Positions 1 to 64,000 of a stretch of 64,000 nucleotides of DNA are shown here, one piece after another. The position numbers and the translations under genes are program-made. The notes beneath the pieces were generated by a model. That model ran no database searches. It was given only the letters and a program-made list of their open reading frames with translations, and was not told the origin of the DNA. Source of the stretch: an uncultured Poribacteria bacterium (lineage in GTDB: Bacteria; Poribacteria; WGA-4E; WGA-3G); NCBI GenBank assembly GCA_951813565.1, contig OX638351.1, positions 5,216,001-5,280,000 of the forward strand, given 5' to 3'. Position 1 is the first letter of the stretch. Every line of letters begins with the position of its first letter.

Positions 1-985
1 CTGAAATAGACTCTGACGCTACTTCCAATTCGCCAAAAACTGTGTCTTTGTCTGTCAATACAAAAATATCTCCAATCCTATTCGGGTGAAGACGGAATAT
101 ACGGGCGGCATCTTCTGCAGAATGAACCTCTTCAATACCCGTTGTGTTTAGAAGTGTCCGCACTGCTTGTTCAATATCACTTCTATTATTGAGAAAAACA
201 TACGCTGCACCGCCTAAGTTGCCGTGATGTACTACATACCGATCTTTAATTATAGGTATAGAGATAGCAGGAATACTATGTTGCCTTAAAATACGCCCGG
301 GGTCGAGAGCAAATGTCTTGTCCATCATCCCATGATCAGCGGTGATATATATCTCGCGGTTAGGGTTATCATCTACGATCTCTCCGATGATGCGATCAAG
401 TTCCGCCATGTGCTGTTGGGATAATTCATCTTGCGGGGCATATTTGTGCTGCACCCAATCTGTTGTTGAACAATACACCAGTTCTGGATTATAAGTCTGT
501 AAAGCATAACGGACTGCACGTAGTAACCACCAGTTAATCTCACATGAATAAATCGGTTCAACATGACCCACAGCATCAACATATTCAGATGGTGGTTCTT
601 CTGCTGCAACGGCAATATCAGTTCCGCTTTCCAAAATCCGTAACAACTTCTGTTTTGTCACAAACAGTGCGGTTTTATCTGCAAACTTCGTATTTTTGGC
701 AACCTCAAACAGTGTCGGCGCAAGGAGAAAACGGTTATCCTCAATAAATTCCCCTTTGCCAGTTTTTCTATCAACATAGTAATTAGATGTAATGCCGTGT
801 GTATCAGGAAACGTCCCCGTTGCGATACTCACATTGTTGACATTTGTCACAGACGGGATGACAGCGTTTGCATGCTGATAAAAACCTGCATCTGCTAACT
901 TTTTGATATTTGGTATATCGCTGGCTGCCAAATAATCATGACTTCCCGCATCAATACAGAGTATAAGAATTTTCCGTCTTTTCAC
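1..985 (-). CDS. phnA: Phosphonoacetate hydrolase-like alkaline phosphatase superfamily protein (runs off the window start)
   Basis: Not in the ORF track. Manual translation from GTG at 985 gives MKRRKILILCIDAGSHDY...VIPSVTNVNNVSIATGTFPDTHGITSNYY, resembling the PhnA PSxTNxNNxSIxTG..HGI motif. Metal-binding TADHGM and GxHG segments follow. Confidence 0.75.
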   Translation of the reverse strand, partial: MKRRKILILCIDAGSHDYLAASDIPNIKKLADAGFYQHANAVIPSVTNVNNVSIATGTFPDTHGITSNYYVDRKTGKGEFIEDNRFLLAPTLFEVAKNTKFADKTALFVTKQKLLRILESGTDIAVAAEEPPSEYVDAVGHVEPIYSCEINWWLLRAVRYALQTYNPELVYCSTTDWVQHKYAPQDELSQQHMAELDRIIGEIVDDNPNREIYITADHGMMDKTFALDPGRILRQHSIPAISIPIIKDRYVVHHGNLGGAAYVFLNNRSDIEQAVRTLLNTTGIEEVHSAEDAARIFRLHPNRIGDIFVLTDKDTVFGELEVASESIS

Positions 986-1182
986 ACTATGTTTACGCTT
1001 CCTCTATCCGTTTATGTTGATTAGTACACGCTAATCTGAAAAGCATTATAGCACATACCTTTTTAGTTTATCAAGGGTTTCTAAATGCGGTGTAAATATT
1101 TGTAAATTTCTGAATGTCATAGCACCCACAGCGTAAACGCTGGGGCTTGTGCTTCGTAGCAGTTAGCCTTTTTTCAAAGGTC

Positions 1183-2304
1183 TCACATCTGCTCCACAAG
1201 GGGTTCTAAGCAGCCCCGAAGTATATTGATAGCAGCGTTTATATCTCTATCGTGGTGTGAACCACATTCATTGCATATCCACTGCCTATCTGCAAGAGAA
1301 AGATTATTGTTAGAATGTCCGCAGTTGCTACAAGGTTTTGTTGTAGGTGACCACTGTCCGACTTGATGGCATGCACGATTATGTTTGAAACATTTGAACT
1401 TCACAATCTGAACAAACTGATAGAAACCGAGGTCGGAGACTTTACGTCCCCAGAGTCTTTTCATTCCGTCAAGGTTGAGCGTTTCGGTGACGATAATGTC
1501 AAAGCGTCTGCAAAGGTCTGTAGCAAGTTTCCAGTGCCAATCTCTGCGTTGGTTGCTAACTTTGATATAGAGCCGTGTGAGTTGTCTGATAGCACGATAC
1601 CAGTTGTTAGACCCCTTGACTTTGCGACTAAGGGACTTATTCAGTTTGCGAAGTTGTTTCAAAGATTGTTTATGGAACTGCGGAGACTCTATTTTTTCAC
1701 CAGTGCTGATTGTCAGAAAAGTTTTCAAACCGAAGTCTACGCCCACGCTCTCACCTGTTTGTTGCATAGGTTCGGTAGAAGTATTATCGGTGATGATATA
1801 GAGCCAGTATTCACCAGCATTATCACGAAGGATTTGGATATATCGGACATCTCCGTGCCAGTTGCGGTGTTGATGGAAAGAGAACCAAACACGATTGACT
1901 TTCAAAGATTTAGAATGCATGTCCCACGATTTGAAAGAGAGACGCACACGCCCATCTTCAAGTTTGTAGCCTGTTTGGAACTTAGCAGAACGGTATCTAT
2001 GTTTTCGCTTCGGTTTCGGATGACCGCCTTGACCAGCAAAGAAACGTTGGTATGCGTCATGGATACGGATAATCGCAGCGTCAAGGGTGTCACGAGGTAT
2101 CCAAGCCCAATGTTTATGGGTGCGTTTCAGCAACTTGGTAAGATGCGGTTGCAACTTGTATCTACCAGCATATTTGCCGTAGATGCGGTAATATCGCTTT
2201 TCAAGACGCAGAAAGTGATTATGCACATCACACAAGTCATCAAGCATGTTGCCCAAACGTTTGTTCTTTGGGTGATTGCGTCCCTTATATTTATAGGTTC
2301 GCAT
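1183..2304 (-). CDS. tnpB: RNA-guided endonuclease TnpB
   Basis: RuvC motifs GVDFGLK, ETLNL and HDRDINAAINI, plus a CxxC..CxxC zinc finger. Confidence 0.95.
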   Translation of the reverse strand: MRTYKYKGRNHPKNKRLGNMLDDLCDVHNHFLRLEKRYYRIYGKYAGRYKLQPHLTKLLKRTHKHWAWIPRDTLDAAIIRIHDAYQRFFAGQGGHPKPKRKHRYRSAKFQTGYKLEDGRVRLSFKSWDMHSKSLKVNRVWFSFHQHRNWHGDVRYIQILRDNAGEYWLYIITDNTSTEPMQQTGESVGVDFGLKTFLTISTGEKIESPQFHKQSLKQLRKLNKSLSRKVKGSNNWYRAIRQLTRLYIKVSNQRRDWHWKLATDLCRRFDIIVTETLNLDGMKRLWGRKVSDLGFYQFVQIVKFKCFKHNRACHQVGQWSPTTKPCSNCGHSNNNLSLADRQWICNECGSHHDRDINAAINILRGCLEPLVEQM

Positions 2305-2393
2305 TACTTTACTCCAGCATTACTTCCGATTCCATTCGGTTTCGGTAGAGACCACCTCATGCGAGGTGGATGGAATTCTCTACCTGTAATGCT
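2305..2393 (-). ncRNA. Putative structured 5' leader RNA of tnpB (multi-stem junction with pseudoknot)
   Basis: Stems CAGCATTAC/GTAATGCTG, GGTAGAGA/TCTCTACC, CCACCTC/GAGGTGG and CCGA/TCGG. Bulge ATTCCAT is complementary to ATGGAAT in the last hairpin. Confidence 0.6.
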
Positions 2394-2399
2394 GAGAAT

Positions 2400-2429
2400 A
2401 GTTTAACACACTTGGCACATAATTGTCAA
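2400..2429 (-). promoter_or_regulatory. Sigma70-type promoter of tnpB element 1
   Basis: TTGACA-18 nt-TAAACT with an extended TG. Confidence 0.6.
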
Positions 2430-2534
2430 GCAAAAAAAAGAACGGGCATTCCTCCCCGACCTAAAGCAACGGGGTCTCCTGCCCGAAGATTGATGAATAA
2501 CGGACTTGCGAGGATGAGGATTTCACAGGTTTTT

Positions 2535-2760
2535 GTTGGGTTTCGCTTCGCTCTACCTATAGGTGTCAACTTAAGAAAAATGCTGGATTTTCTCTTGTGG
2601 GAGGGAAACCTTGAAAGCCCGATTTTGTGAGTGTTAACCTGTTAAATCGGGGTTGAAAACCCGCCAAATGCCAAAAAGCGCATTTGGCGTTGATTCACTC
2701 CCACAAGAAGGTATCCTTAAGTTGACATTTATGGGTTTCGCTTCGCTCTACCCAACCTAC
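2535..2760. repeat. Composite repeat: MITE-B (TIR CATAGGTGTCAAYTTAAG) flanked by a duplicated REP GGGTTTCGCTTCGCTCTACC, with an internal REP pair and one hairpin cassette
   Basis: Same layout recurs near 10381-10606, 16266-16762, 34908-35243 and 57273-57655. Confidence 0.75.
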
Positions 2761-2789
2761 AAACGAAGATACCATTCCAATGATAACTA

Positions 2790-3896
2790 TTAATCTTTCA
2801 ACGGGTCTACAGCAATACGAATAGCGTCTTGACGGAACGCATGTGCAAAAGCATCGTCAATATCAGACAAAGGATAAATCTCTCCAATAAGTCCTGCAAA
2901 TGGATACTGCTTCCTACTTCTTTCTATAAAACTCAGAGCAGATTTCAGCACACTGGGATGATAGTTGTGAATACCCCGCAGATTTATACATTTTGTAACA
3001 AGTTGATGAACATTAAACGGAATGTTTTCAAGTGGATAGACATACCCAAGCGTCAAACATCTCCCACCGATTCCCAACCACTCAATCAAATCAGGGAGGG
3101 CAGACGGTGCCCCACTCACTTCAACAGCAAGGTCAACACCGCGTCCACGCGTCAGTTCTTTTAACTTTTCAGAAATGTCTTCGGCAGATGTACTACTTGT
3201 ATTAAATGTGTGTGTTGCACCGAACTGTTCAGCAATCTGTAAGCGGTTTGCGTTTTTATCTACAATTGCTACGATGTCGTAACCTTGCTCTTGCAGAAAA
3301 CATACAGCATAGATGCCCAACATACCAGCACCGTGTATAATCGCTGTCTCACCCGGATATGTTCCAATTGTTTCCAAACCGTTAATAACTGTTGCAAGAG
3401 CACAATTAATAGGGACCGCTTCCTCATCTTTTATCGCATCAGGAATATGATAGATTGTTGTCCCCGCTTTCAACTGAATATGTGATGCAAATCCACCAGA
3501 TAACGTATTTTCATCTGCACACTGGGCATGCCCGTATTTAAACATCGTTTCGCATTTTTGTGGTAGGTTTTTATTTAAACAATAATGACATGCACTACAA
3601 GAAGTCGTCAGACTCCAAATAATTCTGTCGCCTGCACGAAGTAATTTTCCTTCAGCAGAACGCAGACGTGTAGATGCTGCGACAGTACCGACTACCTCAT
3701 GTCCAAGTACACATGGCACTTCCGCGCTGCGTCTGCCCGATACAGTGTGAAGGTCAGAACCACAAATAGTTGCTAACGCAACCTGCACCAGAACAGTGTC
3801 TGCAGTAGCCTTCACAGGCACTTCGCAAATCCCAAATAGGGTGTCTACACCCTGAAATAATGCAATCTGGGCAGCTTCCTTTATGTTTTTAGACAT
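2790..3896 (-). CDS. Zinc-binding alcohol dehydrogenase, putative phosphonate-catabolism-associated (HpnZ-like)
   Basis: ICGSDLH, GHE, structural Zn cysteines, GAGMLG. The LPQKC..KYGH..LSGGFASH segment recalls the phosphonate-associated ADH family. Lies next to phnA. Confidence 0.75.
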   Translation of the reverse strand: MSKNIKEAAQIALFQGVDTLFGICEVPVKATADTVLVQVALATICGSDLHTVSGRRSAEVPCVLGHEVVGTVAASTRLRSAEGKLLRAGDRIIWSLTTSCSACHYCLNKNLPQKCETMFKYGHAQCADENTLSGGFASHIQLKAGTTIYHIPDAIKDEEAVPINCALATVINGLETIGTYPGETAIIHGAGMLGIYAVCFLQEQGYDIVAIVDKNANRLQIAEQFGATHTFNTSSTSAEDISEKLKELTRGRGVDLAVEVSGAPSALPDLIEWLGIGGRCLTLGYVYPLENIPFNVHQLVTKCINLRGIHNYHPSVLKSALSFIERSRKQYPFAGLIGEIYPLSDIDDAFAHAFRQDAIRIAVDPLKD

Positions 3897-3951
3897 TTAT
3901 TCTCCTATCCTAAAATTTGAAAACTAATATATGAATTGTCTAACATTTTAC

Positions 3952-3980
3952 TTGCCACGTCAAGTATTATTTCGTATAAT
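3952..3980 (+). promoter_or_regulatory. Sigma70 promoter of argB
   Basis: TTGCCA-17 nt-TATAAT. Confidence 0.65.
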
Positions 3981-4019
3981 TTATCAACAAGATACATTAT
4001 CAAAAGGAAATAAAATTAA

Positions 4020-4898
4020 ATGAGCCGAACTGCCGACGTTCTTATTGAAGCTTTACCTTATATCCAACGCTTTTACAACCGTAGAATTGTGATAAAATAT
4101 GGCGGTGCAGCGATGGAGGACGAATTACTCATTCACTCCGTAATGGAAGACATTGTTTTGATGAAATATGTTGGTATGCGTCCAATTGTCGTGCACGGCG
4201 GCGGTCCCAAAATCAATACTTGGATGGACAAAGTAGGAAAAGAAGCAGAATTTGTGCAGGGGTTGCGTGTAACCGATGCCGAAACCGTCGAAATTGCTGA
4301 AATGGTCTTAGCAGGAACTATCAACAAAGGCATTGTTGCACGTATCAATCAACATGGCGGTAAGGCGATCGGGCTTTGTGGTAAGGACGCGAATCTAATC
4401 GTTGCTGAAAAACATACTCCGAAAATAATGGATGAAGATGGAAACGAAACCACAGTAGATATCGGATACGTCGGCAAAATCATCGGTGTCAACACGCAGC
4501 CGATTATCACACTTGATGAGGCAGGATACATCCCTGTAATTGCGCCTAACGGAACAGGGGTTGATGGACAAACCTATAATATTAATGCGGATACAATGGC
4601 AGGTGAAATCGCTTCGGCACTTCAAGCCGAAAAACTGATTTTATTGACAGATACCCGTGGAATCTGTAAAGATGCTGAAGATATTTCTACACTTATCCCA
4701 ACTATACGTATGAAGCAAATAAACGCCCTTATTGATGACGGTGTAATTAAGGACGGGATGATACCCAAAATTGAAGCATGTGCCACGGCACTTCTCGGCG
4801 GCGTATCAAAAACACATATTATTGATGGCAAAATTCAGCATTCCCTCCTACTTGAAGTTCTCACAGAAGGCGGTATCGGGACCGAAATTATTAGGTAA
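4020..4898 (+). CDS. argB: Acetylglutamate kinase
   Basis: VIKYGGAAM, VHGGGP, NINAD, GMIPK and HIIDG motifs. Confidence 0.97.
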   Translation: MSRTADVLIEALPYIQRFYNRRIVIKYGGAAMEDELLIHSVMEDIVLMKYVGMRPIVVHGGGPKINTWMDKVGKEAEFVQGLRVTDAETVEIAEMVLAGTINKGIVARINQHGGKAIGLCGKDANLIVAEKHTPKIMDEDGNETTVDIGYVGKIIGVNTQPIITLDEAGYIPVIAPNGTGVDGQTYNINADTMAGEIASALQAEKLILLTDTRGICKDAEDISTLIPTIRMKQINALIDDGVIKDGMIPKIEACATALLGGVSKTHIIDGKIQHSLLLEVLTEGGIGTEIIR

Positions 4899-4917
4899 AC
4901 TTCAGAGAGAAAACACT

Positions 4918-6084
4918 ATGGAAAACCGAAAGAAAATCGCAGCAATCATCACTACCTATTTTCAACACTCTCATGCAGATGTAATCGCAACAAAATACAT
5001 GAAAGGCTTTCCGACAGATGAAGGGCATCGAATGCCGCGTGTTGAATTGGTATCCATCTATCTGGATCAGGTAGATTCACGAGACATAGGGGTCGGTTTA
5101 GCAAAAGAACATGGAGTGCCGATATATCCCAGCATTCGGCAAGCGTTAACGCTCGGTGGCGGTGAACTTGCAGTCGATGGTGTGCTCCTTATCGGTGAAC
5201 ACGGTGACTATCCGCATAACGAGTTTGAACAACACATGTATCCGCGCCGTTATATGTTTGAACAAATTTGCGGTGTGTTTGCCTCAAGTGGTCGATCTGT
5301 TCCTGTGTTCTGTGACAAACACCTTTCATATAATTGGGATGATGCTAATTGGATGTACGAGCGAGCTAAAGCGCTTGAAGTGCCATTCATGGCGGGTTCT
5401 TCGCTGCCGACTTGTTGGCGACAACCTTTTTTGGAACACACACTTGACATGTCTTTGGAATCGGCTATTGGGATAGGTTACGGCGGCGTAGAGTCGTACG
5501 GCTTTCACGCACTTGAGACGTTGCAATGTATGACGGAACGCCGACAAGGCGGCGAATCTGGTGTGGTTGCTATTCAATGTCTTGAAGGTGAGACTGTTTG
5601 GGAAGCAGCTGAGACAGGTCAATGGTCAATGGAGTTAGCAGATGCTGCGTGCGCCCAAATCAAAAATCGTCCGGACAAAACGATTAATGAAGGATGTCCG
5701 AACCCAACTCTGTTCCTAATAGAGCATCGGGATGGTTTTCATTCCGCAGTGCTGATGTTGAATGGCTATGTCACGGACTTCGCTTATGCGGGGAAACATG
5801 GTGATAATATCTATGCAACGGAATTTTATCTACAAAACGGCCCACCACATGCGCATTTTAGCTATTTGAGTCTTAACATTGAGGAGATGTTTGTGACAGG
5901 CACGCCGCAATATCCTGTGGAACGCACCTTGTTGACAACCGGCATTCTGGATGCCATCATGCACTCGCGCGCGCAAGGAAATATCCGACTTCAAACGCCA
6001 CATTTAGCGGAACTTGCGTATCGTTCCTACGACCATACACTTATCCGACCAACAGCACCACGCCCAGAAGGTGCTACATTATAG
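4918..6084 (+). CDS. Conserved hypothetical protein, oxidoreductase-like (Gfo/Idh/MocA-related)
   Basis: Likely start MENRKK at 4918. Contains VDGVLLIGEHGDYP, PVFCDKHLS and YGFHALE. Confidence 0.6.
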   Translation: MENRKKIAAIITTYFQHSHADVIATKYMKGFPTDEGHRMPRVELVSIYLDQVDSRDIGVGLAKEHGVPIYPSIRQALTLGGGELAVDGVLLIGEHGDYPHNEFEQHMYPRRYMFEQICGVFASSGRSVPVFCDKHLSYNWDDANWMYERAKALEVPFMAGSSLPTCWRQPFLEHTLDMSLESAIGIGYGGVESYGFHALETLQCMTERRQGGESGVVAIQCLEGETVWEAAETGQWSMELADAACAQIKNRPDKTINEGCPNPTLFLIEHRDGFHSAVLMLNGYVTDFAYAGKHGDNIYATEFYLQNGPPHAHFSYLSLNIEEMFVTGTPQYPVERTLLTTGILDAIMHSRAQGNIRLQTPHLAELAYRSYDHTLIRPTAPRPEGATL

Positions 6085-6232
6085 TAGATTTTACAATTAC
6101 TTATACACTACGACAAGCGAGGTTAGGAAACCTCCAAATCAAGAAATCAACGGTATGAATCATGGCATTCACATTAAACGCATCAAACTTTTGACATACT
6201 CCCCAAGCTAAAGCATGGGGATTCTTCTATCA

Positions 6233-7390
6233 TCAGAGACTGCCTGCCGAGGCAGGTGTTACGTCTCCTCCTGAAAAGGTTGACGCCCCAACCTTATGAA
6301 TGTTTATAGCAGCGTTTATATCGCGGTCATGAGAGATTTTACAATTATGGCAATACCAATCGCGCACACTCAAATTAAAGAACATTTGGATTTGTCCGCA
6401 GGAATGGCAAACTTTACTTGTGGGTGTCCATCTGTCAATCTGCTTGACATGCTTGCATCGTTTTTGTGCTTGCCATTCGAATTTCTGCATGAAGTCTGCA
6501 AAGCCGTAGTCAGAGACTTTTCGTCCCCAGAGGCGTTTCATGCCGTCAAGGTTCAAGTCTTCAAAGAAACAGACATCAAACTTTCTGACAAGTTCAAGCG
6601 CGAGTTTCCAATGATGGTCTTCACGTTGCCGATTGATTTTCCTGTGTACCCGTGCAAGGTCTTTCCTCGCACACTCGCGATTGTTGCTGCCTTTCTGCTT
6701 CCGAGACAACGCACGGCTCGCACGTTTTATCAGTTTAGCAGCAGATTTATAGCATTCAGGAGATTGATATTTCGTGCCATCGGAACAGGTGAGGAAGTGC
6801 TTGAGTCCAAAGTCAAACCCTGCTGTCCTACCAGTCTTAGGTGCAGGCTCAAGTCCCTCAGTGTCTGTTGTGATAGTGATATACCAATCCCCTACAAAGT
6901 CTTTCTTAACGGTAACCTGTTTGATGTTGCCTTCAATAGGTCGGCTATACCAGAATCGGTACCAGCGTCTATTGATACGGATTTTCGCAACGGGGCAGCC
7001 ATCTATTTTGTCAATAGTTTCTATCTTAACTTGGCTACCATCAAAAGTCATAGATTTGTATTTATACCGACTTCTAAATTTAGGCGGACGCTTGGCTCTA
7101 CCTTCAAAGAAGTTTTGCCAACCTCTGTCAACACGTTGGATACATTCCTGCAAACACCAAGAATACGGAACAGTCCAGTGTTGATATTTAGCAAGTCGTT
7201 TCAGTTTCGTCAGATGTTTAATCATTCTGTAGCAGCTTGGACGCTTATAGTCTTCGCAATGTCCGTAGATGCGATAGTGACGCTGCCACAACGCAATAAA
7301 ATGGTTGTGGACATGCGCAATGATACGCAGGTCTTTTTGCAGATGACGATTGCGTTTATGTTTTTGTCCCTTGTATTTGTAGGTTCGCAT
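6233..7390 (-). CDS. tnpB: RNA-guided endonuclease TnpB
   Basis: GFDFGLK, FEDLNL, HDRDINAAINI and a zinc finger. Confidence 0.95.
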   Translation of the reverse strand: MRTYKYKGQKHKRNRHLQKDLRIIAHVHNHFIALWQRHYRIYGHCEDYKRPSCYRMIKHLTKLKRLAKYQHWTVPYSWCLQECIQRVDRGWQNFFEGRAKRPPKFRSRYKYKSMTFDGSQVKIETIDKIDGCPVAKIRINRRWYRFWYSRPIEGNIKQVTVKKDFVGDWYITITTDTEGLEPAPKTGRTAGFDFGLKHFLTCSDGTKYQSPECYKSAAKLIKRASRALSRKQKGSNNRECARKDLARVHRKINRQREDHHWKLALELVRKFDVCFFEDLNLDGMKRLWGRKVSDYGFADFMQKFEWQAQKRCKHVKQIDRWTPTSKVCHSCGQIQMFFNLSVRDWYCHNCKISHDRDINAAINIHKVGASTFSGGDVTPASAGSL

Positions 7391-7474
7391 TACATATCCT
7401 TCGCATTACAATACCACTTTCAAATGGTGCGGTGGCACTCTCAAGCGAGAGGTGAAATCCACCGCTGTAATACT
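7391..7474 (-). ncRNA. Putative structured 5' leader RNA of tnpB
   Basis: GTATTACA/TGTAATGC, GCGGTGG/CCACCGC, CTCTC/GAGAG and ACCAT/GTGGT stems. Bulge TTTCA is complementary to loop TGAAA. Confidence 0.6.
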
Positions 7475-7480
7475 GGAGAT

Positions 7481-7509
7481 AGTATAACACAAACGCAAGG
7501 AAAAATCAA
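7481..7509 (-). promoter_or_regulatory. Sigma70-type promoter of tnpB element 2
   Basis: TTGATT-17 nt-TATACT with an extended TG. Confidence 0.6.
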
Positions 7510-7618
7510 CAAAAAAATGGAGACGTTAGCGGTGTCTACATCCCCGAGCTAAAGCAACGGGGTTTTGACACCGAAGATTGATAAAGAACTTGTAAAGATA
7601 ATTTTAGATTTCACTATA

Positions 7619-7776
7619 ATAACGCAAGTTGCTACTTACAAAATTTTGAACAAAAAGACGATGTTTTTCCTAAAAAACAAGGGTTTTTCGTTGATTCTGG
7701 ATGTCTTTTGTTATAAATCGGGGTTAGAAACCCCTCCTACAAGAGAATTTACGAAATCGGTAGCAACTTGGGTTAT
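7619..7776. repeat. MITE-A (TA-ACCYAAGTTGCYAC...GTRGCAACTTRGGT-TA) with an internal GTAG REP
   Basis: Four similar copies in the window with terminal inverted repeats and TA flanks. Confidence 0.8.
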
Positions 7777-7803
7777 AATATAGATAATGCGAAGTTAACT
7801 TTT

Positions 7804-8304
7804 CTATGCATCTGCTTTCAGTTCCTGAAATATCTGCGCGAGTTTTTCTTGCGTAGCATTCGGATCTTCAATGATAATCCTTGCTCCCCCGATAACATCC
7901 ATAAACCCTAATTCGCGTGGATAGCGCGGAACAACGTGCAAGTGTAGATGTGGAATACTCGCGCCAGAGGATTCTCCCATATTATAACCTACGTTAAAAC
8001 CACGTGGTTGATAGGCACGCGTCAAAACCTCAAAACTGAGACATTGTAGATCATGAAGTTCCTGAACCTCCTCGGAACGCAATTCCCTCGTATCAATTAT
8101 ATGCCGATTCGGAAAGATGAGGAGGTGTCCAGGGCTATACGGATAAAGATTGAGTGAAATTGTAAAAAGTTCTGTCCGATGGACTTCAAGACGTTCAACT
8201 TTTTCATCTTTTTCAACAATTGCACACAGAATACACGCTACGTCTGGTCTGTTTTTTCCTTTAGCATAGGGCATTTTGTTCGGCACAAAAAGGTTTTTTC
8301 GCAT
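7804..8304 (-). CDS. HIT family hydrolase (Ap4A phosphorylase/FHIT-like)
   Basis: CILC, NLYPYSPGHLL, GFNVGYN and the HLHLHVVPR triad. Confidence 0.9.
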   Translation of the reverse strand: MRKNLFVPNKMPYAKGKNRPDVACILCAIVEKDEKVERLEVHRTELFTISLNLYPYSPGHLLIFPNRHIIDTRELRSEEVQELHDLQCLSFEVLTRAYQPRGFNVGYNMGESSGASIPHLHLHVVPRYPRELGFMDVIGGARIIIEDPNATQEKLAQIFQELKADA

Positions 8305-8816
8305 TCAGGATTCCTATGAAATAGGGGTTATGATCGTAATACATATCATAATATAGAATTTTCTTGATACTTGCAAGCGTTATTCATGGGTGTACAGGGT
8401 TATACCGAATTAACTTGATCCTACTCGGTAGAAGCCAAATCATGGAGAATGTCAAACGCGCATTCTCCATGATTTGGCAATGAATAGCGGACTACAACAC
8501 GTTTCTTGTTATTGATAGGAAATCATTCAGAAATGGTGTTAGAGCCTTTATAGAATGAGGTGTTTGGCATAGTAGCATAACGAAAGGATTCAACGACTTC
8601 TATTAGGTTTTAACGTCTGTGAAGAGGTTAAGTTATACCAATTCTATGAATTATTTTCTCTTTTGAAATGAGATGTAAGAGGCGCAATGAATTGCGCGAC
8701 TACGAACAGGCTATTTTTTTTGAGATGTTATTTTTTAGAAACCGAAAAGTCGCGACCAGGAGGTCGCTCCTACAGGGAAGAGAAGAGCGTTAAGAATATG
8801 GGCTTACAAAGCCTTT

Positions 8817-10277
8817 TTACATTCTTTGCCGAAGTTTAAGGATTTTGAGCCACTTTTGCGCTTTAGGTATACTTATGTCAAGCGGTTCTTTCATCTCATA
8901 ACATTCGGTTTGCCCAGCATAGATGTGATGCCAATCAACAATGCACGGCATTTTCTGTTTTTTAAGGTTTCGCATGAGGTATCCGCGAACTCTTGCACGC
9001 GTATTGCAAGGTGCGTTACTGATAGCATCGCTAATTTGCTGGTCTGTGATAACCTGTCTCATACACCCTTCGCTTTGAAGTGCGTAAAAGATACTATTCT
9101 CAGGGTCAATATTGTGGTATTCTAAATCCAAACTTTTGAGCCATGGATCATCCCACGTCAACTCCTCTTCGTCTACTAAAGCATCAAGAAACCATTTCTT
9201 TGCTGCCCAATCAAGCCGCGTTGTAAGTCGTGTCCAATCCGTTTCAAGATCGTTGAGCACAGTTTCCCATTCGGTAAGAATCCACTTAGCAGTTTCGTCA
9301 AGTTCCGTTAATACGTTTTGGACAAAGTTGAGATATACGCGTTGAATGTCAATAGCAGAAACAGTGCTGCCGTTCTGCAAATCGACCTCCCATTTGAGAG
9401 AAGTATCCCGTGAGATGTGTCTGATAGCAGCAATAGGGTCAGCAAGATCGAGATTCGGTATCGGAAGTTTTTCTCCATGAATTTCATAATGCCGCTCAAT
9501 TGCATCAAGGATAAGTGCTGTTGTCCCAACTTTAAGGGCAGTCGCATATTCCGACATATTAGAGTCTCCTACAAGAAGATGGAGTCTGCGGTATTTTGTA
9601 TAATCACTAAGAGGCTCGTCACGAGTATTGATTATCGCTCGGCTAAACTGAATCCATTCATAGATTTCAGTGACGATGTGATCCGCCCGTTGGGAAATTT
9701 GGTATCCGAGAAAATCGTCAACGCTATATTGCCCATCTCCAAATTCAAGGATGTCATCGTATCCACCGACTCTGCCAGCACCAGCGTATATTTGGCGAGT
9801 CACAAAGAATGGGAGTAGTGTTGGGATGACGATCCTATAAAACGGAACATCACGGCGCGCCTGAAAGTTTTCGTGGCATCCGAAAGTTGCTCCTGTGAAA
9901 TGGTCTATGTTGTTTTTATAAAAGGCTACGTGTGCGGAAAGACCGGTATCCCGCAAAATTGCTGTGATGATGTGTTCAATGGCTTTATCGTAAGCGATGA
10001 GGTCAAACAGGTTTGCACATTCCGGCGTAGCATATTCAAGATGTCCCATATCAATGTAGAGCCTGCCGCCGTTGAAGAGGAAACCGCCATTGCCGGGTGG
10101 TTCACCCCAATCGCGATAGTGGAGATCGGGGATACCGAGTTCAAGTGTTTTAAAAACATAGTCTCTGACGCGCGCAGCAATACCTTCAGGTGATATTTTG
10201 ATACGTTGTGTCTGTATCGCCTGCGACTGTATCATGCACCCAAATTCGGTTTCGATACCCATTATTCTGTGTGTCAC
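8817..10277 (-). CDS. pafA: Pup/UBact-protein ligase (PafA)
   Basis: GIETEFG, NGGRLYIDMGHLEYATPEC, GCHENF, RAIINTRDEPL and RRLHLLVGDSNMS. Confidence 0.9.
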   Translation of the reverse strand: MTHRIMGIETEFGCMIQSQAIQTQRIKISPEGIAARVRDYVFKTLELGIPDLHYRDWGEPPGNGGFLFNGGRLYIDMGHLEYATPECANLFDLIAYDKAIEHIITAILRDTGLSAHVAFYKNNIDHFTGATFGCHENFQARRDVPFYRIVIPTLLPFFVTRQIYAGAGRVGGYDDILEFGDGQYSVDDFLGYQISQRADHIVTEIYEWIQFSRAIINTRDEPLSDYTKYRRLHLLVGDSNMSEYATALKVGTTALILDAIERHYEIHGEKLPIPNLDLADPIAAIRHISRDTSLKWEVDLQNGSTVSAIDIQRVYLNFVQNVLTELDETAKWILTEWETVLNDLETDWTRLTTRLDWAAKKWFLDALVDEEELTWDDPWLKSLDLEYHNIDPENSIFYALQSEGCMRQVITDQQISDAISNAPCNTRARVRGYLMRNLKKQKMPCIVDWHHIYAGQTECYEMKEPLDISIPKAQKWLKILKLRQRM

Positions 10278-10380
10278 GGATTGTCCCTCAATTTGGCTAT
10301 AGGCAATTGGTTATCAGCAGTGTAGATTAGGTAGAGCTTGCGAAACCCAACATGTTATGAATTTTTCAACGGTTGAGTTG

Positions 10381-10606
10381 TTGGGTTTCATGATTTTCTA
10401 CCCATAGGCGTCAACTTAAGGATAGATTTTCTTGTAGGAGTGAATCAACGCCAAATGCGCTTTTTGGCATTTGTCGGGTTTTCAACCCGATTTAACAGTT
10501 TGAGTCTCACAAAATCGAGCTTGAAAAGCCCTCCCACAAGAGAAAATCCAGCATTTTTTTCTTAAGTTGACATCTATGAGTTTTGCTTACGCTCTACCCA
10601 ACCTAC
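10381..10606. repeat. Composite MITE-B/REP repeat with one hairpin cassette
   Basis: Interior is an inverted homolog of 2535-2760. Confidence 0.75.
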
Positions 10607-10620
10607 GGGTTCCTGAGAAG

Positions 10621-11391
10621 TCAATTTGTTTCGCGTGCTGCCTGAATTTCGTCCTGTGTCAGGAGACGGAATTTTGTGTCACTGGACAAGGAAGAATCCA
10701 GTACACCTACCTCAATTTCCCTATCCTCTAATTCAGTTTTAATGGTTTCGTTTATCTGTTCGTCTGTTACTTCGGTATTGTCTTCTGCTTCTTCAAATCG
10801 TTGGCTTAACTCTCTACCGACTGCCCACGTTTTGAGTGCCAACGCAAGTGCATCAGCGAGATCATGTTTCGTCCCATTTTGTTCGGCTGCGAGGTAGTTT
10901 TGCATCGCGTTTTCAATTTCCGCGGTGCCGGCAATTACCGCTAATTCGTGTTGTACTTTAACGTTCCCGTCATAGTTAATATGCGTAAATTGTGTTTCTG
11001 ACTCACCATTACCGATTTCAACGAGGAGCATTTTTATTATGTAAGCTTCACCGACTATCGCTTCGAACGCTTGTTTGAAGGTGTGTGCCAAAACATAATG
11101 GGTCAATCGGTGTAGGTTTACATCTTCGGTAGCACTCTGAAAGGCTTGGACGCTTGCAGTATCTGTCACAAGCATTCGGAGGCGTTCGATATCAGCGGGG
11201 TGTCCGATAGCGGAGAGCGCAATTCTGTCATGAACTTCAAAGATTTTTTGAGCACTTTTACTAACAGTCAGTAGGAGGCTGCCTTGTGCGTAAGATAGTC
11301 CAACAACGGGACTTCCGGGTCTAAGTTGGTCTTCAATGTAGTCGCGCCGGTCCTGAATTGCTTCAATCCAACGATACGGCATATCGCGCAT
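10621..11391 (-). CDS. prcA: 20S proteasome alpha subunit
   Basis: GSPVVGL and KIFEVHDRIALSAIG. ATG overlaps the prcB stop (TAATG). Confidence 0.88.
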   Translation of the reverse strand: MRDMPYRWIEAIQDRRDYIEDQLRPGSPVVGLSYAQGSLLLTVSKSAQKIFEVHDRIALSAIGHPADIERLRMLVTDTASVQAFQSATEDVNLHRLTHYVLAHTFKQAFEAIVGEAYIIKMLLVEIGNGESETQFTHINYDGNVKVQHELAVIAGTAEIENAMQNYLAAEQNGTKHDLADALALALKTWAVGRELSQRFEEAEDNTEVTDEQINETIKTELEDREIEVGVLDSSLSSDTKFRLLTQDEIQAARETN

Positions 11392-12272
11392 TATGTCGCC
11401 TCCGCGTAACATTCTAATAAGTATTGGTCAGTGAGTGTTTCCACCCCTTGTTGTGTGATAGTTTTGAGAGTAGGAAAAATTTCGGCTTTTGCGTTGTATC
11501 CGCTGGTTGCTGCATCATACTCACTTGCGGTGTCAAGCAGTCTTAAAATAGTAATGGTTGCTTGTCGTTGATCCATCTGCTCCAATCGGGTTTCACCCCA
11601 TCGGTCAAGATAGCGTAGCACCCCACGTATCCAAATTGAACCGGAACCCGTCGTAGCGAAATCCACGTTTTCAAAGTGTGCACCGAGCGCGTCATAGAAG
11701 TATATTTTACCGCCGTTTTTTGATTCGTCAACTTGCGGCGCATACAAAGCAAAGATCGGTATAACTGCACCGATACCCTGCATTGCCATGGGAAGGTTTT
11801 CACGGATAAGACGTGAAAGCGTCCGCAATTTTCCTTCAACGCTGAGTTCTTGGAGTTGGCTCCGACGAAAATATTGGAATGAATGCTTTAAGACACGCGC
11901 TATCTCATAAGCCGTTGCTGGTGCACCAGAGATGGCGAGAACAGAATGTGTATCAATAGGAAGGACTTTCTCAGCACGGTCATGAACAACGGCAGTGCCA
12001 GCAGTTGCCCGCCTGTCGCCTGCAATAATAATACCTTCTTGATAACGCATAGCGACAACCGTCGTGGCTTCCGGTATTTCTAATGTAGTGCCGTGGGTTT
12101 GTCTTCCCTGCGATGGCAACTGAAAAGCATCGCGCATCGGTTCTTTTGCAGTTCGGAAAAGGTCTTGTGTTCCGTGTATATCAACTTCCGAAGTATCACG
12201 AGTCGTTTCAGCATCAAGTTGCAAGGTGTCTGCGTGTTTTAAAAGGCTGAGAAAGTCGCCTTTATGGTTCAT
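11391..12272 (-). CDS. prcB: 20S proteasome beta subunit with propeptide
   Basis: TTVVAMRY..IAGDRRATAG..EKV and TGSGS Ntn-hydrolase motifs. Confidence 0.92.
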   Translation of the reverse strand: MNHKGDFLSLLKHADTLQLDAETTRDTSEVDIHGTQDLFRTAKEPMRDAFQLPSQGRQTHGTTLEIPEATTVVAMRYQEGIIIAGDRRATAGTAVVHDRAEKVLPIDTHSVLAISGAPATAYEIARVLKHSFQYFRRSQLQELSVEGKLRTLSRLIRENLPMAMQGIGAVIPIFALYAPQVDESKNGGKIYFYDALGAHFENVDFATTGSGSIWIRGVLRYLDRWGETRLEQMDQRQATITILRLLDTASEYDAATSGYNAKAEIFPTLKTITQQGVETLTDQYLLECYAEAT

Positions 12273-12469
12273 TATTCCCCCGTTCTTTGACGGTATCGCC
12301 GTGATTGGTCTTTGTCAACGCGGCGCATACGTTTGAGGAGTTCTTGCGTGTCCGGTCTGTTAACATCCGGGCGTTTAGGTGTGTTGTTATCGTCTCCACC
12401 ATCGCCGGGTTCAACCGGTTTTACCGGTCTCTGTTTGCGTTCTGGAAAATAGACAATCTGGTCTTTCAT
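12272..12469 (-). CDS. ubact: Ubiquitin-like protein UBact (Pup analog)
   Basis: 65 aa, low complexity, ending LLKRMRRVD..RRYRQRTGE (UBact R[T/S]G[E/Q]). Sits between dop and prcB. Confidence 0.9.
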   Translation of the reverse strand: MKDQIVYFPERKQRPVKPVEPGDGGDDNNTPKRPDVNRPDTQELLKRMRRVDKDQSRRYRQRTGE

Positions 12470-12535
12470 CGGAAATTCTCCTTAATTGCTTTATGGAAGC
12501 AGTTTTTGGATTACAATCCCTCATACAGATTGGGG

Positions 12536-14053
12536 TTAGTGTAAACCAAGTTTTTCAACGAGGGTTTGGAGGTTTGGGGATAAGTCAAGCGCTTCATTAT
12601 ATTTTTGTGCGATTTCAGGGTTTGCGAGTGCGTTCATGTTGACTGTAACAGGTTTGCCTTTGATCTCAAAAGTAATGCTGTCCCACTGGACAGTTTTGAT
12701 TGCGTCTTCAAACTTGTTGAGGGACTTGCCACGAAAATAAGCACGTGTGTTCAATGGCGGTGTGTGTATAGCAGTCTGGATCTGTTCATCGGTTACAACT
12801 CGTTGCATCTGTAACCCGTAGAATAAACTCTCTTCAAGGTCAATGTTGTGGTATTCTAAATCAATGCTTTGCAGCCATGGGTCGTCCCACTCAATATCTT
12901 CTGATTCGACAAAGGTTTCCAGCAACCATTTTTTGGCGACCCAATCGATGCGGTCAGTAAGCATCATCGGGTCATTTTCAAGTGCGTTCAGTGTTTCCTC
13001 CCACTGTGTCAAGACCCAATCGGTGTCACCATTTTGATGTGTCAGATGTTTTTGTGCAAGTGCAAGATATTCGCGTTGATGGTCAATCGCGGAAATTATC
13101 TCACCATCAACTTTCTGTAGCAACCATCGATACGTTTGGTCGTGTGAAATCATTTTGATGGTATCAATTGGATTTGCAATTGCTAACGTTGTAGGAATAA
13201 GCCGCTGTTCAATTAGATCAATGACAAGTGCAGTTGTTCCCACCTTGAGTGCTGTTGCGTATTCAGACATGTTTGCGTCACCGACGATACCGTGAAGTCT
13301 GCGATATGTAGCAGGATCCGCATGCGGTTCGTCTCGGGTGTTAACGATGGGACGTTTGTGCATTGTATCCACACTTGCTTCAACGTGAAAAAAGTCGGAG
13401 CGTTGTGTGAGTTGAAAATGTCCGGGTGTTGCGAGTCCTGCTTCGGTTTCAATACCTATTTTGCCTGCTCCAGCAAAAATTTGCCGCGTAACGAAAAAGG
13501 GCAGAATGCAAGCTTTAAGATAATCAAAAGGCACCTCGCGTGCCATAAGGTAATTATCGTGGCACCCGTAACTATGTCCGTAAAAATCGGTATTATTTTT
13601 GTATAAAATAACGCGTTCGCCAAGCTCCTGACTACGTCTTTCGGCACATTTTTGGAGGATTCTTTCACCAGCTTTGTCGTGTGCAACGAGATCAAAGAGG
13701 TTTTGACATTCCGGTGTTGAATATTCCGGATGTGCGTGGTCATTGTAAAGTCGCGCACCGTTAATAAGGATACGGTCGCTTTTAATCTCGCGGAAAGAAC
13801 GTTCGGGTTGTTTGGCAAATCGCTCTCGGTCGCGTTTTTCTTCCTCCACTTCATCAGGATGATTATTGAGTTGCTTTGCTCGGAAACCACGGTCATCTCG
13901 AAATGGATCTTCACCACCATAATCCCAGAGCGGTAAGAACGGGTCGCGCCGATAATTCTTTATAAGCTCAATGGATTCCTTAACAGGATCAATTTGTTCA
14001 GCACTTTCGAGTGTGATGCCGTATTCGGTTTCGATTCCAAAAAGTCTTTGCAT
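12536..14053 (-). CDS. dop: Deamidase/depupylase Dop
   Basis: GIETEYG, NGARLYNDHAHPEYSTPEC, KNNTD and RPIVNTRDEPHAD. Confidence 0.92.
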   Translation of the reverse strand: MQRLFGIETEYGITLESAEQIDPVKESIELIKNYRRDPFLPLWDYGGEDPFRDDRGFRAKQLNNHPDEVEEEKRDRERFAKQPERSFREIKSDRILINGARLYNDHAHPEYSTPECQNLFDLVAHDKAGERILQKCAERRSQELGERVILYKNNTDFYGHSYGCHDNYLMAREVPFDYLKACILPFFVTRQIFAGAGKIGIETEAGLATPGHFQLTQRSDFFHVEASVDTMHKRPIVNTRDEPHADPATYRRLHGIVGDANMSEYATALKVGTTALVIDLIEQRLIPTTLAIANPIDTIKMISHDQTYRWLLQKVDGEIISAIDHQREYLALAQKHLTHQNGDTDWVLTQWEETLNALENDPMMLTDRIDWVAKKWLLETFVESEDIEWDDPWLQSIDLEYHNIDLEESLFYGLQMQRVVTDEQIQTAIHTPPLNTRAYFRGKSLNKFEDAIKTVQWDSITFEIKGKPVTVNMNALANPEIAQKYNEALDLSPNLQTLVEKLGLH

Positions 14054-14112
14054 TATTTATGTCTTTCTATGATATCCAGACAGTGTGTTGGACCTACGAT
14101 GAAGGTAGAGAC

Positions 14113-15891
14113 CTAAATCACCGGACTCGGAGTTTTTCGAGACTCTTTCTTTTCAGGTTGAATAGGCGTAACTTTGACAACATTCACAGGATCGTAATCC
14201 AAGAGTTTGAGCCAATCCTCAGTAGCCTCGGTCGGTGGGAAAATGTCATTTTCGCTATATTCGGCGTTAAGTGCGTCTAAGAGATCGTCTAAAGAAATAC
14301 CGGTCTCTGTATCAGGGTCAGCAATGGCGCGTTTCATTGCAGATTCTTTCGCTCTTTGAACAATAGACTCAATAATTGCGCCGCTACAAAGATGACCGCG
14401 ATAGAGAACGTCGCGTCTACCGCTGCGAAGGGCAACCTCAAGAAATCGGTTTTCTGTTGTTTCGCGAAACATTTCATCAACGATTCGTTCGATCAATCCG
14501 CCAACGATTTCTTTGTTAGCAGTTTGACCGGGTTCTGTTTCAATGGGGAGGTCCGGGGTTAGGTAGATACTGAATATGTCTTTGGCAGCGCCTTTATTCG
14601 GACGAATCACTTTGATTTTTCTATCAATTCGTCCTGGTCGAAGAATAGCAGGATCAATTAAGTCTGGACGGTTGGTTGCCAGAATGATGACAACCTCATG
14701 CAACGGTTCAATACCGTCCATTTCTGCACAAAACATCGGGACCAACGTGTTAGAGATGCTGTGTGAGCGCATAGCACGCCGAGTACCCAAAATGGATTCT
14801 GCTTCGTCAATAAAGACAAATGCAAGTTTACCTTCATCGCGTTTTTCGCGTGCCATCTGAAAAATTTCTCTGACTTTCCGCTCCGACTCACCAAGCCACA
14901 TGTTAAGAATTTCGGGTCCTTTAATGTGAAGGAATGTGCCTTCAATCTCTTCACCTGTTTCTGTTTTTAGACGTTCGGTTAAGTTGTAAGCAGTTGCTTT
15001 TCCGATAAGCGTTTTTCCACAACCAGGGGGGCCGTGGAGAAGAAATCCTTTTGGCACCGTATACTGAAACCGTTTGAAGAGTTCAGGATGCAGAATCGGT
15101 TGTTCAATGGTATCCTTAATCCGCTGAATGGTATCGTCAAGTCCGCCAACTTTTTCCCATGGAATTTGGGGGACAGCTTCAAGCGCATAGTCTTTCTGTT
15201 CTTTTGAGGCGATCCGTTCAATAGCAACTTTTAAACTTGCATCAAGGCGTACCTCGTCACCGGACTTTAGTTTGACATCTACTAAGTCGGAAGCGCGTTC
15301 TATAATAACAGATTGTAGGCTCGGTTCAGAGCCAACGCGTAGCCTGCCATCCGGAAGCACATCGGCAATTTTGGCAATTGGACCTGATTCTGTATAGCCA
15401 AGTTCCCCGATAACGACAAAAGCTTCGTTTAGGAGCACACTCACGCCTTTTTTTAGGTTTTTAGTCTCCAGTTGCGGGTCAATATTGGCATAGTATTCGG
15501 ATCCGCCAACGGTAACGCGCGCAGTATCGTCTTTAGGTATTGCGAGGAGTGTTCCGATACGGTTCGCGGGTGCGGTCAGTTTTTCAATTTGTTCTTCCAT
15601 CTCAGCGTGTATGCGGATTGCTTCCTGCTCAATTGCCTGGACTCTTTGGCGAAATTCGCCCTCATCACTGATGATAGAACGACGTAATTCAATTAGCCAA
15701 CGTCTTCTCTGGTCCTCCACAGGTGTTTCCGAGATGATGTGGTGAATTAGTTGCAAGGAATAACCAGAACTCGCCTCTTCCTCTTCAATATCTTCATCCT
15801 CATCAAGTTCCAACTCATCCTCGTCTTCAAAAAACAGTTTGTGATCGTCGGGGCTTGCGCCAGCATCGCTACGTTTCTTCTTATCGTACAT
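14113..15891 (-). CDS. arc: Proteasome-associated AAA+ ATPase (ARC/Mpa)
   Basis: Coiled coil and OB domains, GPPGCGKT, FIDEAE and AILRPGRIDRKI. Confidence 0.93.
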   Translation of the reverse strand: MYDKKKRSDAGASPDDHKLFFEDEDELELDEDEDIEEEEASSGYSLQLIHHIISETPVEDQRRRWLIELRRSIISDEGEFRQRVQAIEQEAIRIHAEMEEQIEKLTAPANRIGTLLAIPKDDTARVTVGGSEYYANIDPQLETKNLKKGVSVLLNEAFVVIGELGYTESGPIAKIADVLPDGRLRVGSEPSLQSVIIERASDLVDVKLKSGDEVRLDASLKVAIERIASKEQKDYALEAVPQIPWEKVGGLDDTIQRIKDTIEQPILHPELFKRFQYTVPKGFLLHGPPGCGKTLIGKATAYNLTERLKTETGEEIEGTFLHIKGPEILNMWLGESERKVREIFQMAREKRDEGKLAFVFIDEAESILGTRRAMRSHSISNTLVPMFCAEMDGIEPLHEVVIILATNRPDLIDPAILRPGRIDRKIKVIRPNKGAAKDIFSIYLTPDLPIETEPGQTANKEIVGGLIERIVDEMFRETTENRFLEVALRSGRRDVLYRGHLCSGAIIESIVQRAKESAMKRAIADPDTETGISLDDLLDALNAEYSENDIFPPTEATEDWLKLLDYDPVNVVKVTPIQPEKKESRKTPSPVI

Positions 15892-16265
15892 TGTGAACGT
15901 CTCCTCACACTGAAAAAACTGACTTTACGATAGAGTTTACCACAATTCTAATCAATTTTGTGACTTTTTATCGCATGATTGCAAAAATATCAATTATCCT
16001 CAATTTTTAGGCGGATTTTAACTAAAAATTGTCTCATCTGTTGCAATTGTCATTAGTTTAACATATTTTATAAAATAGGTGCAAGTTAAAAGTTGATGTT
16101 TCCAATATAGTTTGTTCTGGTCGTAATCCTTAAAAAATACAGTGAACCATGACAAGTTTGTGCAGTTTAACAGGTATTGTAATACAAGGCAAGTTAAAAG
16201 ACAGGGTTATTTAGTTTTAAGAATTATCAGTTCCTGAGTTTTACTGTGAGTTTATATCGTCCGTC

Positions 16266-16762
16266 GGGTAGAACTTGCGAAACCCATAGGTATCAATTTA
16301 AAGATAAATCCCGTCAAACCTTGTAGGGCCAAATCACCGCCAAATGCGCTTTTTGGCATTTGGCGGTGTCTCAGTGCCCCGCCATTGCTGATGTATTCAA
16401 ACAACGGGCGGGCACCAAATCAAGAAATCAACGGTATGAACCATGGCGAATGCCATACGGGGAATGCCAAAGGGCATTCATACCGTTGATTTGGCGCATT
16501 CGTCTTTAGTCATTCACCGGGTCCGAATGCCTTTTGGCATTCCCCGGAGACCCGCCCCTACAATCGGATTACGGTGTTGTTTGGGTTAAAATGTGTGAAA
16601 CCTGAAATAAATCCTTAAGTTGACACCTTCTTGTGGGAGGGTTTTTCAACCCCGATATATCGCGCTTAGAAAGCGCTCCTACAAGAGGATGTCCGAGGCG
16701 CGTTTTGGAAACGCGCCTCTTAAATTGACGCCTATGGGTAGAGCTTGCGAAACCCAACCTAC
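16266..16762. repeat. Large composite MITE-B/REP cluster with several hairpin cassettes
   Basis: Duplicated GGGTAGARCTTGCGAAACC flanks, multiple GTAG/GTGG REPs and GAATGC..GCATTC hairpins. Confidence 0.7.
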
Positions 16763-16834
16763 AATATAAATTTTAGTCCACTCATCAACGGATAATTCTT
16801 AAAACTAAAATATTTGTCTGCCTTCCTTTTATTC

Positions 16835-16863
16835 TTGACACATGAAAAAAATAGAAGTATAAT
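16835..16863 (+). promoter_or_regulatory. Consensus sigma70 promoter for the wHTH-glgP unit
   Basis: TTGACA-17 nt-TATAAT. Confidence 0.75.
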
Positions 16864-16907
16864 TTATTTGACAATCCGCGTTCTAAAATATACTTTCGGA
16901 GGAAAAA

Positions 16908-17144
16908 ATGTTTGACGATATCGGGAAAACTGCCGGCGAAATTTGGCATTATCTTGAAAAACATGAGGAGGCATCTGTCGGAAAATTGACAAAAGAACTG
17001 AGACAAACTGAACGTATGGTACTCCTTGGCATCGGTTGGTTAGCCCGCGAAGGAAAATTAAACATCGAAAAACGGCAAAGAGCCACCTATTTCATGTTAA
17101 ATACCGCTTCTACTTCTGATAATAGGGAGAATACTGTAGAATGA
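16908..17144 (+). CDS. Small winged-helix protein (DUF2582-like)
   Basis: IGKTAGEIWHYL...LGIGWLAREGKL; GGAGG ribosome binding site. Confidence 0.8.
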   Translation: MFDDIGKTAGEIWHYLEKHEEASVGKLTKELRQTERMVLLGIGWLAREGKLNIEKRQRATYFMLNTASTSDNRENTVE

Positions 17145-19753
17145 AGCCAATTCGCCAATTATCAGTTGTGCCAACGTTGCCAGAGAATCTTGAACCACTG
17201 CGAGAGTTGGCATTGAACTTGTGGTGGACTTGGGATAATGAAGCACTTAGCCTATTTCGCCATCTCGATTCGGAACTATGGGAAGAGACCTATCACAACC
17301 CCGTTGCGATGCTTGGAAAAATTTCACAGAAACAGTTGCAAGTAGCAGCGAAAAACGAGGTCTTTTTAGCCCACCTTGATGTTATTCAGAAAAAGTTTAA
17401 ATCGTACCTTTCTGCCCCATCATGGTTTGAAAACTATTCAAACAACAAACCCCTCGCGAAGATACAAATTGCATATTTTTCTATGGAATTCGGACTGACA
17501 GAGTGCATGCCGCTTTACTCTGGCGGTCTGGGTGTTTTGGCGGGGGACCACCTGAAATCAACCAGTTATTTGGGACTTCCGTTTGTTGGCGTTGGGTTGC
17601 TTTATCAACACGGCTATTTTCGTCAAACGCTAACGTCGGACGGTTGGCAGATGGCAGATTATCCGACAAATGACTTTTACAATATGCCGATTCAACCTGC
17701 GCAAAAGACAGATGGAACGCAGCTTCTGGTTGAGGTTGATTATCCTGAAGGGAAGGCATTTGCCAAGGTCTGGCGTGCACAGGTCGGACGCGTGCCTTTA
17801 TATCTATTGGATACGAATATACCTGAGAATGAAAATATAGGACTGCGCGACATCACCGATTATTTATACGGTGGTGATGAACGGATGCGAATTAAGCAGG
17901 AGATTCTGCTTGGAATTGGCGGGTATCGTGCTTTAGCAGCACTTGGTATTCGTCCGACTGTATGCCACATGAACGAGGGGCACGCAGCGTTTTTGGCACT
18001 TGAACGGATACGCCAATTGATGGTAGAAAGCGGTATCGGTTTTGATGAAGCACGCGAAGCCACTACAGCAGGAAATATCTTTACAACCCACACACCTGTT
18101 CCCGCAGGGATTGATTGGTTTCCGCCCGATCTCGTAAAACATTATTTCAGAAATTACTTTGGCACACTCGGAATTTCAGAGGAGAAGTTCCTCGGTTTAG
18201 GAAGAAAAAATCCATCAGACAATAGCAGTGAATTCAGTCCAGCCTTAGTCGCGCTGCGATTTTCAACAATGTCTAACTGTGTTAGTCAATTACACGGACA
18301 TGTTTCCCGTAACATGTGGAAAGAACTTTGGCAAAATCTTCCTGTGCATGAAGTTCCTATTAAGGCGATAACAAATGGTATTCATACCCGATCTTGGGTT
18401 TCGGAGGATATGCAGAGTCTGTTTGACAGGTATCTTGGTCCTAAGTGGATTGTTGACCTCACAAATCAAGACGTTTGGACTCAGATTTCGCAGATTCCAG
18501 ATACGGAGTTGTGGCGAACCCACGAACGAAGGCGAGAACGTCTTATCGCTTTCGCACGGCAGCGACAAAGCCAAAAACGGCGCAAGAGTGCTGACCAAAC
18601 TTTGATGGCACAAGAGACTGATCAAGAACACGAAACTGGCCCAAAGACACTCAATTCTGCAGCATTAACGATTGGATTTGCCCGCCGGTTTGCCACTTAT
18701 AAGCGTGCTACACTACTGTTCAACGATCTTGACCGACTCGCGAAAATTCTCAACGATCCAGAACGTCCCGTGCAGCTTATCTTTGCCGGAAAAGCACACC
18801 CGCACGACCATGAGGGTAAAGTCTTAATTCAAAAGATTCATAAGATCGCTACAGAACTGAGATTCCAGCATAAAATTCTCTTTATTGAAAATTATGACAT
18901 CTGTGTTGGTCGCTACCTTGTTGAAGGCGTTGATGTATGGCTCAATACCCCGCTGCCACCGAATGAGGCAAGCGGCACAAGTGGAATGAAAGCGGCAGCA
19001 AACGGCGCACTCAATCTTAGTATGGCTGATGGATGGTGGGCAGAGGCGCAACATCTCGGCGGTGGTTGGACGATTGATGCTACACCTGAAGCGGATGACA
19101 CTAAATCCGTCAACAAAGCACATGCAAATGCAATCTATGACTTACTTGAAAACGAGGTTGTCCCGCTATTTTACGATCGAGACCCTGTTGACGATATTCC
19201 TTATGGATGGGTTGCAAGGATGAAGACAGCGATGCAGAACTTGGCACCAGTGTTCAACACAAAACGCATGGTCGCAGAATATGCAGAACGCCTCTATTTT
19301 CCAGCACACCAAAGATGGCTCAAACTGAATCAGGATGGTACACGCCGCAGCATCGCACTCGCCAATTGGAAAGCAAACATTCGAAAGCATTGGAGCAATT
19401 TGCGTATTGAGGAGCAAATTTCCAAAGCGCAGAGTGATATACCACAAAAAAGTGTCTCAGCACTTACTGTCGGAGAATCGGTTACAATTCAGGCTGTTGT
19501 TCGTACAGATGCGCTGTTCCCGAATGAACTCGCTGTCCAAATTTACCACGGCGTGTTAGATGCAACTGGCGAAATTCAGAACGGCAGCGTAACTGAGATG
19601 GAATATCAGGAAGACCTTGGCAGCGGAAAATATCTATTTGAAGGCACACTTAGTCTAAACCAAACAGGTCTGCATGGTTATACGTTACGTGTTTTACCAT
19701 CGCACGAGGATTTAGAATCTGTCTACGAACTCGGACTCATAACATGGGCATAA
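17141..19753 (+). CDS. glgP: Alpha-glucan (glycogen) phosphorylase
   Basis: YSGGLGVLAGDHLKS, HMNEGH, GFARRFATYKRA and EASGTSGMKAA. Confidence 0.96.
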   Translation: MKPIRQLSVVPTLPENLEPLRELALNLWWTWDNEALSLFRHLDSELWEETYHNPVAMLGKISQKQLQVAAKNEVFLAHLDVIQKKFKSYLSAPSWFENYSNNKPLAKIQIAYFSMEFGLTECMPLYSGGLGVLAGDHLKSTSYLGLPFVGVGLLYQHGYFRQTLTSDGWQMADYPTNDFYNMPIQPAQKTDGTQLLVEVDYPEGKAFAKVWRAQVGRVPLYLLDTNIPENENIGLRDITDYLYGGDERMRIKQEILLGIGGYRALAALGIRPTVCHMNEGHAAFLALERIRQLMVESGIGFDEAREATTAGNIFTTHTPVPAGIDWFPPDLVKHYFRNYFGTLGISEEKFLGLGRKNPSDNSSEFSPALVALRFSTMSNCVSQLHGHVSRNMWKELWQNLPVHEVPIKAITNGIHTRSWVSEDMQSLFDRYLGPKWIVDLTNQDVWTQISQIPDTELWRTHERRRERLIAFARQRQSQKRRKSADQTLMAQETDQEHETGPKTLNSAALTIGFARRFATYKRATLLFNDLDRLAKILNDPERPVQLIFAGKAHPHDHEGKVLIQKIHKIATELRFQHKILFIENYDICVGRYLVEGVDVWLNTPLPPNEASGTSGMKAAANGALNLSMADGWWAEAQHLGGGWTIDATPEADDTKSVNKAHANAIYDLLENEVVPLFYDRDPVDDIPYGWVARMKTAMQNLAPVFNTKRMVAEYAERLYFPAHQRWLKLNQDGTRRSIALANWKANIRKHWSNLRIEEQISKAQSDIPQKSVSALTVGESVTIQAVVRTDALFPNELAVQIYHGVLDATGEIQNGSVTEMEYQEDLGSGKYLFEGTLSLNQTGLHGYTLRVLPSHEDLESVYELGLITWA

Positions 19754-19885
19754 TTTCGTGGGAAGGTTTGTATCCCGTTTTTCCGTTGCGTAAACCTATT
19801 TTTGTGCGTATAATAGAATAGGTTGTGTAGGGTAAGATAGTATTGATTCAAACGAAGTTAGCACAGAATTAAAAAACACTCACAA

Positions 19886-20473
19886 ATGGAAAGAAAAGCA
19901 GAAATTACACGCGAAACCAGGGAAACCCAAATCCGCCTCAGTCTAAACCTTGACGGAAACGGAACGTCCAATATCAACACTGGCGTTGGATTTCTGGATC
20001 ACATGTTAGAACTTTTTGCAAAACACGGATTCTTTGATCTGGAAGTTGAAGCGAAGGGTGATTTGCATGTAGACGCACATCACACGACAGAGGATGTTGG
20101 TATCTGCTTAGGACAGGCATTGCAGAAGGCAGTAGGCGACAAAGCAGGGATGAGACGTTTTGGCAGTTTCGCTGTCCCAATGTACGAATCTCTTGCGAAA
20201 GTTGATCTGGATATCTGTGGACGACCCTTTCTACATTACGAAACACCCCTTGACTCTGGTAAAGTCGGTGAATTTGATATAGAATTGACTGAGGAATTTT
20301 TCCACGGATTTGTGAACAATAGCGGCACAACTTTACACATTAACGTCCCGTATGGCACAAATCAACATCACATTATTGAAGCGATTTTTAAGGCGGTTGC
20401 AAAAGCATTAGATATTGCAACTCAATTTGACGAGCGTATTACTGGTGTGCTTTCTACTAAAGGAAGTTTGTAG
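19886..20473 (+). CDS. hisB: Imidazoleglycerol-phosphate dehydratase
   Basis: [18 protein letters not shown] and [12 protein letters not shown]. Confidence 0.97.
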
Positions 20474-20761
20474 GAAACCAAAATATTTTCTTAAGAGTTT
20501 GTGGCATTTGTAGTCGCGCAATTCATTGCGCCTCGGACATTTATTTCTTTATAGTCGCACAATTTACTGTGCCTCCTACATTTACTAAACTTCGGACAAT
20601 TTATGTGTTTCAGAAAGCCTTATAAAAAGGTGACACCCAATAGAAAGCCCAGCGGGGCGATATGTGTATAATTATAGTGTTTCAATAATTGAAGGTCTTA
20701 CGAATACTTTAATTTTTTAGGCAAATACGAGTCCAATACCCATTCATCGTAGGAGAACTCT

Positions 20762-22054
20762 ATGAGTAACGGCAACGTTATCGCAGTAATTCTTGGAGGC
20801 GGACGCGGCGCACGCCTATTTCCATTAACACGCGACCGCGCAAAACCGAGTGTCCCGATTGCTGGTAAATTTCGGTTGGTTGACATCCCGATTAGCAACT
20901 GCCTACATTCAGGGTTAGAACGCATTTATGTTTTAACCCAGTTCAATTCCGTTTCTCTGAACAGACACATCGCACAAACTTATCGTTTTGACTCTTATCG
21001 CCGAGGGTTCGTCCAAATTTTGGCAGCACAACAAACGCTCATGGGCGATGAATGGTATCAGGGTACAGCGGATGCTGTTAAGCACAATCAACCTTATATT
21101 CTCAACCCACGTATAGCAGACGATCACGTTCTAATCCTTGCAGGCGACCATCTCTATCGGATGGATTATCGGAAAATGTTGGCAGTTCACACTGAAACCA
21201 ATGCGGACATAACGGTATCTGTGATTCCTGTGAAAAAAGAGGTTACAAGCGGACTTGGTATCCTCCAAGCTGATGCGAACGGACGTATAACCGATTTTGT
21301 CGAAAAACCGCAAACAGCGGAGGAACTACAGCAGTTATGTGTTGAACCTGATGTTTTTACCTCGCGTGGAATTGAGTCCAAAGGGAGAGAATACATCGCC
21401 TCTATGGGAATTTATATCTTTAACAGTGATGTCTTGCAAGAGGTCCTCCAAGATGATTCAAATGTGGATTTCGGAAAAAATATTATTCCGAAAAGCATTA
21501 AGACGCGCCAAGTTTCTGCATACTTTTTCGATGGGTATTGGGAGGATATTGGGACGATTCACTCCTTCTATTCTGCCAATATTGCCCTAACTGATGTATC
21601 ACCTGAATTCAATTTCTACGATGAACAAGCACCGATCTACACCAACCGCAGACATTTACCGAGCACCAAAGTAAATAGCAGTAGTGTCCGATCCTCTATT
21701 CTCGCTGAAGGTTCAATCATTGATGATTCGGAACTTGACAGAACGATTGTCGGTATTCGCAGTATTATCTCTAACGGTAGTAGAATTTATCAGTCTGTGC
21801 TTATGGGAGCAGATTACTATGAGTCCGATACACTCCGTGCAGAAAACACCAAAGCAGGGATTCCGAGTATTGGTATTGGGAGAAAATGCTTAATTCAAAA
21901 TGCAATTATTGACAAAAATGCGCGAATAGGTGATAATGCTGTCATAGCAAATACAAAAAATCTTGACAATCACGATGCGGTTAACTATTATATTCGTGAT
22001 GGAATTGTGATTGTCCCTAAAGACGCAACAATTCTACCTGATACGGTTATCTAA
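20762..22054 (+). CDS. glgC: Glucose-1-phosphate adenylyltransferase
   Basis: LGGGRGARLFPLT..RAKPSVP, WYQGTADAV, FVEKP and GYWEDIGT. Confidence 0.97.
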   Translation: MSNGNVIAVILGGGRGARLFPLTRDRAKPSVPIAGKFRLVDIPISNCLHSGLERIYVLTQFNSVSLNRHIAQTYRFDSYRRGFVQILAAQQTLMGDEWYQGTADAVKHNQPYILNPRIADDHVLILAGDHLYRMDYRKMLAVHTETNADITVSVIPVKKEVTSGLGILQADANGRITDFVEKPQTAEELQQLCVEPDVFTSRGIESKGREYIASMGIYIFNSDVLQEVLQDDSNVDFGKNIIPKSIKTRQVSAYFFDGYWEDIGTIHSFYSANIALTDVSPEFNFYDEQAPIYTNRRHLPSTKVNSSSVRSSILAEGSIIDDSELDRTIVGIRSIISNGSRIYQSVLMGADYYESDTLRAENTKAGIPSIGIGRKCLIQNAIIDKNARIGDNAVIANTKNLDNHDAVNYYIRDGIVIVPKDATILPDTVI

Positions 22055-22122
22055 ACCTAACGTTTAGCGAGTAGAGTTTACGCTCTACCGCTATGAAGCC
22101 TTTGGCAAAAGGAGCGTTTCAC

Positions 22123-22893
22123 ATGTCCAAAATGTTATCACTTCTATTTCTTAGTCTTTTGATAATTTCACCACAAGTCGTCGCACTTGATACAGATGGC
22201 TTGGTTGGCGCATGGCTGTTTGATGATGGCAAAGGGGAAACCGTTACCGATTCTTCAGATAATGGCTTAGATGGAAAAATAGCAAGAGGAAACCCAAAAT
22301 GGGTTGATGGAAAATTCGGTGGCGCAATGGAATTTGGTGGCGCAGACATGGTGACAGTTGCTGATGATGCTGCACTTGATCTCAAATCCTTTACACTCTC
22401 AGCGTGGGTGAATATTCCGAAAATTTCCGGTCCCTGGCAAATTATTGCATCAAAGGAGAATCGCAATCCAACTGGACGAAACTACGGAACGTTCGCGCAC
22501 ACTAACTCTGGTGTAGTTCATTATTCCTTCACAACAGGCGGCTGGAAGTCGTTTGATGCAAAAACTGTCATAACTGATGGAAAATGGCGTCATATCGTCG
22601 CAACCTATGCAAAGCCGGATTTCAAACTTTATGTTGATGGGGAGGTTGATGCGCAAACGGCACCAAATACCGATCCCGATAACCATGATAATTTCCTCTA
22701 TATCGGAGGATGTGACATCGGAAACTATTGGATGAGCGGTACTATTGACGAGGTCGTTCTCTACGATAGGGCCCTTGATGAGGCGGAAATCAACGAATTA
22801 ATGGAAAAAGGCATCACAGATGCTTTAGACGTAAAACCGGGTGGGAAACTGGTAACTACGTGGAGCCAGATTAAATCACACGCTACTCAGTAG
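22123..22893 (+). CDS. Secreted LamG-like jellyroll protein with C-terminal TTWxxIK tag
   Basis: Signal peptide, LVGAWLFDDG, WRHIVATY, GTIDEVVLYDRAL; ends VKPGGKLVTTWSQIK. Confidence 0.88.
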   Translation: MSKMLSLLFLSLLIISPQVVALDTDGLVGAWLFDDGKGETVTDSSDNGLDGKIARGNPKWVDGKFGGAMEFGGADMVTVADDAALDLKSFTLSAWVNIPKISGPWQIIASKENRNPTGRNYGTFAHTNSGVVHYSFTTGGWKSFDAKTVITDGKWRHIVATYAKPDFKLYVDGEVDAQTAPNTDPDNHDNFLYIGGCDIGNYWMSGTIDEVVLYDRALDEAEINELMEKGITDALDVKPGGKLVTTWSQIKSHATQ

Positions 22894-23008
22894 TATTTTG
22901 TATCAACACTGTAAACTCCATAAGCGCGGTTGTATGCTGCGCTTATACTAATTATCACTTTACTAACCACACATATTTATGCGGTTATAATAAAATGAGG
23001 AGAATATA

Positions 23009-23773
23009 ATGAATAAGATCACAATTTTTGTAATTCTAACCCTTTTTGCTGTTTCACCAAATCTAATGGCAGTAACGACCGACGGACTTGTCGGTGCATG
23101 GTTGTTTGATGACGGTACAGGTAATGCGGTTTCGGATTCATCCGGTAATGATTTAGATGGCGAACTTGTAAATGGTGAACCTAAATGGGGCGATGGTAAA
23201 TTTGATGGTGCAATGGAATTTGGTGGGGCAGATATGGTAACCGTCCCTGACAATGATGCACTTGACCTAACATCCTTTACGATCGCTGCCTGGATTAATA
23301 GTCCGGAAACATCGGGAAGATGGCATGTTATCGCCGCAAAAGAAACGCGCAATCCCACCGGACGAAACTACGGCATTTTTGGCCACGTCAACAGCGGTGT
23401 AATTCATTATTCCTTCACATCTGGTGGTTGGAAATCGTATGATGCGAAAACCAATGTCACTGACGGTGCATGGCATCACGTCGCCGCAACCTATGAAAAA
23501 CCGAATTTCAAGCTCTACATAGATGGAGAACTCGATGCTGAAGTAGCCCCGAATGCAGACCCTGAGAGCAACGACAGTCCGCTGTATATTGGTGGGTGCG
23601 ACATCGGAAACTATTGGATGACTGGTACAATTGACGAGGTCGTTCTCTATGACAGAGCACTTAGCGAACAAGAAATTGCTGAATTGATTCAGGATGGGAT
23701 GGTTTCGGTGACTCCAGTGGAACCTATCGGAAAGTTGGCGACGACTTGGAGCCAGATCAAAGCAGTAAGGTAA
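23009..23773 (+). CDS. Secreted LamG-like jellyroll protein, tandem paralog
   Basis: Highly similar to the upstream gene; ends VEPIGKLATTWSQIK. Confidence 0.88.
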   Translation: MNKITIFVILTLFAVSPNLMAVTTDGLVGAWLFDDGTGNAVSDSSGNDLDGELVNGEPKWGDGKFDGAMEFGGADMVTVPDNDALDLTSFTIAAWINSPETSGRWHVIAAKETRNPTGRNYGIFGHVNSGVIHYSFTSGGWKSYDAKTNVTDGAWHHVAATYEKPNFKLYIDGELDAEVAPNADPESNDSPLYIGGCDIGNYWMTGTIDEVVLYDRALSEQEIAELIQDGMVSVTPVEPIGKLATTWSQIKAVR

Positions 23774-23918
23774 ATTCTACTGTGCGCTTTGCGTTCCCGA
23801 AAAATTTGAGCGAATTTCGTGCACAAACACATGGATCTCGTCCTATTTTGGATGGACCCTAAAACTATAAGAACAATACAGCATATTTGCTTCTATTGAA
23901 GGAAGGCATACTCTTAAT

Positions 23919-24194
23919 ATGGCTGAAGTAAGACAGCAGCTACTTGTTCTACATTTACACACACCAGACCTCAACAGCCACGTCGTTGCATGGGCAATGT
24001 ACGATGGCACTGGCGAAAAACGCTATACTACTGGTGATAGCGAGGCTCCACCCTATAACTCCGTTATAGAAGCAATGCAGGATGGTTGGCGGGTTATTCA
24101 GTTTCCACAGCAATTTCCTGCTTTTCCCGGCATGGAGTATCACACTTCATATCTAAGATTCGAATATATCTTGGAGAAATTGGAGGAAATCTAA
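23919..24194 (+). CDS. Small hypothetical protein coupled to the dioxygenase gene
   Basis: Ribosome binding site present; stop overlaps the next ATG (TAATG). Confidence 0.7.
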   Translation: MAEVRQQLLVLHLHTPDLNSHVVAWAMYDGTGEKRYTTGDSEAPPYNSVIEAMQDGWRVIQFPQQFPAFPGMEYHTSYLRFEYILEKLEEI

Positions 24195-25012
24195 TGGTTG
24201 ATAAACAGTATCTCCTTACCACAGAACAGATGGCGAATTTTGTAGCCGACGGTTACCTTCGCTTTGACGATTTTATCCCCGATGAATTAAATAAAGCCGC
24301 ACATGCAGAAATGCAGTCTGGCGTTCAAGTTCGTGGTGGTGGTGGCACCGTATTAGACGATGTATGGCACGACGATTCCGCTGTAGGAAAAGTCTTTCGC
24401 CTCCCTCAGGTACAAGGCATTATTGAAAGCCTTGTCGGTGAGGCACCGTTGTTTGACCATCATGCTACTCACATTGTGCGACCACAGAGTCAACACGGAC
24501 AGATTTGGCACGCGGATGCTATCATTGATATTCGGATGCACTTCGACATTCAGTTCTTTTATTTTTCACACGACACACCACGCGAAATGGGTGGCACAAT
24601 GATTTTGCCCGGAAGCCATTTCAGACGGGTCTGTGAAACAGACATTGCGCGTTACCAAAACTTCCTTGGACAACATCCCATGGTATGTAATGCTGGCACA
24701 CTTGTCGTTGTTCACCACGGGATGTGGCACTGCGCACAACCGAATTTGACTGAAGATACCCGCTACATGTATAAACTACGTCTCAACCCGACTGTCCGCC
24801 AACTCAAACTTTGGAACACAGATGACATTGATGCTCCCGGTATCCGAGGCATTTTGAGTCGAAACCATAGATGGTATGGCAACGATGTTCGACTTGAAAT
24901 AGTCAACCGAATAAAACTTTGGCGGTTCCTTATCGGTGATGAATCGTACGATGTCGGTTATTGGCTATCTCGTCTTGAAAATATGCCGGAGAATGTCCCG
25001 AACGTTGCATAG
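24194..25012 (+). CDS. Phytanoyl-CoA dioxygenase (PhyH) family Fe/2OG enzyme
   Basis: LTTEQMANFVADGY, WHAD, GGTMILPGSH and HHGMWH. Confidence 0.85.
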   Translation: MVDKQYLLTTEQMANFVADGYLRFDDFIPDELNKAAHAEMQSGVQVRGGGGTVLDDVWHDDSAVGKVFRLPQVQGIIESLVGEAPLFDHHATHIVRPQSQHGQIWHADAIIDIRMHFDIQFFYFSHDTPREMGGTMILPGSHFRRVCETDIARYQNFLGQHPMVCNAGTLVVVHHGMWHCAQPNLTEDTRYMYKLRLNPTVRQLKLWNTDDIDAPGIRGILSRNHRWYGNDVRLEIVNRIKLWRFLIGDESYDVGYWLSRLENMPENVPNVA

Positions 25013-25053
25013 TTTGGACACGTCAGCGTGTTTAAACAACCTTCAAATATAAC

Positions 25054-25101
25054 AAAAACGAACCCACATGAACTTGCAAAAGTTCATGTGGGTTCGTTTT
25101 T
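25054..25101. terminator. Bidirectional intrinsic terminator
   Basis: Long perfect inverted repeat with A/T tails between convergent genes. Confidence 0.8.
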
Positions 25102-25127
25102 ATAAAGTTAATGTAAAATTATAGTTG

Positions 25128-25904
25128 TTAATCAATAGAAAAAGTAACAATTTCGCTACCATCCCCTCTGAGAATACCACGCTCCCGAAGTTGACGGATT
25201 ATCCGTTCACGATCCTCTTGCGAAACACCCCCAGATCTTCGAGGTGTATCTTGTGCTTTTTTCATCGCTTCTTCTTTGGCTTTTTTCATAGCAGCCTCTT
25301 TATCAAAGGATTCCTTATTGTTGCTACTTACGTTCTGATTAGAATTTTCTGATCTGGATGAACTACTGCGACGCGAACCACTACTATTGAGAAACGGCGT
25401 ATTTCTAATTCTAATTGTTATAGTTTCACCATTCTTGTCCAAAATTACTTTCTTCTCTTGAATTTCTTTTACGACTGCATCACCAACTTTATCGCCAAAA
25501 CCAGCTATATAAAATTTGTTTGAACGTTCCTCTAATATAAACGCTTCTGATAGACTACCGTTCGGGTCAATTGCAGTGCCAATCAGCGTATACTGAGGTT
25601 CTCTATTAGGTGGTCTCCAACCGAGCGGACGAAAGAGGTTATTATCAACAATTACTTTATAGAAATCTGAACTATCATCAGATTTTGCACTTTTCGAAAG
25701 TCTTTTTACACTCCAATTAGAACTTTTTTCAAGGTTTCGAAATTGACCCATCCGAGGTGTTGCTTGTAATTTCATTTCGTTTACTTTTGCTGTGGTGATT
25801 TCCTTTTTCATCGCATTCTGAGCTTGGAGTCGGACCCCAATTACAAGTAGTAGGATTGCTATACAACCTATTCCTGAAAAAATGAGGATTTTTGAATGTC
25901 TCAC
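25128..25904 (-). CDS. Membrane-anchored GspC/PilP-like (T2SS-C HR domain) protein
   Basis: N-terminal TM; NLFRPLG..YTLIGT..AFI..GDKVGDAVVKEIQEKKVILDKNGE. Confidence 0.6.
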   Translation of the reverse strand: MRHSKILIFSGIGCIAILLLVIGVRLQAQNAMKKEITTAKVNEMKLQATPRMGQFRNLEKSSNWSVKRLSKSAKSDDSSDFYKVIVDNNLFRPLGWRPPNREPQYTLIGTAIDPNGSLSEAFILEERSNKFYIAGFGDKVGDAVVKEIQEKKVILDKNGETITIRIRNTPFLNSSGSRRSSSSRSENSNQNVSSNNKESFDKEAAMKKAKEEAMKKAQDTPRRSGGVSQEDRERIIRQLRERGILRGDGSEIVTFSID

Positions 25905-26088
25905 TATATTCTCCTTATTTCAGAGCAAGCGACCATTATAAAAACGTAATGTATCATTAATTATATCATGATTAATTATGATTTGTAAAATCTACTTTAA
26001 ATCATCCTTCATATTTAAAGACGCGAATATATGGAAAAATTGTTGCATAATTTCCGCACTTTGTGAATCAACAGCGAGTGTGTAGTTT

Positions 26089-26230
26089 GTGATACCACCC
26101 ACTACCTAAAGGTAGGGGCTTCGGTTTCATCGCGATTGCGCTGTTTCCGAAGAAATCAGCGTCTTACTTTCGCTCCACCAGCAGGCTCTTATGCCGTATC
26201 AGAACGGTTTTATCGTGCATTATCACACGG
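26089..26230 (-). ncRNA. Predicted omegaRNA/reRNA scaffold of tnpB element 4
   Basis: About 130 nt non-coding, hairpin-rich segment between the tnpB stop and the right end. Shares GTGGAGC..GT(A/G)AGAC with element 1. Confidence 0.6.
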
Positions 26231-27332
26231 GTACCCCAGCCTGCAATATATTGATAGCAGCGTTGATGTCTCTATCGTGATGCGTCTGACATTGTTGGCA
26301 CGTCCAGTGCCTATCGGTGAGTTGTAAATCGTTGTTGCTGTGTCCGCAATGATGACACGGTTTGGTTGTGGGTTGCCATTTATCTGTTTTGGCAAGCACT
26401 TTCCCATATTTGTGGCAAGTCCATTCAAGAATGAGTGCAAACTCACCGAAGGCAATATCGGAGACTTTACGACCCCACAATCGTTTCATCGCATCAAGAT
26501 GAAGCGTTTCAATCGCAATGTAATCATATTTGTGAACGAGACGCAATGCTACCTTGAAAAACCAGTCTCTTCGTTGATTCGCTATCTTCTTATACGCGCG
26601 AGAAAGGTGGCGTTTCGCTTTATACCATCCATTAGATAAGTATGTCTTGCGAGATAACCCTTTGTGCGCACAACGGATAGCCCTGAGACTGTTCTTATAG
26701 AACTCGGGAGACTTTATCTGCGTGCCATCTGACAATGTGAGAAATGTTTTGAGACCAAAATCTATCCCTGCTCTATGACCTGTCTTGGGAAGATGTGCTA
26801 TCGGTTCAGATGCATTACAAGTCAGTATAAGATAATAATCCCCGACATTATCACGCTTGATCGTGACGGTTTTGATTTGACACGTCCAATCGCAATGTTT
26901 CCAAAAAGTAAACCACTTTTTTAGACAACTGATATAGATACGATTACCTTCAATCTTATAGCCCGCTTGTGTGAATGTCATGGAGTTATATTTATGTTGT
27001 GGTTTGATATGCGGTTTACCGATCCTTTTGGTCGTTTTACCGGATCGACGGTCTTCTATGTTTTGAAAAAACCTTTGGTAGCCTTTATCAATACGAAACA
27101 CAACATCTTGAATAACTTGGCTCGGTAGTTGGTTCCAATGTGGTTTTGTCCGTTTCTTCAACTTCGCAATATGCTTGTTCATTGTATACACAGGTATGTA
27201 TTTGCCAAATAGACGATAATAACGCCTTTGCAACTTCAGAACATGCACATGCACCTGATGTAGATCATCAAGCAGGTTGCCAAGTCGGATTAGATTAGAT
27301 TGGTGAGATAACTCGTATTTATACGCTTTCAT
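26223..27332 (-). CDS. tnpB: RNA-guided endonuclease TnpB
   Basis: GIDFGLK, IETLHL, HDRDINAAINI and a zinc finger. Confidence 0.95.
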   Translation of the reverse strand: MKAYKYELSHQSNLIRLGNLLDDLHQVHVHVLKLQRRYYRLFGKYIPVYTMNKHIAKLKKRTKPHWNQLPSQVIQDVVFRIDKGYQRFFQNIEDRRSGKTTKRIGKPHIKPQHKYNSMTFTQAGYKIEGNRIYISCLKKWFTFWKHCDWTCQIKTVTIKRDNVGDYYLILTCNASEPIAHLPKTGHRAGIDFGLKTFLTLSDGTQIKSPEFYKNSLRAIRCAHKGLSRKTYLSNGWYKAKRHLSRAYKKIANQRRDWFFKVALRLVHKYDYIAIETLHLDAMKRLWGRKVSDIAFGEFALILEWTCHKYGKVLAKTDKWQPTTKPCHHCGHSNNDLQLTDRHWTCQQCQTHHDRDINAAINILQAGVPV

Positions 27333-27492
27333 TGGTCGGTAAGTATATCATATCTATGAGGATAGACAAGGTTTTTTGTGTAAATAGTGGTCTGAGCCCG
27401 TCTACATCCCACAAGCTGAAGCATGGGGATTTGACGGGAAGGTGTTAACACATATACGATCACTACCTGTCAGTTTCAATACTGTCAAGTGT

Positions 27493-27607
27493 TATAGTAA
27501 AATTCACAATTACCTTTACATTGGCGAGGTTAGGAAACCTCGCCAGCGCATGCGTGTGGGAATTGCTGTTCATTGAAATGTGAACATATTATTGGATTTT
27601 ACTATAA
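27493..27607. repeat. MITE-E with internal REP hairpin
   Basis: TTATAGTAAAAT...ATTTTACTATAA inverted ends. Confidence 0.7.
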
Positions 27608-27667
27608 GTGTAATTATAGGCTTTACTATAATCTTGACTTGCCTTCTACATATCTGTCTTTGTACAA

Positions 27668-27713
27668 CAAAACCCCACAAGAACTTGCATAAGTCCCTGT
27701 GGGGTTCGTTTTT
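27668..27713 (-). terminator. Intrinsic terminator homologous to 25054-25101
   Basis: Imperfect inverted repeat of similar sequence, downstream of the paralogous gene. Confidence 0.65.
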
Positions 27714-27748
27714 GTAAAGTTGCTGTAAATTATGTCTGTAAATCTAAA

Positions 27749-28561
27749 CTAACGATTTCCTCCACGACGTCCTCTGGTACCACCGCGCTCCCGAAATTCA
27801 CGGATCATCCGTTCACGATCCCCTCGCGAAGCATTTTGAAATCTCCTCTGCATCTCCCTCATCTTTGCCATCTCTTGCGCCTTCATTTTTTCAGCGGCTG
27901 CTTTTGCCTTATCATCATCTTTATCAGAGGATTTAGATGAGGATTCATTATTATCACTTTCGTTCCGATTAGCACTTTCCGATCTGGACGGACTACTGCG
28001 GCGCGAACCACCAGAACCCAGAAACTGTATATTTCCTCTTCTGAGCGTGATCGTTTCACCATTTTTGTCCAAAGTGACCTTCTTCTGTTCAATTTCCTTA
28101 ACGACAGTATCACCCACTTTATCGCCAACACGGGCTACATAAAATTGATTTGAACGTTGTTCTAACACAAACGCCTCCGATGGTCCACCGTTCGGGTCGA
28201 AAGCTGTACCGATTAGGGTATATTCAGGTTCTTTATTAGGTGGTCTCCAACCGAGCGGACGAAAAAGATTATTGTCAACAATCATACCGTAAAAATCGGA
28301 GCTATTATCTGCCTCAGAACTATTGGAACGTTGCTGTCCACCCCAGTTCGACGCTTGCTGACGACCTTGTGCTGACCAGTTCTGTTGACGGTTGCGAAAC
28401 TGTGCTGACCGTTGTGCCGCTTGCGGACTCATTTGTCTTTCTTTAACCGCAATAAGTTTCTCTTTAGTCTCATTCTGTGCTTGTAGTTTTACCCCAATTA
28501 AGAGTAGTAACCCTACTACACAACTTATTCCTAAAAAAACGAGAATTTTTGAATACTTCAC
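27749..28561 (-). CDS. GspC/PilP-like protein, paralog of 25128-25904
   Basis: GTG start in the same GGAGAATATAGTG context; shared DNNLFRPLGWRPPN..YTLIGTA. Confidence 0.6.
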   Translation of the reverse strand: MKYSKILVFLGISCVVGLLLLIGVKLQAQNETKEKLIAVKERQMSPQAAQRSAQFRNRQQNWSAQGRQQASNWGGQQRSNSSEADNSSDFYGMIVDNNLFRPLGWRPPNKEPEYTLIGTAFDPNGGPSEAFVLEQRSNQFYVARVGDKVGDTVVKEIEQKKVTLDKNGETITLRRGNIQFLGSGGSRRSSPSRSESANRNESDNNESSSKSSDKDDDKAKAAAEKMKAQEMAKMREMQRRFQNASRGDRERMIREFRERGGTRGRRGGNR

Positions 28562-28679
28562 TATATTCTCCTTGTTTGCAGTACGATGTGAATCACTATA
28601 AACCTGCAAAGCATCTTTTCATTTAGTTTGACTATTTTGGTCGTAAAAAGTTCATTTTTTTTTAGATTCCACTATTAAT

Positions 28680-29037
28680 AACTATAGTTTGGACATTTTT
28701 TTATATGTGAGTTCAATATAAGAGATCGATTTATACATCTGTTAACAATTTTGACGCAACACACAAAACAGAAACCCTCTTTGCTCCAGCAGAGCAATAT
28801 GTTTATAGCAACAGTATGAACCGTCATATCCGCTCCAGCGGAGCGGTCCGTAGTGAACTGGCACATAGCACTCTGCTGGAGTGCGAGAATGTGTACATTA
28901 TGTTTTCTATAGACATAGCACTCCGCTGGAGTGCAGCATTTTCGCGGGGTTCCATTGATATGAGAAACTCGCAAAAAAATAGATTCTCCATTGAAAACTC
29001 AACTATCACTGAACAAGAATTGTCAAAACTTTAGTAT
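28680..29037. repeat. MITE-D (ACTATAGTTTGGACA...TGTCAAAACTTTAGT) containing GCTCCAGCGGAGC-type palindromes
   Basis: Ends resemble 34406-34780; four related internal palindromes. Confidence 0.55.
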
Positions 29038-29088
29038 TAATAATTTTACTACATTTTTTACCTGATGTCAAGTTTCCTAATAATGAGG

Positions 29089-30138
29089 CAGGGTTATTCA
29101 GTGTTATGAATTTTCATTTTATAAGGTTAATTGCGAGTTTAGGTTTTGAAGCGAGATATTTGATTGTATCAGAGATAGCTGTATACCCTGCAAATCGTCC
29201 TACCGATAATGCTGTATTACGATTTGCTGCCATAACTTGTGGTATAGCACCGCATCGGACAGGAGAGGCATCTTCTACAAGCACCGTTCCTCGCATCCAG
29301 TGCGACTTGTTCTCTATTGACCAATGTCCACGCCGTCCAGTCAGTAAGCGTTCGGCAGATGCTGCTGCGGGTTTTAGACTTGTTATACCATAGTGGACTT
29401 TTGTGTGTTTCTTCTTTTGTGTTCAGACTTTTGTCCGTCCAATGATATTGGATCACTTGTGCTATCCCTGGCCAGTCCAGATACGCATTGAGGCTTGTGC
29501 TTGCTTTGGGACACCTTGTCTCAAGTCTCCCATGTGATTTTTCAACTGTCTCGTAAATGTGGATCGGTTTTCCTAAAACAGGGTGTGTTGTCTCCTCAGA
29601 AAGTGTGTCAGGAACGTCTTGAAAAAGTTTCTCAATCGCATCTAAAAGGTCAGGTTGGTTGTCTTTGACAGGGAGCACATAGTCGCCTTCACGCTCTATG
29701 ATGGCATGGCAGAAAGTTCGCTGTGTCAAATTCTTAGAGTTTCTTCTAATGCCTCAACATCTAACTTTTTCAATAGATTATGGATAGTTGCAGCACAAGG
29801 TGTTATCTTCTTTGTGAAACCGAGTGCTTTTGCGAGTGCTGGTTGTGAGCGTGCCCAAATAGCGATTGATGTCCACCCTTTATGTCCGCACATCAATCCG
29901 ATAACGACAAGTGCAAGGATTGATGTCAGCGGATGTCGTTTCCCTTTATTCTTGCGTGGGTCTTCAAGTTTTGCTAACATATCTATCAAGTGGCAAGATT
30001 TTCTTCTTGTCATTATTCACCTCAAAATAGGTCGTTTTAAGGTGAACTATAGCAGATATGGTGTAAAAAAACACGCTATATCTGCTTTTCATAAAAAATA
30101 AATACTTGTGAAAAAATTTCGAAAACTGAATAACCCTG
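29089..30138 (-). pseudogene. ISAs1 (H-repeat) family IS with an internally deleted, frameshifted transposase
   Basis: IRs CAGGGTTATTCAGT/ACTGAATAACCCTG. Fragments DPRKNKGKRHPL and TQRTFC..GDYVLPVKDNQP..EKSHGRLETR lie in different frames. Confidence 0.85.
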
Positions 30139-30405
30139 AACGGAAAGGGTGAGTGTTGAGGATGTTTGTCAACAACTCGGGATACATTGGTATCGTTCTG
30201 TGAACCTCACACTCGGATTGCGTGTCGCTTTTCTGCGCTTGCGAATAGCGCAAACGTTATTTTCTGTGAGTTCAAAACAAAAATCATACATGCAGAATAT
30301 TGCACATATCTTTCAACAAATCAAAGATAAACCTATGGACAAGCCTACTTGAATATAATAATATTGTCCAAACTTTAGCGTGCAGGTGCATAAGTCCTGA
30401 CTATA

Positions 30406-30598
30406 ATAACCTAAGTTGCTACGGACAAGATTTCAAGTTAGCAAACACTGCTTTTTACTGAAAAACAAGGCTTTTTCGCTGATTCTTATGTTTTTTGTTC
30501 TAAAATCCAAATCAACACCAAATGCGCGTTTGGTATTTGGCGGGGTTAGAAACCCCTCCTACAAGAGCATTTGCGAAATAGGTGGCAACTTGGGTTAT
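30406..30598. repeat. MITE-A copy carrying an extra hairpin cassette
   Basis: Nearly identical to 43145-43302 except for an insertion at about 30507-30540. Confidence 0.85.
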
Positions 30599-30665
30599 AA
30601 TAACAGGAATCTAATATTAACCACACTGATAATGTCAACATATCCTAACTATTGTAAAGAATTGA

Positions 30666-30983
30666 TCAATATGAACCGTGTGTATTAGATTCTCGGATTT
30701 TGCTTACTCGCGATCTTGGTGTTACAAAACGAGTTATAACAAAGTAGATTAGCCATGTCAAACCGAAAGGCACAGCAAAAGTAATAAGAAATTCAGCAGC
30801 AAAATATAGTTCCGTCCCCAACGGCCAGGGTGCGTTAAGCGGCATAGCACCCATTTTCCGATAAGACATTAATCTAAGAAAGTCCATGTAAAGATATGAT
30901 TTTGTTATCCCCCAAAACCCGAATAGAAGGGACGATATAAGAGTTAGGATGAAAAAACCTCGCTTCCAGATGATTGATTTCAT
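30666..30983 (-). CDS. Small two-TM membrane protein
   Basis: Two hydrophobic segments; AAGGGGG upstream. Confidence 0.55.
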   Translation of the reverse strand: MKSIIWKRGFFILTLISSLLFGFWGITKSYLYMDFLRLMSYRKMGAMPLNAPWPLGTELYFAAEFLITFAVPFGLTWLIYFVITRFVTPRSRVSKIRESNTHGSY

Positions 30984-31059
30984 TGGATACCCCCTTGTGA
31001 GTTAGGTCTACTTACATTTTTCATGTTTGGTTATGTGGTGTTATAGTACCGCATAAGCG

Positions 31060-34000
31060 TTAATATCGCGTAATCGTTTCATGTAAGTTCAAAATTACCC
31101 GTGCGACAGAGGTCCATGCTGCGAGTTCAATAGGTTCAATACCTTGTGTTGCAGGTGTTTCACCCATTGCCATTAAAGTCTTCGCTGCGTCCGGGTTGTC
31201 GGTGTATTCGGTTTTGTGTTTTTCGAACAATCCTATCATAATTTCCAGCTCTTTCGGTTGTGGTAATCTTGACAGTGCTCGGTGATACGCCCAATTGATA
31301 CGGTTTTCTGGGGTCTGTCCACCTTCTTTGATAATTCGTGCAGCAAACACACGTGCCGCCTCAACGTAGGTTGGGTCATTGAGCAGTGTAAGTGCCTGCA
31401 TAGGCGTATTTGAAGTAGATCTTTCCGCAGTACACTCCTGCCTGCTCGGTGCGTCAAAAGCCATCATGCTTGGATGCAAGAAGGTGCGCTGCCAGTGGGT
31501 ATAAAGCCCTCGGCGGTACTGACTTTCACCTTTGTCATGGACATATTTGCGCTTCGGGAAGTTCAGATTTGAATAATATCCCACAGGTTGATACGGTCTA
31601 ACACTTGGCCCACCAATTTTTGGCACAAGAAGTCCGCTCAGAAGGAGTGCGTTGTCACGCACGATTTCTGCATCAAGTCGCCAGCGTGACTGACGTGCAA
31701 CAAGGCGGTTGTACGGGTCTTTTTCGCGTAACACTTCATTTGGTTTTGAAGATTGACGATAAGCGTTTGAAGTGACAATAAGTTTCACCATGTGCTTGAC
31801 GTTCCACCCACTTTCTATAAACTCTACCGCTAACCAGTCAAGTAGTTCTGAATGTACAGGTGGTTCACCTTGCGCGCCAAGGTCATCAAGAACACGGGAT
31901 ATGCCTGTTCCAAAGTAAAGCGCCCAAAGACGGTTAACAAATGTCCGTGCGGTCAATGGATTGTTCCGTGAAACAACCCATTTGGCGAGGTCAAGTCGTG
32001 TCGCGCGGCGGTTTTTGATCCCAAGATCTCCGATAAATTCTGGTATCATAGGTTCAACGATTTCACCCGAATCGTCTAACCAATTGCCTCTCGGCAAAAT
32101 GCGCGTTGTTCGCGGTTGAACCGACAAGGTTGTTAAGGAATATGGACTCTTGGAATTGATCTCATTTTTGCGTTTTTCGAGGTCGGCAATCTGGTTGCGG
32201 ATACCGTCAAGGGCAGGGGCAATTTGTCTATAATAGTCAGCAATCTGTTTTCGTTGGTTTGTCGTTCTAACAAAAGAATCAACTTGGATTGCTTTGAGGG
32301 CAGCAGCATCGTGGGTATTCTTCGTCGCTGCGGCAAGAGTTGTCGCAATGCCTGCTACATCCCAATATGCTTTACCACCAAACTGTGCAAACGCCATACC
32401 GTTCAGGACACTCCCCGCTTTCAATCCAACGACTGCGGGGTCAACTTCAAGACGCACCCATTCACCAAGATTTGGAAGATCTCCCATCGGTTTGTGAGCG
32501 GGTATATCATTCCCTATTCCACCATAAGTAATTTTGTCTTCACCCCAGAATGCCCGGTGGTCCCAGTTTCCATCGTTCCACTGAAGCATGATTGTTTTCG
32601 GAGGATTTTCGGGGTCTAACCAGACATAAGCAAAAAGTTTGTCGCCCTCAGCCAGCGTGATTTTCCGATTTGCGCCTCGGAAGGCATGCTGCACAAGTTG
32701 TTCTGGTGCTGCGGTCTGTATCCGTGAACGTTCTTTGCTGAAAACTGGACCCTCATTTTGGGCAACAAATTTCCACGTGCCTTCAGTTCTACCACCGTTT
32801 GACTGTGCATCGTCTACCCATGCGAAATCAGCTACTTCTGTTGAAGAGAGAAGTGAACGGATTTCTTGCTCCCACTTTGTTTGTTCAGCTTGCAATCCAG
32901 GTGATGGCAACTCATATACTTTGCGTAATCTCACTAATTCATCGTCAATTTTCTGCAATTCATCTTGTTGTTCCGGTGATGGTAGCATTACAACCGGATC
33001 CCATTTACTTCCTCCACCATATACACCGGGGCCCTGAATATCAGCGAAGAAAGCAGCAAAGCTGTAAAAATCCTTTGCAGTGTAAGGGTCAAATTTATGG
33101 TCGTGGCATTGTGCGCAGCCGAGTGTAGCCCCTAACCAGACAGACGCTGTGGTTCGCACCCTATCAGCAGCATAGATTGCGAGGTATTCTTTTGCTTGTG
33201 CGCCACCTTCGGCAGTGGTTTGATTTAATCTGTTATACCCTGATGCGACTTTCTGTTCTGGTGATGCATTCGGAAGCAGATCGCCTGCAAGGTTTTCTAA
33301 TGTAAATTGATCAAACGGCATATTATCATTAAATGCTTTAATCACATAGTCTCTGTAGGGCCATACGCTAACATTCTCGTCCGAATGGTAACCGCTTGTA
33401 TCAGCATAGCGGACCAGATCAAGCCAGTAAATCGCAAGCCTCTCGCCGTACTGCGGTGTTGACAGCAGGCGATTGACCAGGCCCTCATAAGTCCCTGGAC
33501 GTTCATCTCTTACGAATTGATCTACCTCAGCTGGTGTTGGTAATAACCCCGTTAAATCAAAGTATAGACGGCGAATGAGTGTTCGTTTATCCGCCTCTGA
33601 AGAAGGTTCAAGCCCTTCTGTATCTAACTTTCCGAGAATAAATTGATCAATCGGATTTCGCACCCAATCAAGATTTTTAACTTCTGGTGCTTCAATCCGT
33701 TTCGGTGGACTATAAGCCCAATGTTCCTCCCACTCAGCACCTTCAGCAATCCATTGAATTAACGTATCAATCTGTTCTTGGGTAGGTTGACGATTAGAGG
33801 TTTGCGGTGGCATCCGTCTATCAATGTCTTCGTGTGTGATACGCTGGACCAATTCACTGTTTTCTGGGTCACCGGGGACGATAATTGGAAAACCGCGTGG
33901 TGCAGAGAATGCACCTTCCTTAATATCAAGTCGTAGTTCGGCTTGCCGTACCGCCGGATCGGGCCCGTGGCACGCATAGCACTTATCGGACAAAATCGGA

Positions 34001-34146
34001 CGAATATCTCGATCAAATTGGATTTTCTTAGCAGCGGCGAGCTGTGCTGTCGTTGTCAGGAACAACGCGATTGCTAAAAAACATATAAACCCTTTGCATA
34101 ATGGCAGCAACGAAAATAACTTTGTTTGTTGGTACGTCCTAAACAT
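31060..34146 (-). CDS. Planctomycete-type cytochrome c protein (PSCyt1/PSCyt2-DUF1549/PSD1-DUF1553)
   Basis: CYACHG, NPIDQFI, LIRRLYFDLTGL, CAQCHDHKFDP, NPLTARTFVNRLW and TPMQALTLLN. Confidence 0.92.
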   Translation of the reverse strand: MFRTYQQTKLFSLLPLCKGFICFLAIALFLTTTAQLAAAKKIQFDRDIRPILSDKCYACHGPDPAVRQAELRLDIKEGAFSAPRGFPIIVPGDPENSELVQRITHEDIDRRMPPQTSNRQPTQEQIDTLIQWIAEGAEWEEHWAYSPPKRIEAPEVKNLDWVRNPIDQFILGKLDTEGLEPSSEADKRTLIRRLYFDLTGLLPTPAEVDQFVRDERPGTYEGLVNRLLSTPQYGERLAIYWLDLVRYADTSGYHSDENVSVWPYRDYVIKAFNDNMPFDQFTLENLAGDLLPNASPEQKVASGYNRLNQTTAEGGAQAKEYLAIYAADRVRTTASVWLGATLGCAQCHDHKFDPYTAKDFYSFAAFFADIQGPGVYGGGSKWDPVVMLPSPEQQDELQKIDDELVRLRKVYELPSPGLQAEQTKWEQEIRSLLSSTEVADFAWVDDAQSNGGRTEGTWKFVAQNEGPVFSKERSRIQTAAPEQLVQHAFRGANRKITLAEGDKLFAYVWLDPENPPKTIMLQWNDGNWDHRAFWGEDKITYGGIGNDIPAHKPMGDLPNLGEWVRLEVDPAVVGLKAGSVLNGMAFAQFGGKAYWDVAGIATTLAAATKNTHDAAALKAIQVDSFVRTTNQRKQIADYYRQIAPALDGIRNQIADLEKRKNEINSKSPYSLTTLSVQPRTTRILPRGNWLDDSGEIVEPMIPEFIGDLGIKNRRATRLDLAKWVVSRNNPLTARTFVNRLWALYFGTGISRVLDDLGAQGEPPVHSELLDWLAVEFIESGWNVKHMVKLIVTSNAYRQSSKPNEVLREKDPYNRLVARQSRWRLDAEIVRDNALLLSGLLVPKIGGPSVRPYQPVGYYSNLNFPKRKYVHDKGESQYRRGLYTHWQRTFLHPSMMAFDAPSRQECTAERSTSNTPMQALTLLNDPTYVEAARVFAARIIKEGGQTPENRINWAYHRALSRLPQPKELEIMIGLFEKHKTEYTDNPDAAKTLMAMGETPATQGIEPIELAAWTSVARVILNLHETITRY

Positions 34147-34405
34147 TGTAGAACATCTCCTCCTCGCAAGTAGACGAAAATATTGGTGCTATAAACCTTA
34201 AGATTTTGTATGGCAAGTAATTTATCATAAAAATGAAATATGTGCAAATCAAATCTTTCAGGGCAAGATTATTTAGTTTTAAGAATTACCAGTTGATGCG
34301 TGTTACTGAAAGTTTATATTGTCCGTTGGGTAGAGTTTTTGGAAACCGAACTCGTATGCGCAAATGTCGGGTTTTGCACGCTCTACCCAACGAACAATAC
34401 TATAA

Positions 34406-34780
34406 TATACTATACTTTGGACAATTTTAGCTGTTTTCGTGAGGTTGGGTTAGAGAAAAACATATAGTTTTCATATTGGACACCTGTCGCCCCGCTGGGG
34501 CTGAAGCGGGTTGTTTACCGCGTTTCTATACACCTGTCGCCCCGCTGGGGCTGCCCAAAAGGTATTTTGGACGAGTTCTTTCAGCAAGCAAAATCGCAGA
34601 AAATATAAATAATATAAGATGACACCTTAGCCCCAGCGGGGCGACAGGTATATAGAAGAAGGTAATTGCCGCTGTCTAAAGCCCCAGCGGGGCGACAGGT
34701 GTCCAATATTTTGCTTTGGACACCTAACAGTTTCTCAGCAAGTCCTCGAACAATATGTAAATTGTCCAAACTATAGTATA
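34406..34780. repeat. MITE-D containing four (ACCTGT)CGCCCCGCTGGGGCT REPs, two direct and two inverted
   Basis: TIR TATACTATACTTTGGACAATTT/AAATTGTCCAAACTATAGTATA. Confidence 0.7.
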
Positions 34781-34783
34781 ATA

Positions 34784-35348
34784 TAACGTGAGTTTGATAA
34801 TTAACTGGACAGGCAAAAATTGAACAGAGAACGGGCATATTTGCTGAAAAAATCGTTATTTTGGTGTTTTTAACCCCTAATACCACATTAACTTGATTCA
34901 TATTTATGGAGCAGTTAGGAAAACGTACCTTATGCATCAATTTAAGGATATACCCTCTTGTGGGAGTGAATCAACGCAGCATGCGCGTCCGGCATGCTGC
35001 CAAATCAACGCCAAATGCGCTTTTTGGCATTTGGCGGGTTTTCAACCCCGATTTTCTTCTGTAGGAGCGACCTCCCGGTCGCGAGCTGGAGCTCGCTCCT
35101 ACAGAATGTCCGAGGCGACAAGTCATGGCGAATACCACGCGTATTCGCCCAAGTGCGCTTGGCGTTGATTTGGCAATGAATTGCGCGACTACGCTTTTTT
35201 TCTTAAATTGACAGTTATGGTGCGGTTAGGAAACCGCACCTACCGTCCGGAAAATGCGATAAATCCCGTTAATTTGGTATAAATCCCCCTTATCAGAGGA
35301 CTTTAAGAGGAAATGTAGAAATCCTAACTATTTATCAAACTCACGTTA
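34784..35348. repeat. MITE-C (TAACGTGAGTTTGATAA TIR) containing MITE-B, REPs and hairpin cassettes
   Basis: Perfect 17-bp TIR, repeated at 57089-57690. Confidence 0.75.
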
Positions 35349-35353
35349 ATAAG

Positions 35354-35980
35354 TTATTTGCAGCCACATAACGCGCTGAGGTATTCCTCAGCGCGTTTTC
35401 CTGCACCTGTCGGCGACATAATACCTGACATAACTGCAACACCTGCTGCCCTCGTTTCCAAGCACTCACCAGCACGCGCTGGCGTAATCCCCCCAAGTGC
35501 AAACACAGGTAACTTGATTTGTTTCACTAACTTTTCAAGGTTTGCCACACCAACAGCCGGTCCATATCCAAGTTTGCTTGCTGTTGGATATATTGGACTA
35601 TAAGTGATGAAATCTGCGCCTTGAGTCTCTCGTTTTTTGGCAGCATCAACACCGTGTATTGAACATCCGATCAGAAAATCGGAGTTTGACTGTGCTTTCA
35701 CTTTGTCTACAGACACATCAATATCGGGTAGATGAACACCTACAGCACCCACATCAATAGCGACTTGTACATTGGTATTAATGAATAGACTCGCGTTATT
35801 CGTTTGACACAAATCGGATATAGGTTTTGCCAACTCGTACAAAGCAACTTCGTCTAAATCTTTTTCGCGCAGTTGGATTGCACTGACCCCAACATCCAAA
35901 ATTTCTGAAATGACAGTGAGTAAAGACTTGGGTGCGCACAAGTGCCTATTTGTAATGACATACAGATTAAAATCAATCAT
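35354..35980 (-). CDS. thiE: Thiamine-phosphate synthase family protein (ThiE/TenI)
   Basis: LYVIT, IQLREK, GVHL, SPIYPTASK and ALGGIT. Confidence 0.8.
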   Translation of the reverse strand: MIDFNLYVITNRHLCAPKSLLTVISEILDVGVSAIQLREKDLDEVALYELAKPISDLCQTNNASLFINTNVQVAIDVGAVGVHLPDIDVSVDKVKAQSNSDFLIGCSIHGVDAAKKRETQGADFITYSPIYPTASKLGYGPAVGVANLEKLVKQIKLPVFALGGITPARAGECLETRAAGVAVMSGIMSPTGAGKRAEEYLSALCGCK

Positions 35981-35989
35981 TTGTTATGG

Positions 35990-37366
35990 TTAGATACGAC
36001 GAAGTCTTGCAGCGAAAGCACCATCGACTCCATGCTCATGGGGAAAAGTTTGCAGAAAGCCTTGAGGTGTTATTGCACTCTGTGGAATATCGGGTAAGAA
36101 TTCACTCGCATGTTCCAATGTAAACATCGGAAAATTCTTCAAAAACCGATTGATGATTTCTTCATTTTCTGTCGGTTCAATTGTACAAGTGCTGTAAACT
36201 AAAATACCGCCGGGTTTGATATGTGGTGCCGCATTTTTTAAAAGACGGTACTGTAGGTTGCTAAGAGAACGCAGTTGATCAGATGTTTTGTTCCAACGTA
36301 TGTCGGGGTGTCGCCGAAGTGTGCCGAACCCTGAACATGGCACGTCTATAAGCACAGCATCTGCAGCGCTGATAAAACTGAGATCCGCTTTTGTGGCGTC
36401 TATTGTTCGGGTTTCCACGTTCTGAACTCCGATGCGCTTGCAATTCTCTCGCAATATATTAAGCTTCTTCTCAGAAATATCAACGGCAATTATCTTACCT
36501 GAATTACCCAGCATACACGCGATGTGTGTTGTTTTACCTCCTGGCGCTGCGCATAGGTCAACAACCAACTTTGGAGATTCCGACATGAGCAAGTACGGAA
36601 CTAACATTGCACTCTCGTCTTGTACATAGACGTCATCACGATTAAGCACATCTTTTAACGTTTTTTCGCTGGTAGCACTTGAAACAGCATCGTAAGCAGT
36701 GATCGTTCCATTATCTATCACGATACCATCAGGCGCTATTTCCGAAACTTTGGTAGATAACCCGTTTGATTTTAGAGATTCGCTGAGTTCATCACGATTT
36801 GTTAGAAGGGAATTCGCGCGAAACGTTAGCGGAGCAACTTTATTGCTTGCTTGGCAAAATGCCAAAGTCCAGGGAAGTCCGCGCGTATGAATCCACTTAT
36901 TCACTAACCATTTCGGATATGACAGTGAGAAAGATATATGTTCTATTGGGTGAGTGTCAAGCGGAGGATAGGATAATTCTGATTCCTTGCGTTGAAGGGA
37001 ACGTAAAACAGCATTAATAAAACCAGCTGTCTTTCTATTCTTTTTGAAAAGTTGGACAGTTTCAAAAATTGCGGCGTGCGGAGGAATGCCATCAAGGTGT
37101 AACAATTGAAACGCGCCGAGCCGAAGGATAGCACGACGCTTTGTATCTAACCGAAATTGAGGGTTGATGAAATGTTCCAGCACCCAATCCAATTGTTGTC
37201 GCCAACGAACAACGCCATAGACCAATGCGTTTGCCAACCGGCGTTCACGACCGTTGAGAGTGGACCGCTTAAATGCGTTATCAACAACAACCGCAATTGA
37301 CAAATCAGTTTCAGAGAGGTCCAAGAGACATGTTAATGCGACTTCGCGTGCATTCATTATTACCAT
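35990..37366 (-). CDS. rsmB: 16S rRNA m5C967 methyltransferase
   Basis: NusB-like N-terminus, VQDESAM, DLCAAPGGKT, DVPCSGFG and YSTCT. Confidence 0.93.
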   Translation of the reverse strand: MVIMNAREVALTCLLDLSETDLSIAVVVDNAFKRSTLNGRERRLANALVYGVVRWRQQLDWVLEHFINPQFRLDTKRRAILRLGAFQLLHLDGIPPHAAIFETVQLFKKNRKTAGFINAVLRSLQRKESELSYPPLDTHPIEHISFSLSYPKWLVNKWIHTRGLPWTLAFCQASNKVAPLTFRANSLLTNRDELSESLKSNGLSTKVSEIAPDGIVIDNGTITAYDAVSSATSEKTLKDVLNRDDVYVQDESAMLVPYLLMSESPKLVVDLCAAPGGKTTHIACMLGNSGKIIAVDISEKKLNILRENCKRIGVQNVETRTIDATKADLSFISAADAVLIDVPCSGFGTLRRHPDIRWNKTSDQLRSLSNLQYRLLKNAAPHIKPGGILVYSTCTIEPTENEEIINRFLKNFPMFTLEHASEFLPDIPQSAITPQGFLQTFPHEHGVDGAFAARLRRI

Positions 37367-37468
37367 CTTACCTACACGCTGTACGATGCTCTTGTGCGGA
37401 TTAAAACAACACCACCAACTTGCTGGATCTGAGTAGATTTAGAAATTGATGCGGATGTAATTAGCAGA

Positions 37469-37732
37469 TTAGGCAGTAAGCGCGTTTAACTTGCGAACAA
37501 TTCGTGATTTTTGGCGATTCGCAGTGCCTTTTTTGATAACACCTTTACTTGCGGCTCTATCAAGCAAACTTACAGTGGTTTTGCACAATTGTTGTGCTTT
37601 TTCTACGTCACCTTCCTGAAGTGCTAATTCGGCAGCTTTCAGCGAAGTTCTGAGCGTCAATTTCCGGTGTCTGTTACGCGTACGTTTTTTCGCATCCGCG
37701 CGTGCATGTTTCTTTGCAGATTGTCTATGCAA
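37469..37732 (-). CDS. rpsT: 30S ribosomal protein S20
   Basis: SAKK..RNR..DRAASKGVIKKGTANRQKSR; TTG start with GGAG ribosome binding site. Confidence 0.92.
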   Translation of the reverse strand: MHRQSAKKHARADAKKRTRNRHRKLTLRTSLKAAELALQEGDVEKAQQLCKTTVSLLDRAASKGVIKKGTANRQKSRIVRKLNALTA

Positions 37733-37840
37733 AACGTAACTCCTTATTTTATTAATGTTTTATATACTTCCATTAATGATACCACAAAAATCGGTGTTTG
37801 TCCAAAATTTCTGAACATTTGTAATTTACTTGTAGATTTT

Positions 37841-39230
37841 TTGACATACTCCCCAAGCTAAAGCATGGGGATTCTTCTATCATCAGAGACAACCTGCCGA
37901 AGCGGGTATTACGTCTCCTCCTGAAAAGGTTGACGCCCCAACCTTATGAATGTTTATAGCAGCGTTTATATCGCGGTCATGAGAGATTTTACAATTATGG
38001 CAATACCAATCGCGCAGATTCAAATCAAAGAACTTATGGATTTGTCCGCAGGAATGGCAAACTTTACTTGTGGGTGTCCATCTGTCAATCTGCTTGACAT
38101 GCTTGCATCGTTTTTGTGCTTGCCATTTGATTTTCAGCATGAAATCTGCAAAGGCGTAGTCAGAGACTTTTCGTCCCCAGAGTCGTTTCATGCCGTCAAG
38201 GTTCAAGTCTTCAAAGTAGCAGACATCAAACTTTCGGACAAGTTCAAGTGCGAGTTTCCAGTGATGGTCTTCACGTTGCCGATTGATTTTCCTGTGTACC
38301 CGTGCAAGGTCTTTCCTCGCACGCTCGCGATTGTTGCTGCCTTTTTGCTTCCGAGACAACGCACGGCTCGCACGTTTTATCAGTTTAGCAGCAGATTTAT
38401 AGCATTCAGGAGATTGATATTTCGTGCCATCGGAACAGGTGAGGAAGTGCTTGAGTCCAAAGTCAAACCCTGCTGTCCTACCAGTCTTAGGTGCAGGCTC
38501 AAGTCCCTCAGTGTCTGTTGTGATAGTGATATACCAATCCCCTACAAAGTCTTTCTTAACGGTAACTCGTTTGATGTTGCCTTCAATAGGTCGGCTATAC
38601 CAGAATCGGTACCAGCGTCTATTGATACGGATTTTCGCAACGGGGCAGCCATCTATTTTGTTTATAGTTTCTATCTTAACTTGGCTACCATCAAAAGTCA
38701 TAGATTTATATTTATACCGACTTCTAAATTTAGGCGGACGCTTGGCTCTACCTTCAAAGAAGTTTTGCCAACCTCTGTCAACACGTTGGATACATTCCTG
38801 CAAACACCAAGAATACGGAACAGTCCAGTGTTGATATTTAGCAAGTCGTTTCAGTTTCGTCAGATGTTTAATCATTCTGTAGCAGCTTGGACGCTTATAG
38901 TCTTCGCAATGTCCGTAGATGCGATAGTGACGCTGCCACAACGCAACAAAATGGTTGTGGACATGCGCAATGATACGCAGGTCTTTTTGCAGATGACGAT
39001 TGCGTTTATGTTTTTGTCCCTTGTATTTGTAGGTTCGCATTACATATCCTTCGCATTACAATACCACTTTCAAATGGTGCGGTGGCACTCTCAAGCGAGA
39101 GGTGAAATCCACCGCTGTAATACTGAAGATAGTATAACACAAACGCAAGGAAAAATCAACAAAAAAATGGAGACGTTAGCGGTGTCTACATCCCCGAGCT
39201 AAAGCAACGGGGTTTTGACACCGAAGATTG
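37841..39230 (-). mobile_element. IS200/IS605 family tnpB-only element 3 (isoform of element 2), including the 5' leader at 39041-39124
   Basis: Near-identical to 6191-7580; target TTAT at 39231-39234. Confidence 0.92.
37883..39040 (-). CDS. tnpB: RNA-guided endonuclease TnpB
   Basis: Intact RuvC D/E/D motifs and a zinc finger. Confidence 0.95.
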   Translation of the reverse strand: MRTYKYKGQKHKRNRHLQKDLRIIAHVHNHFVALWQRHYRIYGHCEDYKRPSCYRMIKHLTKLKRLAKYQHWTVPYSWCLQECIQRVDRGWQNFFEGRAKRPPKFRSRYKYKSMTFDGSQVKIETINKIDGCPVAKIRINRRWYRFWYSRPIEGNIKRVTVKKDFVGDWYITITTDTEGLEPAPKTGRTAGFDFGLKHFLTCSDGTKYQSPECYKSAAKLIKRASRALSRKQKGSNNRERARKDLARVHRKINRQREDHHWKLALELVRKFDVCYFEDLNLDGMKRLWGRKVSDYAFADFMLKIKWQAQKRCKHVKQIDRWTPTSKVCHSCGQIHKFFDLNLRDWYCHNCKISHDRDINAAINIHKVGASTFSGGDVIPASAGCL

Positions 39231-39321
39231 ATAATACAATGCAGACAGTGCACTTACAAACCGTGCCTAAAGCCTGCTAATCCTGCAAATCTCGTAATCT
39301 TGTAAATCTTGGTTCAGACAA

Positions 39322-41064
39322 TTAACGCATAATAGCCAACTTTTTTATAATGGTGTATGTTTCACCTTTTGCGACAACAGAAATGTGGCAGATATAAATT
39401 CCGCCCGATACCGCTAACCCATAAGATGTCTGCTGATTCCACCACGTCCGCCATATCCGCTTGTCAAGTCTATCTTCTACACCCTCAATTCTCTTAATTA
39501 GGTTACCGTGGACGTCATATATGTTCACCTTCATCTCAGTAATTTCAAGATTTCCCTCAACACGGAATTCTGTCCGATTGTGAAAACGCACAGGATTTGG
39601 CGATACAATTACATCCTTCCAGACGAATCCCTCTTCTAAAACAACAGATTGCTTGACTGAAGCTGCACCGAGTGGATAACGTGCGACTACCATGAGAGTA
39701 TTTTCCCCTGGAGACAGTGGAATCGCTGCTGTGTAGGTTTGCTTTTCTCTATCTAATTTCGCTTCTACGCCACTCGGATGCACAATTATGTCAATGGGAA
39801 AGTCTGAAGTGAATGTTCCAGTGATTTGCAGCGGATTCTGTTTGACGATATGCTGTAGTTCAAGCGTAATCTGTGGCATCTGCCGCTTCGGCTGGAACAT
39901 ATCTGTGAGGAGACTATCCATCGTGACCAACACTAATTGGGTAATCTTCGTCACTAAACGGAAGTTAATCTTATCAATTGTATCACGGAACGTATGGTAG
40001 AACGTATTAGCATCATAGTTTTGCGAATCCCGCCAAGGTGTTGAACTCTCAATTAATGTGACTGCAGGATAACCTGAATCCCAAAAAGATTTGTGTGATG
40101 AGATGTCAATAAATTCGTCATGCGTTCGCCGTATTTTCAAGCCAATGTCGTACCATGTGTTTGAAATCGTGAGTGCACGGCTTATCCAGGTTGAGTCTCT
40201 ATTAGAAATCACCTCTACTAAATCACTTTTCCAGTTAAAACCAAGCATATCTAAATTAAAAACAGCGGTGATTTTTTTGGAGTCTGGTGTGCGTTTTGGT
40301 TTTAAAGAATCGCTGTCGGAATTTCCATTTGTAACTGCTTCACGAATATAGTTACGACTCCCCAGAAAACCAAGTTCCTCGCCACCTAATGCAATAAATC
40401 TTAATTCGTGGTCATATTCTTGCTGACTCAAGATATTGGCGATTTCCAACATTGCTGCCACACCAGTACCGTTTTTGTTTGCCCCCGGCGCACTTGATGC
40501 CAAAGGATTCCAGCTCGGTTCTCGTATTGCTTGTGTGTCATAGTGTGCACAGATAATAAAGACGTTCTTACTTGATGAAGTCGGTTTACGTGGCAGAACT
40601 GCAATTACGTTTCTGATACCCCCAATATCCTGTTCACTCACTCTCAGTCGTGAAGATCGGCTAAACTGCGCCATAATATAGTTTATTGCATTATCTGTTG
40701 CCTCGCGATGATGCGCGTTGCGTGTACGGTAGACAAGATGGTGAGGAAAAAACGTTACATTGTCTTGTAGCGCAGTAACATGTGAAATAAGCACATCAGA
40801 CTGCACTTTTTTGATGAGTTCATCACTATGCTCAGCATATACCGAATCAAAAAGGAAAAGTATAAATAAAAAAATTAGGCAGATTTGAACTATAGGAAGT
40901 TTATAGAATAGACCCGCAGAGTCATTCAATTCTTTAATAATTTCTTCCTTCTCCCTAAAACCTCTTCTTGTAGGAGCGAACTCCAGCTCGCGACCCTGTC
41001 CAAAATGCTGAGAAAAACACGAAAACTGAATGGCTCTGGATAGACCCGTAAATTGACTTGACAT
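39322..41064 (-). CDS. Secreted M28 family peptidase with C-terminal FlgD-Ig/T9SS-CTD-like domain (true start probably downstream of 41064)
   Basis: ICAHYD, APGANKNGTG, GEELG, NLDM, SSHKSF and YHT; C-terminal SPNP..IYD..G.LIK..GIYI. Confidence 0.75.
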   Translation of the reverse strand: MSSQFTGLSRAIQFSCFSQHFGQGRELEFAPTRRGFREKEEIIKELNDSAGLFYKLPIVQICLIFLFILFLFDSVYAEHSDELIKKVQSDVLISHVTALQDNVTFFPHHLVYRTRNAHHREATDNAINYIMAQFSRSSRLRVSEQDIGGIRNVIAVLPRKPTSSSKNVFIICAHYDTQAIREPSWNPLASSAPGANKNGTGVAAMLEIANILSQQEYDHELRFIALGGEELGFLGSRNYIREAVTNGNSDSDSLKPKRTPDSKKITAVFNLDMLGFNWKSDLVEVISNRDSTWISRALTISNTWYDIGLKIRRTHDEFIDISSHKSFWDSGYPAVTLIESSTPWRDSQNYDANTFYHTFRDTIDKINFRLVTKITQLVLVTMDSLLTDMFQPKRQMPQITLELQHIVKQNPLQITGTFTSDFPIDIIVHPSGVEAKLDREKQTYTAAIPLSPGENTLMVVARYPLGAASVKQSVVLEEGFVWKDVIVSPNPVRFHNRTEFRVEGNLEITEMKVNIYDVHGNLIKRIEGVEDRLDKRIWRTWWNQQTSYGLAVSGGIYICHISVVAKGETYTIIKKLAIMR

Positions 41065-41153
41065 AGGTATTAATTTTTGATATTATGTAAGATAAAGTAA
41101 GCAATTATTTACAATAAATTCATAGACTAATTCAACACGGCAACGTTTTATTT

Positions 41154-41289
41154 TTATAGTGAATTCTACAATTAACTTACATCTGAGCTGTCCGAGGGAA
41201 CTCCGATTCCCCACTATTAGTGGTTTCGTCGCGATTCGGAGATCGCTCCTACAGAATATATGTGAACTTATTTACATAATTTACTATAA
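41154..41289. repeat. MITE-E with a REP pair
   Basis: TTATAGTGAATT...AATTTACTATAA ends. Confidence 0.65.
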
Positions 41290-41391
41290 TACCTGTAAAG
41301 ATTAGCGTAAACAACGCCGCATTTCAGAAGATAACCTCTTGATTTTATCAGTTTCTTAGAGAGATTGCAAATAAAGATTTGGAGGACCATT

Positions 41392-42342
41392 ATGCCAGCC
41401 AACCTACCTCCAACATACTATAAACTCAAACATCAGCATGAAACAGCCAAAACAGATGAGGAACGCCTCAGTCTGTTAGAGGAAATGTTGCGCATTGTTC
41501 CGAAACACAAAGGAACAGAGAAAGTTGTATCTGATCTCCGCAAACGTATTGCTGTCCTGAAAAAAAGTTCGTCTGCAAAAGGAGGTAAGGGGGCGGGTAA
41601 AAAGGGTTATAGCGAACATATACCAAAGCAGGGTGCTGGACAGATTGTAATGTTAGGTCCACCAAATAGCGGTAAATCGCTTCTCCTCTCCAATTTTACG
41701 AAAGCGAAATCTGAAGTATCACCCACTCCCTACACGACTACGATGCCTGTTGTAGGAATGCTCCAATATGAAAACATACAATTTCAACTCATTGATACGC
41801 CTTCTATCATGCAAGATTTTATTTCTCCAGCGGTGTTGACGTTAATCAGAAATGCTGACTTGTGCTTAGGAGTTGTAAGTCTTGCAAGTGATGGTCTGTT
41901 AGATGAATTAGATGTCGTGTTAACGGTGTTTAACGATCAAAGGGGTGATGCTGAGGTTGGATACCTTGTTGTCGCAAATCAATTGGATGCATCGGGCGCA
42001 TCGGATAGGTTAGAGATTCTTACAGAGTTTTACGGGGAAGATTTACATATCTATCCAATCTCTGCTGAGACAGGGGAAGGTAAAGATGCCTTATCGCAAG
42101 CATTTTATGACACCTTGGATATCGTTCGTGTGTATCCGAAAGCACCCGGAAAACCGATAGAACGTGATGACCCGATTGTGCTACCCAACGGTTCAACCGT
42201 ACTTGATGCAGCTCTCGGTTTACACAAAGATTTTGCCGAATTCAAATTTGCACGAATATGGGGACCTGAATGGCACGATGGACAACCTGTCAGTCGAAAT
42301 GATGTGATTTATGATGGAGATGTTGTTGAATTTCATTTATAG
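41392..42342 (+). CDS. DRG/OBG-family GTPase with TGS domain
   Basis: MPANLPP..PKHKGTEK, GPPNSGKS, YTT and a C-terminal TGS domain (FKFARIWG..DGDVVEFH). Confidence 0.85.
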   Translation: MPANLPPTYYKLKHQHETAKTDEERLSLLEEMLRIVPKHKGTEKVVSDLRKRIAVLKKSSSAKGGKGAGKKGYSEHIPKQGAGQIVMLGPPNSGKSLLLSNFTKAKSEVSPTPYTTTMPVVGMLQYENIQFQLIDTPSIMQDFISPAVLTLIRNADLCLGVVSLASDGLLDELDVVLTVFNDQRGDAEVGYLVVANQLDASGASDRLEILTEFYGEDLHIYPISAETGEGKDALSQAFYDTLDIVRVYPKAPGKPIERDDPIVLPNGSTVLDAALGLHKDFAEFKFARIWGPEWHDGQPVSRNDVIYDGDVVEFHL

Positions 42343-42468
42343 TGAAACCCGTAATTATTCTTATATGAATTTCAAACATAGCATGAATGTCCGAGGCGCA
42401 ATGAATTGCGCGACTACAAACGCTGCTAACCTCAAGAAAATGTCCAGGTATTTTTAGATTTTACTATA
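42337..42468. repeat. MITE-E overlapping the GTPase stop codon
   Basis: TTATAGTGAAA...TTTTACTATA with internal GCGCAATGAATTGCGCGACTAC REP. Confidence 0.65.
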
Positions 42469-42536
42469 TAAGAGTTGATATTTGTGATTAGAAGGACGCT
42501 AAGATTTATGTGATCTTTTAAATATGGAGGAAAGTT

Positions 42537-42785
42537 GTGACAATTAAGATCCAAAAATCAGAAAAAAGTGATGGCATCTACTTTTCAAAAGAAATGTTGG
42601 AGGCGGCGCAAATAAACGTCGGGGACGAAGTCCAGGTTACGATTCAGAACGGTAGAATCATTGTTGAAACAGCTACTCAAGCGCGTAGGCGAACTGATTT
42701 GCAGACATTGCTTACCAAAATGCCGAAGGATTACGCACCTGAAGAAATAGATTGGGGCAAACCTGTTGGTAAAGAGGTATGGTAG
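42537..42785 (+). CDS. mazE: AbrB/MazE family antitoxin
   Basis: AbrB-like N-terminus; C-terminal EIDWGKPVGKEVW. Confidence 0.85.
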   Translation: MTIKIQKSEKSDGIYFSKEMLEAAQINVGDEVQVTIQNGRIIVETATQARRRTDLQTLLTKMPKDYAPEEIDWGKPVGKEVW

Positions 42786-43131
42786 ATGCCTAAATATGTT
42801 CCAGAGAAAGGAGATTTTGTTCGCCTATCTTTCGATCCACAGTCAGGATATGAACAAAAAGGTAGACGCCCTGCTTTGGTCGTCAGCAACACCTCATTCA
42901 ACCTCCAAACTCAACTTGCTATGGTGTGTCCTATAACTAACACATTCAGAAATGTACCATTTCATGTAAAAATACCTTTGATTCATCGCTTACAGGATAC
43001 ATCATGATAGAGCAAATTAAATCTGTTGATTATGTAAGTCGTGATGTAGAGTTCATTGAAAATCTCCTACTTGGCTTCTTGATGAAGCCCTAAGTGTATT
43101 GGATGTCTGTATATCAGCAGTCATAATTTAG
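42786..43131 (+). pseudogene. mazF: PemK/MazF toxin with two apparent frameshifts
   Basis: YVPEKGD..FDPQSGYEQKGRRPALVVS..CPIT, then DSSLTGYIMIEQIKSVDY and SPTWLLDEALSVLD in shifted frames. Confidence 0.8.
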
Positions 43132-43144
43132 TAGACGGACTAAG

Positions 43145-43302
43145 ATAACCTAAGTTGCTACGGACAAGATTTCAAGTTCGCAAATACTGCTTTTTACTGA
43201 AAAAACAAGGCTTTTTCGCTGATTCTTATGTTTTTTGTTCTAAATCGGGGTTAGAAACCCCTCCTACAAGAGCATTTGCGAAATAGGTGGCAACTTGGGT
43301 TA
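43145..43302. repeat. MITE-A copy (cassette-free)
   Basis: TIRs and interior match 30406-30598. Confidence 0.85.
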
Positions 43303-43341
43303 AGATAGACATTTTTATCAAGGTATTCAAAGGTTGAGATC

Positions 43342-44934
43342 ATGAAACATAGAAAAACTCAACACCCATATCTAATATATTCACTTCTCATCCACATTGT
43401 CTTGTTGCTCTGTGTGTGGTGGTTTTCTCCGAAAGATACATCCCTACCGCCTTCCGGGCCTGGATTTATCGGCGACATCTTCTTAATGCCTCGACCTGCT
43501 GTTGTAAAACCACCAGAACCGGTTGAAGACATTCCCGCTCCTGAACCCCAGAATCCTGCTAAGGAAGAAGTTGAAAAACCACCAGCACTGCCAAAACCGA
43601 CAGTGGATTTGAACAATGCGTGGCTAACAGTTGAAAATGAAAAAGAGTATATCCTGACTGATCAAAAGCTTAGGCAAGAAAACTCTGATAGTCACAAAAA
43701 ACCAGAAGGCACTGTAACAAATGGCACTTCTGCTGGTCCGCACACTAAGATATCACAGAGGCCAAACTCTCGCACCACAACTAAAAAACTTAATCGTGAT
43801 CTACTTGCTTTGTCAACTACTTTGGAAACAACACATACCAGCATCCAAGCGGATACGAGTTCGATTGTGTTAGGGGCCGATGATTCTTTAGATGCAGCAT
43901 CGCCAGCAGTGAGCACTCCGAAGATTAATTATGGTAGTCGGCGTGGTGATGTTTTCCGAGTAACAGGAATGGGTAATGCATGGGGTGGCGGTGGTTATTC
44001 AGGTGAAGGTAAAATAGATGGAACCTATATTAAAATGATGCGGGATATCGCGCAAGAACTTACAGCAGCAACGGTAAGGAAAAAGGTTGATGTCGTAATT
44101 GTGCTTGATGAGACCGCGAGCATGGTGGACAATATCCGTGGTATTCGCGCATATTTTGAATTCGTTTTTGATGCCTTCAAAAGAGAAGGTCACGATGCTA
44201 CTTTTGGATTGGTAACGTTTACGGATAAAACCAAAACGCACGGACGAACAGATGACTTCGGCACTTTCAAAAACTGGCTTTTCAAGATAGAAGTTGATCA
44301 CGGTGGAGACATCTCGGAAGCAGGATTAGATGCGCTGATGACTGCTGTCCAAAAGATCAAGTTCCGGCGTGATGCACAACGTTTTTTCATTCTCGCAAGT
44401 GATGCTGCATTCCATGACGCTGATTTTGATGGAAAGTCTTCCTATAGTTTGGATGAGGTTATTGCTACGTTGCAAAAGGAACAGATTCGTGTTGAAGTGA
44501 TTGGACTTGATTATCTTCCTATCAAACAGATTGCGATGGCGACAGGTGGGACATGGCGGGCAATTCCTGGTAAAGGTTATCTTGAATATGTGCCGCCGTT
44601 AACATTAACGGTAAAGATGTTATCGAAATTGGGGACACTTAGTGTTGATGGTGGGACTGTCGGCGATAAAATCACTGTGTACGTAAACAATCCACCGCGT
44701 CCAAAGCAGGTGACACTGACGTGGAAAGTGCTCAACCCGCTGGGTGAGAGATGTTATGGCCCATTCATAGAAAAAAGAGAAATTCCAGATGACACTTCAA
44801 ACGAGATAGAATTAACACCTTTGCTTGATAGTACTGCGTTTCAGACTATCCCTGGCATCTACACTGTCATCTACCGCCTTGAAAACGATCAAGGACACAA
44901 AAGTATTTTACGCAGAACTTTAACATATCAATAA
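43342..44934 (+). CDS. Membrane-anchored VWA domain protein with TonB-like Pro-rich linker
   Basis: SLLIH TM, Pro-rich stretch, DVVIVLDETASM (MIDAS-like) and SDAAFH. Confidence 0.75.
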   Translation: MKHRKTQHPYLIYSLLIHIVLLLCVWWFSPKDTSLPPSGPGFIGDIFLMPRPAVVKPPEPVEDIPAPEPQNPAKEEVEKPPALPKPTVDLNNAWLTVENEKEYILTDQKLRQENSDSHKKPEGTVTNGTSAGPHTKISQRPNSRTTTKKLNRDLLALSTTLETTHTSIQADTSSIVLGADDSLDAASPAVSTPKINYGSRRGDVFRVTGMGNAWGGGGYSGEGKIDGTYIKMMRDIAQELTAATVRKKVDVVIVLDETASMVDNIRGIRAYFEFVFDAFKREGHDATFGLVTFTDKTKTHGRTDDFGTFKNWLFKIEVDHGGDISEAGLDALMTAVQKIKFRRDAQRFFILASDAAFHDADFDGKSSYSLDEVIATLQKEQIRVEVIGLDYLPIKQIAMATGGTWRAIPGKGYLEYVPPLTLTVKMLSKLGTLSVDGGTVGDKITVYVNNPPRPKQVTLTWKVLNPLGERCYGPFIEKREIPDDTSNEIELTPLLDSTAFQTIPGIYTVIYRLENDQGHKSILRRTLTYQ

Positions 44935-44939
44935 TCGTA

Positions 44940-46109
44940 ATGAAAGATTTAATTTTTGAACAGTGCCATCACCATTTCAACGACATCGTTGCTATTCGCC
45001 GCGATATTCATCAACACCCTGAAATTCGATTTGATGTAGAACGTACTGCCGGTATCGCCGCTGACGCGCTTGATGCGCTCGGTATGTCAGTTAAAACTGG
45101 CATCGGAAAAACAGGGGTTGTTGGGGATCTTGAAATTTCTGGTGCAACAAAACGGATTGCTTTACGGGCAGATATGGATGCACTTCCAATTCAGGAACAA
45201 ACCGATGTTCCTTATAAATCAAAAATTGATGGCAAGGCACACTTGTGCGGACACGATGCCCATACGGCTATGCTTATTGGCACAGCAAGAATCCTAACGC
45301 ATCTTAAAAGCAGTCTCAAAGCAAATATAAGGTTTATCTTCCAACCGTGCGAAGAAGCTTACCCCGGTGGTGCGCCAGCAATGATAGAAGATGGTGCCCT
45401 TGATGATGTAGACGAAATCTATGGGATACATGTTTTTCCGCTTTATCCAGTGGGACAATATGCGACATGCACAGGTCCCATGCTTGCACAATCAGATACA
45501 TTTGAGGTTACAATCACAGGAAGGGGCGGACACGCTGCTTTTCCACATCTCACTGTTGACCCAATTGTGATAGGCGCACAGTTTGTAAATGCCGCACAAT
45601 CTATTGTTGCAAGAAATATAGACCCCTTAGACTCTGCGGTTGTCAGTATTACACAGTTTCACGGTGGAGATGCCAAGAACGTTATTCCACCTTCTGTGGC
45701 ACTTGGCGGCACGGTTCGCACACTGGACAAGGCAGTCCAGAAGCATGTCAGGACACAGTTGGAAAACCTTCTTGCTGGAATCGCAAGTGTGCACGATGCA
45801 ACTTATGATTTTGTCTATCAGGAGGGTTGCCCTGTCACCTACAATCATGAACCGTGTGTTGATGCGGCTGTCTCCGCTGCACAAGCGTTAGTTGGCGAGC
45901 AGAATGTTATTTATCCCATATCTCCAATACTCGGCGGTGAAGATTTCGCTTGCTATTCGCAAAAGATTCCAGCGTGCTTTGTTATGGTCGGCGCGGGAAA
46001 TGAACAGAAAGGTATCGTTAATATGTGCCACCATCCACAGTTTGACATAGACGAAACCAGTATGATTTACGGTATGGCACTCACAGTAAGTATCGGTCTA
46101 ATGAGATAA
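44940..46109 (+). CDS. M20D family amidohydrolase
   Basis: HQHPE, RADMDALP, HLCGHDAH, FQPCEE, GGEDF and HHPQF. Confidence 0.92.
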   Translation: MKDLIFEQCHHHFNDIVAIRRDIHQHPEIRFDVERTAGIAADALDALGMSVKTGIGKTGVVGDLEISGATKRIALRADMDALPIQEQTDVPYKSKIDGKAHLCGHDAHTAMLIGTARILTHLKSSLKANIRFIFQPCEEAYPGGAPAMIEDGALDDVDEIYGIHVFPLYPVGQYATCTGPMLAQSDTFEVTITGRGGHAAFPHLTVDPIVIGAQFVNAAQSIVARNIDPLDSAVVSITQFHGGDAKNVIPPSVALGGTVRTLDKAVQKHVRTQLENLLAGIASVHDATYDFVYQEGCPVTYNHEPCVDAAVSAAQALVGEQNVIYPISPILGGEDFACYSQKIPACFVMVGAGNEQKGIVNMCHHPQFDIDETSMIYGMALTVSIGLMR

Positions 46110-46136
46110 TAGATAGAAAAGGAAACAGACACTAAA

Positions 46137-48437
46137 ATGCTACAAACAATCACTTACTTAAAGCGAATTTCAATATTAGTACCAATTATAACGCTACTCT
46201 TCTTTGTCGGTACTTGCCCTAATGTCTTTGCACAGGGGCAACCTAATAATGACCAAGCGGCAAGAACCCAAACATTAAATGCTATTCAGGATGCAAACGA
46301 TCATTATTATGAACGTAATTATGCCGAGGCGATTAAAGCGTATAAGGTACTGCTAAAAACCGAACTTACGCAGACACAGAAAGATTCTATGCGGCTTATG
46401 TTAGGTCAAAGCTACGCGAAACTTGGTGAAGATGCAGAGGCACGCCGCATCTTTAAAGAGATTATTGATGAAAATCCTGACGGGTCTTACGCAACGCAAG
46501 CTGTGCATCAACTCTCAAATCTTTATCGGCAACGCTATCAATTTAAAGAGGCTATTGTACTATGCAAGCAGATTGTGAAACAACATCCTAATAGTTCCGC
46601 TGCTGCTGTTGCTGCCTACCTTACTGCGTACTACGAATACATAGAAGGAAAACATGAGGATGCGATGGCAAGTTACAAGTCCTTCCTTGATAATTTTCCG
46701 AATTCCATCTATCGCTCAAGTGCAGTAAGTAGCCTTGTTCGCTTATATACGCAAAATGAGCGGCATGCAGATGCTGAGAAACTTATTACGGAACGAATGA
46801 AATTAAATCCGTCCGATACTACACTTTTAGAGGAGCTTGCAAATCTATATCAACAACAAGGGAAAAGTCAGAAAGCACTGGAACTCTATAAAGAGGTGCT
46901 TGAAAAAAATCCGTCAAATATATCTATTCGACGAAAACTTGGCTCTCTCTACATTGAACTCGGCAATAAGGAACAAGCAATAGCCGAATGGAAAAAACTG
47001 GTAACAGGTGAATTTGATCAATACCAGCAGCTTGGTGCGATTTATCTTTCGCATAAGATGTATCCTGAAGCGATAGAAGCGTTTCAGCAAGCAATAAAGC
47101 AGAATACACAATACGGGTACTTGTATATTCAGCTTGCAGCAGCATATAAAATTCAAGGGAATATTGAGAAGGCTGCCACTACCTATCTTGATGGCTTACA
47201 AAACGTTGGTCCCAGCGGTAGCCAACGTGAATCGATATGGGAAGCCATGCTTGATATTTATCAAGGTGACAGACAAAAACCGCTTCGTGAAAAACTGATA
47301 GCGCAGTTTCAAAACGCACACAGGGCTGCACCGCGAAATCTCAACAATGCTTTGACTTTAGGAGAACTTTTTTTCTATGCAGGGCAACTTGACGAAGCAC
47401 TTAAAACCTTCACACAACTTCACCGAAACTATCCCACTTCAATTGATGCAACTTTGGGAAGATTCGCGGATATCTTAGAACGCAATCAAAATCCATCGGC
47501 AATTGAATTCTACAAAACACTCTTGCAATTTTCAAGGGACATAAGGATACGCACAAATTCACAATATAAACTTGCAAAATTATATCAAAATGCTGAGCAG
47601 TGGGATGAGGCAGTTAACACCTTGAAAGAATTGGACAGAAACAGTGCTGCTTCTATTGACAGTCAGCTTCTGCTCGCGCAGATACAATTACACGGACTTC
47701 ACGATCCCAAAGCAGCACAAATGACCATCCAACCCGTGCTTACACACCAGTTAATATCCAATCAATTTATGGAAGCACAATTGATTTTAGGGGAATGCCA
47801 TATTTTTCTGAAGAGATATACTCTTGCAAGACAGGTGTTGACACCGATAGCGGACAGTGCCAGTCGTTCAAGTGCTGCTGCACGAAAACTAATTGGAGAC
47901 TCCTACTTCTTCGCGACAGAATTCGACAACGCTGCTGCTGAGTATAGAAAAGTGGTTAGTCTCTCAAAATCGGATAAACTCACAAACGATGCCCTTGAAC
48001 GAATTGTGTTACTCCAAGACAATACTGACTATCTCACACTACCGCTAACCGATTATGCCAACGCCCTTCAACTCTACCTGAACGGTGATATTGAAGCATC
48101 GATAACACAGTGTGAGGATACGATTTCACTTTACCCAAAATCTCTAATCGTTGATGATGTGTGGATGCTTCTCGGTTCAATATATCGCTCCCAAAACGCT
48201 TATGGCGATGCTATTCATTCATATCGGCAAATCGTTTCGCAAGAAAGCCAATTAGCGGCGGAAGCCCTCACGCAAATCGCTGAAATCTATCAGAAAAAGA
48301 AGGATTTTAAGAGTGCTATGGATACCTACACGACACTGCTTACAACACATCCGAACAATAGTATTGTTCCGCATGCACGCCAACAGTTAGATAAAATTAC
48401 GAAGTTAATGAAAGACACAGAGTCCAAATCTCCTTAA
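46137..48437 (+). CDS. Secreted tetratricopeptide repeat protein
   Basis: Signal peptide and many TPR-like repeats. Confidence 0.85.
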   Translation: MLQTITYLKRISILVPIITLLFFVGTCPNVFAQGQPNNDQAARTQTLNAIQDANDHYYERNYAEAIKAYKVLLKTELTQTQKDSMRLMLGQSYAKLGEDAEARRIFKEIIDENPDGSYATQAVHQLSNLYRQRYQFKEAIVLCKQIVKQHPNSSAAAVAAYLTAYYEYIEGKHEDAMASYKSFLDNFPNSIYRSSAVSSLVRLYTQNERHADAEKLITERMKLNPSDTTLLEELANLYQQQGKSQKALELYKEVLEKNPSNISIRRKLGSLYIELGNKEQAIAEWKKLVTGEFDQYQQLGAIYLSHKMYPEAIEAFQQAIKQNTQYGYLYIQLAAAYKIQGNIEKAATTYLDGLQNVGPSGSQRESIWEAMLDIYQGDRQKPLREKLIAQFQNAHRAAPRNLNNALTLGELFFYAGQLDEALKTFTQLHRNYPTSIDATLGRFADILERNQNPSAIEFYKTLLQFSRDIRIRTNSQYKLAKLYQNAEQWDEAVNTLKELDRNSAASIDSQLLLAQIQLHGLHDPKAAQMTIQPVLTHQLISNQFMEAQLILGECHIFLKRYTLARQVLTPIADSASRSSAAARKLIGDSYFFATEFDNAAAEYRKVVSLSKSDKLTNDALERIVLLQDNTDYLTLPLTDYANALQLYLNGDIEASITQCEDTISLYPKSLIVDDVWMLLGSIYRSQNAYGDAIHSYRQIVSQESQLAAEALTQIAEIYQKKKDFKSAMDTYTTLLTTHPNNSIVPHARQQLDKITKLMKDTESKSP

Positions 48438-48463
48438 TAGATAAACACGTCATAATTAATCTT

Positions 48464-50134
48464 ATGCGATGGCATATTTCACCATCTTTTTTACTTACCG
48501 GCATCCTTTTGTTTCTAAATATCCAGTCCTTGAATGCCGATGAAACATCTATCCATTTTTCCGAACAAACCGAAGCGGCTGGAATTCGTTTCAAACACAT
48601 CAACGGTGCATCTGAAGAAAAATATCTACCCGAAACGATGGGGGCTGGTTGCCTATTTTTTGATTATAACAACGATGGTTTCCTTGATATCTATCTTGTC
48701 AACAGTGGCAAATCTTGTGAGAACGCCTCTCAACCTCGCACCCAACCTGATGAGATGAATGTCCTTTATCGTAACAACGGCGATGGCACGTTTACGGATG
48801 TCTCCGCTAAAGCTGGATTTCAGAAAAATAACGGTTACGGAATGGGATGTCTGTCTGCTGATTATGACAACGATGGTGATGCAGACCTATATCTGACAAA
48901 TTTTGGGAGGAATCAACTCTACCGCAATAATGGTAATGGCACTTTCACCGATGTTACGTCAGATGCGGGTGTTGGCGATTCTCACTGGAGCGTGAGTGCG
49001 TCATTCGGCGACTACAACCTTGATGGATACCTTGATTTGTATGTTGTGAACTATCTTGATTATCAGATTGAAACGGCTCACGCGTGTTTGCTAGAAGGGG
49101 TTCATATATATTGCGGGCCACATGAATATCCAGGTGCATCAGACACACTTTACCGTAACAACGGCGATGGTACCTTCACGGATGTCACTGGGCGGTCAGG
49201 CGTGCGCAATGCTGGGAAAGGGTTAGGTGTCCTCTTTACAGATTACAACAGTGATGGTTATCCAGATATTTTTGTAGCAAACGATGCAGTCCAAGATTTT
49301 CTCTATCGTAACAATGGTGATGGTACGTTTACTGATGTTGCAATCACAGCAGGAATTGCGTATAACTCAGAGGGGCGCGCTACAGCAAGCATGGGAATTG
49401 CCAATGGCGATTACGATAATGATGGGTTGTTAGACCTTTTTGTCACAAATTTCTCGTTGGAAGTCAATAGTCTTTTTCACAACGATGGTGATGGCTTTTA
49501 CACAATGACTACCTTTGAAACTGGACTTGCCGAACCCAGTTTTTCACAACTCGGATTTGGCACACAATTTCTTGATGCAGACAATAACGGCGTATTAGAC
49601 CTCTTTGTTGCAAATGGACATGTGTGGGACAATGTCGCACACATCACACCTTCCCTCGCCTACAAACAGAAATGCCAACTTTTTGAAAACACCGGAACTG
49701 GAAATTTCAAAGAAATAACTAAAGCAGCAGGGATGTTTTTCACACGTCCTGTTGTTGCGCGCGGCACTGCTATCGGTGATTATGATAACGATGGTGATGC
49801 AGATATTCTGGTCTCCTGTTGCAGCGAGAGTCCTGTGCTTTTACGAAACGATTCCCGAGTGGCAAACAATTGGTTAAAAGTCCAATTAGTCGGTACAAAG
49901 AGCAACCGGGACGGAATCGGTGCTAAAGTGCAGGTACAGGCAGGTGAAAAAACGCAAGTCAAAGAAGTTACTTGCGGCGGCAGCTACGCCTCTGGGAGCG
50001 AGCGCACACTTCTTTTCGGACTTGGCACGCATTCAAAAGTGCAATCAATTGAAGTAAGATGGCAAGGAGGACATATCCAGAGACTTGAAAATATTTCAGC
50101 GAATCAAGTTACCCGTATAAAAGAAAACCGCTAA
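48464..50134 (+). CDS. CRTAC1/ASPIC-UnbV FG-GAP repeat protein
   Basis: Repeated DYDNDG/YRNNGDGTFTDV; SNRDGIGAKV. Confidence 0.9.
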   Translation: MRWHISPSFLLTGILLFLNIQSLNADETSIHFSEQTEAAGIRFKHINGASEEKYLPETMGAGCLFFDYNNDGFLDIYLVNSGKSCENASQPRTQPDEMNVLYRNNGDGTFTDVSAKAGFQKNNGYGMGCLSADYDNDGDADLYLTNFGRNQLYRNNGNGTFTDVTSDAGVGDSHWSVSASFGDYNLDGYLDLYVVNYLDYQIETAHACLLEGVHIYCGPHEYPGASDTLYRNNGDGTFTDVTGRSGVRNAGKGLGVLFTDYNSDGYPDIFVANDAVQDFLYRNNGDGTFTDVAITAGIAYNSEGRATASMGIANGDYDNDGLLDLFVTNFSLEVNSLFHNDGDGFYTMTTFETGLAEPSFSQLGFGTQFLDADNNGVLDLFVANGHVWDNVAHITPSLAYKQKCQLFENTGTGNFKEITKAAGMFFTRPVVARGTAIGDYDNDGDADILVSCCSESPVLLRNDSRVANNWLKVQLVGTKSNRDGIGAKVQVQAGEKTQVKEVTCGGSYASGSERTLLFGLGTHSKVQSIEVRWQGGHIQRLENISANQVTRIKENR

Positions 50135-50189
50135 TTCACTTGACAATTCCGTCAATCAACCTTAAAATTAAAGATAGGAGGATATTTTT

Positions 50190-50951
50190 ATGAAAAACGG
50201 AAATTTTTGGAAAATTGTTTGTTATAGTGCAATCGTCTGTTTACTCACATCAATGTCTGCATGGATAATTACTGCGGATGCAGCAGATTCATTCGGTGAC
50301 TCGTTTGATGGTGGCGAATTGCAGAATCCAAATTGGAAATGGCAAAACGAACCGCCGACTTGGGATCTCGGCACAACCCGCGAAGGTTTCCTATACATTG
50401 ACAGTGAACCTAACCGCAATGTCTGGGCATCGGACGCTTCCCATTTTCTGTATCAGGAAACTGAGGCTGACATGTTTGATGTAGAAACGCATTTTTTTGC
50501 TAAATGGGATACCGATTCTGGAGTCAACGGGCTTCTTGTGAAAAGCCCAGCTGACAATAACTGGGTAACTATCAAATTTTGGTCGAGAGATGCCGCTAAC
50601 AGAGGCCATATTCAGTATCAAACCAGACAAGCTGGTTTAAGACCAGGTGGTGATATTGGATGGAAACCGGAATTTGGTGACACTGAGTTGTTCTTTAGAC
50701 TCAAGAAAGATGGAAATCAGTATTCTGCATGGTATAAAACCGAAGCGGACGGAGATTGGTTGGTAATCCACGAAAATGCAAGCTTTAACCTGACTCCGCC
50801 ACTTTGGCTCGGCATCTATGCGGGTGTTGCCGCAGGTTCAGGAAGTCTTGAGGTTGAATACGAATATTTCCAAGACAATATAAACCTCACTGATGTTGAA
50901 CCTGAAGGAAAGATAGCAACAACATGGGGTAAAGTAAAGTCCCGTTATTAG
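50190..50951 (+). CDS. Secreted ConA-like (beta-xylosidase C-terminal/DUF1349-like) protein with TTWxxVK tag
   Basis: Signal peptide, beta-sandwich pattern; ends VEPEGKIATTWGKVKSRY. Confidence 0.7.
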   Translation: MKNGNFWKIVCYSAIVCLLTSMSAWIITADAADSFGDSFDGGELQNPNWKWQNEPPTWDLGTTREGFLYIDSEPNRNVWASDASHFLYQETEADMFDVETHFFAKWDTDSGVNGLLVKSPADNNWVTIKFWSRDAANRGHIQYQTRQAGLRPGGDIGWKPEFGDTELFFRLKKDGNQYSAWYKTEADGDWLVIHENASFNLTPPLWLGIYAGVAAGSGSLEVEYEYFQDNINLTDVEPEGKIATTWGKVKSRY

Positions 50952-50955
50952 TTCT

Positions 50956-50987
50956 AAGGTGGGTAGACCAGGGTTTGCCCACCTTTT
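50956..50987 (+). terminator. Intrinsic terminator
   Basis: AAGGTGGGTAGACC/GGTTTGCCCACCTTTT hairpin after the stop codon. Confidence 0.55.
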
Positions 50988-51098
50988 CCGCATACAAAAA
51001 GTGTTCAATAACTGTAGATAATATTTTTGTTTACGTAGAAATGGTATGGTTAAAGTTTGTAGCAAGGAAATTTCTTTAATCTTACGTTAGGAGATAAA

Positions 51099-51893
51099 AT
51101 GAAAAATCGAAATTTAAACGCTTATTTACAAAATTCCCATCTTGTGCGTGGGAAAATTCTTTTTTATTGTATTATCGCTTGTATGTTTGCTACGCTAACG
51201 ATTTGGGTAGGTGGCGTAGACGCAGCAGACTCATTCGGTGACCCATTTGAAGGGGGTAAATTAAAAAATCCTGATTGGAAATGGCAAAACGAACCGCCTA
51301 AATGGGATGTCGGGGAAACCCGTGAGGATTTTCTATACATTGATAGTGAACCCAACCGGAATATATGGCAAGGGGATGCAAGTCATTTTCTTTATCAAGA
51401 AACTGAGGCTGACATGTTTGATGTAGAAACGCATTTTTTCGCTAAATGGGATACCAGTTCTGGTGTAAACGGACTTCTTGTAAAAAGTCCTGCTGATAAT
51501 AACTGGGTGACCATTAAATTTTGGTCGAGAGATGCCGCTAACAGAGGGCATATCCAGTACCAAACCAAAGGAGCCGGTTTAAGACCAGGTGGTGATATTG
51601 GATGGAAACCGGAATTTGGTGACACTGAGTTGTTTCTTAGGCTCAAGAAAAATGGTGATCAGTATTCTGCATGGTATAAAACCGAAGCAGATGGGGATTG
51701 GTTAGTAATCCACGAAAATGCGAACTTTGCCCTGACTCCACCGCTTTGGCTCGGAATCTATGCTGGTGTTGCGGATCCGACTGGTAATCTTGAGGTAGAA
51801 TACGAATACTTCAGAGATAATATGAATCCTTTCCCTGTTGAACCGGGCGGCAAAGCGACAACAACTTGGGGTGCAGTTAAAACCCGATATTGA
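51099..51893 (+). CDS. ConA-like secreted protein, tandem paralog
   Basis: Very similar to 50190-50951; ends VEPGGKATTTWGAVKTRY. Confidence 0.7.
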   Translation: MKNRNLNAYLQNSHLVRGKILFYCIIACMFATLTIWVGGVDAADSFGDPFEGGKLKNPDWKWQNEPPKWDVGETREDFLYIDSEPNRNIWQGDASHFLYQETEADMFDVETHFFAKWDTSSGVNGLLVKSPADNNWVTIKFWSRDAANRGHIQYQTKGAGLRPGGDIGWKPEFGDTELFLRLKKNGDQYSAWYKTEADGDWLVIHENANFALTPPLWLGIYAGVADPTGNLEVEYEYFRDNMNPFPVEPGGKATTTWGAVKTRY

Positions 51894-51913
51894 TACGAAG
51901 GATGGTAGATGTA

Positions 51914-53797
51914 ATGCGATACAGTTTAATCATTTTTTTTTGTTTCTGTGTCGTTTCTCCCCTACTGGCTGAGACTTTCACAGATGTTAGTCAAGCGGCA
52001 GGGGTTCATCAACGAGAGATTCCGGTTGATGAAAATTCCGGGGCTTGGATGGGCCCCGGTGCTGCCGCTGTAGACTATGATAACGATGGCTGCTGGCTCG
52101 ACATCTTCGTCGTTGGAGATGGTGGTTTGCCTAACGCGCTTTACCACAACAATGCCGATGGGACATTCACGGATATTGCTGCCAAAGCAGGGGTTGCAGA
52201 CACGCCAAATGGGCGTGGATGTGTTTGGTTTGACTATAACAATGACGGTTGGCGCGATCTTTATGTAACCTGTGCAGGACCAAATTATCTCTTCATGAAT
52301 AATGGTGATTGTACCTTCACAGATGTAAGCGAAGAGGCAGGTGTCACAGATGCACAGCACGGCACAAGTGCCTCAATTGCCGATTATGACCACGACGGTT
52401 GGTTGGATATCTATGTTTCGAACTGGGGTCGTCCTGCTTCCCTTTTAGTTTTTGAACCTGCTCCAAGAATTAATGTGCTGTATCGGAACAAAGGGGATGG
52501 CACCTTTGAAGAGATAACGCAGGCAGCTGGGGTTGCTGATGATGGAATTGCATGGGGCGCTATCTTCTTTGATTACAATGGCGATACTTGGGCTGATTTG
52601 TTCGTAGCAAATGACCACGGTCCCGATAAACTTTATCGCAACAATAGAGATGGCACTTTCGAAGATGTTTCTGAACAATCTGGCATTGTTACGCTCATCA
52701 GAGGAAAACCGACTGGTGCGATGGGGCTTTGTGTTGGGGACTATGATAACGATGCCGATCTTGATCTTTTCGTTACAAACTACGATGAGGATCTGCTCTG
52801 GCGAAATAACGGTAATGGTACTTTTACAAATGTCGCTGAAAATGTTGGCGTTGCGAACGTAGGTGTAGGGTGGTACGCCACCTTCGTTGACTTTGACAAC
52901 GATGGATATCGTGACCTTTACGTTGTCAACGGTGATGTAGATAATTCACAAAAGACCAACCGTAACCGCCTCTATCATAATACCAAAGATGGAAAGTTTG
53001 TTGATCGCTCCGATGAACTCAACGCCACTGTTGATGCTGTCGCACGCGGTGCAACTTCTGGAGATTTTGATAACGATGGCGATGTTGATTTCTTTGTCGT
53101 CAATAACACTGGCAATACACTTCTTCTAAACGACCTTGATCCTCCATGGCGGAGCAATGAACATGCTACTCGGCGCAACTTAGCTAAGCATCAACGCCTC
53201 CAAATTCGTTTGCGTGGAACAAAGAGTAACCGCGATGGCATCGGCACACGGGTTGCTGTGAGAGTAAAGGACTTCGTTCAAACGCAAGAATTAATCTGCG
53301 GCACCGGTTTTCTCGGTAGCGACAGTTTAGATCTTGAATTTGGACTTGCAGGTGCTTCTCAAATCGATTCTATTACCCTTACGTGGCCATCAGGGATTAT
53401 TGATACCTATGAAGATATCTATGCATCAGACATGTTTATTTTTACTGAAGGAGAAATACAAAAGTTTGTTGTAGCGGTTGAACCAACAGGAAAACAGGCG
53501 ACAACATGGGGAAGGATAAAAACTGCTGAAGTTTTTCAAAACTATCCTAATCCGTTTAACCCTGAAACGTGGATTCCGTATAAACTTTTTGAATCCAGTG
53601 ATGTAAAATTTTCAATTTACTCTCAAAGTGGAGATTTAGTGCGAGAATTTAAACTTGAACAACAGTCGCGTGGGGAAAAGAAATTATACTGGGATGGGAA
53701 AAACGCTAATGGCGAAACTGTTGCCAGTGGAATCTATTTTTATCAGTTCAAGGCAGGCAATACCCAAAGTGTGCGCAAAATGTGGTTAATGAAGTAA
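51914..53797 (+). CDS. ASPIC/UnbV FG-GAP protein with internal TTWGRIK tag and C-terminal FlgD-Ig/T9SS-CTD-like domain
   Basis: Likely start MRYSLII; DYDNDG repeats; NYPNPFNPETWIPY..WDGKN..ASGIYFY. Confidence 0.85.
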   Translation: MRYSLIIFFCFCVVSPLLAETFTDVSQAAGVHQREIPVDENSGAWMGPGAAAVDYDNDGCWLDIFVVGDGGLPNALYHNNADGTFTDIAAKAGVADTPNGRGCVWFDYNNDGWRDLYVTCAGPNYLFMNNGDCTFTDVSEEAGVTDAQHGTSASIADYDHDGWLDIYVSNWGRPASLLVFEPAPRINVLYRNKGDGTFEEITQAAGVADDGIAWGAIFFDYNGDTWADLFVANDHGPDKLYRNNRDGTFEDVSEQSGIVTLIRGKPTGAMGLCVGDYDNDADLDLFVTNYDEDLLWRNNGNGTFTNVAENVGVANVGVGWYATFVDFDNDGYRDLYVVNGDVDNSQKTNRNRLYHNTKDGKFVDRSDELNATVDAVARGATSGDFDNDGDVDFFVVNNTGNTLLLNDLDPPWRSNEHATRRNLAKHQRLQIRLRGTKSNRDGIGTRVAVRVKDFVQTQELICGTGFLGSDSLDLEFGLAGASQIDSITLTWPSGIIDTYEDIYASDMFIFTEGEIQKFVVAVEPTGKQATTWGRIKTAEVFQNYPNPFNPETWIPYKLFESSDVKFSIYSQSGDLVREFKLEQQSRGEKKLYWDGKNANGETVASGIYFYQFKAGNTQSVRKMWLMK

Positions 53798-53911
53798 ATT
53801 TGATTTGGTCCGATAAAATATGAGGAGAGATAAAAATGGCTTTAATAATTGAACAGGGCGAGGTAAACAATGGTGGTCATGTTTTATCGAAGCCTTTGTT
53901 TTTGCATGGAG

Positions 53912-54839
53912 GGTATTGGTTAAATAATGATATTCATGTTTTCTATTCCGCTGAGTTTTAAAATGTCAAACACGTTGCCATTGACACGAAATCGTGCGAA
54001 CAAAGCAATCGTCAAATCCACCATTTCTATGCTTTTGGAAACAATAATGGACTTGCGCTTGAAGCGTCCGACCCAGTGGCGCATCCGACCATTGTTGCGT
54101 TCAATGCGATGCGTCTCCGCTTTGTCCTGAACATGTTGTGAGGCAGGTAGGACCGACTCATAGACCTGCCATTTGTCTGTGTAATATATCTTAGCATTGA
54201 GGGTTGAGAGTCTTGCCGTGAGTTTTTGGAGGGTTTGTTTATCACGCCCACCACATTCCCAGTCAATGAGGTATCTTGTGTTTCTGTCAAGTGCCTTCCA
54301 TATCCAAAGTTTGTTTTTCTTGTTCCCAATATAGTGCCACATCTCATCAAGTTCCAAGCAGACGGTGGTGCCAGGTGTGAGTGTTTGTTTCGGTGCCTGT
54401 TTTTTAGCAAAGGTGCGTATCCATTGAAGAACAGTTGTTACGTGGCATCCGACAAGTTTTGAGATAGCATTCATTGAGATGCCGTGGCAATATAAGAGAA
54501 CGGCGGGGGTTTTCTGTGCTTGTGGTTTCCCCCGGGGTGTTGTGCGCGTCCATTGATAACCGCAGTTTTTGCATTTATAGCGTTGTTTAGTTTTGACGAA
54601 CCCGTTTTTGACGAAGTGAGTGTGTTGACATCTTGGGCAATGCTTCATGGTATCCTCTATAGAGCAGCGAGTTTCTTTTCAATAAGGATACAGGTTTTAG
54701 GGACATCTGTCAATCAAAATCAGTTTGATTTTGATTGACAATTTTTGTCATAAGTGTTATCATTAACTCTAATTGAAATGTGATGCAGAGCGGTTCAGAG
54801 GGTACCCACTAATTACCGCATCATTATTTAACCAATACC
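53912..54839 (-). mobile_element. IS1 family element
   Basis: Perfect IR GGTATTGGTTAAATAATGAT/ATCATTATTTAACCAATACC. Confidence 0.9.
53920..54648 (-). CDS. IS1 family transposase (single ORF)
   Basis: CPRC..CKNC zinc ribbon, HTH, ELDEMW, YTDKW and IERNN. Confidence 0.92.
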   Translation of the reverse strand: MKHCPRCQHTHFVKNGFVKTKQRYKCKNCGYQWTRTTPRGKPQAQKTPAVLLYCHGISMNAISKLVGCHVTTVLQWIRTFAKKQAPKQTLTPGTTVCLELDEMWHYIGNKKNKLWIWKALDRNTRYLIDWECGGRDKQTLQKLTARLSTLNAKIYYTDKWQVYESVLPASQHVQDKAETHRIERNNGRMRHWVGRFKRKSIIVSKSIEMVDLTIALFARFRVNGNVFDILKLSGIENMNIII

Positions 54840-54858
54840 CTCGTATTTTTGATTATAT

Positions 54859-55014
54859 TAACCTAAGTTGCTACGAACAAGATTTCAAGCTTGTAGACAT
54901 TGCTTTTTACTGAAAAACAAGGATTTCCAGCTAATTCTTATGCTTTCTTTTTTAAATCGGGGTTAGAAACCCCTCCTACAAGAGCATTCGCGATATAGGT
55001 AGCAACTTAGGTTA
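54859..55014. repeat. MITE-A copy
   Basis: TAACCTAAGTTGCTAC...GTAGCAACTTAGGTTA. Confidence 0.8.
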
Positions 55015-55056
55015 TATTACTTGTGAATCCACACAATTAAAGGAGAAATTACTATT

Positions 55057-56937
55057 ATGAAATTGACACGATTTTTAATTTTAATGTTCTTTATTCTTTC
55101 AAGCCTATTTCTCACGCCTGCCTTTGCTGAGGAACCTTCTCAATGGCATTTACCTGACGGTGTCAAGGCACGCCTTGGGAAAGGAAATATAGAGAAAGTA
55201 AAGTTTTCTAAAGATGGCAAGCAATTAGCAATAGGTACTGGTATTGGAATTTGGATATATGATGCACATACATACCAAGAACTCGTTCTGCTAAACGCAA
55301 ATAAGGAACCTGTTGGTGCAGTAGCATATTCACCTGATGGTCAGGTACTTGCCACTGATGGTCCAGATGATACTATTCAGCTGTGGGATGCGAGTACTTT
55401 GCAGCGCAAAATGACGATCGTTGGACAACCTGGAGGTCCTACTTCCATTGCATTCAATTCGGATGGTCTCTTGCTCGCGAGTTCGAGTTGGAATGGACCT
55501 ATTCACTTGTGGGATGTCAAAACCGGTCAATCCAAAGCAACATTTGAGGGCGATACAAAAATGATTACGCATGTAGCTTTCAGTCCCGATGATAAGACTG
55601 TTGCCGCCTGTGGAATCGGTGGCGGAATTTTGCTATGGGATACCCAAACTACACAACTTTTGGCAACACTTGAGCTTCGACACGGTGTTGGCAGTCTTGC
55701 GTTCAGTCCTGACGGAAAAACACTTGCAGGTTTAAACGGTTATGAAATCTGGTTGTGGAATGTTTCTTCTGGACAGCACTTAGAAACTTTTGAAGGACAT
55801 AGGGGATTAGTAGAGTCTATAGCGTATAGTCCTGATGGAAAAACATTGGCGAGTGGGAGTTCTGACAGTACCATTCGTTTGTGGAATACTGAAAGCGGTC
55901 AGCTCAATACGATTCTTGAAGGGCATACCGATACTATAGTGACCTTAGATTTTAGTCCAGATGGTCGCACGCTTGCGAGTGGAAGTAAAGACGGAACAAT
56001 CCGCTTATGGGATTCACTATCTGGTAAACAAAAAGGTATTATTAAAGGGCATATCAGTTTTGTGCGAGATGTTGCTTTTAGTCCAGATGGTCGCACACTT
56101 GCCAGCTTTTCTAATTCAAGTGGTCCAGAGATTTGGCTTTGGGACGCTGTTTCCAAAAAACGTATCGCTGTTTTTCGTGAATCGGATGGTGATGTTAATG
56201 CAATTGCGTTCAGTCCTGACGGTAAGACGCTTGTGAATGTTAACAATAACGGAAAAATACGTTTATGGGATACAATCACTGGACAAGAACAACGCTATTT
56301 TGAATATCCTTCAAGGTTTGGGACTGGTAGAATTTATAAGTCCATTGCATATAGTCCTGATGGTAAGACGCTTGTGAGTGGAAGTATCGATGGTACAATT
56401 CGCTTATGGAATGTATCGGATGGGAAACTTCAGTCTACTTTTGAAGGGCATACAGATAGCGTCAATTTCATTAAATTTAGTCCAGACGGAAGTAAATTTG
56501 CGAGTGTAGGATCTGCTGAAACCATTGTGTTATGGACATCAGAAACCCGTTTTGGAAAAAACCTACGTCTTGCCACCCTCAAAGGACATACAAAGAGAAT
56601 TCGTGCGATTGCGTTCAGTCCTGATGGTCGCACACTTGCAAGTGGAAGTGACGATAGCACAATTATCTTGTGGAATGTGGAAACTGGACAACCTCAAGCT
56701 ACGCTCGAGGGGCATACTGAACCTGTTGCTTCTGTTGCATATTCTCCCAACAAAAGTATCATGGCGAGTGGAAGTAGAGATAGAACGATTCGTCTGTGGG
56801 ATGCGAAAACAGGAAAACATCAAGGGACACTCATAGGTCATACGAGAGAAGTTACTTCACTATCATTCAGTTCTGATGGTAACGTACTTGCAAGTGGAAG
56901 TTTGGAAGGTGCATTGCTTCTATGGGAAGTTAAATAA
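55057..56937 (+). CDS. Secreted WD40 repeat protein
   Basis: Signal peptide, LPDGVKARLGKG and many GH..FSPDG..LASGS.D.TIRLWD repeats. Confidence 0.92.
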   Translation: MKLTRFLILMFFILSSLFLTPAFAEEPSQWHLPDGVKARLGKGNIEKVKFSKDGKQLAIGTGIGIWIYDAHTYQELVLLNANKEPVGAVAYSPDGQVLATDGPDDTIQLWDASTLQRKMTIVGQPGGPTSIAFNSDGLLLASSSWNGPIHLWDVKTGQSKATFEGDTKMITHVAFSPDDKTVAACGIGGGILLWDTQTTQLLATLELRHGVGSLAFSPDGKTLAGLNGYEIWLWNVSSGQHLETFEGHRGLVESIAYSPDGKTLASGSSDSTIRLWNTESGQLNTILEGHTDTIVTLDFSPDGRTLASGSKDGTIRLWDSLSGKQKGIIKGHISFVRDVAFSPDGRTLASFSNSSGPEIWLWDAVSKKRIAVFRESDGDVNAIAFSPDGKTLVNVNNNGKIRLWDTITGQEQRYFEYPSRFGTGRIYKSIAYSPDGKTLVSGSIDGTIRLWNVSDGKLQSTFEGHTDSVNFIKFSPDGSKFASVGSAETIVLWTSETRFGKNLRLATLKGHTKRIRAIAFSPDGRTLASGSDDSTIILWNVETGQPQATLEGHTEPVASVAYSPNKSIMASGSRDRTIRLWDAKTGKHQGTLIGHTREVTSLSFSSDGNVLASGSLEGALLLWEVK

Positions 56938-57088
56938 AACCTCATTTTCATAGAAATTAAGTGGTTAGTGAATAATGGAAATTTTATTTGTATAGGATAG
57001 TTCTCTCTCGGAAATGACCAAGAAGATTCTTTGAGAAAAAGTGGTTTTGTTATAGGTTGGGTTTCTCGACAACCCAAATAGATAAAGT

Positions 57089-58028
57089 TAACGTGAGTTT
57101 GATAAATCCCGTAGGGAATCAACACCGAATGCGCCTATGGCATTCGGTGGGGTAGAACGGAAATGGACAATAAAAACAGACCGTAAAGAGAGGTTGTTGA
57201 CCCATTTGAGGACGATATTTCCGAAAAAATAAGTAAAATCCAACTCTTAGGACTGTCAAGACGGTTGAATTGTTGGGTTTCGCTTCGCTCTGCCCATAAA
57301 TCAACGCTATGAATGCCTTTATGGCATTCAGCGGGTGTCAATTTTAGGATATATCCTATTGTGGGAGCGAATCAACGCAGCATGCGAGTTTGGCATGCTG
57401 CCAAATCAACGCAGCATGCGAGTTTGGCATGCTGCCAAATCAACGCAGCATGCGAGTTTGGCATGCTGCCAAATCAACGCAGCATGCGAGTTTGGCATGC
57501 TGCCAAATCAACGCCAAATGCGCTTTTTGGCATTTGTCGGGTTTTCAACCCCGATATAACGGTTTGAGTCTCACAATATCGGGCTTAGAAAGCCCTCCCA
57601 CAAAAAAATCAGGCACTAAATTGACGCCTATGGGTTTCGCTTCGCTCTACCCAACGGACTATATTCAATTTAATTATCAAACTCACGTTACCCATAGGTG
57701 TCAATTTAAGACAACATCTATGTTTTTATGAACCTTTCTCAATACACATTATGATTGAGATTGTCCTACATTTAGCCCCAGCGGGGCGATATGTTTATAG
57801 CAACCGGTATTGACACTTCTTGAGCGCCGTAGGAGCGACATATAAGTTATATACATACCGCCTCTACGAGGCTCAAGAACCCAGCACAACGCCTTTTCTA
57901 TAAACATACCGCCTCTACGAGGCTATAACAAACGTTAAAAACGGATTCAATACCTTAAATTGACAGTTATGAGTTTCGCTTTGCTCTACCCTACATCTCT
58001 AGGCAATCTAATTATCAAACTCCCGTTA
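57089..58028. repeat. Nested composite: MITE-C containing MITE-B, REPs and a cassette array, followed by a second MITE-B and an extra MITE-C right end
   Basis: TIRs at 57089, 57674-57690 and 58012-58028. Confidence 0.7.
57370..57505 (+). repeat. Four identical tandem 34-bp hairpin units AATCAACGCAGCATGCGAGTTTGGCATGCTGCCA
   Basis: Directly visible; no spacers between units. Confidence 0.95.
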
Positions 58029-58068
58029 AAGTTATAGCCAATTCATTAACTGAAATTGTTGGGATATT

Positions 58069-59091
58069 ATGTTAACAACCTCAAACGTTCGCGTCGCTTT
58101 CTACGGATGCGGAAATTTTGCTAAAAATACCCGAATTCCGAACCTTTTACAGAACGACTCCGTTAATATAGTTGCAGTATGCGATAGTAATGTGAAAACG
58201 GCGCAGGAAACTGCCCAACATTTTAACATTCCACACGTCTACCATAGTGAGAATGGTGGCGCACACCAAATGCTTGGGACGCAAGAATTTGAAGTGTTAT
58301 ATTCCATCGTGCCAGCGTATGTGCGGACTGATGTTGAAGTAATCGCTGCAGAAAAAGGCGTCCACATTTTCAGTGAAAAACCGCAGGCAATTACAATGCA
58401 GGTGGCAAATCGCATTGATAAAGCGATTCGGAAAGCAGGCGTTATCAGTACTGTTGGATTCCGTGAACGGTATCGCCCTATTTTTCAGAAAGCACGTGAA
58501 TTTTTGGCTGACAAAAAGGTTGTGCATGTCCGTTTCCAAAGTTATGGTGGACTACCTGCTGCAGCGGACAGCAAAGCAAAAACGTGGTGGGCAGATATGG
58601 AGAAATCCGGTGGTCGTGCTCTTGACTGGGGTGTTCATGCAACAGATTATAGTCGTTTTATGACAGGATTGAACGTTGTTCGTGCGCAAGCGTTCTATTG
58701 TGAACGAGCAGAATATGCCACGCCTTTGTCGTGTAGTTTCAATTACTGCTTCAACAACGGTGCCACGATGATACTCAACTTTGTTTCTGCTGGAGCGAGT
58801 CCGAAAGATGAACCGTGGTTTACCGTTTTTTATGAAGGAGGTCACCTCACAATTTACCGATACGACAGGATTGAGGTGAACGGTGAGAAGATTTATCAGG
58901 CAGAAGAATTTAATCCGTGGTTAGAACAGGATAAAACTTTTATCCGTGCTGTTCAGACGGGAGATGCAAGCATATTGCAAAGTGATTATCACGATGGTCT
59001 TTTCTCTTTAGCACCTGTTCTGGCAGGTTGGGAATCTGCGCGACGCCAAGGTGAATGTTTTGAGATGGATTCGTTCATGGATGTTTCATAA
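58069..59091 (+). CDS. Gfo/Idh/MocA family oxidoreductase
   Basis: YGCGNFA, SEKP, GFRERY and DWGVHATD. Confidence 0.88.
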   Translation: MLTTSNVRVAFYGCGNFAKNTRIPNLLQNDSVNIVAVCDSNVKTAQETAQHFNIPHVYHSENGGAHQMLGTQEFEVLYSIVPAYVRTDVEVIAAEKGVHIFSEKPQAITMQVANRIDKAIRKAGVISTVGFRERYRPIFQKAREFLADKKVVHVRFQSYGGLPAAADSKAKTWWADMEKSGGRALDWGVHATDYSRFMTGLNVVRAQAFYCERAEYATPLSCSFNYCFNNGATMILNFVSAGASPKDEPWFTVFYEGGHLTIYRYDRIEVNGEKIYQAEEFNPWLEQDKTFIRAVQTGDASILQSDYHDGLFSLAPVLAGWESARRQGECFEMDSFMDVS

Positions 59092-59150
59092 AGCAATTAT
59101 ATTCATAAAACCACTCATTTCAGTAAAAATTTAATTTGGAGGATTAAAAT

Positions 59151-59366
59151 ATGGATGCAAAACTAAAAAAGATACAAATTACACCGATGAAGTTTGATAA
59201 AGACGGTGACGTCCAAAAAGAGGAATTCGCAACCATCACAATCGAAGTGCCGATGGATAGTGCTGGACAACGTGAAGCTATTGTTTCAGTGCTACAACTC
59301 CTGAGCAGGGAGTGGGTTGTTCTAAGCGTTGAAGGGAAAACACCTGGAGCAGTAGGTACAGCTTAG
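59151..59366 (+). CDS. Small hypothetical protein
   Basis: GGAGG ribosome binding site; fits the operon. Confidence 0.65.
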   Translation: MDAKLKKIQITPMKFDKDGDVQKEEFATITIEVPMDSAGQREAIVSVLQLLSREWVVLSVEGKTPGAVGTA

Positions 59367-59373
59367 GTTAATC

Positions 59374-60507
59374 ATGCAAAAAAAGTATCTCTTTACACCA
59401 GGTCCAACACCAATACCGCCAGAAGCATTGTTGGCAATGGCGCAACCGATTGACTATCATCGCAGTGAAGATGCTGTTGCGTTAATTAAAGACGTTTTAG
59501 AAAAACTCAAGCACGTTTTCCAAACAGAGAACGATGTGCTTTTCTTAACATCGTCTGGGACGGGTGCAATGGACGGCGCAGTGGCAAATCTGTTGTGCCG
59601 TAATGATAAAGTTTTAGTCATTCGGAGCGGCAAATTTGGTGAACGGTGGGCAGAAATCTGTGAGGCTTATGGTGTTGAGGTCATCCGTATTGATGTTACA
59701 TGGGGCGATTCAGTCGCACCAGAAGTAGTGGAAGCACAGTTAACTACTCACCCTGACATAAAAGCAGTTTTCGCTACACTGTGCGAAACATCAACCGGTG
59801 CTTTGCACGACATTGAAGTACTCGCGAGTTTGACGCAATCTACTCCAACACTACTTGTTGTTGATGCTGTCAGCGCACTTGGAGCAGATGATCTACAGAT
59901 GGACAATTGGGGAGTTGATGTTGTCGTTTCCTGTTCACAGAAAGGATTGATGACGCCTCCCGGTCTCGCTTTCGCTGCTCTTAATCATCGTGCGTGGGAA
60001 GCGACTGAACAGTCTGATCTACCGAAGTATTATCTCGATTTCCGAAAAGCACATCAACGCGGACTTGAAGGTTCAGTGCCTTACACCCCAGCAATTACGC
60101 TTCTTACGGCACTGCAATATGCCTTAAATCACATCTGCGCAGAGGGTATCCGCAATACTATCGCTCGCCATAACCGTATGGCTATTGCAACACGAAGTGC
60201 TCTTAAAGCGATTGGTCTCCCGCTATTCGCAACATCGCCAGCAAATACGTTAACATCAATTCGGTTGCCAAAAGAAATTGACGGCAAAGCGTTTGTTAAG
60301 ATGATGCGCGAAAAACATGGCATCACGTATGCTGGTGGACAAGGTAATTTGCGTGGAAAAATTGTTCGTATTGCACACCTCGGATGGATGAACGAAAACG
60401 ATGTTATCGTTGCTGTCTCTGCTTTTGAGAGGGGTTTAGCAGAGATCGGTTATGATATTTCACTTGGTGCAGGTGTTGCCGCCGCGCAAGAAGTTTTTTC
60501 ATTTTAA
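59374..60507 (+). CDS. Class V PLP aminotransferase (alanine/serine-glyoxylate type)
   Basis: FTPGPT, SSGTGAM, ETSTG, DAVS and SQKGLMTPPG. Confidence 0.92.
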   Translation: MQKKYLFTPGPTPIPPEALLAMAQPIDYHRSEDAVALIKDVLEKLKHVFQTENDVLFLTSSGTGAMDGAVANLLCRNDKVLVIRSGKFGERWAEICEAYGVEVIRIDVTWGDSVAPEVVEAQLTTHPDIKAVFATLCETSTGALHDIEVLASLTQSTPTLLVVDAVSALGADDLQMDNWGVDVVVSCSQKGLMTPPGLAFAALNHRAWEATEQSDLPKYYLDFRKAHQRGLEGSVPYTPAITLLTALQYALNHICAEGIRNTIARHNRMAIATRSALKAIGLPLFATSPANTLTSIRLPKEIDGKAFVKMMREKHGITYAGGQGNLRGKIVRIAHLGWMNENDVIVAVSAFERGLAEIGYDISLGAGVAAAQEVFSF

Positions 60508-60578
60508 ACATTGACAAAAAAGTGATTTCGGGTTAAAATTTAAAAGTTTTTACAAGTATTTTAACTTTGTATTTCTTT

Positions 60579-61145
60579 ATGTTACACAGTGAGTTGGTTC
60601 CCAAGAAACCGGTGGATCGTTTACTTGAGTCCCTGCGTTTTGCAAAGGCGCGTCCACATATTCCCAAAGGTTCTCACCTCTTAGATGTTGGTGCTGGAGA
60701 TGGTGCCTTTTTGCGTACCCTCAATGGGCATGTTGCCTCTGCAATTGGTATTGATCCAACTCTGACTAAACCTATTGAATTCGACAGGTGCCACCTCATT
60801 CCCGGATATTTCCCACAAGACTTTGCTTATAGTGGTACGTTTGATGTCATTACTGTGCTGGCTACCGTTGAGCATATACCGACAGACAAACTCACAGCGG
60901 TAGCGGATGCTTGCTGGAAATACTTAAACCAGGGCGGCCGTGTCATTATCACTGCCCCCCATCCGCGCGTGGATAAAATATTGGAAGCCCTCAAGTTTTT
61001 TAAGATAATCAATGGACTTTCCTTAGAGGAACATCATGGATTCCATCCAAATGACCTTCCTAATATTTTCTCCCGCTGGACACTAATAAAAAAGGAGCGT
61101 TGGCAACTCGGATGCAATTACTTCTTCGTCTTTGGAAAACCTTAA
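60579..61145 (+). CDS. Class I SAM-dependent methyltransferase
   Basis: LLDVGAGDG, FDVITVLATVEHI and GGRVIIT; TTGACA-17-TAAAAT promoter upstream. Confidence 0.85.
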   Translation: MLHSELVPKKPVDRLLESLRFAKARPHIPKGSHLLDVGAGDGAFLRTLNGHVASAIGIDPTLTKPIEFDRCHLIPGYFPQDFAYSGTFDVITVLATVEHIPTDKLTAVADACWKYLNQGGRVIITAPHPRVDKILEALKFFKIINGLSLEEHHGFHPNDLPNIFSRWTLIKKERWQLGCNYFFVFGKP

Positions 61146-63511
61146 AAGTAAATTTTAAACATATCTTGACTGGCGCGCTCCTTTTGGGAATCTTGTTCCT
61201 TGCCTTTTGGATACGCGTCCAGGGCAGGGATGCGATCCCTGATAGACAATTTACAGAAACTGACGCATATCTTTACTATTCGCAAGCAGATACCATTGTT
61301 AAACAAGGATATCTACCTGCAAAGGATATGGACCGATGGTTACCACTTGGTAGAGATAACAGACAATTGCTACCGCTTTACTCCTACGCAATTGCATATA
61401 TACACAAAACCCTCGGTTGGATATTTCCAAAACTCACGTTGTATCAAATACAACTCTACGTTCCTGTCGTCTGTTTTACCCTTGGGATTGGTGTGTTATT
61501 TCTCTTTCTCGTTCGTATTTATGGGGTACTTTTCGCTACCATTGTCGGTGTTCTATTGGCAACTTTGCCTGGAAGTATTGATCGGAGTTCCACTGGCTTT
61601 GGGGACAGGGATGCCTGGTGTTGGTTGTTAGGTGTTTTGGCTATCACTAGTTACTTATGGAAAGAACAGTTGCCTTTAAGCAAGCGTAGACTTATTGCAA
61701 CTGTTTTCTCAGGCCTTATTGTTTTTTTAGGTGGATTCTCTTGGGAAGGTTTTGGGTTTTTCCTTGCTATTATCCTTACCATAGAACTCTGGAAATGTTG
61801 TACAACGGATGAAGAGAAGCATCTAAAAGAATATTTCCTCTGGGTACTGCTGTTTGTGCCCGGTCTGTTTATGCTTAGTCCTGCCTATCGAAGCGGATAT
61901 GGGTTCTCTACACATCTGTTTGCTCTCATGTTGCTGCCTCCACTCGTTATTTTTGTGATACGAGGGACTCGATACTTGCTCCTGAAATACGTTAAAGTGT
62001 GCTGCAATTACCCCCGAAAAATCGCTTGGGGACTCGTATTCCTTGCTACCGCCGCAGGTGCTGCCTATATCTTTGTTCAATACAACACGTTTGAGACAAC
62101 TGCCTTTGCCTTTCGTGAAAGTCCTTTAATGAAGAACGTCAGTGAATTAGTTGATCCTAATTTAATCTACTGGATACACCGATACGGTGCTGTTTTTGTC
62201 CTCGGTAGTATCGGATTAATACTCGCAAGCAGCCACTTCGGTACATACAGAGGTACATTTTTAGGTGCTGCTCTTTTTCTTTTTGTCGGAACGGTTTTTT
62301 TCCAGGATCTCGTGAGTCGTTGGGTTGGGAGAAACACAGGAGACATCCTTTTCTTTATTTCATTAGGACTTACAACCGCCGCACTTGCCATTGCATCAAT
62401 GCGAAAATCAACTGCTCAAAATGAACACGTGATCCTCGCTATGTTCGCATGGTTCATCTTTTGGGGAGCCCTCGCCCGCGGAGGAAAACGATACGATTTT
62501 TTTATTGGGGTACCCCTCGTTTTTGGAACAGCATCCCTCCTCTGGCTTGCGCCCGCATTTCTCGCGCAAAACACCACGGAGACACTTACGCAAAAATCGC
62601 ATCGGAAGGAAAAACTCATAACCACCGCCTCTGCTTGTGTCGTGCTAACTGCCATCCTCTTTTTAACACCTCTTGGTGGAAACGTTACCCACTTGGCACG
62701 CACCAATTTCAAAGTTCGATCACCAATACCGGGAAAAGGACACATCGCAAAAACACTCACGTGGATAAAAAACACGCTCCCCAATAGTACAGTGATGGCA
62801 GCAGACTGGACCTATGGTATACAGCTCAACGTCCTTGCAGGTGTCAAATCCATTATAGATTCGGACCATTTTCTTCCACACTGGATACATCTCTATTACC
62901 GACACGTCCACTGTGCTCAAAACGAAAAGGAAGCACTTGAATTCTTAAAAACCCATAAGGTCACACACCTCATGCTAACCGAATGGGGTGTAACATCTCG
63001 CTCACAGGCTTATTCTAAAATCGGAAGCGATAAAAACAACGACAGACTGTTTGGTTTCTATCCACTGATGCGTGTTGAGACACCTATCGGAACACAATAC
63101 CGAATGATACCCACACATCCAGAAACACCCTTGGTCTTCATCGACTTTAACAAAATAGCATCCGATACCTTGACGCTTACGACACAATTTAAAGATGGCA
63201 ACACACAAAAAACAACTATCAACAAGCCAACAACCCTAAAATTGGTAGAACTTGAAAACGGCGGACTTGCACTCCATTTTGATGAACACGCACGACTCCA
63301 ATACGCCTATTACATTCCATCCATCGGATGGAATAGTCTCGCCGTCAAACTGTTCTTACGCGGTGAACATAGTCAATTTTTTATACCTATTTACCCTATT
63401 GGTGAAAACGAGGCGACAAAAATCAAAATCTGGGAAATTCACTACCCTTCTGATATACAAACATCAGAAAAATACCTTATAACAGAACCCGAAAAAAAAA
63501 TAAAATTTTGA
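61100..63511 (+). CDS. STT3/AglB/PglB-like GT-C oligosaccharyltransferase homolog
   Basis: Many TM helices; ETDAYLY, GFGDRD, NVSEL, DWTYG at the WWDYG position, and EALEFLK. Confidence 0.75.
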   Translation: MATRMQLLLRLWKTLKVNFKHILTGALLLGILFLAFWIRVQGRDAIPDRQFTETDAYLYYSQADTIVKQGYLPAKDMDRWLPLGRDNRQLLPLYSYAIAYIHKTLGWIFPKLTLYQIQLYVPVVCFTLGIGVLFLFLVRIYGVLFATIVGVLLATLPGSIDRSSTGFGDRDAWCWLLGVLAITSYLWKEQLPLSKRRLIATVFSGLIVFLGGFSWEGFGFFLAIILTIELWKCCTTDEEKHLKEYFLWVLLFVPGLFMLSPAYRSGYGFSTHLFALMLLPPLVIFVIRGTRYLLLKYVKVCCNYPRKIAWGLVFLATAAGAAYIFVQYNTFETTAFAFRESPLMKNVSELVDPNLIYWIHRYGAVFVLGSIGLILASSHFGTYRGTFLGAALFLFVGTVFFQDLVSRWVGRNTGDILFFISLGLTTAALAIASMRKSTAQNEHVILAMFAWFIFWGALARGGKRYDFFIGVPLVFGTASLLWLAPAFLAQNTTETLTQKSHRKEKLITTASACVVLTAILFLTPLGGNVTHLARTNFKVRSPIPGKGHIAKTLTWIKNTLPNSTVMAADWTYGIQLNVLAGVKSIIDSDHFLPHWIHLYYRHVHCAQNEKEALEFLKTHKVTHLMLTEWGVTSRSQAYSKIGSDKNNDRLFGFYPLMRVETPIGTQYRMIPTHPETPLVFIDFNKIASDTLTLTTQFKDGNTQKTTINKPTTLKLVELENGGLALHFDEHARLQYAYYIPSIGWNSLAVKLFLRGEHSQFFIPIYPIGENEATKIKIWEIHYPSDIQTSEKYLITEPEKKIKF

Positions 63512-63611
63512 CAGACATCCGTGCCTCGTATAAACTCTTAAAAACGTCAAAAAATATGCTTTTTACGTGTGTAGAATTTTCTAAGGGTGTGTAAAGTTTT
63601 TGGCATGAATA

Positions 63612-64000
63612 TCACGCTGCTTTTGTGTTTGTATACCAATAATTATTCCATGCTTCATTTTTCAACAAACACCTCCACTTCAGCACAGCATTGATACCCG
63701 GTTTCTCCCATCTCATAGCAGCTTGTTTGCATCTTTGTCCGACAACATGTTTACACGCACTTTCAATCACACCACTGCCAATCTGATACCCTTTTTCTCT
63801 AAACGCTTTATACCGCATTCGCTTCGCGTGTTTTTCGAAATACCGCGCTTCTCTTTCTAAAATATCCGATACTTCCGGGGTCTGTGTGTCTAAGCCACGA
63901 ATGCGTGCGGCTACTTCTGTAATGTTGCCATCATAAAGGATAGGTTCTGTCCTTTTTACCCAGTCTTGTATCGCCTCTGTTTCAGTCTCTCCGAAGGCAA
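63612..64000 (-). mobile_element. ISKra4/ISLre2-like transposase, C-terminal part (runs off the window end)
   Basis: Frame open to the edge; RMRY..GYQIGSGVIESACKHVVGQRCK..MRW. Possible IS end GGGTGTG at about 63585. Confidence 0.8.

Follow-up and report, generated by a model that had tools for sequence, protein, structure and literature searches.

Elements of the IS200/IS605 superfamily in which tnpB stands alone between a left and a right end are classed as IS1341-type (PMC9956272). Elements with tnpB encode structured RNAs which have been described as the TnpB omegaRNA, RAGATH-18 and IS605-orfB-I, the last being named as RF03065 in the available part of PMC11701678. The omegaRNA lies downstream of tnpB (PMC10691335), whereas the leader analyzed here lies upstream, in elements with a separate conserved 3' scaffold, and so it is not an omegaRNA. 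The RF03065 model has 214 positions against about 93 nt in the leader, and it found no match in the source genome at E values up to 1, control genomes being equally silent. The homing endonuclease genes of T-even phages (I-TevI, I-TevII, I-TevIII, segB and mobE) are likewise selfish nuclease genes with a 5' RNA structure where translation is initiated, and the likeness extends to our leader in that it is also found before GIY-YIG endonuclease genes. Each T-even structure is a single hairpin which contains a second, late promoter as its switch (PMC2988022), whereas the leader starts at +1 of its own promoter and has a three-way junction, a kissing interaction (kiss) and two registers. A sigma-70-type scan found no late promoter inside the structure, and the sole promoter-like site near the leader lies upstream of all of it. 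In the same superfamily as our elements, the 5' stem-loop of IS200 tnpA lowers translation 20-fold and can yield a small RNA. It differs from the leader in standing before tnpA, in hiding the Shine-Dalgarno in one stem and in working with the antisense RNA art200 and Hfq (PMC5435999); no pseudoknot or duplicated strand is mentioned in the available text of that paper.

Judged by sequence comparison, the leader is a real and uncatalogued RNA family, a 5' structure before selfish nuclease genes with two unusual and testable features, and its function is inferred. With a probability of about 0.45, the leader is part of a portable promoter-plus-leader cassette and would work in cis as a sliding-stem switch by which selfish nuclease genes limit their own translation.

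The tnpB elements of the window and their leaders

The window, i.e. the whole 64-kb stretch of DNA which was analyzed, possesses four tnpB genes. All are on the minus strand, are confirmed by Pfam and are flanked by a left-end hairpin and a 3' guide-RNA scaffold without tnpA. With tnpB alone between the left and right ends, the four elements belong to the IS1341 group. The source genome has 47 tnpB loci, and intact tnpA genes and tnpA-tnpB copies are found at its other sites. Element 1 (1116..2492, minus strand) was delimited from four genome copies, whose common sequence extends from the left-end motif as far as the terminal TGAC. Its left-end hairpin (2444..2484) is seen in the sequence and is common to the copies. 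The tnpB gene (1183..2304) codes for 373 aa, and the RuvC residues D190, E274 and D354 (element 1 TnpB numbering) are invariant across 12 aligned TnpBs. Among the relatives listed for this TnpB, 79 of 80 are titled Poribacteria. The 3' omegaRNA scaffold with the right-end hairpin (1116..1220, 5' limit approximate) is kept among the copies and is placed as expected for TnpB guide RNAs. Element 2 (6191..7580, minus strand; tnpB 6233-7390, 385 aa) and element 3 (37841..39230, minus strand; tnpB 37883-39040) are 97.8% identical, so they count as one example and not as two. Their TnpB is divergent from that of element 1, as the earlier note on this DNA had said (41% identity). Element 4 (26089..27443, minus strand; tnpB 26223-27332) has a promoter and no leader, with only 9 nt between the -10 box and the ATG, and is a natural leaderless control.

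The leader of element 1 (minus strand 2393-2301, ~93 nt) folds into a three-way junction in which a bulge pairs with the last loop. It is preceded by a sigma-70-type promoter at 2400..2429 (-35 box 2429-2424, -10 box 2405-2400), which has 10 of 12 consensus matches and a TG extension. Such sites are of little weight by themselves, as a scan of the 2-kb region found five against 3.5 expected and was not significant alone. In elements 1, 2 and 3, pairing sets in after a gap of six bases behind the -10 box. Six bases past the -10 box is the usual start-site distance, hence the transcript is predicted to start on the first base of the closing stem; from this promoter spacing, the +1 of element 1 would be 2393, the first base of P1. 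The 5' strand of P1 (2386..2393), placed by folding and alignment, would thus form the first bases of the transcript. It is followed by an arm at 2344..2384, composed of P2 (2384-2377/2351-2344), a 7-nt kissing bulge (2376-2370) and the cap hairpin P3 (2369-2352). The P4 hairpin (2326..2339) then presents the loop bases 2335-2329, which pair with the bulge. Copy 1 of the P1 3' strand (2316..2323) gives the proximal register, which leaves the Shine-Dalgarno and the AUG free. The Shine-Dalgarno GGAG (2312..2315, at -11) lies between the copies, and copy 2 (2301..2307), which gives the distal register, contains the tnpB AUG (2304-2302). In element 2, the leader is at 7387..7474 on the minus strand, with the -10 box at 7486-7481, bulge 7457-7453 facing loop 7422-7418, copy 1 at 7410-7403 and copy 2, with the AUG, at 7394-7387. 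The element 3 leader (39037..39124, minus strand) has copy 1 at 39060-39053 and copy 2 at 39044-39037.

The stems named in the earlier note were all found directly upstream of the Pfam-confirmed tnpB genes, as was the complementarity of bulge and final loop, which spans 7 bp in element 1 against 5 bp in the other two elements. The element 1 leader folds at -43.1 kcal/mol, and the folding z-scores of elements 1, 2 and 3 are -6.7, -4.0 and -4.6, with 0 of 200 shuffles as stable for each. Some of the earlier statements stand in part. The equivalent placement of the promoters holds for the six-base gap. The fold is common to elements 1 and 2/3, which make two examples. The closing stem had been said to abut or cover the Shine-Dalgarno; with a start at 2393, it adjoins the GGAG of element 1 and leaves it uncovered. 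The kissing loop, at least 25 nt upstream of the AUG, holds no Shine-Dalgarno. In host genes the use of GGAG peaks at -11, the same place as in element 1, and a canonical 16S tail is present. The claim that the tnpB message possesses a second RNA module at its 5' end, which is conserved separately and begins at the predicted +1, is borne out. Contigs from four RNA runs include pieces over the leader and coding start (X1 record 6, 7213-7475; X2 record 13, 2213-2380). They have a depth of 4-6, come from other strains and, as contigs, cannot reveal start, strand or level, and were not used as evidence.

Conservation and distribution of the leader

Comparison of the leader sequences showed a three-way junction and a kiss, either bulge-loop or loop-loop, and also that the first 7-8 bases of the RNA have two 3' partners which can replace each other. 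In the source genome, at least six divergent types of TnpB have this fold before them. Four leader types were distinguished, namely A (element 1), B, C (a plain loop, without cap hairpin) and D (elements 2 and 3), and hardly any unpaired base is common to all of them. The covariation which had been noticed between two leaders extends across homologs. The 14 aligned type-A leaders have 97.1% of cells paired and two-sided changes in 17 of 32 pairs, with 95.9% and 4 of 7 pairs for the kiss between P4 loop and bulge. The alignment of 37 type-B leaders, which omits two leaders with long inserts, has 97.7% of cells paired and two-sided changes in 19 of 33 pairs, including 5 of 7 kissing pairs. None of 500 shuffles matched the pairing, two-sided-change or covariation values; for the number of further pair types, 27 and 150 of the 500 did. 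These controls ignore relatedness, and many different pair types occur per column. Sliding the partners lowered the pairing to 26-44%. Within the source genome, the kiss of the element-2 copies already carries a two-sided change. When a model of the third type (37 leaders) was run on the 64 kb, the three window leaders ranked at the top of 8 matches (E 2e-7, 0.008 and 0.011).

The type-B model matched 66 of 121 Poribacteria genomes and the type-A model 90 of 150. The matches span two or so families and four to six genera of Poribacteria, with up to 34 or more copies. The spread so far is one phylum, the sponge-associated Poribacteria. Searches outside it covered several kinds of records. The type-B model, run on 92 of 164 TnpB loci from metagenomes, viruses and plasmids, gave a single match with E 1.4, and the type-B pattern had no match in IMG/VR. 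In 120 upstream regions outside Poribacteria, a structural descriptor gave 12 AT-rich matches at a score of at least 25 and none at 27 or above, with one match in a crude shuffle control. Folding of 84 of these regions and inspection of the 22 most stable revealed mostly left-end hairpins and no such leader. The type-A model found nothing in five whole records outside Poribacteria and, among GIY-YIG loci (45 of 64 searched), matched 4 of 45, close relatives only. The samples outside Poribacteria were small and gut-phage heavy, so that the leader was not found there does not imply its absence. Within the source genome a loose descriptor was unspecific, its 247 matches being mostly repeats and chance, and a promoter-anchored descriptor gave 67 matches, at least 41 of them distinct. 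A loose-descriptor match over the -10 box of a large tnpA-remnant family was false and was not counted as a leader. That family is the most abundant tnpB family of the genome (g0, g2, g6 and ~20 more), and in it tnpA is reduced to its last ~40 bases upstream of tnpB. Full tnpA-tnpB copies (g3, g13, g27 and g31) coexist with it. The TnpB of this family is also found behind a type-C leader, which points to an exchange of left-hand modules.

The leader matched no Rfam family. Rfam 15 gave no match in the window at gathering score. At E values up to 10, the region 1000-7700 gave two weak matches, neither on a leader, and ten further loci gave four chance-level matches, one of which was a 41-nt snoRNA fragment on the strand opposite a leader. 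No description of this leader was found in the literature, where subscription journals are mostly outside coverage and the supplement of PMC5737381, with its motif descriptions, may bear on novelty. Control of TnpB expression in tnpA-less elements was likewise not found, the work found being concerned with the 3' guide RNA. The available text of PMC10691335 mentions no leader or UTR, and that of PMC10278001 and PMC11061315 no native 5' leader.

Two registers of the closing stem and the genes that follow

The leader has two copies of the 3' strand of its closing stem, the second of which tracks every change of the 5' strand. In the 37 type-B leaders the distal copy is 97.7% paired with two-sided changes in 6 of 6 pairs, and the proximal copy 94.2% with 6 of 7. 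Among 85 type-B leaders, both copies are complementary in 79, only the distal one in 5 and only the proximal one in 1. Type A possesses two perfect 6-bp copies in 46 of 50 leaders, against a chance level of 2.8% at similar stringency. In 24 leaders of types A, C and D two copies were found in 23 under lenient settings (chance 33%) and in 14 under strict ones (chance 2.8%). The copies flank the Shine-Dalgarno in elements 1-3, where the AUG is inside copy 2; over the TnpB elements, copy 2 contains the AUG or ends ~5-7 nt upstream of it. The two registers are close in predicted energy. With the kiss left out of the model, element 1 gave -36.8 and -36.1 kcal/mol (gap 0.7) and a 70:30 ensemble, and 80 type-B leaders a mean gap of +2.1 kcal/mol, 11 of them favouring the distal register. 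For elements 2 and 3, where folding began 2 nt before the predicted +1, the ensembles were 67:31 and 45:54.

A CC dinucleotide is found within 8 nt after copy 2 in 35 of 46 type-A and 71 of 85 type-B leaders, compared with a background of 14-25%. A tRNA mimic ending in CCA was considered and rejected, since only CC is common and its spacing is variable. An upstream mini-ORF from an AUG in copy 1 was rejected too, its frame and length not being conserved. A role of copy 2 as the Shine-Dalgarno in type B was likewise rejected as a weak case, host GTGA peaking at -8/-7 and not at -10. Three type-A leaders (L089, L090 and L029) are without the P2-P3 arm and retain both P1 copies, and two members of the element 1 clade (L055 and L077) have no leader.

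In the switch which we favour, transcription would start on the first P1 base, and copy 1, emerging first, would pair with it and leave the ribosome-binding site open (ON). The 5' strand would then slide to copy 2, burying the AUG in the window elements and the -12 to -6 zone in the other types (OFF). As the register energies are nearly equal, the kiss and the junction may govern how the two are balanced or how long the change is delayed, so that nuclease would be made for a short time or at a low, steady rate, and the paired 5' end probably also protects the message. Time, magnesium, the ribosome or a host factor may be what tips the switch. There is precedent in the structures which hide the ribosome site of T4 homing endonucleases (PMC2988022) and of IS200 tnpA (PMC5435999). 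The translational switch put forward in the earlier note thus remains the likeliest job of the leader, by a route other than the one claimed, namely two registers of the closing stem. As a closing stem with two covarying registers, it would be an unusual and directly testable switch design. At ~95 nt the leader is an easily synthesized candidate with hundreds of natural variants, and leaderless elements, single-copy variants and unmatched kisses provide natural controls.

The genes behind the leader bear on this reading in both directions. Type B precedes 7 of 12 TnpB clusters, several clusters use two leader types, and one near-invariant leader serves TnpBs which are 21-84% identical to that of element 1. 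Among 64 type-B leaders, 57 stand before an ORF which matches TnpB in BLASTP; the other seven ORFs have a TnpB-like beginning, cut or frameshifted as judged by eye. Of the best 30 type-A loci, 26 precede TnpB (two judged from the first codons at contig ends) and 4 do not. In 20 further regions 17 of 23 strong matches precede non-TnpB cargo, a proportion which is not a rate because these regions were chosen partly for having no listed TnpB match. The non-TnpB cargo comprises five genes for GIY-YIG endonucleases (phage head-type genes surround four of these), an MvaI/BcnI restriction-modification pair, a type III methyltransferase-like gene (judged by eye), a trypsin-like gene and small genes of unknown kind. 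Nine pattern matches in IMG/VR, some of which repeat loci already counted, fall before GIY-YIG genes in five cases (each with a different kiss), before other genes in two and by chance in two. A 450-bp mini-element of the source genome has the left end, promoter, intact leader and guide scaffold without TnpB. The kiss and the duplicated strand are kept in nearly all non-TnpB contexts, and the leader also occurs where no IS left end exists. On this distribution, the promoter-leader cassette is portable and not TnpB-specific. Its presence in TnpB elements, prophage GIY-YIG and restriction-modification loci suggests that unrelated selfish nucleases trade one expression module. Two of the GIY-YIG loci, L383 (G110:C1:84000-102000) and L385 (G151:C37), are prophage-like; they contain head-type genes and, on the opposite strand, two or three GIY-YIG genes which are free-standing. 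One GIY-YIG clade carries the leader there, and a GIY-YIG/NUMOD3 gene in L383 does not.

That the commonest cargo is a nuclease is a point for the translation switch. In the window elements the AUG lies within the distal pairing; no effect on the ribosome-binding site is predicted before the GIY-YIG genes. There, copy 2 ends ~20 nt upstream of the AUG, and with forced registers the predicted access to -14..-5 hardly changes (0.37/0.37, 0.52/0.49 and 0.41/0.50). In four loci (L388, L391, L401 and L402) P1 has changed so that neither copy contains an AUG, the next start lies ~30 to 290 nt past copy 2, and both copies are kept. Also against the switch, one copy (locus g16) has only the AUG-containing repeat, the TnpB-less mini-element keeps an intact leader, and leaderless elements and the tnpA-remnant family of 20-plus copies spread without one. 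The switch is rated at about 0.45 because copy 2 lies too far upstream before the GIY-YIG and unknown genes and because these four AUG-less loci keep both repeats, facts which favour action on RNA polymerase or RNases.

RNA antiterminators of the put type bind RNA polymerase and suppress termination in cis. A leader acting on the host transcription or decay machinery, either in this put-like way or as a 5' stabilizer, is a possible alternative, although we consider it unlikely. Foreign or untranslated RNA would be transcribed through to the guide and kept intact, and the second copy would serve to re-form the stem during synthesis or behind a ribosome. This agrees with the position of the leader, fixed in every type at the +1 of a consensus promoter, and with its independence of the cargo and of the distance to the start codon. 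It is also consistent with the type-B core, near-invariant whatever the TnpB (difference 0.03-0.05), with the confinement of the matches to four to six Poribacteria genera and with the leader kept in the TnpB-less mini-element. It leaves unexplained why copy 2 falls on the AUG or in the initiation zone in four TnpB leader types.

The kissing interaction and further elements of the genome

The kiss is the fastest-changing part of the leader. Among 85 type-B leaders it has 37 distinct 7-mers between almost invariant flanking core, and its pairing is nearly always exact, with 579 Watson-Crick (97%), 8 G-U and 8 mismatched of 595 cells; the cap stem has 53 G-U. The central four kiss positions have 1.5-1.7 bits, the cap stem 0.6-1.4 and the free promoter spacer 1.9-2.0. 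In 14 pairs with TnpBs at least 90% identical the differing sites amount to 0.50 in the kiss, 0.38 in the spacer and 0.20 in the cap stem, and in 16 pairs of leaders which are 1.3% apart elsewhere 14% of kiss sites differ; these pairs are few and not independent, many being from G051. The kiss thus diverges at least as fast as the spacer, though each change takes two substitutions. Its strength is confined, 35 of 36 perfect kisses having 2-3 G-C pairs, and a 6-nt palindrome occurs in none of the 36. Diversifying selection on the kiss is suggested, on pairs that are few and not independent and with recombination between copies visible: two patchwork recombinants (L082 and L148) have unmatched kisses, so that block exchange can inflate the rate. 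Copying of a guide or target into the kiss was considered and rejected, no relation having been found. The strength-matched but orthogonal natural kisses may be of interest for RNA structure and RNA assembly.

A cis-acting switch does not explain the fast change of the kiss. Like the leader, the phi29 pRNA has a closing helix and a junction, from which two arms extend: one is capped and has an internal loop, and the other is a hairpin whose loop is complementary to it (PMC3479190). It differs in being a separate phage RNA which forms rings on the prohead (PMC3479190), and type-C leaders use a plain loop in place of the bulge; no Rfam match to it and no packaging motor were found, the context of the leader being IS elements. 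The kiss statistics, together with this likeness in layout, keep alive a self-recognition code. The kiss would then be an address: transcripts with the same strength-matched code would recognize each other and pair hand in hand, the contact would slide the closing stem onto the start codon and silence the family as its copy number rises, and mutants with a new code would escape. We regard this as doubtful. The 37 7-mers, the near-spacer entropy, the 97% Watson-Crick pairing, the excess of kiss changes in both sets of close pairs and the missing palindromes agree with it, and pRNA multimerizes through its CE and D loops (PMC3479190). Intramolecular and like-with-like intermolecular pairing cannot be separated by sequence, however. 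Besides the non-independence of the pairs and the two recombinants, G-U intermediates occur in kisses as in ordinary compensatory drift, and an identical kiss recurs before unrelated cargo. If the code were real, selfish nucleases would need nothing but RNA-RNA pairing to count their own copies, escape from silencing would select for new codes, and TnpB transposons and phage homing endonucleases would have in common a protein-free system of copy-number control or incompatibility.

The autoregulatory operator of the earlier note, bound by free TnpB, has little probability. Apo TnpB acts on its own mRNA (PMC10278001) and most leaders precede tnpB, but a near-invariant leader before divergent TnpBs (7 of 12 clusters), single clusters with two leader types and the occurrence before GIY-YIG and other genes make such an operator unlikely. 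A self-cleaving or self-processing RNA, which would release the leader or cap the message, is as improbable. Its model would be Pistol (RF02679), in which a hairpin loop is likewise pseudoknotted with a strand joining two stems; the leader is circularly permuted with an extra closing stem, type B has an A-rich linker after the pseudoknotted part and many type-B positions are invariant. However, RF02679 had no match in the source genome, where the control scored only below the cut-off, and hardly any unpaired base is common across the leader types. In Pistol the cleavage site is an unpaired G-U where P2 and P3 are joined, accompanied by purine 32 and G40 (PMC6154101), whereas the leader stems are contiguous on the 3' side, with no unpaired base at their junction and no linker before the kissing strand. 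Lastly, a tracr-like partner of the omegaRNA acting in trans, also raised earlier, or an ssDNA fold used in transposition is suggested by the place of the leader inside the element near the left end and is equally improbable. The longest complementarity of the leader to its own element's 3' RNA (6.86 nt; 63 full type-B elements) or guide is not above controls (6.80 nt for others' RNA, 6.45 nt for shuffles), and the leader is present where no IS left end exists. That it acts as RNA is indicated by the G-U pairs, which are on the transcribed strand, by cap loops of the GNRA type and by the constant spacing behind the -10 box.

Some further elements were seen in the source genome. Nine copies are listed of a TnpB-less mini-element (L345, G000:C1 611040-611454, plus strand) which has a left end, ~270 nt of structured-looking non-coding cargo, and omegaRNA with right end. 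This cargo has no obvious promoter and no Rfam match, and we presume that it might be an intron-like or HEARO-like RNA. A second TnpB-less family (L346, G000:C1:2117800-2118212, plus strand, five copies; L347, 5295840, minus strand) has a left end, a promoter, a different 88-nt RNA and omegaRNA. The first bases of this RNA pair with its end, with a two-sided change between two variants; it has no Rfam match and was seen in no other locus of the comparison. At G000:C1:2829564-2831900 (minus strand; L351 and L352), a 519-aa frame with an RRXRR domain (IscB-like) adjoins a CRISPR-like repeat array; it may be an IscB associated with CRISPR or a small Cas9. Several kinds of short, intergenic palindromic repeat occur in the window (2560-2760 and 8560-8790) and at many genome sites. 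A ~375-bp repeat with internal inverted repeats has more than 10 near-identical copies, one at about 34400-34790 of the window. A gene of the Pup-ligase family, relating to the pupylation pathway in Poribacteria, is found at 8817-10277 on the minus strand of the window.
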